From the NCBI GenBank assembly GCA_951406725.2, contig OX597822.1, positions 112,592,001 through 112,656,000 of the forward strand: a stretch of DNA of 64,000 nt, written 5' to 3'. The position numbers and the translations under genes were made by a program. The notes beneath the pieces were generated by a model. That model saw only the letters and a list, made by a program, of their open reading frames with translations. It did not search any database and was not told where the DNA came from. Of this stretch, positions 1 to 64,000 are shown piece by piece; within the stretch, counting starts at the first letter, position 1; the number at the start of each line of letters is the position of its first letter. Source of the stretch: Octopus vulgaris. Taxonomy: Eukaryota.

Positions 1-924
1 GAATGTATCATAAATTTCCACTCTATTAGAATAAACTTTATTCATTTACCTCCCCATGAGAATTACTGGTAATATCAAAAACTTTAGATTTCTTTCAATA
101 TATCTTCTGTGACAGCACACTCATTTTATCACATTTCTCAATGTTACCAAGATTGTGGAAGACTGTAGGTAATATCAGACACATTACCTAGCTGCTAATT
201 ACTTTAATGATCTTGGATAAATGAACTTTTGATAAATGAACGAAATGCCAAACTAAATTCCTTCAAATATAGAGCTCTTTACTATCTGTACAATTTTCAC
301 TAATGACAGTGATTTCTTACGTTGATACACAGCAACATATCTCATGGGGCAGGGTGTAGTCAATCTGCTAATTTATTCCAGTTTTTGACTGATACAGCAA
401 CTTCTTTTATTGATGAAAGATGAAGTAGACCTTTGTGGGATTTGAACTCAGTATTTAAAGGAATATTACAATATACAGTTTATTTTGACTATACACAGAC
501 GATATTCTTGTAGGAAAAGGGTATTGTTGACTGAAGGAATTTCAGGAGCGTTTCATTAAATGAAGGGTGATGGTAAATAAAGTTAACTCTAAGGAAATTT
601 GAAAGAATTATAGAAAGACATGATGACTAAGATACATTTGTGATACAAATAAAAACATTTTCAGTTCTCAGATGTTTTGACACAAATTTGACAGAGGCAT
701 GGCAACAGCAATATTGAGAGCATTAATTTTAGGATAGGGGAGAATTTAGTGCAAAGGCTACTAGCAATGTTGACTGTGGCTATATTAGAGTTTATACCTA
801 AAACCAGGCAAAAACTACCTGCACTACACTTCATAAAATATTAGTAATAATCCTTACTATTATAGGCACTGTCTGAAATTTCTAGAGTGGGGGTTGGAGG
901 GGTAACTGGTATTTATTTTATTGA

Positions 925-1257
925 ACGGCTAACTGGCTTCCGTGCCGGTGGCATGTAAGAGGCACCATTCGGGCAGGATCGTTACCAGCATCGCCTTACT
1001 GGCACCTGTGCCATTGCCATATGTAAAAAGATTCGAGCGAGGTCATTGCCAGTACTGCCTGACTGGCCCCCGTGTCGGTGGCATGTAAAAACATCCACTA
1101 CACTCCCAGAGTGGTTGGCGTTAGGAATGGCATCCAGCTGTAGAAACTCTGCCGGATCAAGACTGGAGCCTGGTGCAGCCATCTGGTTCGCCAGCCCTCA
1201 GTCAAACCGTCCAACCTATGCCAGCATGGAAAGTGGACGTTAAACGATGATGATGAT
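925..1257 (+). mobile_element. Family B: RTE 3'-end element with (gat)n tail, inserted in an old SINE-C
   Basis: cactacact..ggcgttaggaagggcatccagc..ggacgttaaacgatgatgat; ~15 copies in the window. Confidence 0.88.
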
Positions 1258-1986
1258 CCCTAAAGGAACAAAAGCAAAGTTAACCTCAGAATTTTAACTC
1301 AGAACTTAAAGATGAACAAAATGCCCCTAAATTTTGTTTGGCTTGCTAATGTTTCTGCCTGCTTGCTGCATTGTAAAATATAGTTATAAAGTTTTAGAGA
1401 TGGAGTATGGTTATGGAGTGTAGACAAACAGTCAGCACACCATTTAATAAAAGATAAGTAGTAATAAAGTTATGGAAACAGGGTATGGATAATTAGATCA
1501 ATTCTAAGTACTTGATTGGCACTGTTTTATTGATTCTAGAAAGTTGAAAGGCAGAACCAATACTGTACATAGGAAAATAAATGGGGAAGGTCAAAACTGG
1601 AATGCCTATTCATCAAAAGCTTGCTTTGTTCAGTGCTGACTTGAGGATGTAAGAGAAACAAAAAAAGAAAAATCTTGAAGCCAAATGTTATAATCATTGG
1701 TTTTATGCCCACTTTTTCATGGCTTGACATAATTTCCATGGAATGTAAACAAACAATAATTGTGTATGACAATGATATTCCAACATACGATGTCAAGACA
1801 AGGGTATACTCACACACACCATGATGGGCTTCTTTCAGTTTGACTATCAAATCTGTTCACAAGGATTTGGCCAGCCTGGGGTTAGAAGATATTTGCTCAA
1901 GGTGCTGCACTGTGAGATTGAACCTGAAACCACATGGTTGGGAAGCATGCTTCTTATGTACACAATCACGTCTGTGCCTAGCTGTA

Positions 1987-2457
1987 TTACTCCTTCACTT
2001 GTTTCAGTCATTTGACTGCGGCCCTGCTGGAGCACCGCCTTTTAGTTGAGCAAATCGACCCCAGGAGTTATTCTTTGTAAGCCTAGTACTTATTCTATTG
2101 GTCTCTTTTGCCAAGCCGCTAAGTTACGGGGATGTAAACACACTAGTGCTCATTGTCAAGTATTATTGGTAGTGGGGCAAACACAGATGCATGCATGTGC
2201 ACTAACATCGGTTGTCAAGCGATGTTGTAGGGGGGGGGGGGGGCAAACACACAAACATATACACACACATACATATATACATATATATGACGGGCTTCTT
2301 TCAGTTTCCATCTTCCAAATCCACTCACAAGGCTTTGGTTGGACCGAGGCTATAGTAGAAGACATTTGCCCATGGTGTGTGTGTGTATGCAGTGGAACTG
2401 AACCCAGAACCATGTGGTTGGTAAGCAAGCCACCTACTACACAGCCACTCCTACGCC
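1987..2457 (-). mobile_element. SINE family A (tRNA head, CORE-like segment, internal CA/TA microsatellite, (aaagagta)n tail)
   Basis: A box TGGCTGTGTRG and B box GGTTCAGTYCC on minus; more than 12 copies in the window. Confidence 0.9.
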
Positions 2458-4773
2458 TATATTGTTGATAAATATCACAAAACAATCCTTTCTTTATATC
2501 CTATTGATCTTCAGTTACTTTGTTTTCTTCCATCTTTGCCAGAATATTCATGTCCCATGTGAGTGTTGGGTAATCTTTAATCTCAATAATGTTGAAACTA
2601 TTGTGTTGTGAACTTACCTCTTGTTACAAGCAGGTTCGTTTTCTCAGTTTCATGAAATACTTTTCTAATTGTCTTAGCAGACTCAGAAATATGCCAGTGA
2701 AACAATCTGGGAATAATTTACAGCATTAAACTGTTATTTCCAGCAGAAAGATCCACTTCCCACACAAATTAATCCAATTAATAGAGAAACTAGAAGTGAA
2801 TATCATCATCATCAAAGATCAATAAAGCTCCCTGTGGTTCCCTGAAAGATGAATTAAAACAATGTTTTATCTATTTGTAAGATGATCTCTTTACTTATCT
2901 TTTGATAGTCTTTTTGTATAATATCTAATGTACAGAGAAATAACCAATGCCATATAATTTGTATTAAAACTATATAATAACTTAAATAGTTTATATAACG
3001 TTTGGAATTATGAAGGGCATCCAGCTGTGGAAACTCTGCCAGATCAAGATTGGAGCCTGGTGCAGCTATCTGGTTCGCCAGTCCTCAGTCAAATTGTCCA
3101 ACCCATGCTAGCATGGAAAGTGGACGTTAAACGATGATGATGATATTACGCACACACACACATCATTGTTTTAATGTCCACTTTTCTGCTGGCAGAAGTC
3201 AGAATTTGTTGAGGCAGATTTTTACGGCTGAATGCCCTTCCTATTGACAACACTCACTTGTTTTCGTTTAAGGTAATATTTCCCCATAGCCAGAAGATTG
3301 GAAACAAAGAACCCTGTTAGTTGTAAATGAGTGTAAACATCATATTATCATGACAAGAACACACACACACCAGACGGGTTTCTTTCAATTTTTTTTCTAC
3401 CAAATCCATTCATAAGGCCTTGTCTGATTTGGAGCTTTAATAGAAGACCCTTTTCCAAGGTACCAAGTAATGGGACTGAACCTGAAACCATAAGAAGGGA
3501 ACTTCTTAACCACACAACCATGCCTGTCTATGTGTGTGTGTATATATATATATCCAGCAATTTTTTACTAGCTTCATCTTGTCTCTTTGTTTTCTCTCCG
3601 TGTTTGCGATATGGACAATTAAGGTGGTTTTAGAGTCAGATCATGGCTGCTATTTTCAGCATGGTGGTATCTCGTAGATACCCTAATTTATACTTTTTAA
3701 TATATATATATCTATATATATATATCTATGAGAGAGAGAGAGAGAGATACACACGCATACAAGCATTGCTAAAGAAAAAAATAGCTATAGTGCAAAAATA
3801 AGTAAAACAAAACACAAAACAAGCAGTGTAGTAGTAGTATTTAAGTAGAGTCTAAGAGTTTTGTAACTGATGGTGTGTTAGTCATTGGAATATTTAAAAA
3901 CATTAATTCACAAGACTCATTCAGTTGAAAGAATGTAACATTTGTAAAATTATGAAAAGAACAAGTTGTAATATCTGAACATTTACATACTGTGAGAGCA
4001 AAATATTTTTATGGTTGGATGCTCTTATCACACATCACTGAATACATTGGATTACTAAAATATTCCAAGTCTCTTAAAGCGTTTGGGAAGGAATTGTCAC
4101 AGCTGGTCAATCTGATAGTGTTCTACTGCCAGTCGACTCTTCAATCATTCACATTCTACACAGGCTTCAGGCTCTTTGTACAAAGGGAGTAAAAACAATT
4201 AATACCACAATCCATACGTTTTTCAATTGTATTTTAATAGTTTTACATATTTTCCTGCATTAATATGGTGGTGGGTGATTATGTCAGTGCAGGTGAAACC
4301 TATTGTCAGTCAGGTATACCAAAGCAAGCAGCATAATTCATCTTGAATAAGGGAATACCAACCATAACAAAGATTGAACTTATAGCCACAAGGTTGGTAG
4401 TTCAAAACTTGCAATATTTTCACTGAAACACTGAAAGTTTCTTTCAAAAACAAATCAACAGAAACAAACATTTTGAAAAAAAAAAAAAATGTAACAAATT
4501 CACTGATTGGTTATGGTATTGAAACTGAACTAGTTTCATACCTGCCAGGACTGACTGTGCATTTCAGTACCCTTGGGTTATAAATAAAGTTACTACTTTA
4601 ATACAAAGGTGACAACCAAATTATTACGTTGAGGTTTTTCCCTTTTAATCACTTCAATAAAATAGCAGGCCTTTTGTGATTAATAAAATAACTAATTATT
4701 GAATATCAGTAAGTTGACAACCAAATGTTGACACATGTTGATGTTAATTTTATGAATGGTAAGTATATTCATC

Positions 4774-4990
4774 TAACCCTTTAGCATTTAAACTGACCAT
4801 ATCTGGCCTAAATATTCTGTTTTAGGTTCAAAGTGGCCAGATCCAGCCTCTCACACATTCCCTATAATGTCATTCTAAAAACAAATGATCACATTATTGG
4901 TATCTTGGAGCTGTGAGATAATGCATGATTAATTCAAAACAACGCGAATAAATAAGCAGTATATTTGACAGTGGAATGCAAAAGGGTTAA
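4774..4990. mobile_element. Second TTAA MITE family
   Basis: taaccctttagcatt..aatgcaaaagggttaa termini. Confidence 0.65.
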
Positions 4991-5831
4991 ATAATCCGGT
5001 AAATACCTTAACAAAACCATAAAGATTAATTCGGTGAAGAAGGAAAATTGTATGCAAATGAAGGTGACAAACTCTTGTAAGACTTGATAAAATTGATTCT
5101 GTAGAGAATTGTCTGCATATCAAAGAGCTTCCTATAGCCAAATATCTATGTAGTTTCCACATCCAAGGTTTTATATTTTTACAAAAACATGCTCTTTTTA
5201 CAGATATACTTCAAGTAAAAAATATTTGTTTTATCCTTCAAGACAGAAAAAGGACTTCAATAAGTTTACACACATACACTCACAAATATAAACATACTAA
5301 GGTATACCAAAATATTTTCAGTCTTTTGTATTTTGAGGCAAATAATTTTTCTGTGTTTCTTCCAAACATACACAGTTGTTTTAAAAAGCTTGAAGGTGTT
5401 TAAAGTTGGCATCATAGAAGAGGTAGAGTGTGTCTAAATAAATCTACAGTGAAGATAAAAATCTTAATTCATTCTGTGATAGGACTACAAGAAAGACTAC
5501 TCACACATCTTTAAAAATTGAATATTTTATCTAATTTATTTACAGAATTGTGATTATTTTCTGTGAAAACTCATATGTAACAGACAGTATTTTTTACAAA
5601 TATTTGTGAATGTATGAATGATAATTATGTCATTGGAAACTATAAATAAAACAAAACTAATATCAAATGGTTAATTACTAATTGAATTGTGATGCATCAA
5701 GCGTTTTTCAGTTTTATTTTTTTAAACAAGTGTCCCCCATCCCCAACCAACCACAAATCTTAATCTTTTGAACCCTAAACTAACTTTATTTTAGAAATGC
5801 GTCAAGTTTATCATCATTGTCATTATTAGTA

Positions 5832-6210
5832 TTACTCTTTTACTCGCTTCAGTCATTTGACTGTGGCCATACTGGAGCACCACCTTTAGTCGAATCAAAT
5901 CGACCCCAGGACTTATTCTTTGTAAGCCTAGTACTTAGTCTATCGGTCTCTTTTGCCGAACCGCTAAGTTACAGGTACCTAAACACACCAGCATCGGTTG
6001 TCAAGCGATACACACAGATACACAACATACACACACACACATATACACGACGGGCTTCTTTCAGTTTCCGTCTGCCAAATCCACTCACAAGGTTCTGGTC
6101 GGCCCAAGGCTATATTAGAAGATACTTGCCCAAGGTGCCACACAGTAGGACTGAACCCGGAACCATGTGGTTTGTAAGCAAGCTACTTACTACACAGCCA
6201 CTCCTGCGCC
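5832..6210 (-). mobile_element. SINE family A
   Basis: Similarity to other copies. Confidence 0.9.
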
Positions 6211-6278
6211 ATATTATTAATATATCAAAATTTCAAAGTATAAGCTCAAGTTGTATATAAAACAACTTTGTAGCATCT

Positions 6279-6507
6279 TTAACCCTTTCATTACTAACCC
6301 GCCTGAAACCGGCTCTGGTTCTGTAGTACAAATGTCTTGTTTTCATAAGTTCTGATTTAAAATCTTCCACCAAACCTTAGTCACAATTTATGTTCCAAAC
6401 ACTAGCTGAATGATAACAAAGTTATTTTACTAAATTCTTTGTTATATTTAAAGTAATTGAAAGAAACACAGAGCATCCCAAAATAAATACAGTAACGAAA
6501 GGGTTAA
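6279..6507 (+). mobile_element. TTAA-flanked MITE (piggyBac-like ends)
   Basis: ttaa-ccctttc..gaaaggg-ttaa; three more copies at 58075-58799. Confidence 0.8.
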
Positions 6508-7165
6508 AAGATAATCTGGTCGAAAAAGAAATACAGTGTGACACAGCTGTTTCGGTATCACTGATTCAGTGCTGATTTATTTGACAACAGACATTTTGAT
6601 GTTTCCTTATTCCCTACCTACTCTGTCCCTCTATTTGTGACTTTGAGCATATTTCTTTTCCTGTATCCGAGGAGAGGGAAAGTGCTTATTGCGTTCAATT
6701 ATTAACTTGTAATGTCGCTCCCTCCCGCCCTCACTTTTTATTTGTATATTTTTGTGCATGTGTGTGTGTGTGTGTGTGTGTGTCTTGTGCCATACAGTAC
6801 TGTCACAAAACAAACTGAATGTCCAGTTAGCTATACTTAATCAACATCCTAACAGTTGTCAAATTCTCATTATAAAACCAGAGGTAAAAATTAAAAACAC
6901 TTTATTGAGCATGCATTTATTTCAGCTGATTTCAATAATGTTAATTTAGAGTGCATCATGAATTATTATTAAATTGTTACATAAAAGACACAACAGTCGT
7001 TATCTGCATAGTATACAGACATCAAAGACGTGAGGCTGTAAATGCATTGACACTTCAGCTGGACATTGGAGCAAGTCTCATAAATTAATTAAACTAAAGA
7101 TATGACTAACACACTAGTGTACCGGTGGTTATTAGTATCTCTTGTAATATGAGCAGTCCCTAATG

Positions 7166-7920
7166 TAACAGATGGCTAAAATATTTCTTTATTGCCCACG
7201 AGGGGCTAAACATAGAGGGGACAAACAAGGACAAAGGAATTAAGTCGATTAGATCGACCCCAGTATGTAACTGGTACTAAATTTATCAACCCCCGAAAGG
7301 ATGAAAGGTAAAGTCGACCTCGGTGGAACTTGAACTCAGAACGTAGCTGCAGATGAAATGCTGTTAAACATTTCGCCCAGCGTGCTAACGGTTCTGCCAG
7401 CTCGCCACCTATAACAGATGGCTAAAATATTTCTTTATTGCCCACGAGGGGCTAAACATAGAGGGGACAAACAAGGACAAAGGAATTAAGTCGATTAGAT
7501 CGACCCCAGTATGTAACTGGTACTAAATTTATCGACCCCAAAAGGATGAGAGGTAAAGTCGACCTCGGTGGAACTTGAACTCAGAACGTAGCTGCAGATG
7601 AAATGCTGCTAAACATTTCGCCCAGCGTGCTAACGGTTCTGCCAGCTCGCCACCTATAACAGATGGCTAAAATATTTCTTTATTGCCCACGAGGGGCTAA
7701 ACATAGAGGGGACAAACAAGGACAAAGGAATTAAGTCGATTAGATCGACCCCAGTATGTAACTGGTACTAAATTTATCGACCCCGAAAGGATGAAAGGTA
7801 AAGTCGACCTCGGTGGAACTTGAACTCAGAACGTAGCTGCAGATGAAATGCTGCTAAACATTTCGCCCAGCGTGCTAACGGTTCTGCCAGCTCGCCACCT
7901 ATAACAGATGGCTAAAATAT
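7166..7920 (-). mobile_element. SINE family C, three full tandem copies separated by the target-site sequence
   Basis: Period 245-246 bp; taacagatggctaaaatat at 7166, 7412, 7657 and 7902; tRNA-like head with B box GAGTTCAA. Confidence 0.92.
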
Positions 7921-8339
7921 GTTAGCAGCTAGTGTAGTAGTAGTAAACTGGTATCGTGTTTATTTAAAGATATTGTATATCATAACTGACACACAATGAT
8001 GTTTGTAAAAGAAACTTCAAAGGAAGAAGTGATCAGTAGGAATAACTGATGTTGTGGAAAAAAAACTGTAGGAAAATGTGTAGGATGTGTGGAGAAAGTT
8101 GTGGAGGGTGTTTGGTAAAACAAGGGAAAGTCTTTACAGAAAAGAGAGAGTGTGTAGATGGTGAATAGTATCAAAAACACTGTGTATGTGTGTGTGAAAG
8201 AGAGGAAAAATATATGTGTAGAAATCAGTGAAGGATTGTTTTTTTTTTTCATAAAATAATGAAATGAATAAACGGAAACTGTGTATGCTGTCATAATTGC
8301 AGAGAAAAACAAAAATTGAATTGAAAAATCACATTTAAA

Positions 8340-11300
8340 ATGAACAAAAGCATTTCATGTTTATTTATACCAAAGTAATAAAGAAATAGAAATGTTTGTT
8401 TTATAAAATATATATTTTGTCGTTTTTTTTCTTGCTTTCAACAAATCAAGCAATAAATGTTTTTTTTTTTTTATGTTTTCATAATATATGCATCATGTTT
8501 GGACTATTGTCATTATTTGGATAATTAAAATTGATTTCTATATGTTAAACAGCAAATTCTTGTAAGCTTCATGGAACAAAGAGTGAATGAATATATAAGA
8601 ATAATTAAGGTGAATGATAATTACAGCACATAGTAGGATATTCTAGCAGAATTTACCGGAGGGTATCAACAATATTTTCATATATACACAGGACACTGTT
8701 TATTTTCAGGGATATATACAGTGGAAACAAATTATTTAGAAAATATTCTTTTTGTTTAAAATATTTGGTCTCAAATCCAGAAAAATCTTTTTGTTTGTTT
8801 TTAGATTAAACAATTGGTCTTTATTAACCATATAAGACTATTATAGCTTGATTTTGTGATTATAAACATTGAGATTAAACAAGAGGTTTGGAGACTAAAC
8901 TGTAAAAAAATATTTTGTGACTAAATTGTTGACTTGTGATCAAAAAAAAAAAGTTTGTTTTTGGACCGTTGGTAAAAACAATGGAAACAAACTAATTGGT
9001 CTTGTGATCATAAAAAATAGAAAAAAAAAACAAGCAATTTATTTTTTTCAATAAGACTGCATTTTACAGCCGTAAATATTACAGCCAAACATGGATGTTT
9101 GGACTACAAGCATTAAGATTAACCATTTCTGATTGCAATTTGTACATCCATACATTGAATTTATACAAAAAAAGTGGAAGTAAATATTTCTTTTTGCCCT
9201 CAGAAAGCTTTTTAGTTAAATGATTTGAATGAAGACTTTAATTTGATGAGATTTCAACTAAATAATACCTGTAGGGATATGTGAATTAGTGAATTAAGAT
9301 ACCTGTGCTGTAGTTGTCGTACATGACAAACAAGCTTCAAATCTATTTTTTATTTCAAACACTTGAAGGAGAAATGGCTCGTCAAAATATTATATGAACT
9401 TTATTCCACAGACATTGATCATTAAAAAAGTCATTTTAGATATGTTTGTGTGATGGCAAATCATTCAACTAATCTAAAACAAACAGTATTGTGCGTTCTT
9501 GGCATTTTTTTGGTTTTTGTCAGAGTGGATTTTTGGATGTAATTTTTGCATTTAAAAGAAATCAGAAACAACAAGAACAGGTTTCAAATAAAACTGACTT
9601 TTGATGTCATTAACTTGGTGTTGACTTTGAATTATATTTACAATTACCAAACAAATCAGGTGTTAACTAATTCTGCTATTGCAGTGTAGAAGTGGGTAGT
9701 AGCTGCTGTTTATAAACAACAGAAGCCATAATAAAACAATTTTAAGTGGCAGTGTTAGTTGAAAATGTTAATGATGCATCCTATATTTGGGAACACTTTT
9801 GAAATGCATACATTTTGTGAAATGTAAAATATTTTACAATCTAAAATTAATGATAAAATTTCAATGTGTGGATATTCTAGAAAGCATTGAACACAAGCAG
9901 GTTATGTCATGTATATAAAGATGGTCTAGAGATTTATTTGACAGTTATAAAGAAAAATGTGCTTTTTGAGAGGCACATTCAAAAATGTAATTTATGTAGC
10001 AATACTTGAAACATACAGCAGTACTATGTAGTGCTTCACGTAAAATTCAATACTGAATACTCTGTTATAAAACAACTTTCCAGATAACCCATAGCCTGTC
10101 AGATAACAGACCAAAAAAAACAATGTGATTTAAGAATAAAAGTAAATTGGTCAGATAATAAAACAAAATTTGGAAACTTAATATGATGTTGCTGTTTGTA
10201 TCTGAGAACCTGATAGAATTCTACTTATGAGCCAAAATAACACTGGAAACACATAAGAAAAAAACCCGACAAAGTTTAAGTTTCCTCAACACAATAACAA
10301 TAACAAAAATAGCAACAGATATTAATGCGTATTAATTGTCTTCCATTTTAAAATTTAAATCTTAATATCTTGGAAGGAATTTTAATCATGATGATATCAC
10401 TTTTGATTGGAAATCTTACTCCATATGATTTGTGTATTTTTACAATGAAAGTTCCCTAAAACTCTGGGAAAGAATTCCTGACACAGCCTTGTTTTAAGGA
10501 TTTGTCTTTTGCAGAGCAATGCTTTGATTTGGATGAACACAGCTGAATAGTGAAACTAAAGCCACCAGTAAACCTTCAGTTTTGGAAGTAATTCAAGAGA
10601 TCACATAGTTTTTTCATAAAATATATATATAGTATTTGGTTTTGTGAGAAATAAAGAAATAGTTTCGACTCCAGAGGTTTCGAGTGTATTACAGTGATAA
10701 AATTCAGTAGAGTGTGTATATAACACATGCTATACATCACAGCATAAAAGTCAATATTTTAAGCTGAGGGGAAAAAAATTCTACTGGAAACTATAGATCA
10801 ATCTATATACCAAGTATAAAATAAGAAACTTTGCAACAAACCTGGGCTTGTAAGTTGAGCCCAAAACCTCAAGACCAACTAATCCATTTGTTGGCTAATA
10901 TTCTGCAATTTATGGTACATTACTTTAAAGTTTCAAAGTATATATAAACAACTCTAGAACAACGAACAATACTACTAAGTGCACTACAGGGAATATACAC
11001 AAGATGATTGCTGTAATCAGAATTCCATTCAATACTTTTCGAGTGTTAAAGAGCTATATACAAGTATAACCTTGGTATTTGGAAATAACATAGGTTCAGG
11101 AGTAGAATTAAATGTTTATTATATCTTAGAACATTTTATACTCCAGAAACTCTTTCAGGCATAAACTTAGTAACAAACCACATTATCATCATCATCATCA
11201 TCATCTGTTATTTAGAATGTGTAAAGCTGGGTACACATTTTTGCTGCCAAGTTTGATTGACAATAATAAAAAATTAAAACCAAGTGTATACATATATATA

Positions 11301-11896
11301 CATATAAATCACATCATGTGTGTATGTATGTATATATATGTCTACACACACACACACAAATCATATATGTATATGGGCAAAAATTTTATATATATATATC
11401 TACACACACACACACACAAATATGTATATGTGCAAAAATTATATATATATATATATGTATGTATCATATTCACACACACTCACACCCATATATCTTTTAT
11501 ATTAATTTATTTCCATGTTCCTAATGAAGAATTGTTAATGTTTTTGTCACAGCATTTTTAATACTGGATGCTTTTCCTATTGCTAACCATTCAAACAACG
11601 TTGGAGTGAAACTTGTATCTTGAAGCAAGCAAAGTTATGACCAGAAAATAGAATCAAAACTCTGCATATTTGTAAGTTTCACATATCTACGTTCCCTTTA
11701 ATACTGTCAGAAACCATACTGTAATATGTATACATATAATTATTTTTGGTGAATGTTGTTGTCTAGGTAAAAAATCACAGCGCTATGCTTAAAAACAAAT
11801 TATGTGCTAAAACAGCAACTAAGCATTTATGGAGTGGATATCTTCATGTTTTTATGCATGGAAACACAAAGTGTATACTGAACTGAAGGTGTGTAT

Positions 11897-11972
<76 letters not shown>

Positions 11973-13499
11973 CTCATATTTACCTGGGAGGTACACAGCT
12001 ACATATCATTATGTATATGTAGACATGAATGTATGTATACACACACAGAATATTAATTTGAGGGAAAGAATATCCTATTTTCCAAACGTTTAATTTCTCA
12101 TTAGAAATGATTTTCAGGTGTACACTTCTTTGTTCAAGCTATATACACCCACTATTACTACTTTGTGTGTGTGTGTGTTGGGTAGACAAGTACAAGATAA
12201 AGAACGTTGATTACACATAATAGAATTCATCTATTCAAAGCTTTACTCTCACTAATATTAGTCAACCTATCAGTTTATCAAATATTCTTAAATTTGAATT
12301 TATAATGAATGTATGAGCTGCATTCTTTCCAGCTTTAATCCAATCAGTCAATTTGACATGATTAATCTGATTGATGATCATTTGGGTTGGAATGGTACTG
12401 CTGATACGTAATCTGTTGCTATTACCACACAATCAGTCAAGTAGTGAAATATCATCATTGCAGCTACAATAAATTATTATAATAATTTTAGCAGTTATTA
12501 TCATGACAGCATTTCTGTACTGTCTTTCGATAAAGCTTATTAATAGGTTGTGTAAGAATATCATACTTTTCTGCAAGACAGAGAAGGCATTTTATTGGCC
12601 TTTTGATATAAGTAAACATAATTCAATAATAGATCAATTTCTGGATATGTAGTATTTCATTTATTTTTATTTTATTATGTATTTTTTCAACATGCTCAAT
12701 GAGTGTTATTCTTTGTTTTTCAATGTTAATAGAATTCTAGATTGATGCATTAGAGTCATAGTGATATATTTATCATTAAATGGACAAAATATTGTAGTGC
12801 TAGATTTGGATGGTAACTTACACTTGATGAGTGCAGCAGTTTAACTATATCAATTGTGCAGCTGGAGTTAATATTTACATCGTTTTTGTTGAAAACTCTT
12901 GTTTATATAGTTTTGAGCTCAGTGAGAAAATGGTGTCCTAATCCATAATAAAACCTTTCTCTCTCTCTCTCTATATATATATATATCGTTTGCAACAGAC
13001 AAGCTGAATATATATACCAAGCCTTGAATTTCTTGAACTTATATTACCTGAGACACAGAGAATATGTGTACTGTTCAAATATAAATGAAATCTGCCATAT
13101 AGTGCATTAGTGCAACTAGAGGGGGGTAGGGCAGAGAGGAGGACAGTCCATCCTGGGCAGCCCCCCCTTTTGGGTCTGCTGTAGGCAATATATGTTTTTT
13201 GTGGGGGCTCAGGGGTGACAGCCACTCTAGCTACACTAGTGATATGATAACTAATATAACTTGCCATAACGGTGATTAAATATGATTTGTTTATATGCAG
13301 TAATTTCTTCTTTCACTTTCTACATGGAGAGTTCTGACGGCCACTTAGAATAAAGGACTCAAAGATACATCTGAGAGGAAATAAACATTTAATTTATCAT
13401 CATTCATCGAGCAAAATATATTTGGTTTCACCTGAAGAGCCATACGTGAAACAAGATATATTTTGTTAGAGTAATGATTATGGATTAAATGCCCATCAT

Positions 13500-13541
<42 letters not shown>

Positions 13542-13547
13542 CATTAT

Positions 13548-13578
<31 letters not shown>

Positions 13579-13587
13579 CTCCATTAT

Positions 13588-13629
<42 letters not shown>

Positions 13630-13933
13630 TGTGTGTGTGTGTATGAATGTTTCATCATGAGGTGAAACTATGAAAGACTTAACAGGTCATTGTTTTTTTT
13701 AAACAAAATTCGTTGCTCTTTAATTTGTAGAATTGCAATTCTCATCAGAATATTTGGATTTATGAGAAACTATTTTCTATTGTCAAAAAAAAAAAAAAAA
13801 TGAAAAAAGTATGTGAAGAACCAAGTAGTGGTTGGGGTGGAATGATTAATTTTTATATGTTGTATGTAACCATGGCAACAATTTGACAGCCAAACAGCAG
13901 CAAATCCAAGATTCCAATAAAAGTCAGTAATAG
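8340..13933 (-). other. Putative long 3' UTR of the myosin gene
   Basis: No young SINEs over ~6 kb, unlike the introns. Minus-strand AATAAA at 8360-8365 with a U-rich tract downstream. The end point is inferred. Confidence 0.45.
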
Positions 13934-14126
13934 TTAGGAATTATTAAACAGCATCTTATTCGCATTGGCAGGCCACATTAGTGTCATATTACCATTTTCT
14001 TTACGAAACTCTGGTTCACGGTTGATATAATCAGCAGAGAAATGCACACGAATATTGCGCTGTTTATCTCCCAGCATGCATTTCAAATTCTTCCCAACAA
14101 AGATTTTTAAATCTTGTTTGGTTATG
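13934..14126 (-). CDS. Myo1d: Myo1 terminal coding exon
   Basis: cag|(R)[66 protein letters not shown]. Confidence 0.92.
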
Positions 14127-17100
14127 CTGAAAAAGAGAGAGAAATAAAATAAACAAATGTATATTTGGAAAAGTATAAGAGATTGCTAGTTAATAAGAGA
14201 CTGCTAGTTAATACAAATGTACATTTGGAAAAGTATAAGAGATTGCTAGTTAATACAAATGTACATTTGGAAAAGTATAAGAGATTGCTAGTTAATAAGA
14301 GACTGCTAGTTAATACAAATGTACATTTGGAAAAGTATAAGAGATTGCTAGTTAATACAAATGTACATTTGGAAAAGTATAAGAGACTGCTAGTTAATAA
14401 GAGACTGCTAGTTAATACAAATGTACATTTGGAAAAGTATAAGAGATTGCTAGTTAATACAAATGTATATTTGGAAAAGTATAAGAGACTGCTAGTTAAT
14501 AAGAGACTGCTAGTTAATACAAATGTACATTTGGAAAAGTATAAGAGATTGCTAGTTAATAAGAGACTGCTAGTTAATACAAATACAAATGTACATTTGG
14601 AAAAGTATAAGAGATTGCTAGTTAATACAAATGTATATTTGGAAAAGTATAAGAGACTGCTAGTTAATAAGAGACTGCTAGTTAATACAAATGTACATTT
14701 GGAAAAGTATAAGAGATTGCTAGTTAATAAGAGACTGCTAGTTAATACAAATGTACATTTGGAAAAGTATAAGAGATTGCTAGTTAATACAAATGTATAT
14801 TTGGAAAAGTATAAGAGACTGCTAGTTAATAAGAGATTGCTAGTTAATACAAATGTACATTTGGAAAAGTATAAGAGATTGCTAGTTAATAAGAGACTGC
14901 TAGTTAATACAAATGTACATTTGGAAAAGTATAAGAGATTGCTAGTTAATACAAATGTATATTTGGAAAAGTATAAGAGACTGCTAGTTAATAAGAGACT
15001 GCTAGTTAATACAAATGTACATTTGGAAAAGTATAAGAGATTGCTAGTTAATACAAATGTATATTTGGAAAAGTATAAGAGACTGCTAGTTAATAAGAGA
15101 CTGCTAGTTAATACAAATGTACATTTGGAAAAGTATAAGAGATTGCTAGTTAATACAAATGTATATTTGGAAAAGTATAAGAGACTGCTAGTTAATAAGA
15201 GACTGCTAGTTAATACAAATGTACATTTGGAAAAGTATAAGAGATTGCTAGTTAATACAAATGTATATTTGGAAAAGTATAAGAGAGTTAATACAAATGC
15301 TAGTTAATAAGAGACTGCTAGTTAATACAAATGTACATTTGGAAAAGTATAAGAGATTGCTAGTTAATACAAATGTATATTTGGAAAAGTATAAGAGACT
15401 GCTAGTTAATAAGAGACTGCTAGTTAATACAAATGTACATTTGGAAAAGTATAAGAGATTGCTAGTTAATACAAATGTATATTTGGAAAAGTATAAGAGA
15501 TTGCTAGTTAATAAGAGACTGCTAGTTAATACAAATGTACATTTGGAAAAGTATAAGAGATTGCTAGTTAATACAAATGTATATTTGGAAAAGTATAAGA
15601 GATTGCTAGTTAATAAGAGACTGCTAGTTAATACAAATGTACATTTGGAAAAGTATAAGAGATTGCTAGTTAATACAAATGTATATTTGGAAATGTATAA
15701 GAGACTGCTAGTTAATAAGAGACTGCTAGTTAATACAAATGTACATTTGGAAAAGTATAAGAGATTGCTAGTTAATACAGAGACTGTATAGTTGGAATAC
15801 ATAAGAGATTTGCTAAAGTTAATAAGAGACTGCTAGTTAATACAAATGTACATTTGGAAAAGTATAAGAGATTGCTAGTTAATACAAATGTATATTTGGA
15901 AAAGTATAAGAGACTGCTAGTTAATAAGAGAGACTCTGCTAGTTAATACAAATGTACATTTGGAAAAGTATAAGAGATTGCTAGTTAATACAAATGTATA
16001 TTTGGAAAAGTATAAGAGACTGCTAGTTAATAAGAGACTGCTAGTTAATACAAATGTACATTTGGAAAAGTATAAGAGATTGCTAGTTAATACAAATGTA
16101 TATTTGGAAAAGTATAAGAGATTGCTAGTTAATAAGAGACTGCTAGTTAATACAAATGTACATTTGGAAAAGTATAAGAGATTGCTAGTTAATACAAATG
16201 TATATTTGGAAAAGTATAAGAGACTGCTAGTTAATAAGAGACTGCTAGTTAATACAAATGTACATTTGGAAAAGTATAAGAGATTGCTAGTTAATAAGAG
16301 ACTGCTAGTTAATACATTTGGAAAAGTATAAGTAGTTAATACATGTTGGAAAAGTATAAGAGATTAGCTAGTTAATACAAATGTACATTTGGAAAAGTAT
16401 AAGAGATTGCTAGTTAATACAAATGTATATTTGGAAAAGTATAAGAGACTGCTAGTTAATAAGAGACTGCTAGTTAATACAAATGTACATTTGGAAAAGT
16501 ATAAGAGATTGCTAGTTAATAAGAGACTGCTAGTTAATATAAATGTACATTTGGAAAAGTATAAGAGATTGCTAGTTAATACAAATGTATATTTGGAAAA
16601 GTATAAGAGACTGCTAGTTAATAAGAGACTGCTAGTTAATACAAATGTACATTTGGAAAAGTATAAGAGATTGCTAGTTAATACAAATGTATATTTGGAA
16701 AAGTATAAGAGACTGCTAGTTAATAAGAGACTGCTAGTTAATACAAATGTACATTTGGAAAAGTATAAGAGATTGCTAGTTAATACAAATGTATATTTAA
16801 GGAAAAGTATAAGAGACTGCTAGTTAATAAGAGACTGCTAGTTAATACAAATGTACATTTGGAAAAGTATAAGAGATTGCTAGTTAATAAGAGACTGCTA
16901 GTTAATACAAATGTACATTTGGAAAAGTATAAGAGATTGTTAATAAAGACTAATACAAATGTACATTTGGAAAAGTATAAGAGACTGCTAGTTAATACAA
17001 ATGTACATTTGGAAAAGTATAAGAGATTGCTAGTTAATAAGAGACAGTTAATACAAATGTACATTTGGAAAAGTATAAGAGATTGCTAGTTAATAAGAGA

Positions 17101-20100
17101 CTGCTAGTTAATACAAATGTACATTTGGAAAAGTATAAGAGATTGCTAGTTAATACAAATGTACATTTGGAAAAGTATAAGAGACTGCTAGTTAATACAA
17201 ATGTATATTTGGAAAAGTATAAGAGATTGCTAGTTAATACAAATGTACATTTGGAAAAGTATAAGAGATTGCTAGTTAATAAGAGACTGCTAGTTAATAC
17301 AAATGTACATTTGGAAAAGTATAAGAGATTGCTAGTTAATAAGAGACTGCTAGTTAATACAAATGTACATTTGGAAAAGTATAAGAGATTGCTAGTTAAT
17401 AAGAGACTGCTAGTTAATACAAATGTACATTTGGAAAAGTATAAGAGATTGCTAGTTAATAAGAGACTGCTAGTTAATACAAATGTACATTTGGAAAAGT
17501 ATAAGAGACTGCTAGTTAATACAAATGTACATTTGGAAAAGTATAAGAGATTGCTAGTTAATAAGAGATTGCTAGTTAATACAAATGTACATTTGGAAAA
17601 GTATAAGAGATTGCTAGTTAATAAGAGACTGCTAGTTAATACAAATGTACATTTGGAAAAGTATAAGAGATTGCTAGTTAATAAGAGACTGCTAGTTAAT
17701 ACAAATGTACATTTGGAAAAGTATAAGAGATTGCTAGTTAATAAGAGACTGCTAGTTAATACAAATGTACATTTGGAAAAGTATAAGAGACTGCTAGTTA
17801 ATACAAATGTACATTTGGAAAAGTATAAGAGATTGCTAGTTAATAAGAGATTGCTAGTTAATACAAATGTACATTTGGAAAAGTATAAGAGATTGCTAGT
17901 TAATAAGAGACTGCTAGTTAATACAAATGTACATTTGGAAAAGTATAAGAGATTGCTAGTTAATAAGAGACTGCTAGTTAATACAAATGTACATTTGGAA
18001 AAGTATAAGAGACGGCTAGTTAATAAGAGACTGCTAGTTAATACAAATGTACATTTGGAAAAGTATAAGAGACTGCTAGTTAATAAGAGACTGCTAGTTA
18101 ATACAAATGTACATTTGGAAAAGTATAAGAGACTGCTAGTTAATACAAATGTACATTTGGAAAAGTATAAGAGATTGCTAGTTAATAAGAGACTGCTAGT
18201 TAATACAAATGTACATTTGGAAAAGTATAAGAGATTGCTAGTTAATAAGAGACTGCTAGTTAATACAAATGTACATTTGGAAAAGTATAAGAGATTGCTA
18301 GTTAATAAGAGACTGCTAGTTAATACAAATGTACATTTGGAAAAGTATAAGAGATTGCTAGTTAATAAGAGACTGCTAGTTAATACAAATGTACATTTGG
18401 AAAAGTATAAGAGATGGCTAGTTAATAAGAGACTGCTAGTTAATACAAATGTACATTTGGAAAAGTATAAGAGACTGCTAGTTAATACAAATGTACATTT
18501 GGAAAAGTATAAGAGACGGCTAGTTAATAAGAGACTGCTAGTTAATACAAATGTACATTTGGAAAAGTATAAGAGACTGCTAGTTAATACAAATGTACAT
18601 TTGGAAAAGTATAAGAGATGGCTAGTTAATAAGAGACTGCTAGTTAATACAAATGTATATTTGGAAAAGTATAAGAGATTGCTAGTTAATAAGAGACTGC
18701 TAGTTAATACAAATGTACATTTGGAAAAGTATAAGAGATTGCTATTTAATAAGAGACTGCTAGTTAATACAAATGTACATTTGGAAAAGTATAAGAGATT
18801 GCTAGTTAATAAGAGACTGCTAGTTAATACAAATGTACATTTGGAAAAGTATAAGAGACTGCTAGTTAATACAAATGTACATTTGGAAAAGTATAAGAGA
18901 CTGCTAGTTAATACAAATGTACATTTGGAAAAGTATAAGAGATTGCTAGTTAATAAGAGACTGCTAGTTAATACAAATGTACATTTGGAAAAGTATAAGA
19001 GATTGCTATTTAATAAGAGACTGCTAGTTAATACAAATGTACATTTGGAAAAGTATAAGAGATTGCTAGTTAATAAGAGACTGCTAGTTAATACAAATGT
19101 ACATTTGGAAAAGTATAAGAGACTGCTAGTTAATACAAATGTACATTTGGAAAAGTATAAGAGACTGCTAGTTAATACAAATGTACATTTGGAAAAGTAT
19201 AAGAGACTGCTAGTTAATAAGAGACTGCTAGTTAATACAAATGTACATTTGGAAAAGTATAAGAGACTGCTAGTTAATAAGAGACTGCTAGTTAATACAA
19301 ATGTACATTTGGAAAAGTATAAGAGATTGCTAGTTAATAAGAGACTGCTAGTTAATACAAATGTACATTTGGAAAAGTATAAGAGATTGCTAGTTAATAA
19401 GAGACTGCTAGTTAATACAAATGTACATTTGGAAAAGTATAAGAGATTGCTAGTTAATAAGAGACTGCTAGTTAATACAAATGTACATTTGGAAAAGTAT
19501 AAGAGACTGCTAGTTAATAAGAGACTGCTAGTTAATACAAATGTACATTTGGAAAAGTATAAGAGATTGCTAGTTAATAAGAGACTGCTAGTTAATACAA
19601 ATGTACATTTGGAAAAGTATAAGAGATTGCTAGTTAATAAGAGACTGCTAGTTAATACAAATGTACATTTGGAAAAGTATAAGAGATTGCTAGTTAATAA
19701 GAGACTGCTAGTTAATACAAATGTACATTTGGAAAAGTATAAGAGATTGCTAGTTAATAAGAGACTGCTAGTTAATACAAATGTACATTTGGAAAAGTAT
19801 AAGAGACGGCTAGTTAATAAGAGACTGCTAGTTAATACAAATGTATATTTGGAAAAGTATAAGAGACTGCTAGTTAATACAAATGTATATTTGGAAAAGT
19901 ATAAGAGACGGCTAGTTAATAAGAGACTGCTAGTTAATACAAATGTATATTTGGAAAAGTATAAGAGACTGCTAGTTAATACAAATGTACATTTGGAAAA
20001 GTATAAGAGACGGCTAGTTAATGTAAAATAACTATGCAATAGATTATGCGAATGAATTTAAATCATTGAATTGAAAATCGTATACCTCCATTTAATATTC

Positions 20101-23100
20101 ATTTTTATAAACTTAATATATACCCATGTTATTCTTAAGGTTTTTTTCTACAAAACTGGGAATTTAACGGTGGAGTCAGTGAAATGTTGGGTATATATAT
20201 GTTTCTCTCCTTGTTTCTTTCTATGGAAGAGCATAGGCTCGAAACGTAAAAGACTTTCAATTCCCGAGTGTGATATAGTTACAAAGTCAGTTTGAAATAG
20301 TTGCAGAAGACTGGGGTGAGAGTGGATAAAATTCCAAGCCAAAGTGAGTGGTAGTAGATATAATAAAAATACACTTAATGGCATCCCAGCAACGACTGTC
20401 CCACCATTTCGTATATCAGGGACAGAATTGTCTAACATCTTCCTTTTCTTAAGATGGTTGGGTGTGATTTGAAAGAAACTTGGTTGTTATTCTTAGCTGG
20501 GTGAACAACCATAAAGCTAATCCTAAACTATAATCTGAATGCTGGTAAGTAAGTGTTAACATATTTAAAGTGCAGCAATGATAAAATCAAACAATAATCA
20601 ATAACACTTCATTTTTGCAGCTGGTAAAAAAAAAAACTGCCAGCATTTTCAGCATTAAATATATAAGAATTTCAATGATGTCACAAGATTATTTAATTTA
20701 TAAACAATTCCATTTTGCTGAGAAAATAGACATTTCTTTATAATTTCTTAGCAGCAGCTCCTTTGTTATCATTGTGCTAAGTTATGAGTTTATTATACTT
20801 TACTGATGGTACAAATAGTAAGAAGATATAACCACTGTTGTCAACTGTACTCTCTTTACTCACTTTTACTTGTTTCAGTCATTTGACTGTGGCCATGCTG
20901 GAGTACCACCTTTAGTTGAGCAAATCGAACCTAGGACTTATTCTTTGTAAGCCTAGTACTTATTCTATCGGCGTCTTTTGCTGAACTGCTAAGTTACGGG
21001 GCCGTAAACATACCAGCATCAGTTGTCAAGTGATGTTGGGGGGACAAACACACACACACACACATATTATACGACAGGCTTCTTTCAGTTTCCATCTACC
21101 AAATCCACTCACAAGGCTTTGGTCGGCCCGAGGCTATAGTAGAAGACACTTGCCCAAGGTGCCATGCAGTGGGACTGAACCTGGAACCATGTGGTTGGTA
21201 AGCAAGCTATTTACCACACAGCCACTCCTGCGCCTTTCAAGAAGAACAGAACTCTTAGTCATTCATTAATTATCTTACTTTTAAACTCACTGCATAATTT
21301 AGTTCTACTTTAAGATTTTTAATGCTTTATCCCTTGAATATACAGCCACCCACTTTACTGTCTATGATACTGATGGTGTCTCAATTATTTGACTTATAAA
21401 CAATTTTGCTCTTTGCTTTGTGTTTACTCTGTTGGTGTTTAACTGTCATATTTCTACATATAGAGATGTTTGGAATAGGATGAAATACAAAGCCTTCTCC
21501 ACAGCTTGTTACCTCACCCTCAACCTGTCAGAGTCACTTCTTACAAAACATCAAAAATAAATATCACCTGAATTGTAATAGAGATTATGTGTTCCAATCA
21601 AGATTTTAGAGAGGTTTAGTAACGTAATAATAACTAATTTTATATACCACTGTGTCAGTGAATAGAATATAGGAATAGAATATAGGAACCTAAAAAAAAT
21701 TGCTCCTAAAATAAGGATCACCTTAAACAGCAAAAACAGAATCTAGATCTTAACCTGTGGACTTGTGATGCAAAGATTACAAATTAAAGAAAATACCAGC
21801 GGTGTATTTAACATTTTTTAACATATTACCATATAATATATACACTGTAACTAAATCTGTAAATCTATTTCATATAAATGGTAAAATTATATTTAACCCC
21901 TTGCTAGCTCTTGTAAAATAACCACTGCCTAAACAGGGTCGTTACGGCTTGGGAAACTCCAGCCAGTAACATTTAATGTATTATAAATTGACAGTACTTA
22001 GTTGTTATTTGAAATGAATTGGCATGAATTTTAAGAGTCACAGTAGTGTGCTTGACAGTACCATTCTAGTGGTTATTGAGATGATTAACTATTGAAATAG
22101 TAAACTCTTAAGTGCTTAGGCTTTTGCAACTGTCGGAACACTGTCCTATTGACATGTAGAAACATTCATATAATTATAGGTTATGAAGGTTAATTTTAGT
22201 TCTATGTATATTAAATTTGCTAAAAATAACATTTGTCTTGTGAAGAATTCATATATGTATAAGAAAAAAACCTACTGCTACAAAATATTACCATGTAAGT
22301 AATATTACACCATGAGCATAGCTGAAACTTTACTTTTTGAGGGGAAGTTCCTGGAATTGGTCTTATATACTCTTATATACTCAGTCACCTTATACACTAA
22401 TATATATAATATTGGTTGTTGGTTAACTCTAAGGCTGTCCTGATTGAGCATTTTTTTTTTTATTTATGCGTCCTTTTCAAGCCTAGCCAGGCTCATGGGC
22501 CCGGTTTCCCAGTTTCTGTGGCATATGTGTTCCCTCCAGCTGGACGGAATGCCAGTCCATCGCAGTGCTACTCAAGAAACAAGAAGAAAGAGCGAGAGAA
22601 AGTTGGGGCAAAAGAGTGCAACAGGGGTCGCCGCTACCCCCTGCGGGAGCCTTGGGGAGCTTTAGATGTTTTCACTCAATAAACGCACACAATGCCCAGT
22701 CTGGGAATCAAAACCGCGATCCCCCAACTGCGAGTCCACTGTCCTAACCACTGGGCCATTGCACCTCCACAATATACATGCCAGTATTATATACTGATTG
22801 AGCCTACCTATGATCAAATGCGTTTTAACATCGATCATCTTGTCCTTTTTGTTTATCTAGGACTACACTGTTCTATGTGTCCTTTCTTATTTGTGGTAAT
22901 ATGGTGCAATTCAAAAAATTGACTGCTCTTTCTAAGAACAAGTGACTGCTTCTTCATTGGGCTTCCTTATACCAAGCTGGTGGTGACCACCAGAAATCAT
23001 GTTAGATCATTGATGTTATGAGGTTTTGATGAAAATTTTATTTTAAAGAAAAATGTTTTTATATAGGTAGTCCCAGATTTGTTGGCATTAAAATGGTTAA

Positions 23101-25550
23101 GTGCAATTAGTATGAAATTAATCCTCTCAAAGAAACATGATTAAAAGTACTCAAGAAAATGTAACACATCTTGTGGAAATATCACCTGAGATAAACAACT
23201 GAATTAAGTTTCAAGTACAGGTGTTCACGAAAATGTTAAAAAGATAATTTTAAAAATTCTAAAAGTACATACCGATGCCAGTTCTTGCAAATAGCACCAA
23301 TCACTTCTCCAACTCTGTCTTCTTGGCCTGGATGTTGAAGGCTTACAACAAGATCATTGCCATCCTTCATGTGGAATATAATAAGTTGGTCTGTATCTGG
23401 TGACACGCTCAGACCAGTTAGCTACAATAAAATACAGAATATTTATCTTACAAATGTTATTGATGTATAGTCAGCATTTGATGTCATGGCAATTACTGTA
23501 GTGCCAAATCAGCCTTAATTGAACAGGACAAGGATCAAAAATATTGCAACAACACTGGTTTGCGTGTGTGTGTGTATGTAGTAACTGGTATATAATGCTG
23601 GCATCTTTGGGTTTAATTATTGGTATATACTACTGGTATGCTTGTGTTGTTGGTATGTCAAGTTAAGTTAAGGTGGAGAGCTGGCAGAATCATTAGCACG
23701 CCGGGCGAAATGCGTAGCCATATTTTGTCTGCCATTACGTTCTGAGTTCAAATTCCGCCAAGGTCATCTTTGCCTTTCATCTTTTCAGGGTCGATAAATT
23801 AAGTACCAGTTACGCACTGGGGTTGATATAATCGACTTAATCCGTTTGTCTGTCCTTGTTTGTCCTCTCTGTGCTTAGCCCCTTGTGGGTAGTAAAGAAA
23901 TAGGTGTGTCAAGTTAATGTATGTATGTAGTTACAAATATGTGTGTGCATATAATTACTGGTATATAATACTGGCATGTATATATTTACTAGTGTATAAT
24001 ACTGGTATATGTATAGTTATTAGTATATAACACTGCTGTGTGTGTGAGAGTGTAGTTACAGGTATATGATACTATTTTTTTGGTATTATCCTGGTACATA
24101 ATATTGATGCATGAGGTTACTAGTACACAGTACTGATGTTTATGCAATTACTTGTGTATAATATTGGTATCTGTTAGTAGTTAGCGGTCATCATCATCCT
24201 CATCATCATTGTTTAACGTCCGCTTTCCATGCTAGCATGGACTGGATGATTTGACTGAGATCTGGCAAACCAGAAGGCTGCACCAGGCTCCAGTCTGATC
24301 TGACAGAGTTTCTACAGCTATATGCCCTTCCTAATGCCAACCACTCCGAGAGTGTAGTGGGTGCTTTTATGTGCAATTAATCTGATTAAAGCCAGTATAA
24401 AAACAGAAATTTATCACTTACATTAACAAATGGAATTCCAGATTTCATTAATTTAAATTTCTTTTTGTGATCAAACTTGTAAAAATGTCTGTCAGTGATG
24501 GCCACGGCTCTTTCAGATGACTTGTTGTTCTTATTAATCTGATGTAAAAAAAAAAAAGAAATACAGATATAATACTAAAAAAAGGTTGACTAAAGAATAT
24601 TCCTATGAAAGAACAAAGGAAGTTTCTTAGGTAGATAGCCAGAGAAAAAGAATAACAAAATAACAGCTGATGTAAATGCTGGTTGATTGTTCCAACCATG
24701 CTTTATAATGTATAGAGAGAGAGCAAGAGAGAGAATAAGAGATATAGAGAAAGTTAATATGGGTGCCATCAGAAAAGTCAGCAAATTGGGTCAGTGGGTT
24801 CCTCACAAACTTTCTGAGTCTCATTGCTTGCAGAGTGTGAATGTATGCTCTTCTTTGCTGTCACATTTCATGAATGAACCTTTTTTGAACCAAATAGTGG
24901 CTGGTGGCAAGAAATGGGTTCTCTATAAAAATGTCAAGCACCGAAGACAGTGGGTAGGGAAAGGAGAAACACTGGCACCCCAGGCTAAAGAAGGTCTTCA
25001 CCCATGTAAGTTTGCCTAGAGTAGAAAAGATTTTAAAGGCAGTGAGCTGGCAGAAATGTTAGCACACTGGACGAAATGCTTAGCGGTATTTTGTCTGTCT
25101 TTATGTTCTGAGTTCAAATTCCATTGAGGTCAACTTAGCTTTTCATCCTTTCAGGGTTGATAAATTAAGTGCCAATTGTGTACTGGGGTTGATCTAATCA
25201 ATAGGCCTACTCCCCAAACATTTTGGGCCTTATGCCTAGAGTAGAAAAGAATATTTGTTGGCAGAGGATTAATTAAAATACGATTCAAGTAAAAATAAAA
25301 AATAATTTTCCATGGACTTTTATGAATTCACATCAGTTCCCTCGAAGCTGCTTTTATTCAGTCTGGTTTCCCTAATTGTCCACTTAATAGGTGCAGGTGT
25401 GGCTAGAAGCTTGCTTCCCAACAATAAGGTTCTGGGTTCAGTCCCACAGAATGGTACCTTGGGCAAGTGTCTTCTACTATAGCCAAGGGTTGACCAAAGC
25501 TTTGTCAGTGGATTTGATAGACAGAAACTGAAGGAAGCCCATCATATATT

Positions 25551-25583
<33 letters not shown>

Positions 25584-28500
25584 GTATGTCTCTGCATCTG
25601 TGTGTCCCCCAACTCCACCACTTGACAATTAGTATTGGTGTCTTTAAATCCCATAACTTAGCAAATTGACAAGAGAGACCGACAGAATAAGTACCAAGTT
25701 TACCAAGAAGTAATTTAATTCAATAAAAAAACGCCTCAAGGTAGTGCCCTAGCATGGCCACAATCTAACGAATGAAACAAGTAAAAAATAGAAGAAAAAG
25801 ATTTATGGAAAAATAAAACTTTTAATAGATAGCTCTTTAAAACTATTTAAAACAGCCTGCTCGTGAAATTAATGTGTAAGTGGCTGAGCACTCCACAGAC
25901 ACGTGTACCCTTAACGTAGTTCTCGGGGATATTCAGCGTGACACAGAGAGTGACAAGGCCGGCCCTTTGAAATACAGGTACAACAGAAACAGGAAGTAAG
26001 AGTGAGAGAAAGTTGTGGTGAAAGAGTATAGCAGGGATCACCACCATCCCCTGCAGGAGCCTCGTGGAGCTTTAGGTGTTTTCGCTCAATAAACACTCAC
26101 AACGCCCGGTCTGGGAATCGAAACCGCGATCCTACGACCGCGAGTCCGCTGCCCTAACCACTGGGCCATTGCGCCTCCAAAACTATTGTAATGACATACA
26201 GCATGAGAGACAGCTGATGAAACACATAAGAACAGCTCAGAGGTTCTGCAATGTAGCCGTAACATGTTCCATTCTGGTCTGTTATCCGACCAAATTGTAC
26301 AATGCCATGAATGAATGTGTGGAATGCAGTATGAAATTTATGGTACATTGATTTTGTTTTGTTGTTTAGTTTCTCCATGCATGATTGAAGGCTTTGATAA
26401 CAATATCGATTCCCTGGGATACATTAACTGTAGTCGGCAATCCAACTACATTTGTTTGTCATAGGTTAAAAAACTATTATTGTATAGTTGTGTGTTTTAT
26501 GTCTGTTTGGATCAATCAGGCATTTCCCTTGGTATTATGCAATGGAGAACTTAATTGAAGAAAATATTTTGTAGGTTATAAAATTGCATGTATTTTCTGG
26601 GATTATCTAGGGATTACAACTTGGAAAATTTAATCATTTCACTTAAAATATGAGATTTATTTAAAACAAGACCTAACTATGGCATTAAAGTATTGAGTAA
26701 ATTATCAAGAAAAAAAAATTACTGAAAATGGAGAATTTATGTAAGTGATCTATTTTTTATTCTTTTCTTTTCTTTTATTCTTTTACTTGTTTCAGTCATT
26801 TGACTGCGGCCATGCTGGAGCACTGCCTTTAATCGAGCAACTCGACCCCGGGACTTATTCTTTTGTAAGCCCAGTACTTATTCTATCGGTCTCTTTTGCC
26901 GAACCGCTAAGTAACGGGAACATAAACACACCAGCATCGGTTGTCAAGCAATGCTAGGAGAACAAACACAGACACAAATACACACACACATATATATATA
27001 TACATATATACATATATACGACGGGCTTCTTTCAGTTTCCGTCTACCAAATCCACTCACAAGGCTTTGGTCGGCCCGAGGCTACAGTAGAAGACACTTGC
27101 CCAAGGTGCCACGCAGTGGGACTGAACCCGGAACCATGTGGTTGGTAAACAAGTTACCTACCACACAGCCACTCCTGCGCCTATTTATTTAGATTAACGA
27201 GGAAATAAAAAATATGAGAGTCAAAACTATTGAAAAAGTTGCAAGATGCAACGAAAATTTTAGGAGAATAAAAATAAGAAAAAAGTGGAAATTTTACTGG
27301 TGAGTGTGTTACGTAATAAGGCACAAAAAGAAAATGACTCTCCCCAGACACAACAAAAAATATGAGTTTCAATCATGTCAGCATCGTAATTAAAAAGATT
27401 TCAGAAATAATAACAAAAAAAAAAAGAAAAGAAAAAAGAGTTTGTAAATTAATTTTATGTTGTAAAAAAAAAAAAAAAAAAAAAAAGCAGAGGAGAAAAA
27501 AGAAAAAGCAAAAGTTACATAATGCTTCTAAAAGTTTTACGTCAGAAGAGCTTCTCAGTCAAGGGAGATAATCGATAAGAACACTGATATATGAGGTAAG
27601 ACATGAGAAAATGTTCTTTGTGTGGGTGTAGGTAAGGATGTGTGGATGTTTGTCCATAGTGGTGTATGTGTGTGTGTGTGTGTGTCTATGCTGTGTAGAT
27701 GTGAATAAAACTTAATGGTATGGAAGTAAAAGACAAATGGATAGACCAGAAGACAGGGTGTTTATGAGTTACAATGGGATGGTGCTTCTCGGCAGATGAA
27801 AGGATTTTTAGTTAACGGAAATAATGGACAAGAAAAGCTGTTGTAAATGCATTTTAAAGTATGTGTCAGTTGTGTTTTATGAATCAGAATCGAAATCGAT
27901 CAATGGAAATTGCAGCTGAGTTACCAGTGCCGGTGGCACGTAAGAGAACCATCCAAACGTGGGCGTTGCCAGCTCCGCCCCGACTGGCCTCGTGCCGGTG
28001 GCATGTAAAATGCACCATCCCTTCGTGGCCGTTGTCAGCGCCGCCCCGACTGGCCTCGTGCCGGTGGCACGTAAAAAGCACCATCCGTTCATGGCCATTG
28101 CCAGCCTCGCCTGGCACGTAAAAAGCACCCACTACACTCATGGAGTGGTTGGCGTTAGGAAGGGCATCCAGCCGTAGAAACATTGCCAGATCAAACTGGG
28201 CCTGGTGCAGCCTTCTGGCTTCCCAGATCCCAGTCGAACCGTCCAACCCATGCTAGCATGGAAAGCTGACGCTAAACGATGATGATGATGATGATGAAGA
28301 GAAAAGGCGGTAAAATGCAAGTTTATGTTCTTTAAGCATGTGTGTCTATGTGTGTGTTTGTGTATGAAGCCAGTATGCTCTGATGGATGTGTAATGTCAG
28401 TGTGCATACTCGACAGAGTGTAAGTACCTTGAGAGAAATGTTGGGCCTAAGAAGCATCAGTTGTGGTGTGCAAGAAAGACGACTGCGCTGGTATGTGGGA

Positions 28501-31500
28501 GAGAGAGCATGAACAAGTATGTGTTTGGTGTAGCTGATGTGAATGAAACATGATGGCATGTTTGTGTGCATGTCATAGATAGTTGCTTAGAGAATAGAAG
28601 ATGGGTTGTGTTTGTGTATATGTGGAGAGTAATGAAGGGGAAGTGTAGAGTGGAGTATGTTATAAGGAGTGACCTGTAAGAAATACTCTTTTTACTCTTA
28701 CTCTTTTATTTGTTTCAGTCATTTGACTGCGGCCATGCTGGAGCACCGCCTTTAATCGAGCAACTCGACCCCAGGACTTATTTTTTTGTAAGCCCAGTAC
28801 TTATTCTATTGGTCTCTTTTGCCGAACCACTAAGTAACGGGGATATAAACACACCAGCATCGGTTGTCAAGCAATGCTAGGGGGACAAACACATACACAC
28901 AAACACACACACGCATATATATATACATATATACGACGGGCTTCTTTCAGTTTCCGTCTACCAAATCCACTCACAAGGCTTTCGTCGGCCCGAAGCTATA
29001 GTAGAAGCCACTTGCCCAAGGTGCCACGCAGTGGGACTGAACCCGGAACCATGTGGTTGGTAAACAAGCTACTTACCACACAGCCACTCCTGCGCCTATA
29101 TGGTAATGTTTTTAAAGTAAAGACAACAAAGTATTCCGGTTGGATGAATTGTTTGCTAGTAGTTGTTGTTGTTCCCTATGCAAACAAGAGATTGCTGATC
29201 CATGGTGTAAAATAACATCACAAAGAAATGAAAATGGCTATGCCAAGTGAAATTCAAAGGATTATCTACAAGTCTAAGAATTTGGATACTGTTTGTCAGA
29301 CATCTAAAGGATGCTTTCTAAAATGGTCTGCCAATCTCTGACTAGAGTATACTCTATAAAACATGACATGTAGTTGGCATTCTATGTCAGTACAAGTGAA
29401 GTTACCAGTGATGTAGAATGAGGGGTTAGCCCTTAGATGGTAACAATATCTTGGATGAAACGACAGTTGTTCTTGAAGAAGAAGGAATAGGTGAAGGTTA
29501 CAGGTTGGGTATAGCAAGCCGTAATAAAAATATAGATTAGGAAAAAAATGGGGATTGTGCCACATCTGAAGGAAGTGGAAAAAGGTGTTTAGGGTGGAAA
29601 GTGGTGAGGTTAGATTGGTAGAGACAGAAGTGCAGTAGAATGGTTATCTAAAGTGGTAAGGTGGTGGGATGGTAAGCGAGGGGATAGTAAAAGGAGTTGG
29701 TGGTAGGATAGATAGAAAGGCAGTGAGCTGGCAGAAACGTTAGCATGCCGGGCAAAATGCTTAGCAGTATTTTATCTTTCATCTGCCATTACGTTCTGAG
29801 TTCAAATTCCGCCGAGGTCGACTTTGCCTTTCATCATTTCAGGGTCGATTAAATAAGTACCAGTTACACACTGGGGATCAATGTAATCAACTTAATCCGT
29901 GTGTCTGTCCTTGTTTGTCCTCTCTGTGTTTAGCCCCTTGTGGGTAGTAAAGAAATAGGTAGGATAGATACAATGTATGTGGAATATACAACAAGCTGAG
30001 TGAAAGCATCAACATCTGATTGGGGTTAACTAGGGCATATAAGATAGAGAAGATGAAGGAATTATGGAAAAAAAAGATAGCATATTTGGATGACTGAGGC
30101 AGAATGAGGTGATATCACATAGGACACATTCATTGGTGTAATATCTGTATAGCTCTAGCATAGGTACAGAGGACTGGATGAAGCAGATTAGCATAGTTAG
30201 GATCTATCTTGGTACCCATGTTCACCCAAGTAATTTGATGATAGAATTCAGCGAAAAAGAAAATGTTGTTGAAGGTGAGAGGGTAGTTGGCCCAAGTACG
30301 TGGCACAATACCTATCTTCTCCTCTAACTATTCATTTATCACATACACACATATGTGATAGATATATCGCAAACACAACAGCACACATACCTACATATAC
30401 TCTCAACATTCACTCCATACATAAGGAACATATTCTCACATCTTCCCTTTAATTCGATAAAATGCACACACATGCACTATAACACACGATACAACAACAT
30501 TCTCATCCATTATCATGCTTTTCTGAAAAATTCTTCCAACAAGAAACACCATTCCATTTAATTACATCTGTCTACTGTTCTTCCACATGCAATGTCTAGT
30601 GTAGAAGTCTTACCAAACATTCACTCTTTCCCTCCTGTTTTCTTTTATTCTTATCGACAAAGAGCCAAGACCCAAAATATCAAATTTTCTTCTGTTTCTT
30701 CTTTACGTTGCAAAATTAATTACATTCATCATCATCATCATCGTTTAGCGTCCGTTTTCCATGCTAGCATGGGTTGGACGGTTCAACTGGGGTCTGTGAA
30801 GCTGGAAGGCTTCATCAGGCCCAGTCAGATCTGGCAGTGTTTCTACGGCTGGATGCCCTTCCTAACGCCAACCACTCCGTGAGTGTAGTGGGTGCTTTTT
30901 ACGTGCCACCCGCACAGGTGCCAGACAGAGCTGGCAAACGGCCACGAACGGATGGTGCTTTTATGTGCCACCAGCACGGGGGCCAGGCGAGGCTGGCAAC
31001 GGACACGAATGGATGGTGCTTTTTACGTGCCACCGGCATTGCATTAACTAATCACAAGTCTGTTTTTGTTATATTTTTTTTTTGAAATCATTTAGTTTCC
31101 ATGAATTCACTTACCTTTCTAACAAAAGAAGCAAATAAAACAGCTGAATAACCATCTTTCTTTTTTAAACTGTTCATTCGAGAAACATAATCAGCAGTAT
31201 TTGTGTTTTCCTTACACTGAAATATAAGAGACCAAAACAATAGAAAGTAAAATTGAGAATAACATCAAATATAAGAAAATAACAACAACAAAGAATAACA
31301 GATATTATCAAAAACAATACAGTATAGGCGCAGGAGTGGTTGTGTGGTAAGTAGCTTGCTTATCAACCACATGGTTCCCGGTTCAGTCCCACTGTGCGGT
31401 ACCTTGGGCAAGTGTCTTCTACTATCGCCTCAGGCCGACCAAAGCCTTGTGAGTGGATTTGGTAGACAGAAACTGAAAGAAGCCCATTGTATATATGTAT

Positions 31501-31670
31501 ACGAAACAATTGTACCGATATATTGATCCATTCTTGTTGCTTTTTTCCTATTTGTAATCACCCCACTTTGTCGTATGGTTAACACCATATAGATTTCCGG
31601 TGCATCCTAGTTAAGGACCATATTCATGTGAATTCATTAGAACTCACTTGAATCTCAATTGCTTAAACCG

Positions 31671-31742
<72 letters not shown>

Positions 31743-32703
31743 TGTGTCCGTGTTTGTCTCCCCAACATCGCTTGACAACCGATGGCGGTGTGTTTACGTC
31801 CCCCATAACTTAGCAGTTCGGCAAAAGAGACCAATAGAATAAGTACTGGGCTTACAAAAAGAATAAGTCCTGGGGTCGATTTGCTTGACTGAAGGCGGTG
31901 CTCCAGCATGGCCACAGTCAAATGACTGAAACAAGTAAAAGAGTAAAAGAGTAACTCCAAACATTGTTAAAAACAGAATATGTTTAATTTATCAGATAAA
32001 AGACAGGCTGTCTTTTGTCTCTCGTTTTAATCATTTGACTGTGGCCATGCTGGGGCACCACATACAAAAAAAAAAATTTTTCGTTCAATAAGTTGATCCC
32101 AGTATTTATTTTTATCTTTTAAGCCTGGTATCAGTTTCTTTTACTGAACTGCTAAGTTACAGGGATGTAAACACACCAACACCAGTTGTCAAGTGGTGTT
32201 GATGTACACACACACACACGTATGTGTGTGTGTGTGGGGGGGCACAATGGCCCAGTGGTTAGGGCAGCGGACTCACGGTCGTAGGATTGCGGTTTCAATT
32301 CCCAGGCCGGGCATTGTGAGTGTTTATTGAGCGAAAACACCTAAAGCACCACGAGGCTCTGGCAGGGGGTGATGGCGATTCCTGCTGTACTCTTTCGCCA
32401 CAACTTTCTTTCACTCTTTCTTCTGTTGGCCTGCTCGCTTAGCCAGTGGGGTGGCGTCATTCGAAGGCTAAAACAATGCCGGTCACGGTGATATATATAT
32501 ATATATTGTGATTGCGTGTGTACCGTTGGCGATTTTTTTTTCCTCTGTCTTCCCTTCTCTGGATCTTTCCTTTTATGTTTCCGATGAAGAGCTCCACTCG
32601 AAACGTTAAACCCTCCTTTCCTTCTTTCCTGAGCGTCCAATAATACTATATTTGTTCCACGTCCTTGTGTTGTTGTGTTTTTTTTGTGCTTTCTTGTTTG
32701 GAT

Positions 32704-32756
<53 letters not shown>

Positions 32757-35700
32757 ACATATATATATGAAAAAGGCTTGGAAATGCCTTTATGAAGACT
32801 GCTGAATGTAGAAAATGTGTGGGAAGAGGAGAGTCTGCCACATGTTGACCAAACTGAGGGACTGGCTACCTGAATCGACAGTTCTATGGCAGATAAAGTA
32901 ATTAAGGGTATGAAGACAGGAAAAACTCCCAGCCCAGGAAGAAGCACCATTGATGCTATATTTCTAGTGAGGCAGTAACAGAAGAAATACATTGGACTTT
33001 GTTGGCTTGGAGAAGGCCTTTGACAGGGTTCCCTATACCTTATCTTGTGGTCAATGTGGAAACTAGGGATAGACATGTGGTTGGTGATGTACAGGGATGC
33101 TACCAGTAAGGTGAGGGTTGACAATGAGTACAACAAAAAATTCAGAGAAGTAGGGGTCCACCAAGTATTAGTACTCAGTCCCCTCTTGTTCATCATAGTC
33201 CTTCAGGCAATAACAGAAGAATTCAAGACAGGCTGCCCCTGGGAGGTCCTCTATGTTGAGGACCTTGCTTTTATAGCTGAATCACTACCTGAACTAAAGA
33301 AGGAGTTCCAGGTATGGAAGCAAGCCCTAGAATCAATGGGCCTTAGAGTTAACCTAGTAAAATCAAAGTCTTGGTAAGTAGAAAGGCAGACAAATCACAA
33401 ATCCCTTCATGTAGATATCCTTGCTTGATCTGTAGAAAAGGCCTAGGTAGACACTCCATAAAATGCACCCAGTGTAAGCTTTAGACACATAAAAGGTGCA
33501 GCAATATCAGAGGAAGGTTAACAGGGAAACTAGCTTTTGTATGTGGAAGATGCACAGGTACAATAAACGCTGAAAATGAGCCAAAAATAGACTCCATCAA
33601 CTGCCAGTGGGGAAAGCTAGAGGTAGTAGATAGCTTCTGTTATGTAAGTGACCAAGTTAGTAGTGGAGGTGGATGCTCTGAGAGCGTAGCTGTGAAAATA
33701 AGATTAGGCCAGGCAAAGTTCAGGGAGCTCCTAGCCCGGATGGCAACAAAGGGCCTCTCTCTCAGAGTGAAAGGCAGATTGTTTGATGCCTCTGTGCAAG
33801 CAGCTATGCTGCATGGCAATGAAACATGGGCTGTTACAGCCGACGATATGCATAAGCTTGAAAGAAACGAAGCCAGTATACTTTGCTGGATGTGTAATGT
33901 CAGTGTGCATGTTTGACAGAGTGTAAGCATCTTGAGGGAAAAGTTAGGAATAAGAGGCCTCAGATGTAGTGTGCAAGAGAGACGACTGTGTTGATATGGT
34001 CATGTGATGTGTATGGACGAGGGCAACTGTGTAAAGAAGTGCCGATCTCTAACTGTGGAAGGAACATGTGGTAGAGGTTGACCCAGGAAGACATAGGACA
34101 AGGTGGTGAAGCATGATCTTTGAACTTTGAGCCTCGTAGAGGCAATGACTGGTGACCGAGACCTTTGGTGATGTGCTGTGCTTGAGAGAATCCATCAAGC
34201 CAAGTGCATTGGTGCTGGTGGCACATAAAGAACACCTTTCAAGCATTGGGCTTCTATTCTTTATTAAGACAAAATGGTTCCTTTTGAGCGTTGGGCCTCA
34301 CAGAGGCAATGACCAAGACCTTTGGCATTATGTCATGCTTGAGAAGAAGACCCATGAAGCCGAGCAAAATTGTAATCATAGAAGATACTGGTGTCATGCA
34401 AATTGGCACCTGTGACAGTGGCGCATAAAAGCACCCCAATGTCATGCAAATGGAACCCGTGCCAGCAGAACGTAACAGACCCACTACACTCTCAGAGTGG
34501 TTGGCATTGGGAAGGGCATCCAGTCATAGAAAACCATGCCAAATCAGATTGGAGTCTGGTGCAGCCTTCCAGCATGCCGGCTTGATCAAACTGAATAAAG
34601 GTCAATACGGTTGAGTGAACATGTTTAGTTACAATCAAAGCACTCCAAATTTAATCTGTCTGGTGGCAGAGTGGACAGGAGTCGTTTGTATGCAGTCCAG
34701 TGGCTAAAGTTTAGGTCGTTTTAAGAACTAAAACAAATACTACTTAAAAGACAATATCCATTAAAGCTAACAGACAACGAAATAGAAAATGCCCAAACAA
34801 TAAATATCCAAGAACTACAAAAAACCACACTCCAGATACATCCAATGATCTACTCTTTATTACAACTCACAACTCAAAAAATACAGAGGTTTACAATATT
34901 ATCCACCAGAACATTTCACTACTAAGACAAGACCCAAGAATGAAACAAGCATATGAAATACGCAAAATTATCAAAAGTGAAAGACAATCAAAGTCCCTTA
35001 AAAAATTCCTCACAAGTGCCAAATTACCTTCCACAACTCCTACGGCAACAGTCAAAAGATTCCTATCTGTATTTCTTGAGTTGTGAGTTGTAATAAAGAG
35101 TAGATCATTGGATGTATCTGGAGCGTGGTTTTTTGTGGTTCTTGGATATTTATTGTTTTGGCATTTTCTATTCCGTTGTCTGATAGCTTTAATGGATATT
35201 GTCTTTTAAGTATTTGTTTTAGTTCTTAAAGCAACCTAAACTTTAGCCACTGGACTACATACAAACGACCCCTGTCCACTCTTCCACCAGACAGATTAAG
35301 TTTGGAGTGCCTTGATTGAAGCTAAACATGTTCACTCAACTGTATCGGCTTGCATTTTAGGTGCAAATTATACGGTTACGTGACGCTAATGCATGTACGT
35401 AGTGGAAAACATACGGAAGGTTCTAAAACTTAATCGTGTGTTCATCCTCTACAAACACTTGACAGAAAACATTCAGGTCGTAGATCATTTAGTACTACCA
35501 CTAGACTCGTTCAGTCAACCGTGTCAGCCTTGACTTACCAGGCTAAACATTGTTACTTGATACTAACACACGGATGTAGTGGGGAACCTACAAAAATTTC
35601 TAAGACCTGTCATGTGACTGTCCTCTACCAATCAAACCCTATTCAAAACATATACTAGTTTGAGCCATGAACTTCCTATGAAAATAGGGCAAGCTTCAAA

Positions 35701-36349
35701 TACTAGTCAGAAGCAAAGCAGCTGCGACATAAGCCAAGTGCTTGAAAATCAGTGTAAACTGTGAAACTGGTTAAACCTGTATAAATAATAAAAAATATTT
35801 TAACTATTCTCGGTGGATTTTCAACTTCTATTTTCTTTATATTTCTACCCGTGTGAAATAAAATAACTTTGTTATATATATATATATCACCGTGACCGAC
35901 CAGGCTATCAGATGTTTCTACACATCGCTGGTCACAATGCACTTCACATTGTTTTTTAGTCTTCAAATGACGCCACCCCGCTGGCTAAGCGAGCAGGCCA
36001 ACAGAAGAAAGAGTGAGAGAAAGTTGTGGCGAAAGAGTACAGCAGGGATCGCCACCATCCCCTGCCAGAGCCTCGTGGAGCTTTTAGGTGTTTTCGCTCA
36101 ATAAACACTCACAAGGCCTGGTCTGGGAATCGAAACCGTGATCCTCCGACCACGAGTCCGCTGCCTAACCACTGGGCCATTGCGCCTCCACATATATATA
36201 TATATATATTCATTACAATATCATAAAGCAGAAGAGCATACCCTATAAAATATAGAGCAGCTGTTTATTTTTGTATGTGTAACATAATAGTTTAGACAAA
36301 TCATTGGTTTCATATCTAGTGTGAACTAGACATCTCTTCAGTTACTCTA

Positions 36350-36397
<48 letters not shown>

Positions 36398-39076
36398 GAT
36401 TGGCTTCTTTTAGTTTCCAAGAAGAAACATTTTATTATACAACCACTCTTGCACCTATGTTTTGATTCCAAATTAAATTTATTTTTCTATTGCATAAATT
36501 TCACAACTTCCTAGTTTACATCAACCTAGGATAATCCTTTCTCCTCAATGTAATCCTTTTAATATTCAAGGCCAACTTCTAATTTAACTTTCAAGTCAAG
36601 CTTTCACAAAACCTCTCTGACTCTCGCCTCGTTCCTTTCTCACTTCTGATGCCTAATTCAGTTTGTTTTTGCTTTTTCATTACCTGATAGCTTTTCATAT
36701 GAAAAATTGCCACCAAAACTCACATATATGACTGAATTATCATCATCATCATTTAACATTCGCTTTCCATGGGTTGGACGATTTGACTGAGGGCTGGCGA
36801 ACCAGATGGCTGCACCAGGCTCCAATCTTGATCTGACAGAGTTTCTACAGCTGGATGCCCTTCCTAACGTCAACAACTCAGAGTATAGTGGGTGCTTTTT
36901 ACGTGCCACCGGCATGAGGGCCAGTCAGGTGGTACTGGCAACAACCTCACTCGAATCTTTTTACACATGCCACTGGCACAGGTGCCAGTAAGGTGATTCA
37001 CAGGTGCACAGGTGCCAGTAAGGTGATTCTGGTAACGATCATGCTCGAATGGTGCCTCTTACATGCCACTGGCATGGAAGCCAGTTAGCCACTCTGGCAA
37101 CGATCACGCTCGGATGGTGCTCTTAGCACCCAACTGGCACAGGGCACAAGTGCCAGTAAGGTGACGCTGGTAACAATCACACTCGAATGGTGCCTTTTAT
37201 GTGCCACTGGCACGGAAGCTGGTTAGCTGCTCTGTCAACGATCACACTTGTATGGTGCTCTTTGCACCCCGCTAGCACGGATGCCAGTCATCGAATTTGA
37301 TTTTGATTTCACTTGCCTCAACAGGTCTTCGCAAGCAGAGTTTAGTGTCCAAAGAAGGAAAGGTACGCATAAGTGGATCTCACTGAACAATGTGAAAATC
37401 ATCATCATCGTTTAACGTGCGTTTTCCACGCTAGCACGGGTTGGACGGTTCGACTGGGGTCTGGGAAGCCAGGAGGCTACACCAGGCTCCTGTCTGATCT
37501 AGCAGTGTTTCTACAGCTGGATGCCCTTCCTAGCGCCAACCACTCCGCGAGTGTAGTGGGTGCTTTTTACGTGCCACCTGCACGGCCACATTTGGATGGT
37601 GCTTTTTATGTGCCACTGGCACGGAAGCCAGCCAAGGCGGAGCTGGCATCGGCCACGTTCAGATGGTGCTTTTTATGTGCCACCAGCACAGAAGCCAGTT
37701 GAGGCGGTGCTGGCAACGGCCACGTTCAGATGGTGCTTTTTATGTGCCACCGGCACAGAAGCCATTTGAGGCGGCGCTGGCAACGGCCACGTTCAGATGG
37801 TGCTTTTTATGTGCCACCGGCACAGGTATCACAACTACAATTTCCATTGATAATATATAAGTAAATAAAACAAGCAGTATATAAGCAGTATAAGAGACTG
37901 ACATTGAGTTGTAAATCTCAAGGAAATACTGGAATGTAAAATCAAGGCGTTAAGGCAACACATCAGTCTCATACTTTCTTATTGAACAATCAACAAAATT
38001 GAAATTGTAAATTTATCTCACCTGAAGGAGATAGTTGCCTTCCCATTTTCGTTTTAAACCCCATTCTGGCCGTTGCCCTTTCAACATTTCTGCTGTCAGT
38101 ATTTTCATGTGAAACATTGTCCGTTCATCCTTGGGTATGGTTTCTATCTTCATCCATGCCCACCATCTATGAAAAAAGAATAACTTAGTTATGTGAATTG
38201 AACAGGTAACTTTGAAATAAATACTGAAATTGTGATATTTTATTTGCGCTTAAAACGGCAGATTTTGATGTTATGTTAACAAAGTTTTGACATAGTTTCA
38301 ATCTTTTTTGAAAAGTAAAAATTTGGCATTATGTAGCTTGTTATTCTCTTTAAGTGAACATTTTTCTGGTTGAAATACACCAAAAAATGGTGAGACAGCA
38401 GTCAAAAAATCGTATAAAGAAGGGATTTTCATAGAAAAAAAAGCACCTTTTTGATGTAAATAATTTTTGGTGTTAACAATGGTCCAATTTGAATATTTTC
38501 TTCTACGGAATGAAGAGCAAGCCTTCTATCATACTCTCAATTTTGCTTAACTTGCGCTGCAAGGTCTTGGAGGAGATTGTGTTAGTTGAAGGCTACCAAA
38601 CCTGCCACATACACACAGACAACTTCAGCTTTATATGTATATGTATACTTCACTGTTTCATCTACATTCATCATGTTGAATTGGATGGCTTTTCTAAAGT
38701 TAGCAAATTATGCATTATCAGGTTCTAACATTAGAAAATATGTTTTTTAGATAATCCATATTTGTAACAGAATTAATCTCAGTTTATCACTTATATTCAT
38801 TTCGTGCATGTCTATACGTTCTATGTTTATTCTACGACTAAGTTGTTTAAATCTAATCTTATTTGTCAATTTTCTTAAAAATAGCAGCTTCATTGATGAT
38901 ATCATTTTAACTCCCTAAAAAGTTTTTTTTTTTACATGTGTTTCCATAGTTTCTGTGTTTTATACATTGTTGATATTCATTTTCTTTGCAAGATTTGAAG
39001 TGGGTGGGTTGGGAGTAGATTTTTATACCAAAGCCTTGTGAGAGGATTTGGTAGACGGAAACTGAAAGAAGCCCAT

Positions 39077-39111
<35 letters not shown>

Positions 39112-42100
39112 ATATGTTTATGTGTCTGTGTTTGTCCCCACAACATTGCTTGACAATCGATGCTGCTGTGTTTACGACCCCGTAACTTAGCGGTTTGGCA
39201 AAAGAGACTGATAGAATAAGTACTAGGCTTACATAGAATAAGTCCTGGGGTCGATTTGCTCGACTAAACGTGGTGCTCCAGCATGGCCACAGTCAAATGA
39301 CTGAAACAAGTAAAAGAGTAAAGAGTAAATAGTTTGGGGCTTGTTTTTATCAAAACAGCTTTAAAACTGGGTGTTATTCCTACTGTTAACCAGTAAGCCA
39401 GGAAGAGTGGAACCCGTTGTCAGTCACATTAACATTGGAATGCGGAGTTATTTCCCCTGCCCATGAGAACAACAATGGCAAACGTAAAGGTTTGTATTTT
39501 TTCATTTTAACTACATAAGTATTGAATCTTATTGCCTGCAATAACAATTTGACCAATAATTGGAAGTGAAAATATAATTCTAGAAATATTCCTTACCGAT
39601 GATAAGCCAATGTTAAAATAGGCATAAAGTCTTTTATGACAACAGGATAGTTCGGCCAAGTTAGATTCTTTCCATAATTCTTTCTCTTTTTTACATTCCT
39701 TGAAAATAGAAATTAATTTTGATACATTTAATACTAACATAAAATTCCAAAAGATGGACATATTAAAAAAATTAAAACTTGATAAAATTTAACAAGATAG
39801 TTATAAAAAAAAGTAAATGTAACAGGAAATTCAGAATAAGGACTCAAAATTAGAACATAGAACCCAAAGTTCTTTATCTCACTGACTTCCTTAGGTCATG
39901 TGCCACTGGGAATAAATTGACAAGTGACCTTCGTTTTTACTCTTGGCTATATACTCAGTGCCACTTTGCATTGAATGACGGACTAACTTTGGCTGCAGTA
40001 TTCTCAAGGGATGCCAACAAGTTCTGTGCATCACCTAGGATAGGCTTTGCTGAACCTTAGGCCATATCAGGTGTTATATTGGGAGACTCCCACATCTTAA
40101 TAAAGGATGAAGACCATTCAACTACATTGATATTATTGGTGGGGACAGCATGAAACTTAAGATCAACCAAAGCTAACAGGGACTGAGATCCTGGGTCCTG
40201 CATTGAGACGCATCTTAATTGTAGGTACTTGAAGGAGGAGTATTGTTACTGAAAATGTTTTTCTTAAGCAGCAACAAAGAATGAAGAAGCCTACATATGG
40301 TTGCTTTGCTTGCTAGAAGTAGCACAAGTCAAATTTCCTCCAAAAAACATAAATATGCATTGGTAACCCTCAGATCTCTGTAAAAATATAAATAAGATGG
40401 TGACTTCAATCATTTAAAAAAGAAAACTTATATTTACAAATATATTCATATGATATTGAAATGGCTTACCTGAACAAATGCTGCATTTCATTGAAGAAAC
40501 GGTGAATTCGGTATTTCCTATAAGCATTTCTGATTGCATACACAGCTCGTAGCCGATTCACATATCTACGGGCTAAAGTACCCCGCCACATCTAAATAGA
40601 AAAGATTGCATTATAAACACACTGATCGTATTTACCACAACAAAAATGAGATTGGAATTCAATCATCAGCGAATTTCTTCAAATTGGTCAAAGCATAATA
40701 GAAAACAGGACCCAAAACATGATTTGAAGAATCATGCTTAGTGTCTTACTAATTTGTTGAACCTATCTAGGACAGAGAATATAATTCAGTCTTTGGCTAT
40801 CGTCCACAATATTGGATGCAAGTGAGGAGATCAATTCCTGTAGATGGACATAGACTGGACCCTAAGAATTACAAATGGCTTCATTTGTTTGTATTTAAGG
40901 AACAAAGGAGAGAAGAAAGTTTAAATCAATGAGATCAAACTCCATGTCTGATTGGTCATTCAGTTTTAAATTAGTTTATACCAGAGCTACGGTAGTGACA
41001 CCACACTAACACTAACATGAGCAAACCAAAACATTTAAAATATTTTTTCGCGCTAAGAGTTGCTGAAGCATGGAACAAACTGCCGGCATCAGTTGTTAGT
41101 TGTCGGAGCACTGGATTCCTTCAAAACTTCCATGCTTTCTGAGATTCGACAACACTACACCTCATTTTCTCCCCTCCATACACACGCAAGCATGTATCTG
41201 ACTCATACACTGTTCGCTTCCCAGACATTTGTACTTTACTGCATATGCTTTATACGCACTTTTGACAAGTTGTGGTGCACCTGAGCACTGTATCAATAAT
41301 TTCATTATTATTATTATTATATGTTTACAAAGTCAGAAAACAGCACAGCTCCCATAAGTTTCGGAAACATTTTTTCATGCTAAGAGTTTCTGAAGTATGG
41401 AACAAACTGCCGGCATCAGTTGTTACTTATCGGAGCACGGCATCCTTCAAAACTTCCATGCTTCCTGAGATTCGCCAACACTACACCTGATTTTCTCCCC
41501 TCCATACACACAAGCAAGCATGTATGTGACTCATACACTGTTCGCTTTCCAGACATTTGTACATTACTGCATATGCTTTATACGCACTTTTGACAAGTTG
41601 TGGTGCACCTGAGCACTGTATACAATAATTTCATTATATATTATATTATTCCCACAATTTACCTGTCAATAGAACAAATCAGTCTGGAAAGTGCATAGCT
41701 GAGTGGCAAATGGACAGAACTAACTTGAAATAAGCAGAACATTTTGCTGGTCTACGGAACCAAAATAAAATACATACCTCATATAAACTGACCAATTGCT
41801 TCTCTAAATCTAATTCTTACAAACATTTCTCCTAGTTTGACTAGGATACTGTTACAAAAACTCACATTGCCATGTTGCTTGACTGAGTTATTGTACAATC
41901 TGATATCATTGCTGTTTTACAGTTGGCACCTTACTGGCACTTGCGCTGGTGGCACGTGTAAAAAAAACATTCGAGCGAGGTCGTTGCCAGTGCCGCTGGA
42001 CTGGCTCCTGTGCAGGTGGCACGTAAAAAGGACCATTTGAGCGAGGTCGTTGCCAGTACCACCTAACTGGCCCTCATGCCGGTGGCACATAAAAGCACCC

Positions 42101-45100
42101 ACTACACTCTCAGAGTGGTTGGCGTTAGGAAGGGCATCCAGCTGTAGAAACTCTGCCAGATCAGATTGGAGTCTGATTCGCCAGACCTCAGTCAAATCGT
42201 CCAACCCATGCTAGCATGGAAAGCGGACGTTAAACAATGATGATGATGATGATGTTACATATACAGTTTGATATTATTACTGTTATACAGTAATAATAAT
42301 AATGTTATAAAGAAATAATAATAGTTATGAAGGAATAATAATACAGGCTGGCGCCAAACTATTCTATAATCTGATATCATTGTTGCAGTGATAATGTTTC
42401 AAATGTAAGAGAATAAAACTGCATCACTCTGTAAAAGTATCTTGGAAAACAGAAAACATTGTTAGGGAGAGATTAATAATGATTTACCCTTTGAAGAATG
42501 AGGACCAGAGACGGTATAACTTTCTCTCTTGATTCCTCTAAATAGAAAAGTATTTTGGGTGAACGTATAAAAATCTTTGTTTTGCCATATTCCACTTCTG
42601 GACTGAAATTATGTTCTGTTACGATTTCCTTGACCCCTTGTTTCACTGCACCATTATAGTTGGGCCAGGTTGCTGAGCAAATACATTTATATCTGGAAGA
42701 TAGAGGAAATTTAGTCAAAGAAACTGTGATATTTTGTATCATTTAAAGATAAGCAGTCAAACATATATATATATATATGTTTTGTTCCAATATATCAACA
42801 ACAATCATGAAATAATGATTTAATAAATTTAGCTATAGTGAGTAAATCTTCAACTTCAATTCACAATTCATATAAAATTGAAATCAAAATCAAAGTGAAG
42901 TTCAATGACGGGCACGAGCACCATACGAGCATGATCGTTGACTGAGCAGCTAACCGGCTTCCGTGCCAGTGGCACATAAAAGGCAACAATTAAAGGGTGA
43001 TCGTTACCAGCTTTGCCTTATTGGCACTTGTGCCCCGTGCTAGTAGGGTGCTAAGAGCACCATCTGGGCATGATTGTTGCCAGAGCAGCCTACTGGCTTC
43101 CATGCTGGTGACATGTAAGAGGCACCATTCGAGCGGGATCATTACCAATGTCACCTTACTGGCACCTGTGCCAGTGGCATGTGTAAAAAAGATTCGAGTG
43201 AGGTTGTTGCCAGCACCACCTGACTGGGCCCCCGTGCCAGTGGCATGTAAAAAAAGCACCCACGACACTCTCAGAGTGGTTGGCGTTAGGAAGGGCATCC
43301 AGCTGTAGAAACTCTGCCAGAACAAGATTGAAGCCTGGTGCAGCCATCTGGTTCGCCAGCCGTCAGTCAAAATCGTCTAACCCATGCCAGCATGGAAAAC
43401 GGACGTTAAACGACGATGATGATGATGATATATATTAGTTTATAATATGAGAGTGCATAAAAGTAGCATTAGTGTTATTGTGAAGTTGGTGAGAACACAC
43501 AGTCATGTGTATGTACATTATTAGCAAGAACATGCTATTGAACATTTATCGCAACTCAAAGGGTGCTTCAGATAGGAGTGCTACATTTTCAGACCTATAT
43601 ATACAGCATATATGGAGGCGCAATGGCCCAGTGGTTAGGGCAGCGGACTCGCGGTCGGAGGATCGCGGTTTCGATTCCCAGACCGGGCGTTGTGAGTGTT
43701 TATTGAGCGAAAACACCTAAAAGCTCCACGAGGCTCCGGCAGGGGTTGGTGATCCCTGCTGTACTCTTTCACCACTCTTTCTCCCACTCTTTCTTCTGTT
43801 GGCCTGCTCGCTTAGCCAGCGGGGTGGCGTCATTCAAAGGCTAAAACAATGCGAACGCATTGTGACCAGCGATGTGTAACTACATCTGATGGTCTGGTCG
43901 GTCACGTGATCACGTGATATACAGCATATACAACTTGGTGATTATACACTTATTTTTTTTTTACTTCTAATTAAATGTTTGGTTTTAATTTATTTTATGT
44001 ATTTTCTGAAAATATATATGTTTACGAAGGCTTTACAAGCATCTTCAGCTAGCAGGCCATGCTACACCAGACTGATGATGAGCAAAACTCAGAAACATGC
44101 AGGTCTCTGGATGCATGCTTAGCTGGATGGGGGTGTTTGTCTCCCCTTTGTAAACATAAGGAAATGTGTCAAAGCCGACAGGAAGCGTCGATGCTTCCTA
44201 GGGCTAAATAGTGGTGGTGTGATTCCCTTTGTGGGACTGTCACGTTAAGTTGACAGTATACAACCGCTCTATCATTCCACCACCACTCATATCTCTCTGA
44301 GATATTTAGAAATCTAATATTTCTAATATATATTTTCTGTCCCATTAATAAACATATTCGACTCTGAATGTGCATTTAGTTTCCAAAAACGATGCTCATC
44401 TCCAATTGGGGAGGTGATGTGATGACATTGGGATGTGTAATAAGTTTTTAATATGAACATGTTTATTAAACTCACCTACTAAGAAATCTGGTATATGTTG
44501 ATCTAAAGGCAAAACCAGCTCTGCGGACTCTGACATTTTCCATTAATCCAAGATACATCACTTGATGACGGATTCTTTCATCGTCAAAGTGTACGGGAGA
44601 TTTGATATCATTTGGCTTGATACATCGCACATAATGGGGTTCCTACAGCAGAAACGGAGCACAACCAATTAGAAGAACTTCAAAGTAAAACAAACTATGT
44701 GGGGGGAAAAAAAAAGGTGGGCGTCATGGAAGATTTGGTTAGTAAAATTATAGTGTCAGAATTTTTTCAGTCTCAAAATTTACTTGTTTATAAATGTTGT
44801 TTGATTCTACACCCTTATTGTAGTAAATTAGTAAAAAACACAACATATTTCGTGACCAATATTCAAATTTCAAGAGATAAACAGGACACGACCATCATGC
44901 TTCAAATATTAATCAACTAGCAATATCGCCCGGTGTTGCTCGGGTTTGTTTCAACCCTTTAGAATTGAAATTTTTGGAAAGTAAAAATTTTGTATTATGT
45001 AGCTTGTTATTCTCATTAAGTGAACATTTTTCTGGTTGAAATACACTGAAAAATGGCGACACAGAAGTAAAAAAATCGTAAAAAAATAGGGATTTTCATA

Positions 45101-47505
45101 CAAAAAAAAAGCACCTTTTTGATGTAAATAATTTTTGGTGTTAACATGGTCTGATTTGAATTTTATCTTCTATGGAAAGAAGAACAAGCCTTCTTCTATC
45201 ATACTCTCAATTTTGGTCAACTTGCACCACAGGGTCTCGGAGGAGGTAGTGTTAGTTGAAGGCTACCAAACCTGCCATACACAGACAACTACATCTTTAT
45301 ATATATAGATTTTTGCCAAAGATGACACTGGAGCTTGATGCAGCCCTGCAACTTGCTAGTTCCCTGCCAAACCATCCTATCTATGTGGCAAGCTGGCTGA
45401 ATCATTAGCATTCCAGGCAAAATGCCTAACGACATTTCATCCATCCTTAGGTTCTGAGTTCAAATTCTGCCAAGGTCAATTTTACCTTTCATCCTTTTTT
45501 GGGATCAATGAAAGAAGCACTGGTTGGACAGTGGGATCGATGTAATTAACTAGTCCCCTCCCCCAAAACTTAAGGCCTTTGTGCCTATAGTAGAAAGAAT
45601 TATTATTAGCATTATTACAGAGTGGTTGGCATTAGGAAGGGCATCCAGCTGTAGAAACACTGCCAGATCAGACTGGGCCTGATGCAGCCTTCTGGCTTCA
45701 CAGACCCCAGTTGAACCGTCCAACCCATGCTAGCATGGAAAGCGGACGCTAAATGATGATGATGATGATTATTATTGGTATTATGTTGACAAAAACAGAA
45801 AATTAATTATACTCTAAATGTCAAGGCAAAGAAAATAAGCAAAATGAAATACTTTAATATTAAAACTGCAACACAACAACAATAATAATAATAATAATAA
45901 TAATAATTGTGTACAGTGCTCAGGTGCACTACAACTCATCTAAAGTGTATATATAATCAGGTGTAGTTTCGGCGGATTTCGGAAAGCATGAGGGCCTTAA
46001 AGGATGCAGTGTCATGGCAGTCAACAACTGACGCAGGCAGTTTGTTCCATGCTTCAGCAACTCTGAGCATGAAAAAATGTTTCCGAAAGTCATGGGAGCT
46101 GTGCTGTTTTCTGACTTTGTAGGCATGTCCACGTGTGTTAGACACATGGAGATCAAAAAGGTGTTCAGTGTTGTTGTTGGTGAGGTGGTTGATAACTTTG
46201 TGGGTGTTTACCAAGTCCGTCGCCATGAACCGGAGCTTCAGTGAATCCATGCCCAGGGAAACAAGGCGCTCAGAATATGGTAGGTGTCTGATGGAGGGTA
46301 TGCGTTTGGTTGCACGTCTCTGAACAGATTCCAGGAGGTCAATGTTCTGAGCAAGATAGGGGTTCCAAAACTGATGATGCGAATTCCAAGTGTGGTCGTA
46401 CCATAGCTGTATACAGTTTTAAATAGATGGCTGGAGAGCGGCTAACAAAAGTCTTGCTGAGTGATGCCAAGACACCCTCGGCCTTCTTGACAATTTTAGA
46501 GATATACTTTGTCCAACGCAAATTACTGCTGACAGTGATGCCTAGGTCACACTCGCAAGAGGATTTCTTGATATCAGTGTTGTGGAGGGAGTATGTGGAC
46601 GCAGGGTTTTTTCTCCAAAAATGCATGGTGGTACACTTGTCCACAGCCAGTTTCAGTTGCCAGTCTGCCAATATAAGACAGTAAGGCCATTGATGTATTT
46701 ATGTATTTGTTTTGCAAGATTCCTGATGTGAAATCAGGTTAAAACTGATAATGTTTATACTTGGGGGTGGTCATATTTTGCCAATTAAACACTTCAGTTT
46801 TATTTTTATTATTTTGTCTTTGTCTAAACTCTCATCACACATCCTATGACCTCATCAGTGATACTCAATCCCATTGATATAATTTCATTTTGAAGGTTAA
46901 AGATTAGGTAGAGAGCCCAAAACCTTTGAGGAGAAAATATGAAAAGCAACTTGGAATAAAATCTGTGTTGAGTGTGAGACCATGTGGGAAGATGGAGGCA
47001 CAACATCGCCATCACTAGTGATCACTCCAAATGCCATGATGTTGACTGGATGTTTGATTTTTATCCTCTCGGTACATGTTCTGGGGATACAGCAAGCGAA
47101 CAGTTGTTCTGTGTGTTCATATGATACTGGCAGAAATTCTCCTCATCTGAGAAAAACCAAAGGATGTCGAGTTGGAGGGGATGCTTTGGTTTGTTCAAAA
47201 GGCTTTGTAGCGAGGGCTTTCCTCTTGTCCTTAACGGCTTGGGATAAAAATTGGCTTTTTCTCATCTTGTATGAGGAATACCGAATGCCTTCATGCACTG
47301 CCTGCCTGATAAGAAAATCAGTCACTCCTTTGTCCCAGGTGATGGACCTGATTGACTTGGAGGGATCGTTGTCAATCATGGCCTGGATCTGACCAACAAA
47401 TTCAGGAGTTCTTTTCTTAGAAAGATCAGAGTGAATTTTCTGAGCTGCTGTACCTTCATAATCACCATTAGACTCAATCAATAAATAAATCACTCACTCA
47501 CTCAC

Positions 47506-47541
<36 letters not shown>

Positions 47542-47575
47542 CATCTATATATCTCTCTCTCTATCTATCTCTCCA

Positions 47576-47614
<39 letters not shown>

Positions 47615-48006
47615 AGACAGACAGACAAATGAAAAGTGGCAGTTCTGTTCTTGAGATTTCCTTAAAAACCAATTGATTAAAGTATCATACAACCCTAATA
47701 GCTTAATGATTTAAAAAAGTGAGAAATGAATAAAGAAATACTCCAAGAGATTGGAAACTGTTCATTGAGAAGCATTTGGCTATTGAGAAGAAAATCTTTA
47801 AAGTAAATAAAAGTAAGGGTTTATTTATATATATATTATATGAGCAAAATAACAGGACTTACTTTGCTTGCCAAATTGGCTACAAGTGCAATTATTGAGT
47901 TTTTGAAGTTGGTACCAGCAGTCGGGGGACGTTTTGTGGTCTGAAACCAAAAAGTAATTATAAAACTAGTGCTGTATACACCGTTAGTATTATTGTGTGT
48001 GTGTAA

Positions 48007-48057
<51 letters not shown>

Positions 48058-51000
48058 ATAAGTGTAGGTGGCATACGAGTGGGTATATATTTATAAAAAA
48101 GAAGTTTGAAAATGCCACTAAATAATATAAATTTTTATTTTCTGAGAGATTTTACGTGTTTCGGTTCTTTTTGGAAAAACGAACCTTATCAAAAATATTT
48201 TTAAAAGTGTACTAAAAAAGTTCATAATTGTTTCTTACTAGTCTCAACAGAGTCCACATGGTGGTGTTTTGTGGTGGGGAGCATAACGGCTGTCTTGTGC
48301 ATTGACTAGATTCATTGGCTGTAATTGTGAAAATGACCAGCAGCCAAAATAGCAGTAAGAAGCAATTACTCTTTTTACTCTTTTACTTGTTTCAGTCATT
48401 TGACTGCGGCCATGCTGGAGCACCGCCTTTAGTCGAGCAACTCGACCCCGGGACTTATTCTTTTTGTAAGCCCAGTACTTATTCTATCAGTCTCTTTTTG
48501 CTGAACCACTAAGTGACGGGGACGTAAACACACCAGCATCGGTTGTCAAGCAACACACAAACACACACACATACATACATATATAAACATATATACGACA
48601 GGCTTATTTCAGTTTCCGTCTACCAAATCCACTCACAAGGCATTGGTCGGCCTGGGGCTATAGCAGAAGACACTTGCCCAAGATGCCACGCAGTGGGACT
48701 GAACCCGGAACCTTGTGGTTGGTTAGCAAGCTACTTACCACACAGCCACTCCTGCGCCTATGAACTTTTTTAGTATACTTAACTTTTTAAAATATTTTTG
48801 ATAAGGTTCGTTTTTTTTAAGAAGAACCGAAACATGTAAAATCTCTAAGAAAATTAAAATTTATCTTATATAGTGGCGTTTTCAAACTTCTTTTTTATAA
48901 GTAAATAAATAAATAAATAAATGTATATATATATAGTACAAAGTAAGATAGGGGTTATGGAAATAGTATATATACTGTGCTTATGTATGTATATGTGTGT
49001 ATATATGTATATGGCTATTTGGATATTTGTTTATTTTTTTATATATATATTAAATAATAGGTGTTTCATGTTTAATGTATTTCTACATTAAAAGTATCAG
49101 AGAAAGCTGTTTAGTCTATCATATTGAGAGAAAGACACAAAAACCTATTTCCTGAAAATTTGTCATGGAGAATCTTAATGTTAATATAAAGATATTATAT
49201 CAGAGTATAATTTCCAGTAATGATGTTAGCAAAATTTTAGATCATTTAATTTCTTTGGTTCCTGTTGTGTTTTGGAGAGTAACCTCTGTATTCTGTACTG
49301 AATGGAGCATCAGAGTATCTCCTGATGTCAGTTTTAAAGAGTAACTTCCAGAATCAATTACTGATATTCTAGAGAGTTTTTCTATGTCCCTTGTTTTAAA
49401 GTGACTGTAAGACAACATCTAGAGTCCATGTAAGGAATTCTACTTACCTCAGATATTTTAAGGCTGCCATCTGGCCACATAAGTTTTAGTAATTCGTCTT
49501 TGCTGAAAAAGAAAGAATAAAATACCTCATTACTGTCAATTAGTTTTTTTTTCTTAATTTTCTTTTGGTGGTTTCAGAAAGATGAATAAAATGTGTCAGT
49601 TGAAGTGTAACTTAGAAGAAAGCATGTGAGACAAAATTCTATATTCGTCCGAATCGTGGCCGAAGCCAGTGCCGCCTCGACTGGCTTCCGTGCAGGTGGC
49701 ACGTAAAATGCACCAATCCGACCGTGGCTGATGCCAGCCTCGCCTGGCACCAGTGCAGGTGGCACGTAAAAAGCACCCACTACACTCACGGAGTGGTTGG
49801 CGTTAGGGAGGGCATCCAGCTGTAGAAACATTGCCAGATAAGACTGGAGCCTGGTGCAGCCTTCTGGCTTCCCAGATCCCCGGTCGAACCGTCCAACCCA
49901 TGCTAGCATGGAGAACGGACGTTAAACGATGATGATGATGTATATAGTGAATGTTGATTTGTACAAAGATGAATAGGACACACAGACATAGACTAAAGCA
50001 AATATCATACATCCCTGCTTCATTTGTACAAACCAATTTTTTTAAATGATATTCATTTACTGATAAGTTATCAAACCACAACTAGAATAATATTTTACTT
50101 CTATCACTCCTCAGTTGAGTCTTTCACATTTAAACATTTTGTGAATAAATACAAAATTGGAAATCCACGTAAGGGAAGTTGTCATGCCTCTGACAATTTT
50201 ATCAAGACACCAATTCTAGAGAAGATGGAGGGGAGAATATGATGGATAAGGGGTGGATAAAGGTTATAGGGATTTTGAATTAATTTTTATTCACAAAATT
50301 TCTATAAGAAAAAAAAAAGAGAAAAAAATCAACTGAGGAACTCTAAGTCATGTAAATAGAATAAAGGAGTATTTAAAACAACAATTCCCCTTCTCCATAA
50401 TAGTAGTGTGAAATATTTCAGTATTCTAAAGAGAAACAGGAATGTAAATCATAAACCAGGTCTTTGAGGAGTAAAGGTAAAGCTTGATCATCCTTTAAGG
50501 GATTATTACAGTATGGAATGAAAGAAGGAGTCAGGAATTATTTCTAGAAGCTAGGAGCTAAAAGGTCAACTTTTGACTTACCTATTTAAAATTTAGGACC
50601 CCAGAAAATTAATCCTTTATAGCTTACTAGCACTATGACCCGGCGTTGCCGGGTCATAGTGCTAGTGCATGCATATACAGCTGCGTGCATGTGCACATAC
50701 ATGCGAGTACTGTCCAAATCTCCGACCAATCACATACAGCTAGCTGGCATTCAATTGGTGTATCAAGTTTCGAGCATTTTGATTGGGTTTTGGATAGAAA
50801 ATTCACAAAAAGAGTAACTTCTATTGATTTTTTTAATGGCTTTGCGGGGTGACTGGGGAAATGTAAAGATGTGCACGACCACCCTTGGACGGTTTTGAAT
50901 GACCATAGAAAGTGCAAGCCCTCTAACTGAAAAATTGTGGATTTGTATAAAGGACGGACACACACACACACATTTTGCCGTTTATATATATATGGAGATA

Positions 51001-54000
51001 ATTTTTATTATAAAACAAAATTAGATGAAAACAAAATTTAGATTAGATCGTAAGGTTAATTACAATCTTTTAAGCAAATACGTAAAATGAATATGTGAAG
51101 AACTACAGTGGTAGTTGTTTAAAAGTCACAGACAAGGGACATGCAGTTTCTCAAACAAAAGGAGTTACCTATTAAAAAGCATTCTTTTAATATCTTGGTA
51201 GAGAGTGTCTTTATTTTTATCCAAAAATCCATTGACATTGTATGTCACATCTCCTGCATAATGTTTTATCCGAAAATCTCGGCCATGTTCCATGCCTTTA
51301 TCTGCTGGTGACAACTAAATAAGAGATATGCAAAAAAAATATTCCAAACATTTGCTTTCTATTTCAAAATATTCAATCTCTTGAGATCAATGTTTCATAT
51401 TATAAAGTGATTAGCAGTGAATTATTCTTCAGAATGTTATTTTTATTATTATTATTATTATTATTATTGAGTGAGAGATCAGCGCATGCCATCAAAGTGA
51501 CCCTGGGGTAAAATATATGAAGCCCAATATACCCATCATGACTACCCATCTGATACATTAGGCACATGCATCACAACCATATGTGCGCGACATGGTGATC
51601 TTATATCAACATAAACAGCACATGACCTTGCAGTTTGGGCCCAGTTAGAATTTTCTTCTGGTTGAGTAACCCATCCCACTCAAAAGGTCCCTGAATAAGG
51701 GTTGTTTAAGGATGTTGAACGAAACGCCCAGGTTTCCAGAGGTGAATTATTCAAACCCCACAGAATCCCTCTCAATACATGGCTATGATGCTCCCCCACT
51801 ACTTCTGCTCGTGATCAGAGATGCACATATCGTTAGCCACTAAGGGACATGCTCAAATGGTTAGGGTCAAACAACTGACAAGCAAATCTGTGGTATTGAG
51901 CAGAATATTTGCTGTAGCCCATCTTTTATATCAAGACAAAACAACATACATGATAACACTTCCAATCAGTTAGGATCAGAAGCCACGAGAGCCACTGCCT
52001 GGTACTGCATTAATTATTATTATTACTATTATTATTATTATTACTATTACTATTACTATTATTATTATTATTATTATTATTTTCTGTTCAGACTTATCCC
52101 TATTTTTATAATTGGATACTTCCTCACTGTATGGTTGATATAAATAAATAATAGACAAGTCATTGAAGTGAGTGAAATAATGTTAAGTACTTTGATGTGT
52201 GGGTTATACAAAATATTTTAAAATGAGTTTTGTTAAAGAAATAATTTAAACCTTCGTATGATACTCTCTGCATTAATGCAGTTTTATTGACAAACAATTA
52301 TTGCAATAAAACAAAGAAAAAAGAATTGACATTAACTTACAGCACGACAAGTGAAATGTTCGTGTTTATTGAGGGTTTTGGAAAGTTCTTCTAAGAATTT
52401 CTGAAAGATAAAAATAACATTTAGTATTTTTAAAAAATGGCAAAAAAATGGTTATGGTGGTGGGGGGTGTTGATGAGATGATGGAAAAGTTACCAAACTC
52501 ATAGTTGAATAATTATAATGGTTTCAAATTTTAGCACAAGGCCAGTAATTTTGGGGTGGTGGTGGTGGTGGTGGTGGGGTAGAAGTCAATTAAATCAACT
52601 CCAGTGCTCTACTGGTAATTTTTAAATCAAGAGGATGAATGTCAACCTCAACAGAATTTGAACCCAGAACAAAAAGACAAGCAAAATTCAATCAAGCATT
52701 TTGGTGTGCAGCCCACTGTCTTACTGTAAATCCTCGTGTATAATCCGCATTTTTCCCCCAAAGTTTAAAGGTCAAAATCCCTAGTGCGTACTATACACGA
52801 GGTTAAAAATGAAAAATATTTTCTAAGCAATGTCTGAGTCTCTATTTGCTGTCCGGCAATGTTTATTAATGGCACGTAAAAAGCACCATCCGATCGTGGC
52901 CATTGCCAGCCTTGCCTGGACCCCGTGCCGGTGGCACGTGAAAAGCACCATCCGTCTGTGGTCGTTTGCCAGCTCTGTCTGGCACCTGTGCGGGTGGCAC
53001 GTAAAAAGCACCCACTACACTCACGGAGTGGTTGGCGTTAGGAAGGGCATCCAGCTGTAGAAACACTGCCAGATCAGACTGGGGCCTGATGCAGCCTTCT
53101 GGCTTCATAGACCCCAGTTGAACCGTCCAACCCATGCTAGCATGGAAAGCGGACGCTAAATGATGATGATGATGATTTTGTGATGTAGGGCGCAAAAATA
53201 CCTTAAGCTAAGCCTGAAAGCAATGAAGTCATAAAAGAATCATCCATAACTTGCAGGAAGCAACATTTATTAAACGTTATTACTGTTATTTCTTTATTTT
53301 CTGCAAACAAAATGCACAAAAAAGCTACACGTTGGTGTTGTGTTTGTATGGAGTAGATGGTAGATTGTTGAGGGCTGTTCAGAATTTTTATAGAGAAAGT
53401 AAGGCGTGTGTTAAGGTAGGTAGTGAAGTAAGTGAGTGAGTGGTTTGAGGTGAAGCTGGGGTAAAGATAGTTATGTGATGTCTTCGTGGCTGTTTAATTT
53501 ATATTTGGATGGTGTGGTGAGAGAGGTAAATGCTAGAACCCTTGGTAAGGGGTCCCAAATGGAGGGAGAAAATGGAGAGAAACAGCTGGTGAGTCAGTTG
53601 TTGTTTGCTGTGGGGGATTCGGAAGAGCAACTGAGGAGACACTGGTGGTAGAGTTTGGAAGAGTGTGTGAGAGGAGGAAACTGAAAGTGAATGTAGCTAA
53701 GAGTAAGGTGATGAGATGTTCAAGAGATGGAACGGCTGGTAGGGTTGGATATGAGTATAAATGGTGAGATGTCAGAGGAGGTGTTTTTAAGTATCTGAGG
53801 TCACATGTGATGGTGGATAGGAGGTTGGCTAAGGAGGTGGATTACAGAGTGAGGGAGGGGATTAAGATACTTGGAGTTGTGAACGGTATGCTGAGAGATA
53901 AAAGGTTGAGAATGAAAGTGAAAAGAGGTGGGTATGAGGACGTAATTGTGCCAACAATGTTATATAGTGCAGAGACGTGAAGGCTGAGAGAGGCGGAAAG

Positions 54001-57000
54001 GAGGCGACCAGATGAGTTTGAGATGAGATGTCTATGGGCTGTGGTTGGTGAGACACAGATGGACAGGATGAGGAGGTGTGAAGACGAGTAGGAATGAGAG
54101 AAAAACTAACAACCAAATTGGATAGACGAATGTTGAGGTGGTTTGGCCACATGGAGAGGATGGATGAGGAGCAGATGGTAAGGAGGGTGATGAGGGCTGA
54201 AGTGGTAGGGATCAGAACCAGGGGCAGACCTCAGTTTGTGTGGATGGATGGAATGAGGAAAACTTTGGTGGTTGGAGGTGTTGGAGTAACAGAGGCAAGA
54301 GAGTTTATAAACGATAGGAAAGCTTGGAGAGTGTTTTGTGGATGGATGAGTAAATTTTGATGTTGCTCAAAGGAGTACAGAACCAGCATATGCTGTTGGG
54401 TCCTGCTGCTGATATTGGGGGTTGCGTTCTATGCCTTGACCCAAGCATAGAATGAGCCGCTCCCCTTTGGGCCAGGAAATGAATGGGATGCCTGGTGTGT
54501 GTGTGTCTTGTGACTACCCCCTCCTTGTGCTTAGTATTATATATATATAAAATTTTTATAATTATGAGTATAATTATAATTAGGGTTCAGCAAAAAATTT
54601 GCTTCTTATGGTACAGAAATAGCTAGTTTTGGCTGCTATTTCTAAATTTCGGTATGTGGTGAAGCAAATTTTTTTGATGAACCTTAGTTATAATTATACT
54701 TATAATTATAAAAATTTTTGTTTAAGTTTACCGATAATGGTTCGTTTAACATGCTAAACTACTTAGTAAAATTATTAATTATTAATTAATTAATTTATTT
54801 TACCCTTTATTAGATATATATACTCTTTTTACTCTTTTACTTGTTTCAGTCATTTGACTGCGGCCATGCTGGAGCACCGCCTTTAGTCGAGCAAATCGAA
54901 CTCGGGACTTATTCTTTGTAAGCCCAGTACTTATTCTATCGGTCTCTTTTGCCGAACCGCTAAGTGACGGGGATGTAAACACACCAGCATCGGTTGTCAA
55001 GCAATGCTAGGGAGACAAACACAGACACACAAACACATACACACACATACATATATATATATATATACATATATACGACAGGCTTCTTTCAGTTTCCGTC
55101 TACCAAATCCACTCACAAGGCATCGGTCGGCCCGGGGCTATATCAGAAGACACTTTCCCAAGATGCCACGCAGTGGGACTGAACCCGGAACCATGTGGCT
55201 GGTTAGCAAGCTACTTACCACACAGCCACTCCTGCGTCTATATATATATATAATACTAATCACAAGGGCTGAAATTTGGGCGTAGGGGTGAGGCTAGTCG
55301 ATAAAAACAACTCCAGTATTTAACAGGATAGTAAACAAAATCGGCCTCTGCGAAATTTGAACTCAGAACGTAAAAAATTGACGAAATATGCGAAACATTT
55401 TGTTCCCGTTTCTTCAAATGATGTCAGCGAAGTTAATAATTCAAATTGGTGTCAAGGGAGGCTACAAAATTACTACAGTTCTTTCAAGGGAGATAACTTA
55501 CCACGCGACTAACTCTCCCAAAACACAAAAAAAAAAAAAAGATAATTAAAAGATGCCTCTTTTTTCCCCTTCCACTGAGTTAACAACAGGATATTCTTTT
55601 TACTCTTTTTTTTTTTTTTTTTTACTTGTTTCTGTCATTTGACAGTGGCCATGCTGGAGCACCGCCTTTAGTCGAGCAAATCGACCGCGGGACTTATTCT
55701 TTGTAAGCCGAGTACTTATTCTATCGGTGTCTTTTGCTGAACCGCTAAGTGATGAGGATGTAAACACACCATCAACGGTTGTCAAGCAATGCTAGGGGGA
55801 CAAACACAGACACACAAACACACACATACATATATATATACATATATACGACAGGCTTCTTTCAGTTTCCGTCTACCAAATCCACTCACAAGGCATTGGT
55901 CGGCCCGGGGCTATAGCAGAAGACACTTGCCCAAGATGCCTAATTAAGAAAAATTCTATTAAATTATGAAGTTGAAACTGAATAAATACTGTAAAACGGT
56001 GAAGATTTTCGACAAGGGATTAGAAAAAAAATAGGAAAACTATACTTCAGATTTCGTTTTGGGATTTGGTTTGCAAGATTCTTTACATGAGTTTGCGTGT
56101 TGAAGCATATTCTGTTGTGTCTGGGGAGAGTCATTCTCTTTTTGTGCCTTATAATTTAACACACTCACCAGTAAGATTTCCACTTATTTCTTATTTTTAT
56201 TTTTCCTAAAATTTTCCTTGCATCTTGCAACCTTTTCAATAGTCTTTGAAAAGGCTGCAAGACACAACGAAAATTTTAGGAAAATCATCGTTTAACGTCC
56301 GCTTTCCATGCTAGCATGGGTTGGACGGTTCAACTGGGGTCTGGGAAGCCTGAAGGCTGCACCAGGCCAGTCAGATCTGGCAGTATTTCTACAGCTGGAT
56401 GCCCTTCCTAATGCCAACCACTCCGTGAGTGTAGTGGGTGCTTTTTATGTGCCACCGACACAGGTGCCAGACGAGGCTGGCAAACGGCCACGCTCGGATG
56501 GTGTTTTTTTTACGTGCCACGGACACAGGTGCCAGACGAGGCTACCAAACGGCCACGCTCGGATGGTAAGAAATAAGTGGAAATTTTACTGGTGAGTGTG
56601 TTACATAATAAGGCACAAAAAGAAAATGACTCTCCCCAGACACAACAGAATGTACTTCAGATATTTCACAGGTTTTTGTTAAACAGCTTGTAAATATTGG
56701 TTTTAGATGTCATATCAGCACATTCAGCTCTGATTGAACACACATATTGATTCCAGATGAACGTAGGTGTAAAATATTAAATCTGTTTCCAATTGTAACA
56801 TCTTGTGTTTGCCCATTGTCACTTCAATAGTTCTTCTATTTTTTTTTTTGCCCCTCCCCTCTTTTCTCAAATTTATATTAGATCATTGATTTTCAAAATG
56901 GCCAATATATTGTTGCTCATTGATTTGATGTCTTATAGGTTGGGTTATTAGAAAGGTTTTATTGGGTTTTTACCAATGTTTAGCTTTGCTACAAAACCAG

Positions 57001-60000
57001 AGAATAATATTTTTAATTCAATTTAAAAATTAGGTGATAATACTCTTACTTGTTTCAGTCATGTGACTGCGGCCATGCTGGAGCATCACCTTTAGTCGAG
57101 CAAATCGACCCAAGGACTTATTCTTTGCAAGCCAAGTACTTGTTCTACCGTTTTCTTTTGCTGAACCGATAAGTTATGGGGACGTAAACACACCAGCATC
57201 GGTTGTCAAACGATGGGGGGGGGGGGCAAACACAGACACACAAACACACACACACATATATATATATATACATACATATATACATACATATATACATACA
57301 TATATACGACGGGCTTCTTTTCAGTTTCTGTCTACCAAATCCACTCACAAAGCTTTAATTGGCCCGAGGCTATAGTAGAAGACACTTGCCCAAGGTGCCA
57401 TGCAGTGGGACTGAACCCGGAACCATGTGGTTGGTAAGCAAGCTACTTACGACACAGCCACTCTATAGTGATGAAAAAAAAGCAACAGCTTTCATTTCGA
57501 TGCTACCAAATCTTTCCACTGAAAACATTTTAATGAATTAGATGCACAAATCAGTTTAAAACTTCAGAGTTCTTTGGCAGGAACCGTGTAGCAAGAAGAA
57601 GTAAGAATTGACTCACCTCACCCACCCAACTCAGTCTGATTGGTTGTATTTATTTGTGACTCAAGAAGGACATAAGCATTACAATCTCATTTGCTCTCAT
57701 ATAAACATGAGACAAACATGCTGCTTTTAGAATAAATATATACCTACCGCATCAGTCATTTTCCCTGGGGTGAGACAAGCTTCATCCAATAAAGCCAATA
57801 TTCCTTTATGGGATTGTTCAACCAAATCACAGATTATTTTGTTGTTGAAATAGTCTACCTGTTAAGAAAAACAATTTACTTTAGACATTAAAGACAATCT
57901 ATCAGTCCTTTGTTTTCTTAACTCTTTTGGTCCTAACCCTTTTGATACCAGTCATACCTTGATCTAAGATGCAAACTTTTTGTCTTAAGGTGATCTAAAT
58001 TAAAACCTGCATTCAAAATTTCATGTTAACTTATGTTCAAAACACCATTTGTACATAATGACAAGGTTATTTCATTAACCCTTTCGTTACTTTATTTATT
58101 TTGAGATGCTCTGTGTTTCTTTCAATTCCCTTAAATATAACAAAGAATTTAGTAAAATAACTTAGTTATCATTCAGCAAGTGTTAGGAGCATAAATTGTG
58201 ACTAAGGTTTGGTGGAAGATTTTAATTCAGAACTTATGAAAACAAGACATTTGTAGTCATAGCTGGAGCTGGTTTCAGTTGGGTTGGTAACAAAAGGGTT
58301 AAGAATTGTTTCTCTATTATATAGTTGAACCTTTTTGCTACCATATTTCTGTTGAGATGCTCTGTATTTCTTTCAATTACTTTAAATATAACAAAGAATT
58401 TAGTAAAATAACTTAGTTATCATTCAGCTAGTGTTAGGAGCATAAATTGTGACTAAGGTTTGGTGGAAGATTTTAATTCAGAACTTATGAAAACAAGACA
58501 TTTGTAGTCATAGCTGGAGCTGGTTTCAGCCGGGTTCGTAATGAAAGGGTTAAGAATTGTTTCTCTATTATATAGTTTAACCTTTTTGCTACCATATTTC
58601 TGTTGAGATGCTCTGTATTTCTTTCAATTACTTTAAATATAACAAAGAATTTAGTAAAATAACTTAGTTATCATTCAGCTAGTGTTAGGAGCATAAATTG
58701 TGACTAAGGTTTGGTGGAAGATTTTAATTCAAAACTTATGAAAACAAGACATTTGTACTACAGAGCCAGTTTCAGTCAGGTCGGTAACAAAAAGGTTAAA
58801 CCATTCATTGATTTTCAAAATTAATTTAAGCAATAATTGTGTACTCCAAATAAATATGCTAACAAACTGGCTTAACATTTATCAACTATAATTTAAATTA
58901 ACAACAACATAACAGTATTGTTTCTAAATTATTTACAAAAATTACCTGAATCAAAAGTACAAATTTTTTTTCAGGTAGGGTTCAGCTCAGCTAAAATAAA
59001 ACCAGTATACTTGGGTAGTATGTACACAAGGAGAGTTTTCAAGTGATGAGATACAGATGAAAGTTATATAAGTGCCAAGCTCTAATTGTGGAAGTAGACT
59101 CAGGAAGATGTGGGACGAAGTGATGAGAAAGGATCTTTGGATGCTGACCCTCACTGAGGAAATGACAAGGGACAGGAAGATGTGATGATTTGCTGTACTT
59201 GAGACATGTCAAGCTAAGTAAAACCACTGTCTTCTACATGTACAACCTTGTCCTTTGAGATGCCAGTGCCACTTAAAAAGCACCTGTGCCCATGCTGTGT
59301 TAACACACCTGTACTGGTGCTGCATAAATGCTCCTGTGCTAGTGGCATGTAACAAATATCCACTACATTTTATTTCTTTATTGCCCACAAGGGGCTAAAC
59401 ACAGAAAGGACAAACAAGGACAGACAAATGGATTAAGTTGATTACATCGACCCCAGTGCATAACTGGTACTTAATTTATCAACCCCGAAAGGATGAAAGG
59501 CAAAGTCGACCTCGGCGGAATTTGAACTCAGAAAGTAGCGGCAGACGAAATACCTATTTCTTTATTACCCACAAGGGGCTAAACACAGAGAGGACAAACA
59601 AGGACAGACAAATGGATTAAGTTGATTACATCGACCCCAGTGCATAACTGGTACTTAATTTATCAACCCCGAAAGGATGAAAGGCAAAGTCGACCTCGGC
59701 GGAATTTGAACTCAGAAAGTAGCGGCAGACGAAATACCTATTTCTTTATTACCCACAAGGGGCTAAACACAGAGAGGACAAACAAGGACAGACAAATGGA
59801 TTAAGTTGATTACATCGACCCCAGTGCATAACTGGTACTTTATTTAATCAACCCCGAAAGGATGAAAGGCAAAGTCGACCTCGGCGGAATTTGAACTCAG
59901 AACGTAACGGCAGACGAAATATGGCTACGCATTTCGCTCGGCATGCTAACGTTTCTGCCAGCTTGTCGCTTTATTATATATCCAGTACATTCTGCTAAGT

Positions 60001-63000
60001 GGTTGGTATTAGGAAGGGCATTCAGTCAAAGACAGCTTCCTAATAGCCAGCTCCATGTCAAACTGTCCAACCCATGCCAGCATGGAAAGCGGATGTTAAA
60101 CATTGATGATGATAATGATGAAGGAAAGAATGTGGAATTCATGTGACTCTTTATTATTCCCTACAATTGTTTCAACCCATCTTGCACTGGTGCCTCATTA
60201 GTGAGATGCTGTATAAGCAGGTTGTAGTGCATTGTAGCTGTGGATGTGTCACATCAAGTGACTTTTCAAAAGGTACCTTGTCTTTTAATCTCTGCTTAAC
60301 TTATTTCTGTCAGAAGACATGTTGGTACTCATGTTGAGGAATAATAATATACTGCGACTACCAAAACCTATTGCGATAGAAATAAGCAAAATGGAGACTA
60401 AAAAAAATAGATACCTTTTGAAAAGTCACCTATCAAGCACCGCAATTGTTTGTACAGCATCTCACTAGCAAGGCACAGGTGAACAAGGGTTATAACAATC
60501 ACAGTGAATAATAAAGGTTCTCATGAACTTCATTTTCTTTCTTTCCTGATATATATATATGACTTAATTTTTCCTCTCACACCATCTCTGATGAAGGGAT
60601 ATTATTAATTAATATCCTAGAAACCGCTGTAAGACATTCTATCTATAAATGCTCTAATATCTATACAGCCTTGGTTTTCTATCTCATTATGCAAAAAATT
60701 TGTATATTATATATATATATTGCCAGCACCGCCCCGACTTGCCTCGTGCCGATGGCACGTAAAAAGCACCATCCGTTCGTGTCCGTTGCCAGCCTTGCCT
60801 GGCCCTCGTGCTGGTGGCACATAAAAAGCACCATCTGTTCGTGGCCATTTGCCAGACTCGTCTGGCACCTGTGCGGGTGGCATGTAAAAAGCACCCACTA
60901 CACTCACGGAGTGGTTGGCGTTAGGAAGGGCATCCAGCCGTAGAAACACTGCCAGATTTGACTGGGCCTGATGAAGCCTTCTGGCTTCACAGACCCCAGT
61001 AGAACCGTCCAACCCATGCTAGCATGGAAAGCGGACGCTAAACGATGATGATGATGATGATGATGATGATGATATAACTGTTTTTTTCTGATTGCATGAA
61101 TCTTGTCCTGTCCAGCATCTCATCAGTTGTGTTTCTTTGTCATTTTCCAAGACTAGCTATTTTGTAATTCTTTTCATGCCTTCTTTATTCTTTCCCTTCC
61201 ACAAGCTCTTTCACCTTTGATTTGTACATCTTTATCCAACTGGTATCTACCATACTCATCTATTGTCTGTACCAGTCCAGTTTTGTCTCTTGAAACTACA
61301 TCCGATTTCTTATACTCAATTCTCTCTCTTAGTTAATTTCTGCTCCATCACTCAATGACACTCAAGTTACATATCCAGTGAAATAGCCTAATCAGCTTCC
61401 ATACATTCTTTGTACTCAGTGTTCATGCTTCTCTACTATACATCATAATCTGTTAATCATAATACAATCTTCTAAAAACTCAAAAAATCTGTTGCCAAAA
61501 GGCAATCATTGCTTGAATGTTTCCAATTCTAATCTTACACTTGGTGCTATTCTTTCAGAACAGCTTTTCTCATTAGCAATTAGGCCACTTAAGAAAACGG
61601 GAGCAGTAAACTATTTCTAAGGTTCCCTCTGGGCTTTTGTTGTTCTTACTTTTAACCACTCCTAAACAACTAATATACATGAAATCTTACTTCTCTTTCA
61701 GCTTTCCTATGGTCCCACAACATCTTTTGCTTGGTACACCATAAAGAATTCCTACCTACACCTTCAGTATTTTGAGCATGGCCACTTCTAAGACAGCATC
61801 AATATTTTCTATTCTTTTTTGGAACTAAGACCCTTGTCTTTGTGCTAAGTTTATAATGAGACCCCTAATTCTAGGTTTTGTTCTCAAGTTTAAAATTTCT
61901 TCTCTAATTCTTCAACAGATTTGCCTAAGATGGCGGTATACAGAAGTTTCCACAATCACTCTTAAACTTTTCTGTTGTGACCTGAAAACCCTAATGGACA
62001 CCTTCCAGCAATTCCTTACTGAACTCATTATTAACTTTCAGATTACTGAGAGTATCTCTGTACATGGTTTGCATGTCTCTAACAAGCCATTGGTACCTAG
62101 TTTTTTTTTTGGTACACCAGATTATAGAGTATTCTCCAGGTTACTGAATATTAGACAGAGTGACTTGCTCTTTGTCAAGAACCTCTCCTGTGGTTATCTC
62201 ACTAGGAAGTGGGCATTGGTACAACACTAAATGATTATCTCAAAAGGAAAAGGACATCAGTATTTGCCTATCCTTGCACAATTCTGAGCAGCGTTTCCTC
62301 TAATTCTTTTACCTAATTAGTTGTGCCACAATTCCACTTACATGATATGATCCATCATTTCTATTACTTCATTGCTCAATTGACTGCAACTGAACAGCAT
62401 GCATCTTACTTCACTGTATATTTTCAGCATTTCAGCCACTGTCCTTGATAATCTGATTGCTTTCCTTACCTTCATATCTCTTGATTGTATAGCTTTCAAC
62501 TATAATAGCTGAAACCTTTGTTAGATTAACAAAGTGTAGACTCTCTCTCTCTTACATATATTTTAGCATTCAGCAACTTCTCATAATAATATTTCTATAC
62601 CTTCTCTTTGACATCAGTGAAAGTCAGTGTACCACAATCATTCATATACATTTTTCACCAATGACTGGCTACATGCATTATACTTGACTCAGTGTTTCGT
62701 CATGTGGAACACCTCACACCTGTTATGTTACAGAACAGAGTAAAACCACATGTTCTACTTATTTTCTTTTGTAAAGCAAATCTAATGTTTAGCTTCTGAC
62801 ATTGTTCTCTGCTCCTCACAAGTCTCTTCTTTTATGGCTCAATTTTCATACCGTTCCACAGTAATGCTACCTTCCATATTTAGTGGAGGCGCAATGGCCC
62901 AGTGGTTAGGGCAGCAGACTCGCAGTCATAGGATCGCGGTTTCGATTCCCAGACCGGGCGTTGTGAGTGTTTATTGAGCGAAAACACCTAATAGCTCCAC

Positions 63001-63841
63001 GAGGCTCCGGCAGGGGATGGTGGTGATCCCTGCTGTACTCTTTCACCACAACTTTCTCTCACTCTTACTCCCTGTTTCTCTTGTACCTGTATTTCAAGGG
63101 GCCGGCCTTGTCACTCTATGTGTCACGCTGAATATCCCCGAGAACTACGTTAAGGGTGCACGTGTCTGTGGAGTGCTCAGCCACTTACACGTTAATTTCA
63201 CGAGCAGGCTGTTCCGTTGATTCGGATCAACCGGAACCCTCGTCGTCGTAACCGACGGAGTGCTTCCAACAACCTTCCATATTGCTGAAACTCTATCAAT
63301 AGAACTGGTCTGTAGCTCAACTGCAAGTTGTTTCATAGAAACTCCAGCTTGTCTTCTTGGCTATAGATTTCCTTCACCTTCCCAAATTATGTGGCACCTA
63401 ATTTTTCTTAAAACTTAAAATTCAACTAAAGGAACTCTCAGCTTCTCTCCTTAAGATTGTATCATGTCTCCAGATTCATTAAGCCTTTAGTCTAATGTCA
63501 CTAACCCCTGTTGAATGGATACTTTCTTTGTCAAAGAAAGACTTAGTATTCACAGCCATTTGCCCATCCTATTTACTGGTGAGTATGAAGTCTCACTCTG
63601 ACCTATGTGTCTGCCTACTTAATAAGTGATCAGGTCGGTGTGGTTTCCTGACAATGAATACCCATAAATACAATACAAAACATGGTGCAAAATAACAATC
63701 AATTCCTTGTGAAAGAATTTACTTACATGGACCCACTCAATTCCTTCGCTGTTGTATTCATCTTGTTCTTGTTTCAAAACCAACTCAATAAACAACTGTT
63801 GCAATTTCTCATTACAATAATTAATGCAAAATTGCTCAAAA
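13934..63841 (-). CDS. Myo1d: Unconventional class I myosin (Myo1D/G-like), 3' part of gene: 15 exons, ~621 aa; 5' exons lie beyond the window
   Basis: Manual splice model with all introns GT-AG and consistent phases. Motifs: relay [34 protein letters not shown]1 region [15 protein letters not shown], converter [10 protein letters not shown] motifs and a TH1 tail with no SH3. Paralog assignment is from recalled similarity. Confidence 0.93.
14153..20022. repeat. Intronic tandem satellite built from 42-bp and 60-bp (42+18) units, ~5.9 kb
   Basis: Unit aatacaaatgtaYatttggaaaagtataagagaYtgctagtt with optional aataagagactgctagtt; roughly 110 units by estimate; contains the 14-bp palindrome caaatgtacatttg. 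Confidence 0.98.
20848..21234 (-). mobile_element. SINE family A
   Basis: Similarity to other copies. Confidence 0.9.
22459..22769 (-). mobile_element. SINE family D, tail type 3
   Basis: tRNA head ggaggYgcaatggcccagtggttagg..ttYgattcc. Confidence 0.85.
23273..23421 (-). CDS. Myo1d: Myo1 exon (TH1)
   Basis: tag|[49 protein letters not shown]|gtatgt. Confidence 0.95.
23575..24175. repeat. Degenerate ~33-bp minisatellite interrupted by SINE-C
   Basis: About 9 imperfect copies of ttactggtatataatactggYat. Confidence 0.65.
23671..23904 (+). mobile_element. SINE family C
   Basis: Similarity; TSD ggtRtgtcaagttaa. Confidence 0.9.
24188..24374 (-). mobile_element. Family B, short copy
   Basis: Similarity, (gat)n tail. 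Confidence 0.85.
24422..24538 (-). CDS. Myo1d: Myo1 exon (TH1, PH-like strands)
   Basis: cag|[39 protein letters not shown]|gtaagt. Confidence 0.94.
24760..25335 (+). pseudogene. Mariner transposase relic interrupted by SINE-C
   Basis: [40 protein letters not shown]; WVPHEL motif present, first catalytic Asp lost. Confidence 0.85.
25037..25250 (+). mobile_element. SINE family C, variant tail
   Basis: Similarity; gcctagagtagaaaaga duplicated on both sides. Confidence 0.85.
25390..25790 (+). mobile_element. SINE family A, diverged
   Basis: Similarity to other copies. Confidence 0.8.
25851..26179 (-). mobile_element. SINE family D, tail type 2
   Basis: Similarity to 62885-63271. Confidence 0.9.
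26775..27181 (-). mobile_element. SINE family A
   Basis: Similarity to other copies. Confidence 0.9.
27886..28296 (+). mobile_element. Family B
   Basis: Similarity, internal tandem units. Confidence 0.88.
28684..29096 (-). mobile_element. SINE family A
   Basis: Similarity to other copies. Confidence 0.9.
29717..29958 (+). mobile_element. SINE family C
   Basis: Similarity; TSD ggtaggatagata. Confidence 0.9.
30726..31038 (-). mobile_element. Family B
   Basis: Similarity. Confidence 0.88.
31115..31216 (-). CDS. Myo1d: Myo1 exon (TH1)
   Basis: cag|[34 protein letters not shown]|gtaagt. Confidence 0.93.
31327..31954 (+). mobile_element. SINE family A with a ~170-bp insert in its TA microsatellite
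   Basis: Head 31327-31498, insert ~31500-31672, tail to 31954. Confidence 0.9.
32241..32490 (+). mobile_element. SINE family D, tail type 1, internally deleted
   Basis: Similarity to 43614-43916. Confidence 0.88.
32577..32611 (+). ncRNA. Minimal hammerhead-like motif with one core substitution
   Basis: gttt-CcGATGA-agagctccactc-GAAACGTT-aaac, inside a ~200-bp pyrimidine-rich element (32507-32708) flanked by (TA)n. Confidence 0.45.
32768..34590 (+). mobile_element. RTE-clade LINE, 5'-truncated and degenerate
   Basis: RT remnants [30 protein letters not shown], and thumb [20 protein letters not shown]; runs into the family-B 3' sequence. Confidence 0.9.
34605..35875 (+). mobile_element. Penelope-like retroelement relic with ~280-bp inverted duplication
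   Basis: 34725-35058 translates (one frameshift) [59 protein letters not shown], like the PLE thumb/linker. Arms 34605-34887 and 35066-35345. The right boundary is approximate. Confidence 0.7.
35886..36190 (-). mobile_element. SINE family D, tail type 1
   Basis: Similarity to 43614-43916. Confidence 0.9.
36739..37848 (-). mobile_element. Two adjacent family B copies (36739-37376, 37399-37848)
   Basis: Similarity, multiple internal ~60-bp units. Confidence 0.88.
38022..38166 (-). CDS. Myo1d: Myo1 exon (start of TH1)
   Basis: tag|(R)[48 protein letters not shown]|gtgaga. Confidence 0.95.
38300..38640 (-). mobile_element. Partial copy of the 44916-45310 Helitron-like element
   Basis: High identity to 44967-45305. 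Confidence 0.75.
39028..39328 (+). mobile_element. SINE family A, 5'-truncated
   Basis: Similarity to other copies. Confidence 0.85.
39597..39698 (-). CDS. Myo1d: Myo1 exon (post-IQ)
   Basis: aag|(R)[33 protein letters not shown]|gtaagg; phase 2-2 fits neighbours. Confidence 0.92.
40470..40591 (-). CDS. Myo1d: Myo1 exon (IQ neck)
   Basis: tag|[40 protein letters not shown]|gtaagc; completes [13 protein letters not shown] motif. Confidence 0.95.
41043..41650 (+). mobile_element. Two tandem CR1 3'-end fragments
   Basis: [14 protein letters not shown]-type terminus plus 3' UTR, each ending in (tta)n (41043-41320, 41322-41650); same family as 45880-46671. Confidence 0.85.
41927..42253 (+). mobile_element. 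Family B
   Basis: Similarity. Confidence 0.88.
42488..42692 (-). CDS. Myo1d: Myo1 exon (converter, start of IQ1)
   Basis: cag|(R)[47 protein letters not shown]|gtaaat; overlaps ORF 42473..42742. Confidence 0.96.
42876..43428 (+). mobile_element. Family B, long copy
   Basis: Similarity. Confidence 0.88.
43614..43916 (+). mobile_element. SINE family D, tail type 1, young copy
   Basis: A and B boxes; 14-bp TSD atatacagcatata. Confidence 0.92.
44046..44125 (+). ncRNA. Type I hammerhead ribozyme
   Basis: Stem I ccaga/tctgg, extended by catgc/gcatg and cagcta/tagctg. Core CTGATGA 44072-44078, stem II tgag-caaaa-ctca, GAAAC 44092-44096, loop atgcag, GTC 44103-44105. Confidence 0.85.
44476..44642 (-). 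CDS. Myo1d: Myo1 exon (motor, SH1/SH2 region)
   Basis: tag|[55 protein letters not shown]|gtgagt. Confidence 0.97.
44916..45310 (-). mobile_element. Non-autonomous Helitron-like element
   Basis: Minus strand reads A|TCTATATAT..hairpin cccgagcaacaccggg..CTAG|T; second partial copy at 38300-38640. Confidence 0.7.
45387..45600 (+). mobile_element. SINE family C, diverged variant
   Basis: Similarity. Confidence 0.8.
45617..45768 (+). mobile_element. Family B, short copy
   Basis: Similarity. Confidence 0.85.
45880..46671 (-). mobile_element. CR1-clade LINE 3' fragment with (TAT)n tail
   Basis: [35 protein letters not shown] and [25 protein letters not shown]. Confidence 0.9.
46900..47480 (-). 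pseudogene. Tc1/mariner-superfamily (maT/DD37D-like) transposase relic
   Basis: [32 protein letters not shown], then [20 protein letters not shown] after frameshifts. Confidence 0.75.
47863..47940 (-). CDS. Myo1d: Myo1 exon (motor)
   Basis: cag|[26 protein letters not shown]|gtaagt. Confidence 0.95.
48089..48901. mobile_element. Inverted-repeat element (~140-bp arms) with a SINE nested inside
   Basis: Arms ~48089-48226 and ~48759-48901 are reverse complements; each has a decayed hammerhead-like core. Confidence 0.7.
48366..48758 (-). mobile_element. SINE family A
   Basis: Similarity to other copies. Confidence 0.9.
49448..49502 (-). CDS. Myo1d: Myo1 exon (motor, loop 2 region)
   Basis: cag|(S)[18 protein letters not shown]|gtaagt. 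Confidence 0.92.
49647..49940 (+). mobile_element. Family B
   Basis: Similarity. Confidence 0.88.
50626..50999 (-). mobile_element. Helitron-like element with a 41-bp terminal palindrome
   Basis: TC..CTAG termini at an A|T site; actagcactatgacccggc-gtt-gccgggtcatagtgctagt. Confidence 0.65.
51169..51314 (-). CDS. Myo1d: Myo1 exon (motor)
   Basis: tag|[48 protein letters not shown]|gtaact. Confidence 0.96.
51468..52010 (-). mobile_element. Probable retroposon embedded in (ATT)n microsatellite
   Basis: ~540-bp GC-richer block bounded by (att)n on both sides; single copy in the window, family unassigned. Confidence 0.5.
52341..52400 (-). CDS. Myo1d: Myo1 exon (motor)
   Basis: cag|[20 protein letters not shown]|gtaagt. 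Confidence 0.92.
52870..53175 (+). mobile_element. Family B
   Basis: Similarity. Confidence 0.88.
53330..54520 (+). mobile_element. Second RTE-like LINE fragment
   Basis: [26 protein letters not shown] and [23 protein letters not shown]; frameshifted. Confidence 0.85.
54549..54719. repeat. AT-rich palindromic MITE-like element
   Basis: ~60-bp inverted arms around an internal hairpin agaaatagc..gctatttct. Confidence 0.65.
54821..55238 (-). mobile_element. SINE family A
   Basis: Similarity to other copies. Confidence 0.9.
55598..55940 (-). mobile_element. SINE family A, 5'-truncated
   Basis: Similarity to other copies. Confidence 0.88.
56100..56659. mobile_element. Fold-back palindromic element with a family-B insertion in the right arm
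   Basis: 56100-56240 is the reverse complement of 56246-56284 plus 56567-56659; a solo arm also lies at 27218-27356. Confidence 0.75.
56284..56566 (-). mobile_element. Family B
   Basis: Similarity. Confidence 0.88.
57041..57463 (-). mobile_element. SINE family A
   Basis: Similarity to other copies. Confidence 0.9.
57748..57858 (-). CDS. Myo1d: Myo1 exon (motor)
   Basis: cag|[37 protein letters not shown]|gtaggt. Confidence 0.95.
58075..58799 (-). mobile_element. Three tandem TTAA MITEs (period ~251 bp) nested in a related MITE (~57935-58875)
   Basis: Units 58075-58302, 58325-58553, 58577-58799 separated by an identical spacer gaattgtttctctattatatag. Confidence 0.85.
59040..60120 (+). mobile_element. 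RTE 3' fragment split by a SINE-C multimer
   Basis: Similar to 34030-34590, ends in (gat)n, interrupted at 59370-59976. Confidence 0.7.
59371..59969 (-). mobile_element. SINE family C multimer: one head plus three bodies (period 184 bp)
   Basis: Identical ORFs 59438 and 59622 show the period; single TSD atatccaStacatt. Confidence 0.9.
60121..60720 (+). mobile_element. Fold-back element followed by a hammerhead motif, probable Penelope pLTR derivative
   Basis: Imperfect inverted arms ~60121-60330 and ~60345-60547 (e.g. gtgacttttcaaaaggtac / ataccttttgaaaagtcac), then a hammerhead motif and (TA)n. Confidence 0.6.
60585..60634 (+). ncRNA. Minimal hammerhead ribozyme motif (Penelope type)
   Basis: tct-CTGATGA-a-gggatatt..aatatcct-a-GAAAC-cgct-GTA-aga; core intact but stem I only 3 bp. 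Confidence 0.6.
60720..61073 (+). mobile_element. Family B
   Basis: Similarity. Confidence 0.88.
61080..63600 (-). mobile_element. Old degenerate LINE (RTE-like) relic interrupted by SINE-D
   Basis: Patchy reverse-strand similarity to the 32.8-34.1 kb RT region; many stops. Confidence 0.4.
62885..63271 (+). mobile_element. SINE family D, tail type 2
   Basis: A and B boxes; TSD accttccatatt. Confidence 0.92.
63727..63841 (-). CDS. Myo1d: Myo1 exon (motor relay helix)
   Basis: cag|..[38 protein letters not shown]|gtaagt. Confidence 0.96.
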
Positions 63842-64000
63842 CTGTAACGAATTAAAATCTTTATTAACCAAAGAAAATGATGGTTGATGGTAAATATGTT
63901 CTGTCATAAATATTTCAGACACAAAGGTAAACTTTATGAAGACCAGTGGTTCTCTACTGGTTCCATATGACTCTTGGGGATCCACATATAACTGTTTGCT

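What the first reader, a model, noticed from the sequence alone, without database searches (positions are those of the whole stretch)
44040..44420. Hairpin-packed ~350-nt element behind the ribozyme: candidate cephalopod retrozyme or circular RNA family
Seen: the ribozyme is followed by a dense run of stem-loops in a GC-richer, ORF-poor island. These include ggggg-tgtttgt-ctccc, ggaagc-gtcgat-gcttcc, a multibranch closed by gtggtgg/ccaccac holding tccc-tttgt-ggga and ctgtca-cgttaagt-tgacag, then atatctc/gagatat, ttagaaat/atttctaa and catctcc/ggaggtg. It matches none of the SINE families in the window. Known: non-LTR retrozymes are non-coding repeats of a few hundred nt with one type I hammerhead per monomer that yield small circular RNAs and are proposed to be mobilised by Penelope-like elements. 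Inference: this is a solo monomer of such a family, which I do not know to be described in octopus.
Basis: partly seen in the sequence, partly recalled or inferred. Interest (0 to 1): 0.75.

Follow-up and report, generated by a model that had tools for sequence, protein, structure and literature searches.

The report
Octopus retrozyme carrying its own promoter
This is a cut-short copy of a protein-free jumping repeat found in hundreds to thousands of places in this genome; it carries a predicted self-cutting RNA motif and likely spread as a small RNA circle pasted in by Penelope-type enzymes, a kind of element already known from mussels and salamanders.

Summary
Real, and of a known kind. Window 44006-44327 (+) is a solo, 5'-truncated copy (m1-329) of a 354-nt unit with one type I hammerhead: a non-LTR retrozyme family (610 exact 22-mer hits; about 3,000 copies estimated). 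It lies antisense in a myosin-I intron and has a 9-bp target duplication. Insertions carry the Penelope footprint: 84 of 86 arm ends sit at two fixed sites, and 23 of 25 inverted insertions use one of each. The unit has the U1/U2-gene motif ATCAGT about 57 nt ahead of where L1/Tx1-type elements insert, which points to an upstream snRNA-type promoter. The rod pairs sequence upstream of that inferred start with sequence behind the cleavage site, so the selected RNA is likely a circle or multimer. This copy lacks the motif and is probably dead. Cleavage, circularity, the start site and the partner enzyme are untested; no partner was found. The scan has reported the same Penelope footprint, and the promoter/LINE lead, for other octopus retrozyme families.

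The parts
44006..44327 (+). 5'-truncated solo retrozyme copy, unit positions m1-m329 of a 354-nt unit (unit defined on L004:1477-1830); 6.9% from the family majority; lacks m330-354 and 7 nt near 44158
44000..44008 (+). left copy of a 9-bp target-site duplication (tattttctg); the last 3 nt overlap the element start
44331..44339 (+). right copy of the 9-bp target-site duplication
44017..44028 (+). 5' strand of the outer rod helix (m12-23); lies upstream of the inferred transcription start; pairs with 44147-44158 and shows compensatory changes at 4 pairs
44035..44046 (+).
44040..44049 (+). inferred transcription-start zone of the family (m35-44): start of the target duplications of inserted L1/Tx1-type elements, 56-58 nt behind ATCAGT in intact copies
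   Evidence: inference; no RNA 5' end seen
44067..44110 (+). type I hammerhead: stem I 44067-44071/44106-44110, core CUGAUGA 44072-44078, stem II 44080-44090, GAAA 44092-44095, stem III 44095-44104 (third pair broken by T>G at 44102 in this copy), predicted cleavage after C44105
44147..44158 (+). 3' strand of the outer rod helix (m142-153)
44180..44199 (+). GGAAGC/GCUUCC hairpin; 97% of cells paired across the family
44210..44287 (+). multibranch closed by GUGGUGG/CCACCAC, holding the UCCC/GGGA and CUGUCA/UGACAG hairpins
44271..44273 (+). fixed insertion end A (m273-275), in an AC-rich loop; likely internal reverse-transcription start
44289..44326 (+). two AU-rich hairpins within the 'tail' between ends A and B
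44327..44327 (+). fixed insertion end B (m329), used by this copy
44476..44642 (-). 167-nt exon of a class I myosin gene (AG/GT borders); the element lies antisense in the following intron

Best explanation
This is a promoterless, truncated copy of a non-autonomous retrozyme family whose 354-nt unit is likely transcribed from an snRNA-type promoter in the preceding unit, predicted to cut itself at each hammerhead, likely closed into a circle, and likely copied into AT-rich DNA by a Penelope-type reverse transcriptase/endonuclease from two fixed internal start points. Shown from sequence: the family, the unit length, partial tandems, the hammerhead fold with covariation, the two fixed ends, the A+B pairing of inverted arms, 8-15-bp target duplications, the ATCAGT motif shared with U1/U2 genes, and a covarying rod. 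Inferred: the start site (from where LINEs insert), cleavage, the partner class and the circle. The argument for the circle is that the promoter lies outside the transcript, so a linear route loses one promoter per generation, whereas a ligated unit keeps promoter, ribozyme and both start points on one template.
For: Family: 610 exact hits of a 22-mer, 0 for the reversed control; 3185 and 2661 first-look candidates. Unit 351-355 nt between cleavage sites in 4 real units, circular-fold z -4.1 to -12.5. Hammerhead, 58 copies: 91.5% of cells paired, 14 of 26 pairs with double changes, 0 of 500 shuffles as high, slid controls 18-41% paired; core 0.95 and GAAA 0.98 conserved against 0.83-0.94 in the other regions (ATCAGT apart). 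Census of 61 of the 62 C1+C2 loci holding the 22-mer: 84 of 86 arm ends at A or B; 25 inverted, 23 of them A+B (binomial p 2.6e-6). This matches the PLE tail and inversion layout (PMC8557442 passages) and the two internal RT starts of anole Poseidon (PMC11167929, main text read). Non-simple duplications >=8 bp in 30 of 100 loci against a control mean of 4.9, max 12; (TA)5 in a flank at 30 of 60 census loci. Units within one locus are 93.3% alike against 88-89% between loci (49 of 51 inverted and 47 of 49 tandem comparisons above background, not independent). ATCAGT at -57 to -61 in 20 of 20 U1 and 17 of 20 U2 loci; at -56 to -58 from the LINE target duplication in 7 of 10 family sites, with a one-base variant in the other 3. 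Outer rod m12-23/m142-153: 76 double-change cells in 5 of 12 pairs, shuffle max 43; 2-6 switches per pair on a tree. Two related hammerhead families show the same rod with other letters (read by eye). 36 of 61 census loci run through the cleavage site, 25 include sequence upstream of the inferred start and 20 hold the motif.
Against: No RNA-level evidence: cleavage, cap site and circle are unseen. In a Xenopus test only 1 of 9 predicted retrozyme dimers cleaved (bioRxiv 10.64898/2026.07.22.740005), and anole Poseidon uses uncleaved RNA in vitro (PMC11167929). No autonomous partner shares sequence with the unit. ATCAGT is only 6 nt, sits in a hairpin, and is absent from a third related family. 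A TATA-like stretch at -26 to -32 leaves the polymerase open; 0 of 20 U6 loci have ATCAGT. Some LINE insertions start at m51-56, not m35-44. Only 5 of 61 census loci hold two or more hammerheads. Rod compensation could arise partly from DNA-level correction of inverted repeats, and the shuffles ignore relatedness. Most 3' hairpins hardly vary, so they give no covariation support. No sampled copy is closer than 2.5% to the majority (median 7.5%), so current activity is not shown.
Confidence: 0.6

Rival explanations
1. The same non-autonomous, PLE-mobilised family, but copied from linear, uncleaved read-through multimers (or by template jumping), with no functional circle; the hammerhead is a weak or late-acting passenger.
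For: Anole Poseidon inserts from uncleaved RNA and its hammerhead mutants insert normally (PMC11167929). Every sequence observation here (junction-crossing copies, rod covariation, shared variants within a locus) is also possible on a dimeric linear RNA. Palindromic loop III points to slow, dimer-dependent cleavage (axolotl precedent, PMC7229834).
Against: A linear route from an upstream promoter loses one promoter per generation and needs long source arrays, yet only 5 of 61 census loci have two or more hammerheads and no array longer than about 4 units was seen. Arm 5' ends do not pile up at the inferred start (5 of 147 at m34-41) or at the cleavage site (3 of 147 at m102-103). Long arrays were not searched for genome-wide.
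Confidence: 0.27
2. Truncated pseudo-LTR ends of an unidentified protein-coding Penelope-like element.
For: Ends, inversions and (TA)n targets are exactly PLE-like; PLEs are abundant in the genome.
Against: The unit joins to itself (18 of 61 census loci cross the m354/m1 junction), leaving no room for an ORF; no PLE coding sequence is joined to it in 120 loci; the intact PLE family examined shares no sequence with it.
Confidence: 0.06
3. A SINE-like repeat mobilised by an ordinary LINE, or a minisatellite amplified at the DNA level.
For: 5' truncation, inversions and 8-15-bp duplications also occur with L1-type enzymes; L1/Tx1-type elements are physically associated with the family.
Against: No poly(A) or simple-repeat tail belongs to the unit. 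Inverted arms overlap and end at two different fixed sites, unlike L1 twin priming (recalled). The LINEs sit inside the unit with their own duplications, and the opposite arm often shows the empty site. Copies are dispersed over most large contigs.
Confidence: 0.05
4. A domesticated intronic ribozyme regulating the myosin-I gene.
For: The catalytic core is intact, and the 5' insertion junction is shared with a run labelled organism C.
Against: It is antisense to the host gene; it diverges from the majority like any other copy (6.9% against a median of 7.5%); stem III and one hairpin are damaged.
Confidence: 0.02

Closest known systems
Metazoan non-LTR retrozymes (coral, mussel, axolotl: Cervera and de la Pena 2020, PMC7229834, passages plus sections 14 and 17 read, supplement not readable; vertebrate survey: bioRxiv 10.64898/2026.07.22.740005, parts 1-3 of 5 read)
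   Same: Non-coding unit of 150-450 bp (354 here; mussel 350-390, axolotl 330/350), one type I hammerhead per unit, GC below 50% (0.41-0.43), tandem and solo copies, duplications longer than 4 bp, self-paired circular fold; palindromic loop III as in axolotl HHR_Amex1.
   Different: Host not covered in the text read; mostly truncated solos and short partial tandems rather than long arrays; two fixed ends and A+B inverted arms are not described in the passages read; RNA circles and cleavage were shown there and are untested here.
EN+ Penelope-like elements (Poseidon/Neptune): Craig et al. 2021, PMC8557442 (passages); anole Poseidon, Frangieh et al. 2024, PMC11167929 (abstract, main text, part of methods)
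   Same: Partial tandems, inverted 5'-truncated arm, tail at one end only, two internal RT starts behind a hammerhead, AT-rich and (TA)n targets.
   Different: No ORF; the tail is about 55 nt rather than 30-40; the hammerhead has a long stem I inside a rod; no sequence match to the PLEs examined.
Newt satellite 2 (Coats, Zhang and Epstein 1994; not held, seen only as a citing sentence and reference in PMC2220036)
   Same: Hammerhead repeat driven by an snRNA-type promoter, so this promoter type has a precedent among retrozymes.
   Different: Promoter shown by experiment there, inferred here from a 6-nt motif and LINE insertion sites; dispersed PLE-type insertions here.
Target-preferring Tx1-clade LINEs and ORF1-only HAL1 elements (PMC4494074, PMC5753468; passages)
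   Same: The elements inserted into this family have L1/Tx1-type domains (APE, RT, zf-RVT, CCHC ORF1) or ORF1 only, 14-21-bp duplications and a target preference.
   Different: Their targets here share a promoter-proximal position (three hammerhead families, U2 +1, 26-30 nt behind TATA boxes) rather than one sequence; the clade was not tested by a tree.

Membership tests
non-LTR retrozyme | one type I hammerhead per unit | tested here: met
   motif, conservation and covariation; no Rfam match
non-LTR retrozyme | non-coding unit of 150-450 bp, GC below 50% | tested here: met
   351-355 nt, GC 0.41-0.43; no ORF of 100 aa at the site
non-LTR retrozyme | multicopy, with tandem units carrying consecutive hammerheads | tested here: met
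   610 exact 22-mer hits; dimers to about 4 units; 5 of 61 census loci with two or more hammerheads; the window copy is solo
non-LTR retrozyme | no LTR layout; duplications longer than 4 bp | tested here: met
   PBS and PPT were not searched for separately
non-LTR retrozyme | self-cleavage of the RNA | not testable with these tools
   3 of 147 arm 5' ends at m102-103 is too weak to count
non-LTR retrozyme | accumulation as unit-length circular RNA | not testable with these tools
   only contigs of runs guessed to be RNA were available
autonomous Penelope-like element | RT plus GIY-YIG ORF joined to the pLTR | tested here: not met
PLE-mobilised element | partial tandems, inverted arm, tail at one end, two fixed ends | tested here: met
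PLE-mobilised element | an autonomous partner sharing pLTR sequence | tested here: inconclusive
   none among 30 loci plus 10 regions from one PLE query and one further PLE copy; other PLE families were not surveyed
snRNA-type transcription unit | PSE about 55-60 nt upstream of the start | tested here: inconclusive
   6-nt motif shared with 37 of 40 U1/U2 loci at matching distance; the start site itself is inferred; 0 of 20 U6 loci have it

The most novel reading that the evidence does not exclude
The circle is obligatory: hammerhead cleavage and ligation are how an element with an upstream snRNA promoter packs that promoter into its own RNA. A dimeric Penelope enzyme then primes both nicked target strands on one circle, one at site A and one at site B. 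The A/B region acts as a portable signal that lets Penelope machinery copy any RNA ending in it, including LINE-retrozyme chimeras up to about 7 kb (L105, L080), while a start-site-seeking L1/Tx1 family parasitises the retrozyme promoter.
Probability: 0.35. Interest if true: 0.75.

Novelty: new member of a known kind. Interest (0 to 1): 0.48.

Why it matters
The class is known, and a new host alone matters little. The value is that the link between animal retrozymes and Penelope-like elements has rested on co-occurrence and pLTR similarity, and the function of PLE and retrozyme hammerheads is called unclear in the papers read. This family supplies base-precise predictions: a promoter motif, a start zone, a cleavage site, two RT start points and a covarying rod that spans the start. 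These make both the circle and the Penelope partnership testable with one 354-nt construct. If the A/B region is a portable signal, it would also be a compact cargo tag for Penelope-based insertion.

Tried and rejected
Rfam gave no hammerhead hit. RNAalifold on the hammerhead alignment recovered only stem I plus a weak hairpin; the named-structure count was used instead. Expression: no RNA holder listed. Contigs of six runs guessed to be RNA cover the family, mostly its 3' half, in the same pattern as the two large runs of unrecorded kind; they show no ends, strand or circle and are not counted for or against. An empty-site allele in another organism was sought and not found: the organism C run bridges the 5' junction, and its contig at the 3' junction falls just short of the 31-letter rule. 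Partner search: a PLE fragment in the window led to an intact two-ORF PLE family with no similarity to the unit; a Neptune-like copy beside two family ends (L106, L064) shares only (TA)n targets. The idea that unit plus ORF1 is the parent element was rejected: the ORF1 elements have their own 14-21-bp duplications, occur at unrelated targets, and the opposite arm often has the empty site. The Atlas look-up for ORF1 returned nothing usable. 5' ends do not cluster at the cleavage site or start zone (starts at m1-9 are inflated by the query boundary and by selection). U6 loci did not settle the polymerase. Literature: searches for retrozyme+octopus, hammerhead/cephalopod/octopus/Penelope and hammerhead+octopus+circular RNA+ribozyme listed no description of an octopus retrozyme. 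PMC13282606 (O. vulgaris repeats; passages) has no 'hammerhead' or 'ribozyme'; PMC10886601 mentions both words only apart. The supplements of PMC7229834 and of the bioRxiv preprint could not be seen and may list cephalopod motifs; Repbase and Dfam were not available.

Full report
Observation. A type I hammerhead motif is present at 44067-44110, although Rfam does not score it. The boundaries were off. Searches of the own genome with the region gave 3185 first-look candidates, 40 of them scored, all ending at about window 44320-44337, and alignments extend upstream to 44006. The element is 44006-44327, flanked by a 9-bp duplication. A myosin-head exon on the minus strand at 44642-44476, with AG/GT borders and best matches to class I myosins, places the element antisense in an intron.

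The family. Tandem loci define a 354-nt unit (L004); the window copy is m1-m329. An exact 22-mer occurs 610 times. With about 92% conservation in that region this suggests roughly 3,000-3,500 segments, which is an estimate. Segments are a median 7.5% from the column majority, the closest 2.5%, the window copy 6.9% (134 segments), so the sampled family is not young. Four real units cut from cleavage site to cleavage site are 351-355 nt and fold strongly as circles.

The ribozyme. In 58 copies the named hammerhead structure is 91.5% paired, with double changes at 14 of 26 pairs; shuffled and slid controls fall short (these controls ignore relatedness). Core and GAAA are the most conserved parts. 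Stem III is short with a self-complementary loop that switches between three palindromic forms, as in the dimer-dependent axolotl motif (PMC7229834). The window copy keeps the core but has lost the third pair of stem III. Cleavage is predicted, not shown.

How it inserts. I took 61 of the 62 loci on contigs C1 and C2 that hold the exact 22-mer (one not fetched). Of 86 arm ends, 84 lie at site A (m262-282, mostly 273-275) or site B (m318-335, mostly 329). Of 25 inverted insertions, 23 have one arm ending at A and the other at B (p 2.6e-6). Selection by the 22-mer forces at least one end beyond m258 but not onto two points. Eighteen loci cross the unit junction and 5 hold two or more hammerheads. 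Non-simple duplications of 8 bp or more occur at 30 of 100 loci against 4.9 in mismatched controls, and half of the census loci touch (TA)n. Units within one insertion are more alike than units of different loci, which fits a single template, though later conversion could do the same. This is the PLE layout of Craig et al. (PMC8557442): partial tandems, an inverted truncated arm, a tail at one end only. The two ends match the two internal RT starts of anole Poseidon, which cuts and extends both strands (PMC11167929). No partner PLE was found by sequence.

Promoter and start site. Following interrupted copies led to an abundant ORF1-only element (13,464 candidates) and full L1/Tx1-type LINEs inserted just 5' of the hammerhead core with 14-21-bp duplications. 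Fifteen of the 30 best ORF1 loci are flanked by this family (the query came from such a locus, so this is biased). Other copies sit ahead of two related hammerhead families, 26-30 nt behind TATA boxes (7 of 23 sites examined), and a related LINE end abuts +1 of 2 of 20 U2 loci. That suggests they mark transcription starts. An earlier AI note (e1-10118797) proposed an snRNA promoter for another family, and I tested it here. ATCAGT lies at -57 to -61 in 20 of 20 U1 and 17 of 20 U2 loci and in 0 of 20 U6 loci. In this family it is at m337-342, 56-58 nt before the LINE duplication in 7 of 10 sites, with a one-base variant in the other 3. Against: the motif is short, sits in a hairpin, is missing from the third family, and some LINE insertions start at m51-56. 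Newt satellite 2 is a published precedent (seen only as a citation in PMC2220036). The window copy starts at m1 and lacks the motif.

Why a circle is likely. With the true 5' end, the unit forms a rod around the hammerhead. Its outer helix pairs m12-23 with m142-153 and carries repeated A-U/G-C switches. m12-23 lies upstream of the inferred start, so the RNA under selection must include it: a multimer or a circle. Thirty-six of 61 census loci run through the cleavage site and 25 include sequence upstream of the start. Arm 5' ends show no pile-up at either place (5 and 3 of 147). If the promoter is upstream, each linear generation loses one promoter, and arrays seen here are short. A ligated unit avoids that loss. 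This is inference; uncleaved linear multimers or template jumping remain the main rival. The sequencing-run data available could not address it.

Comparison and verdict. It meets every sequence-level feature of a non-LTR retrozyme that could be tested and fails the test for an autonomous PLE. Cleavage and circular RNA could not be tested. Three literature searches listed no octopus retrozyme, but supplements and repeat databases were not seen. The scan itself has noted the same Penelope footprint in several other octopus families; those are unchecked AI notes and no independent support. Verdict: a new member of a known kind, represented here by a probably dead copy, with useful base-level predictions for promoter, circle and partner. 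Interest 0.48.

Noticed in passing
L061-L104 (for example L064:1111-2460, arrays L096, L097): Abundant ORF1-only (CCHC knuckle, about 450 aa) L1/Tx1-type element of 1.5-1.7 kb, many copies intact and in head-to-tail arrays; targets lie at apparent transcription starts of retrozymes, TATA promoters and other such elements.
   Followed up: partly
L105:957-8297; L080; L073: LINE-retrozyme chimeras in PLE-type layout: both inverted arms carry the LINE 3' part plus the retrozyme and end near A and B; L105 spans about 7.3 kb with a 14-bp duplication.
   Followed up: partly
L004:2390-2900, L069, L074, L087, L089, L090, L093 (second family); L084, L085, L091, L092, L094, L100 (third family): Two further hammerhead repeat families with the same order of parts (promoter-side hairpin, rod, hammerhead, AU-rich end) and variant cores such as UUGACGA and UUGACAA.
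   Followed up: partly
L067-L079, L095, L099: A subfamily of this family has CCGAUGA (U4C) in the hammerhead core and is the one most often hit by ORF1 elements.
   Followed up: no
L230 and L237: A LINE 3' end directly abuts +1 of two U2 snRNA copies and replaces their upstream promoter region.
   Followed up: partly
L155-L162: Young PLE family with an upstream ORF (about 450 aa) and an RT ORF (776 aa frame), long inverted ends and a degenerate minimal hammerhead-like motif.
   Followed up: partly
window 34690-35350: Head-to-head inverted fragment of a PLE coding region.
   Followed up: partly
window 14150-20050: About 5.9-kb minisatellite array with long open frames on both strands.
   Followed up: no
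window 44476-44642 (-): Exon of a class I myosin gene; the other exons were not mapped.
   Followed up: partly
L112 junction: A few GGGTTA-type telomere-like repeats at the junction between inverted arms.
   Followed up: no
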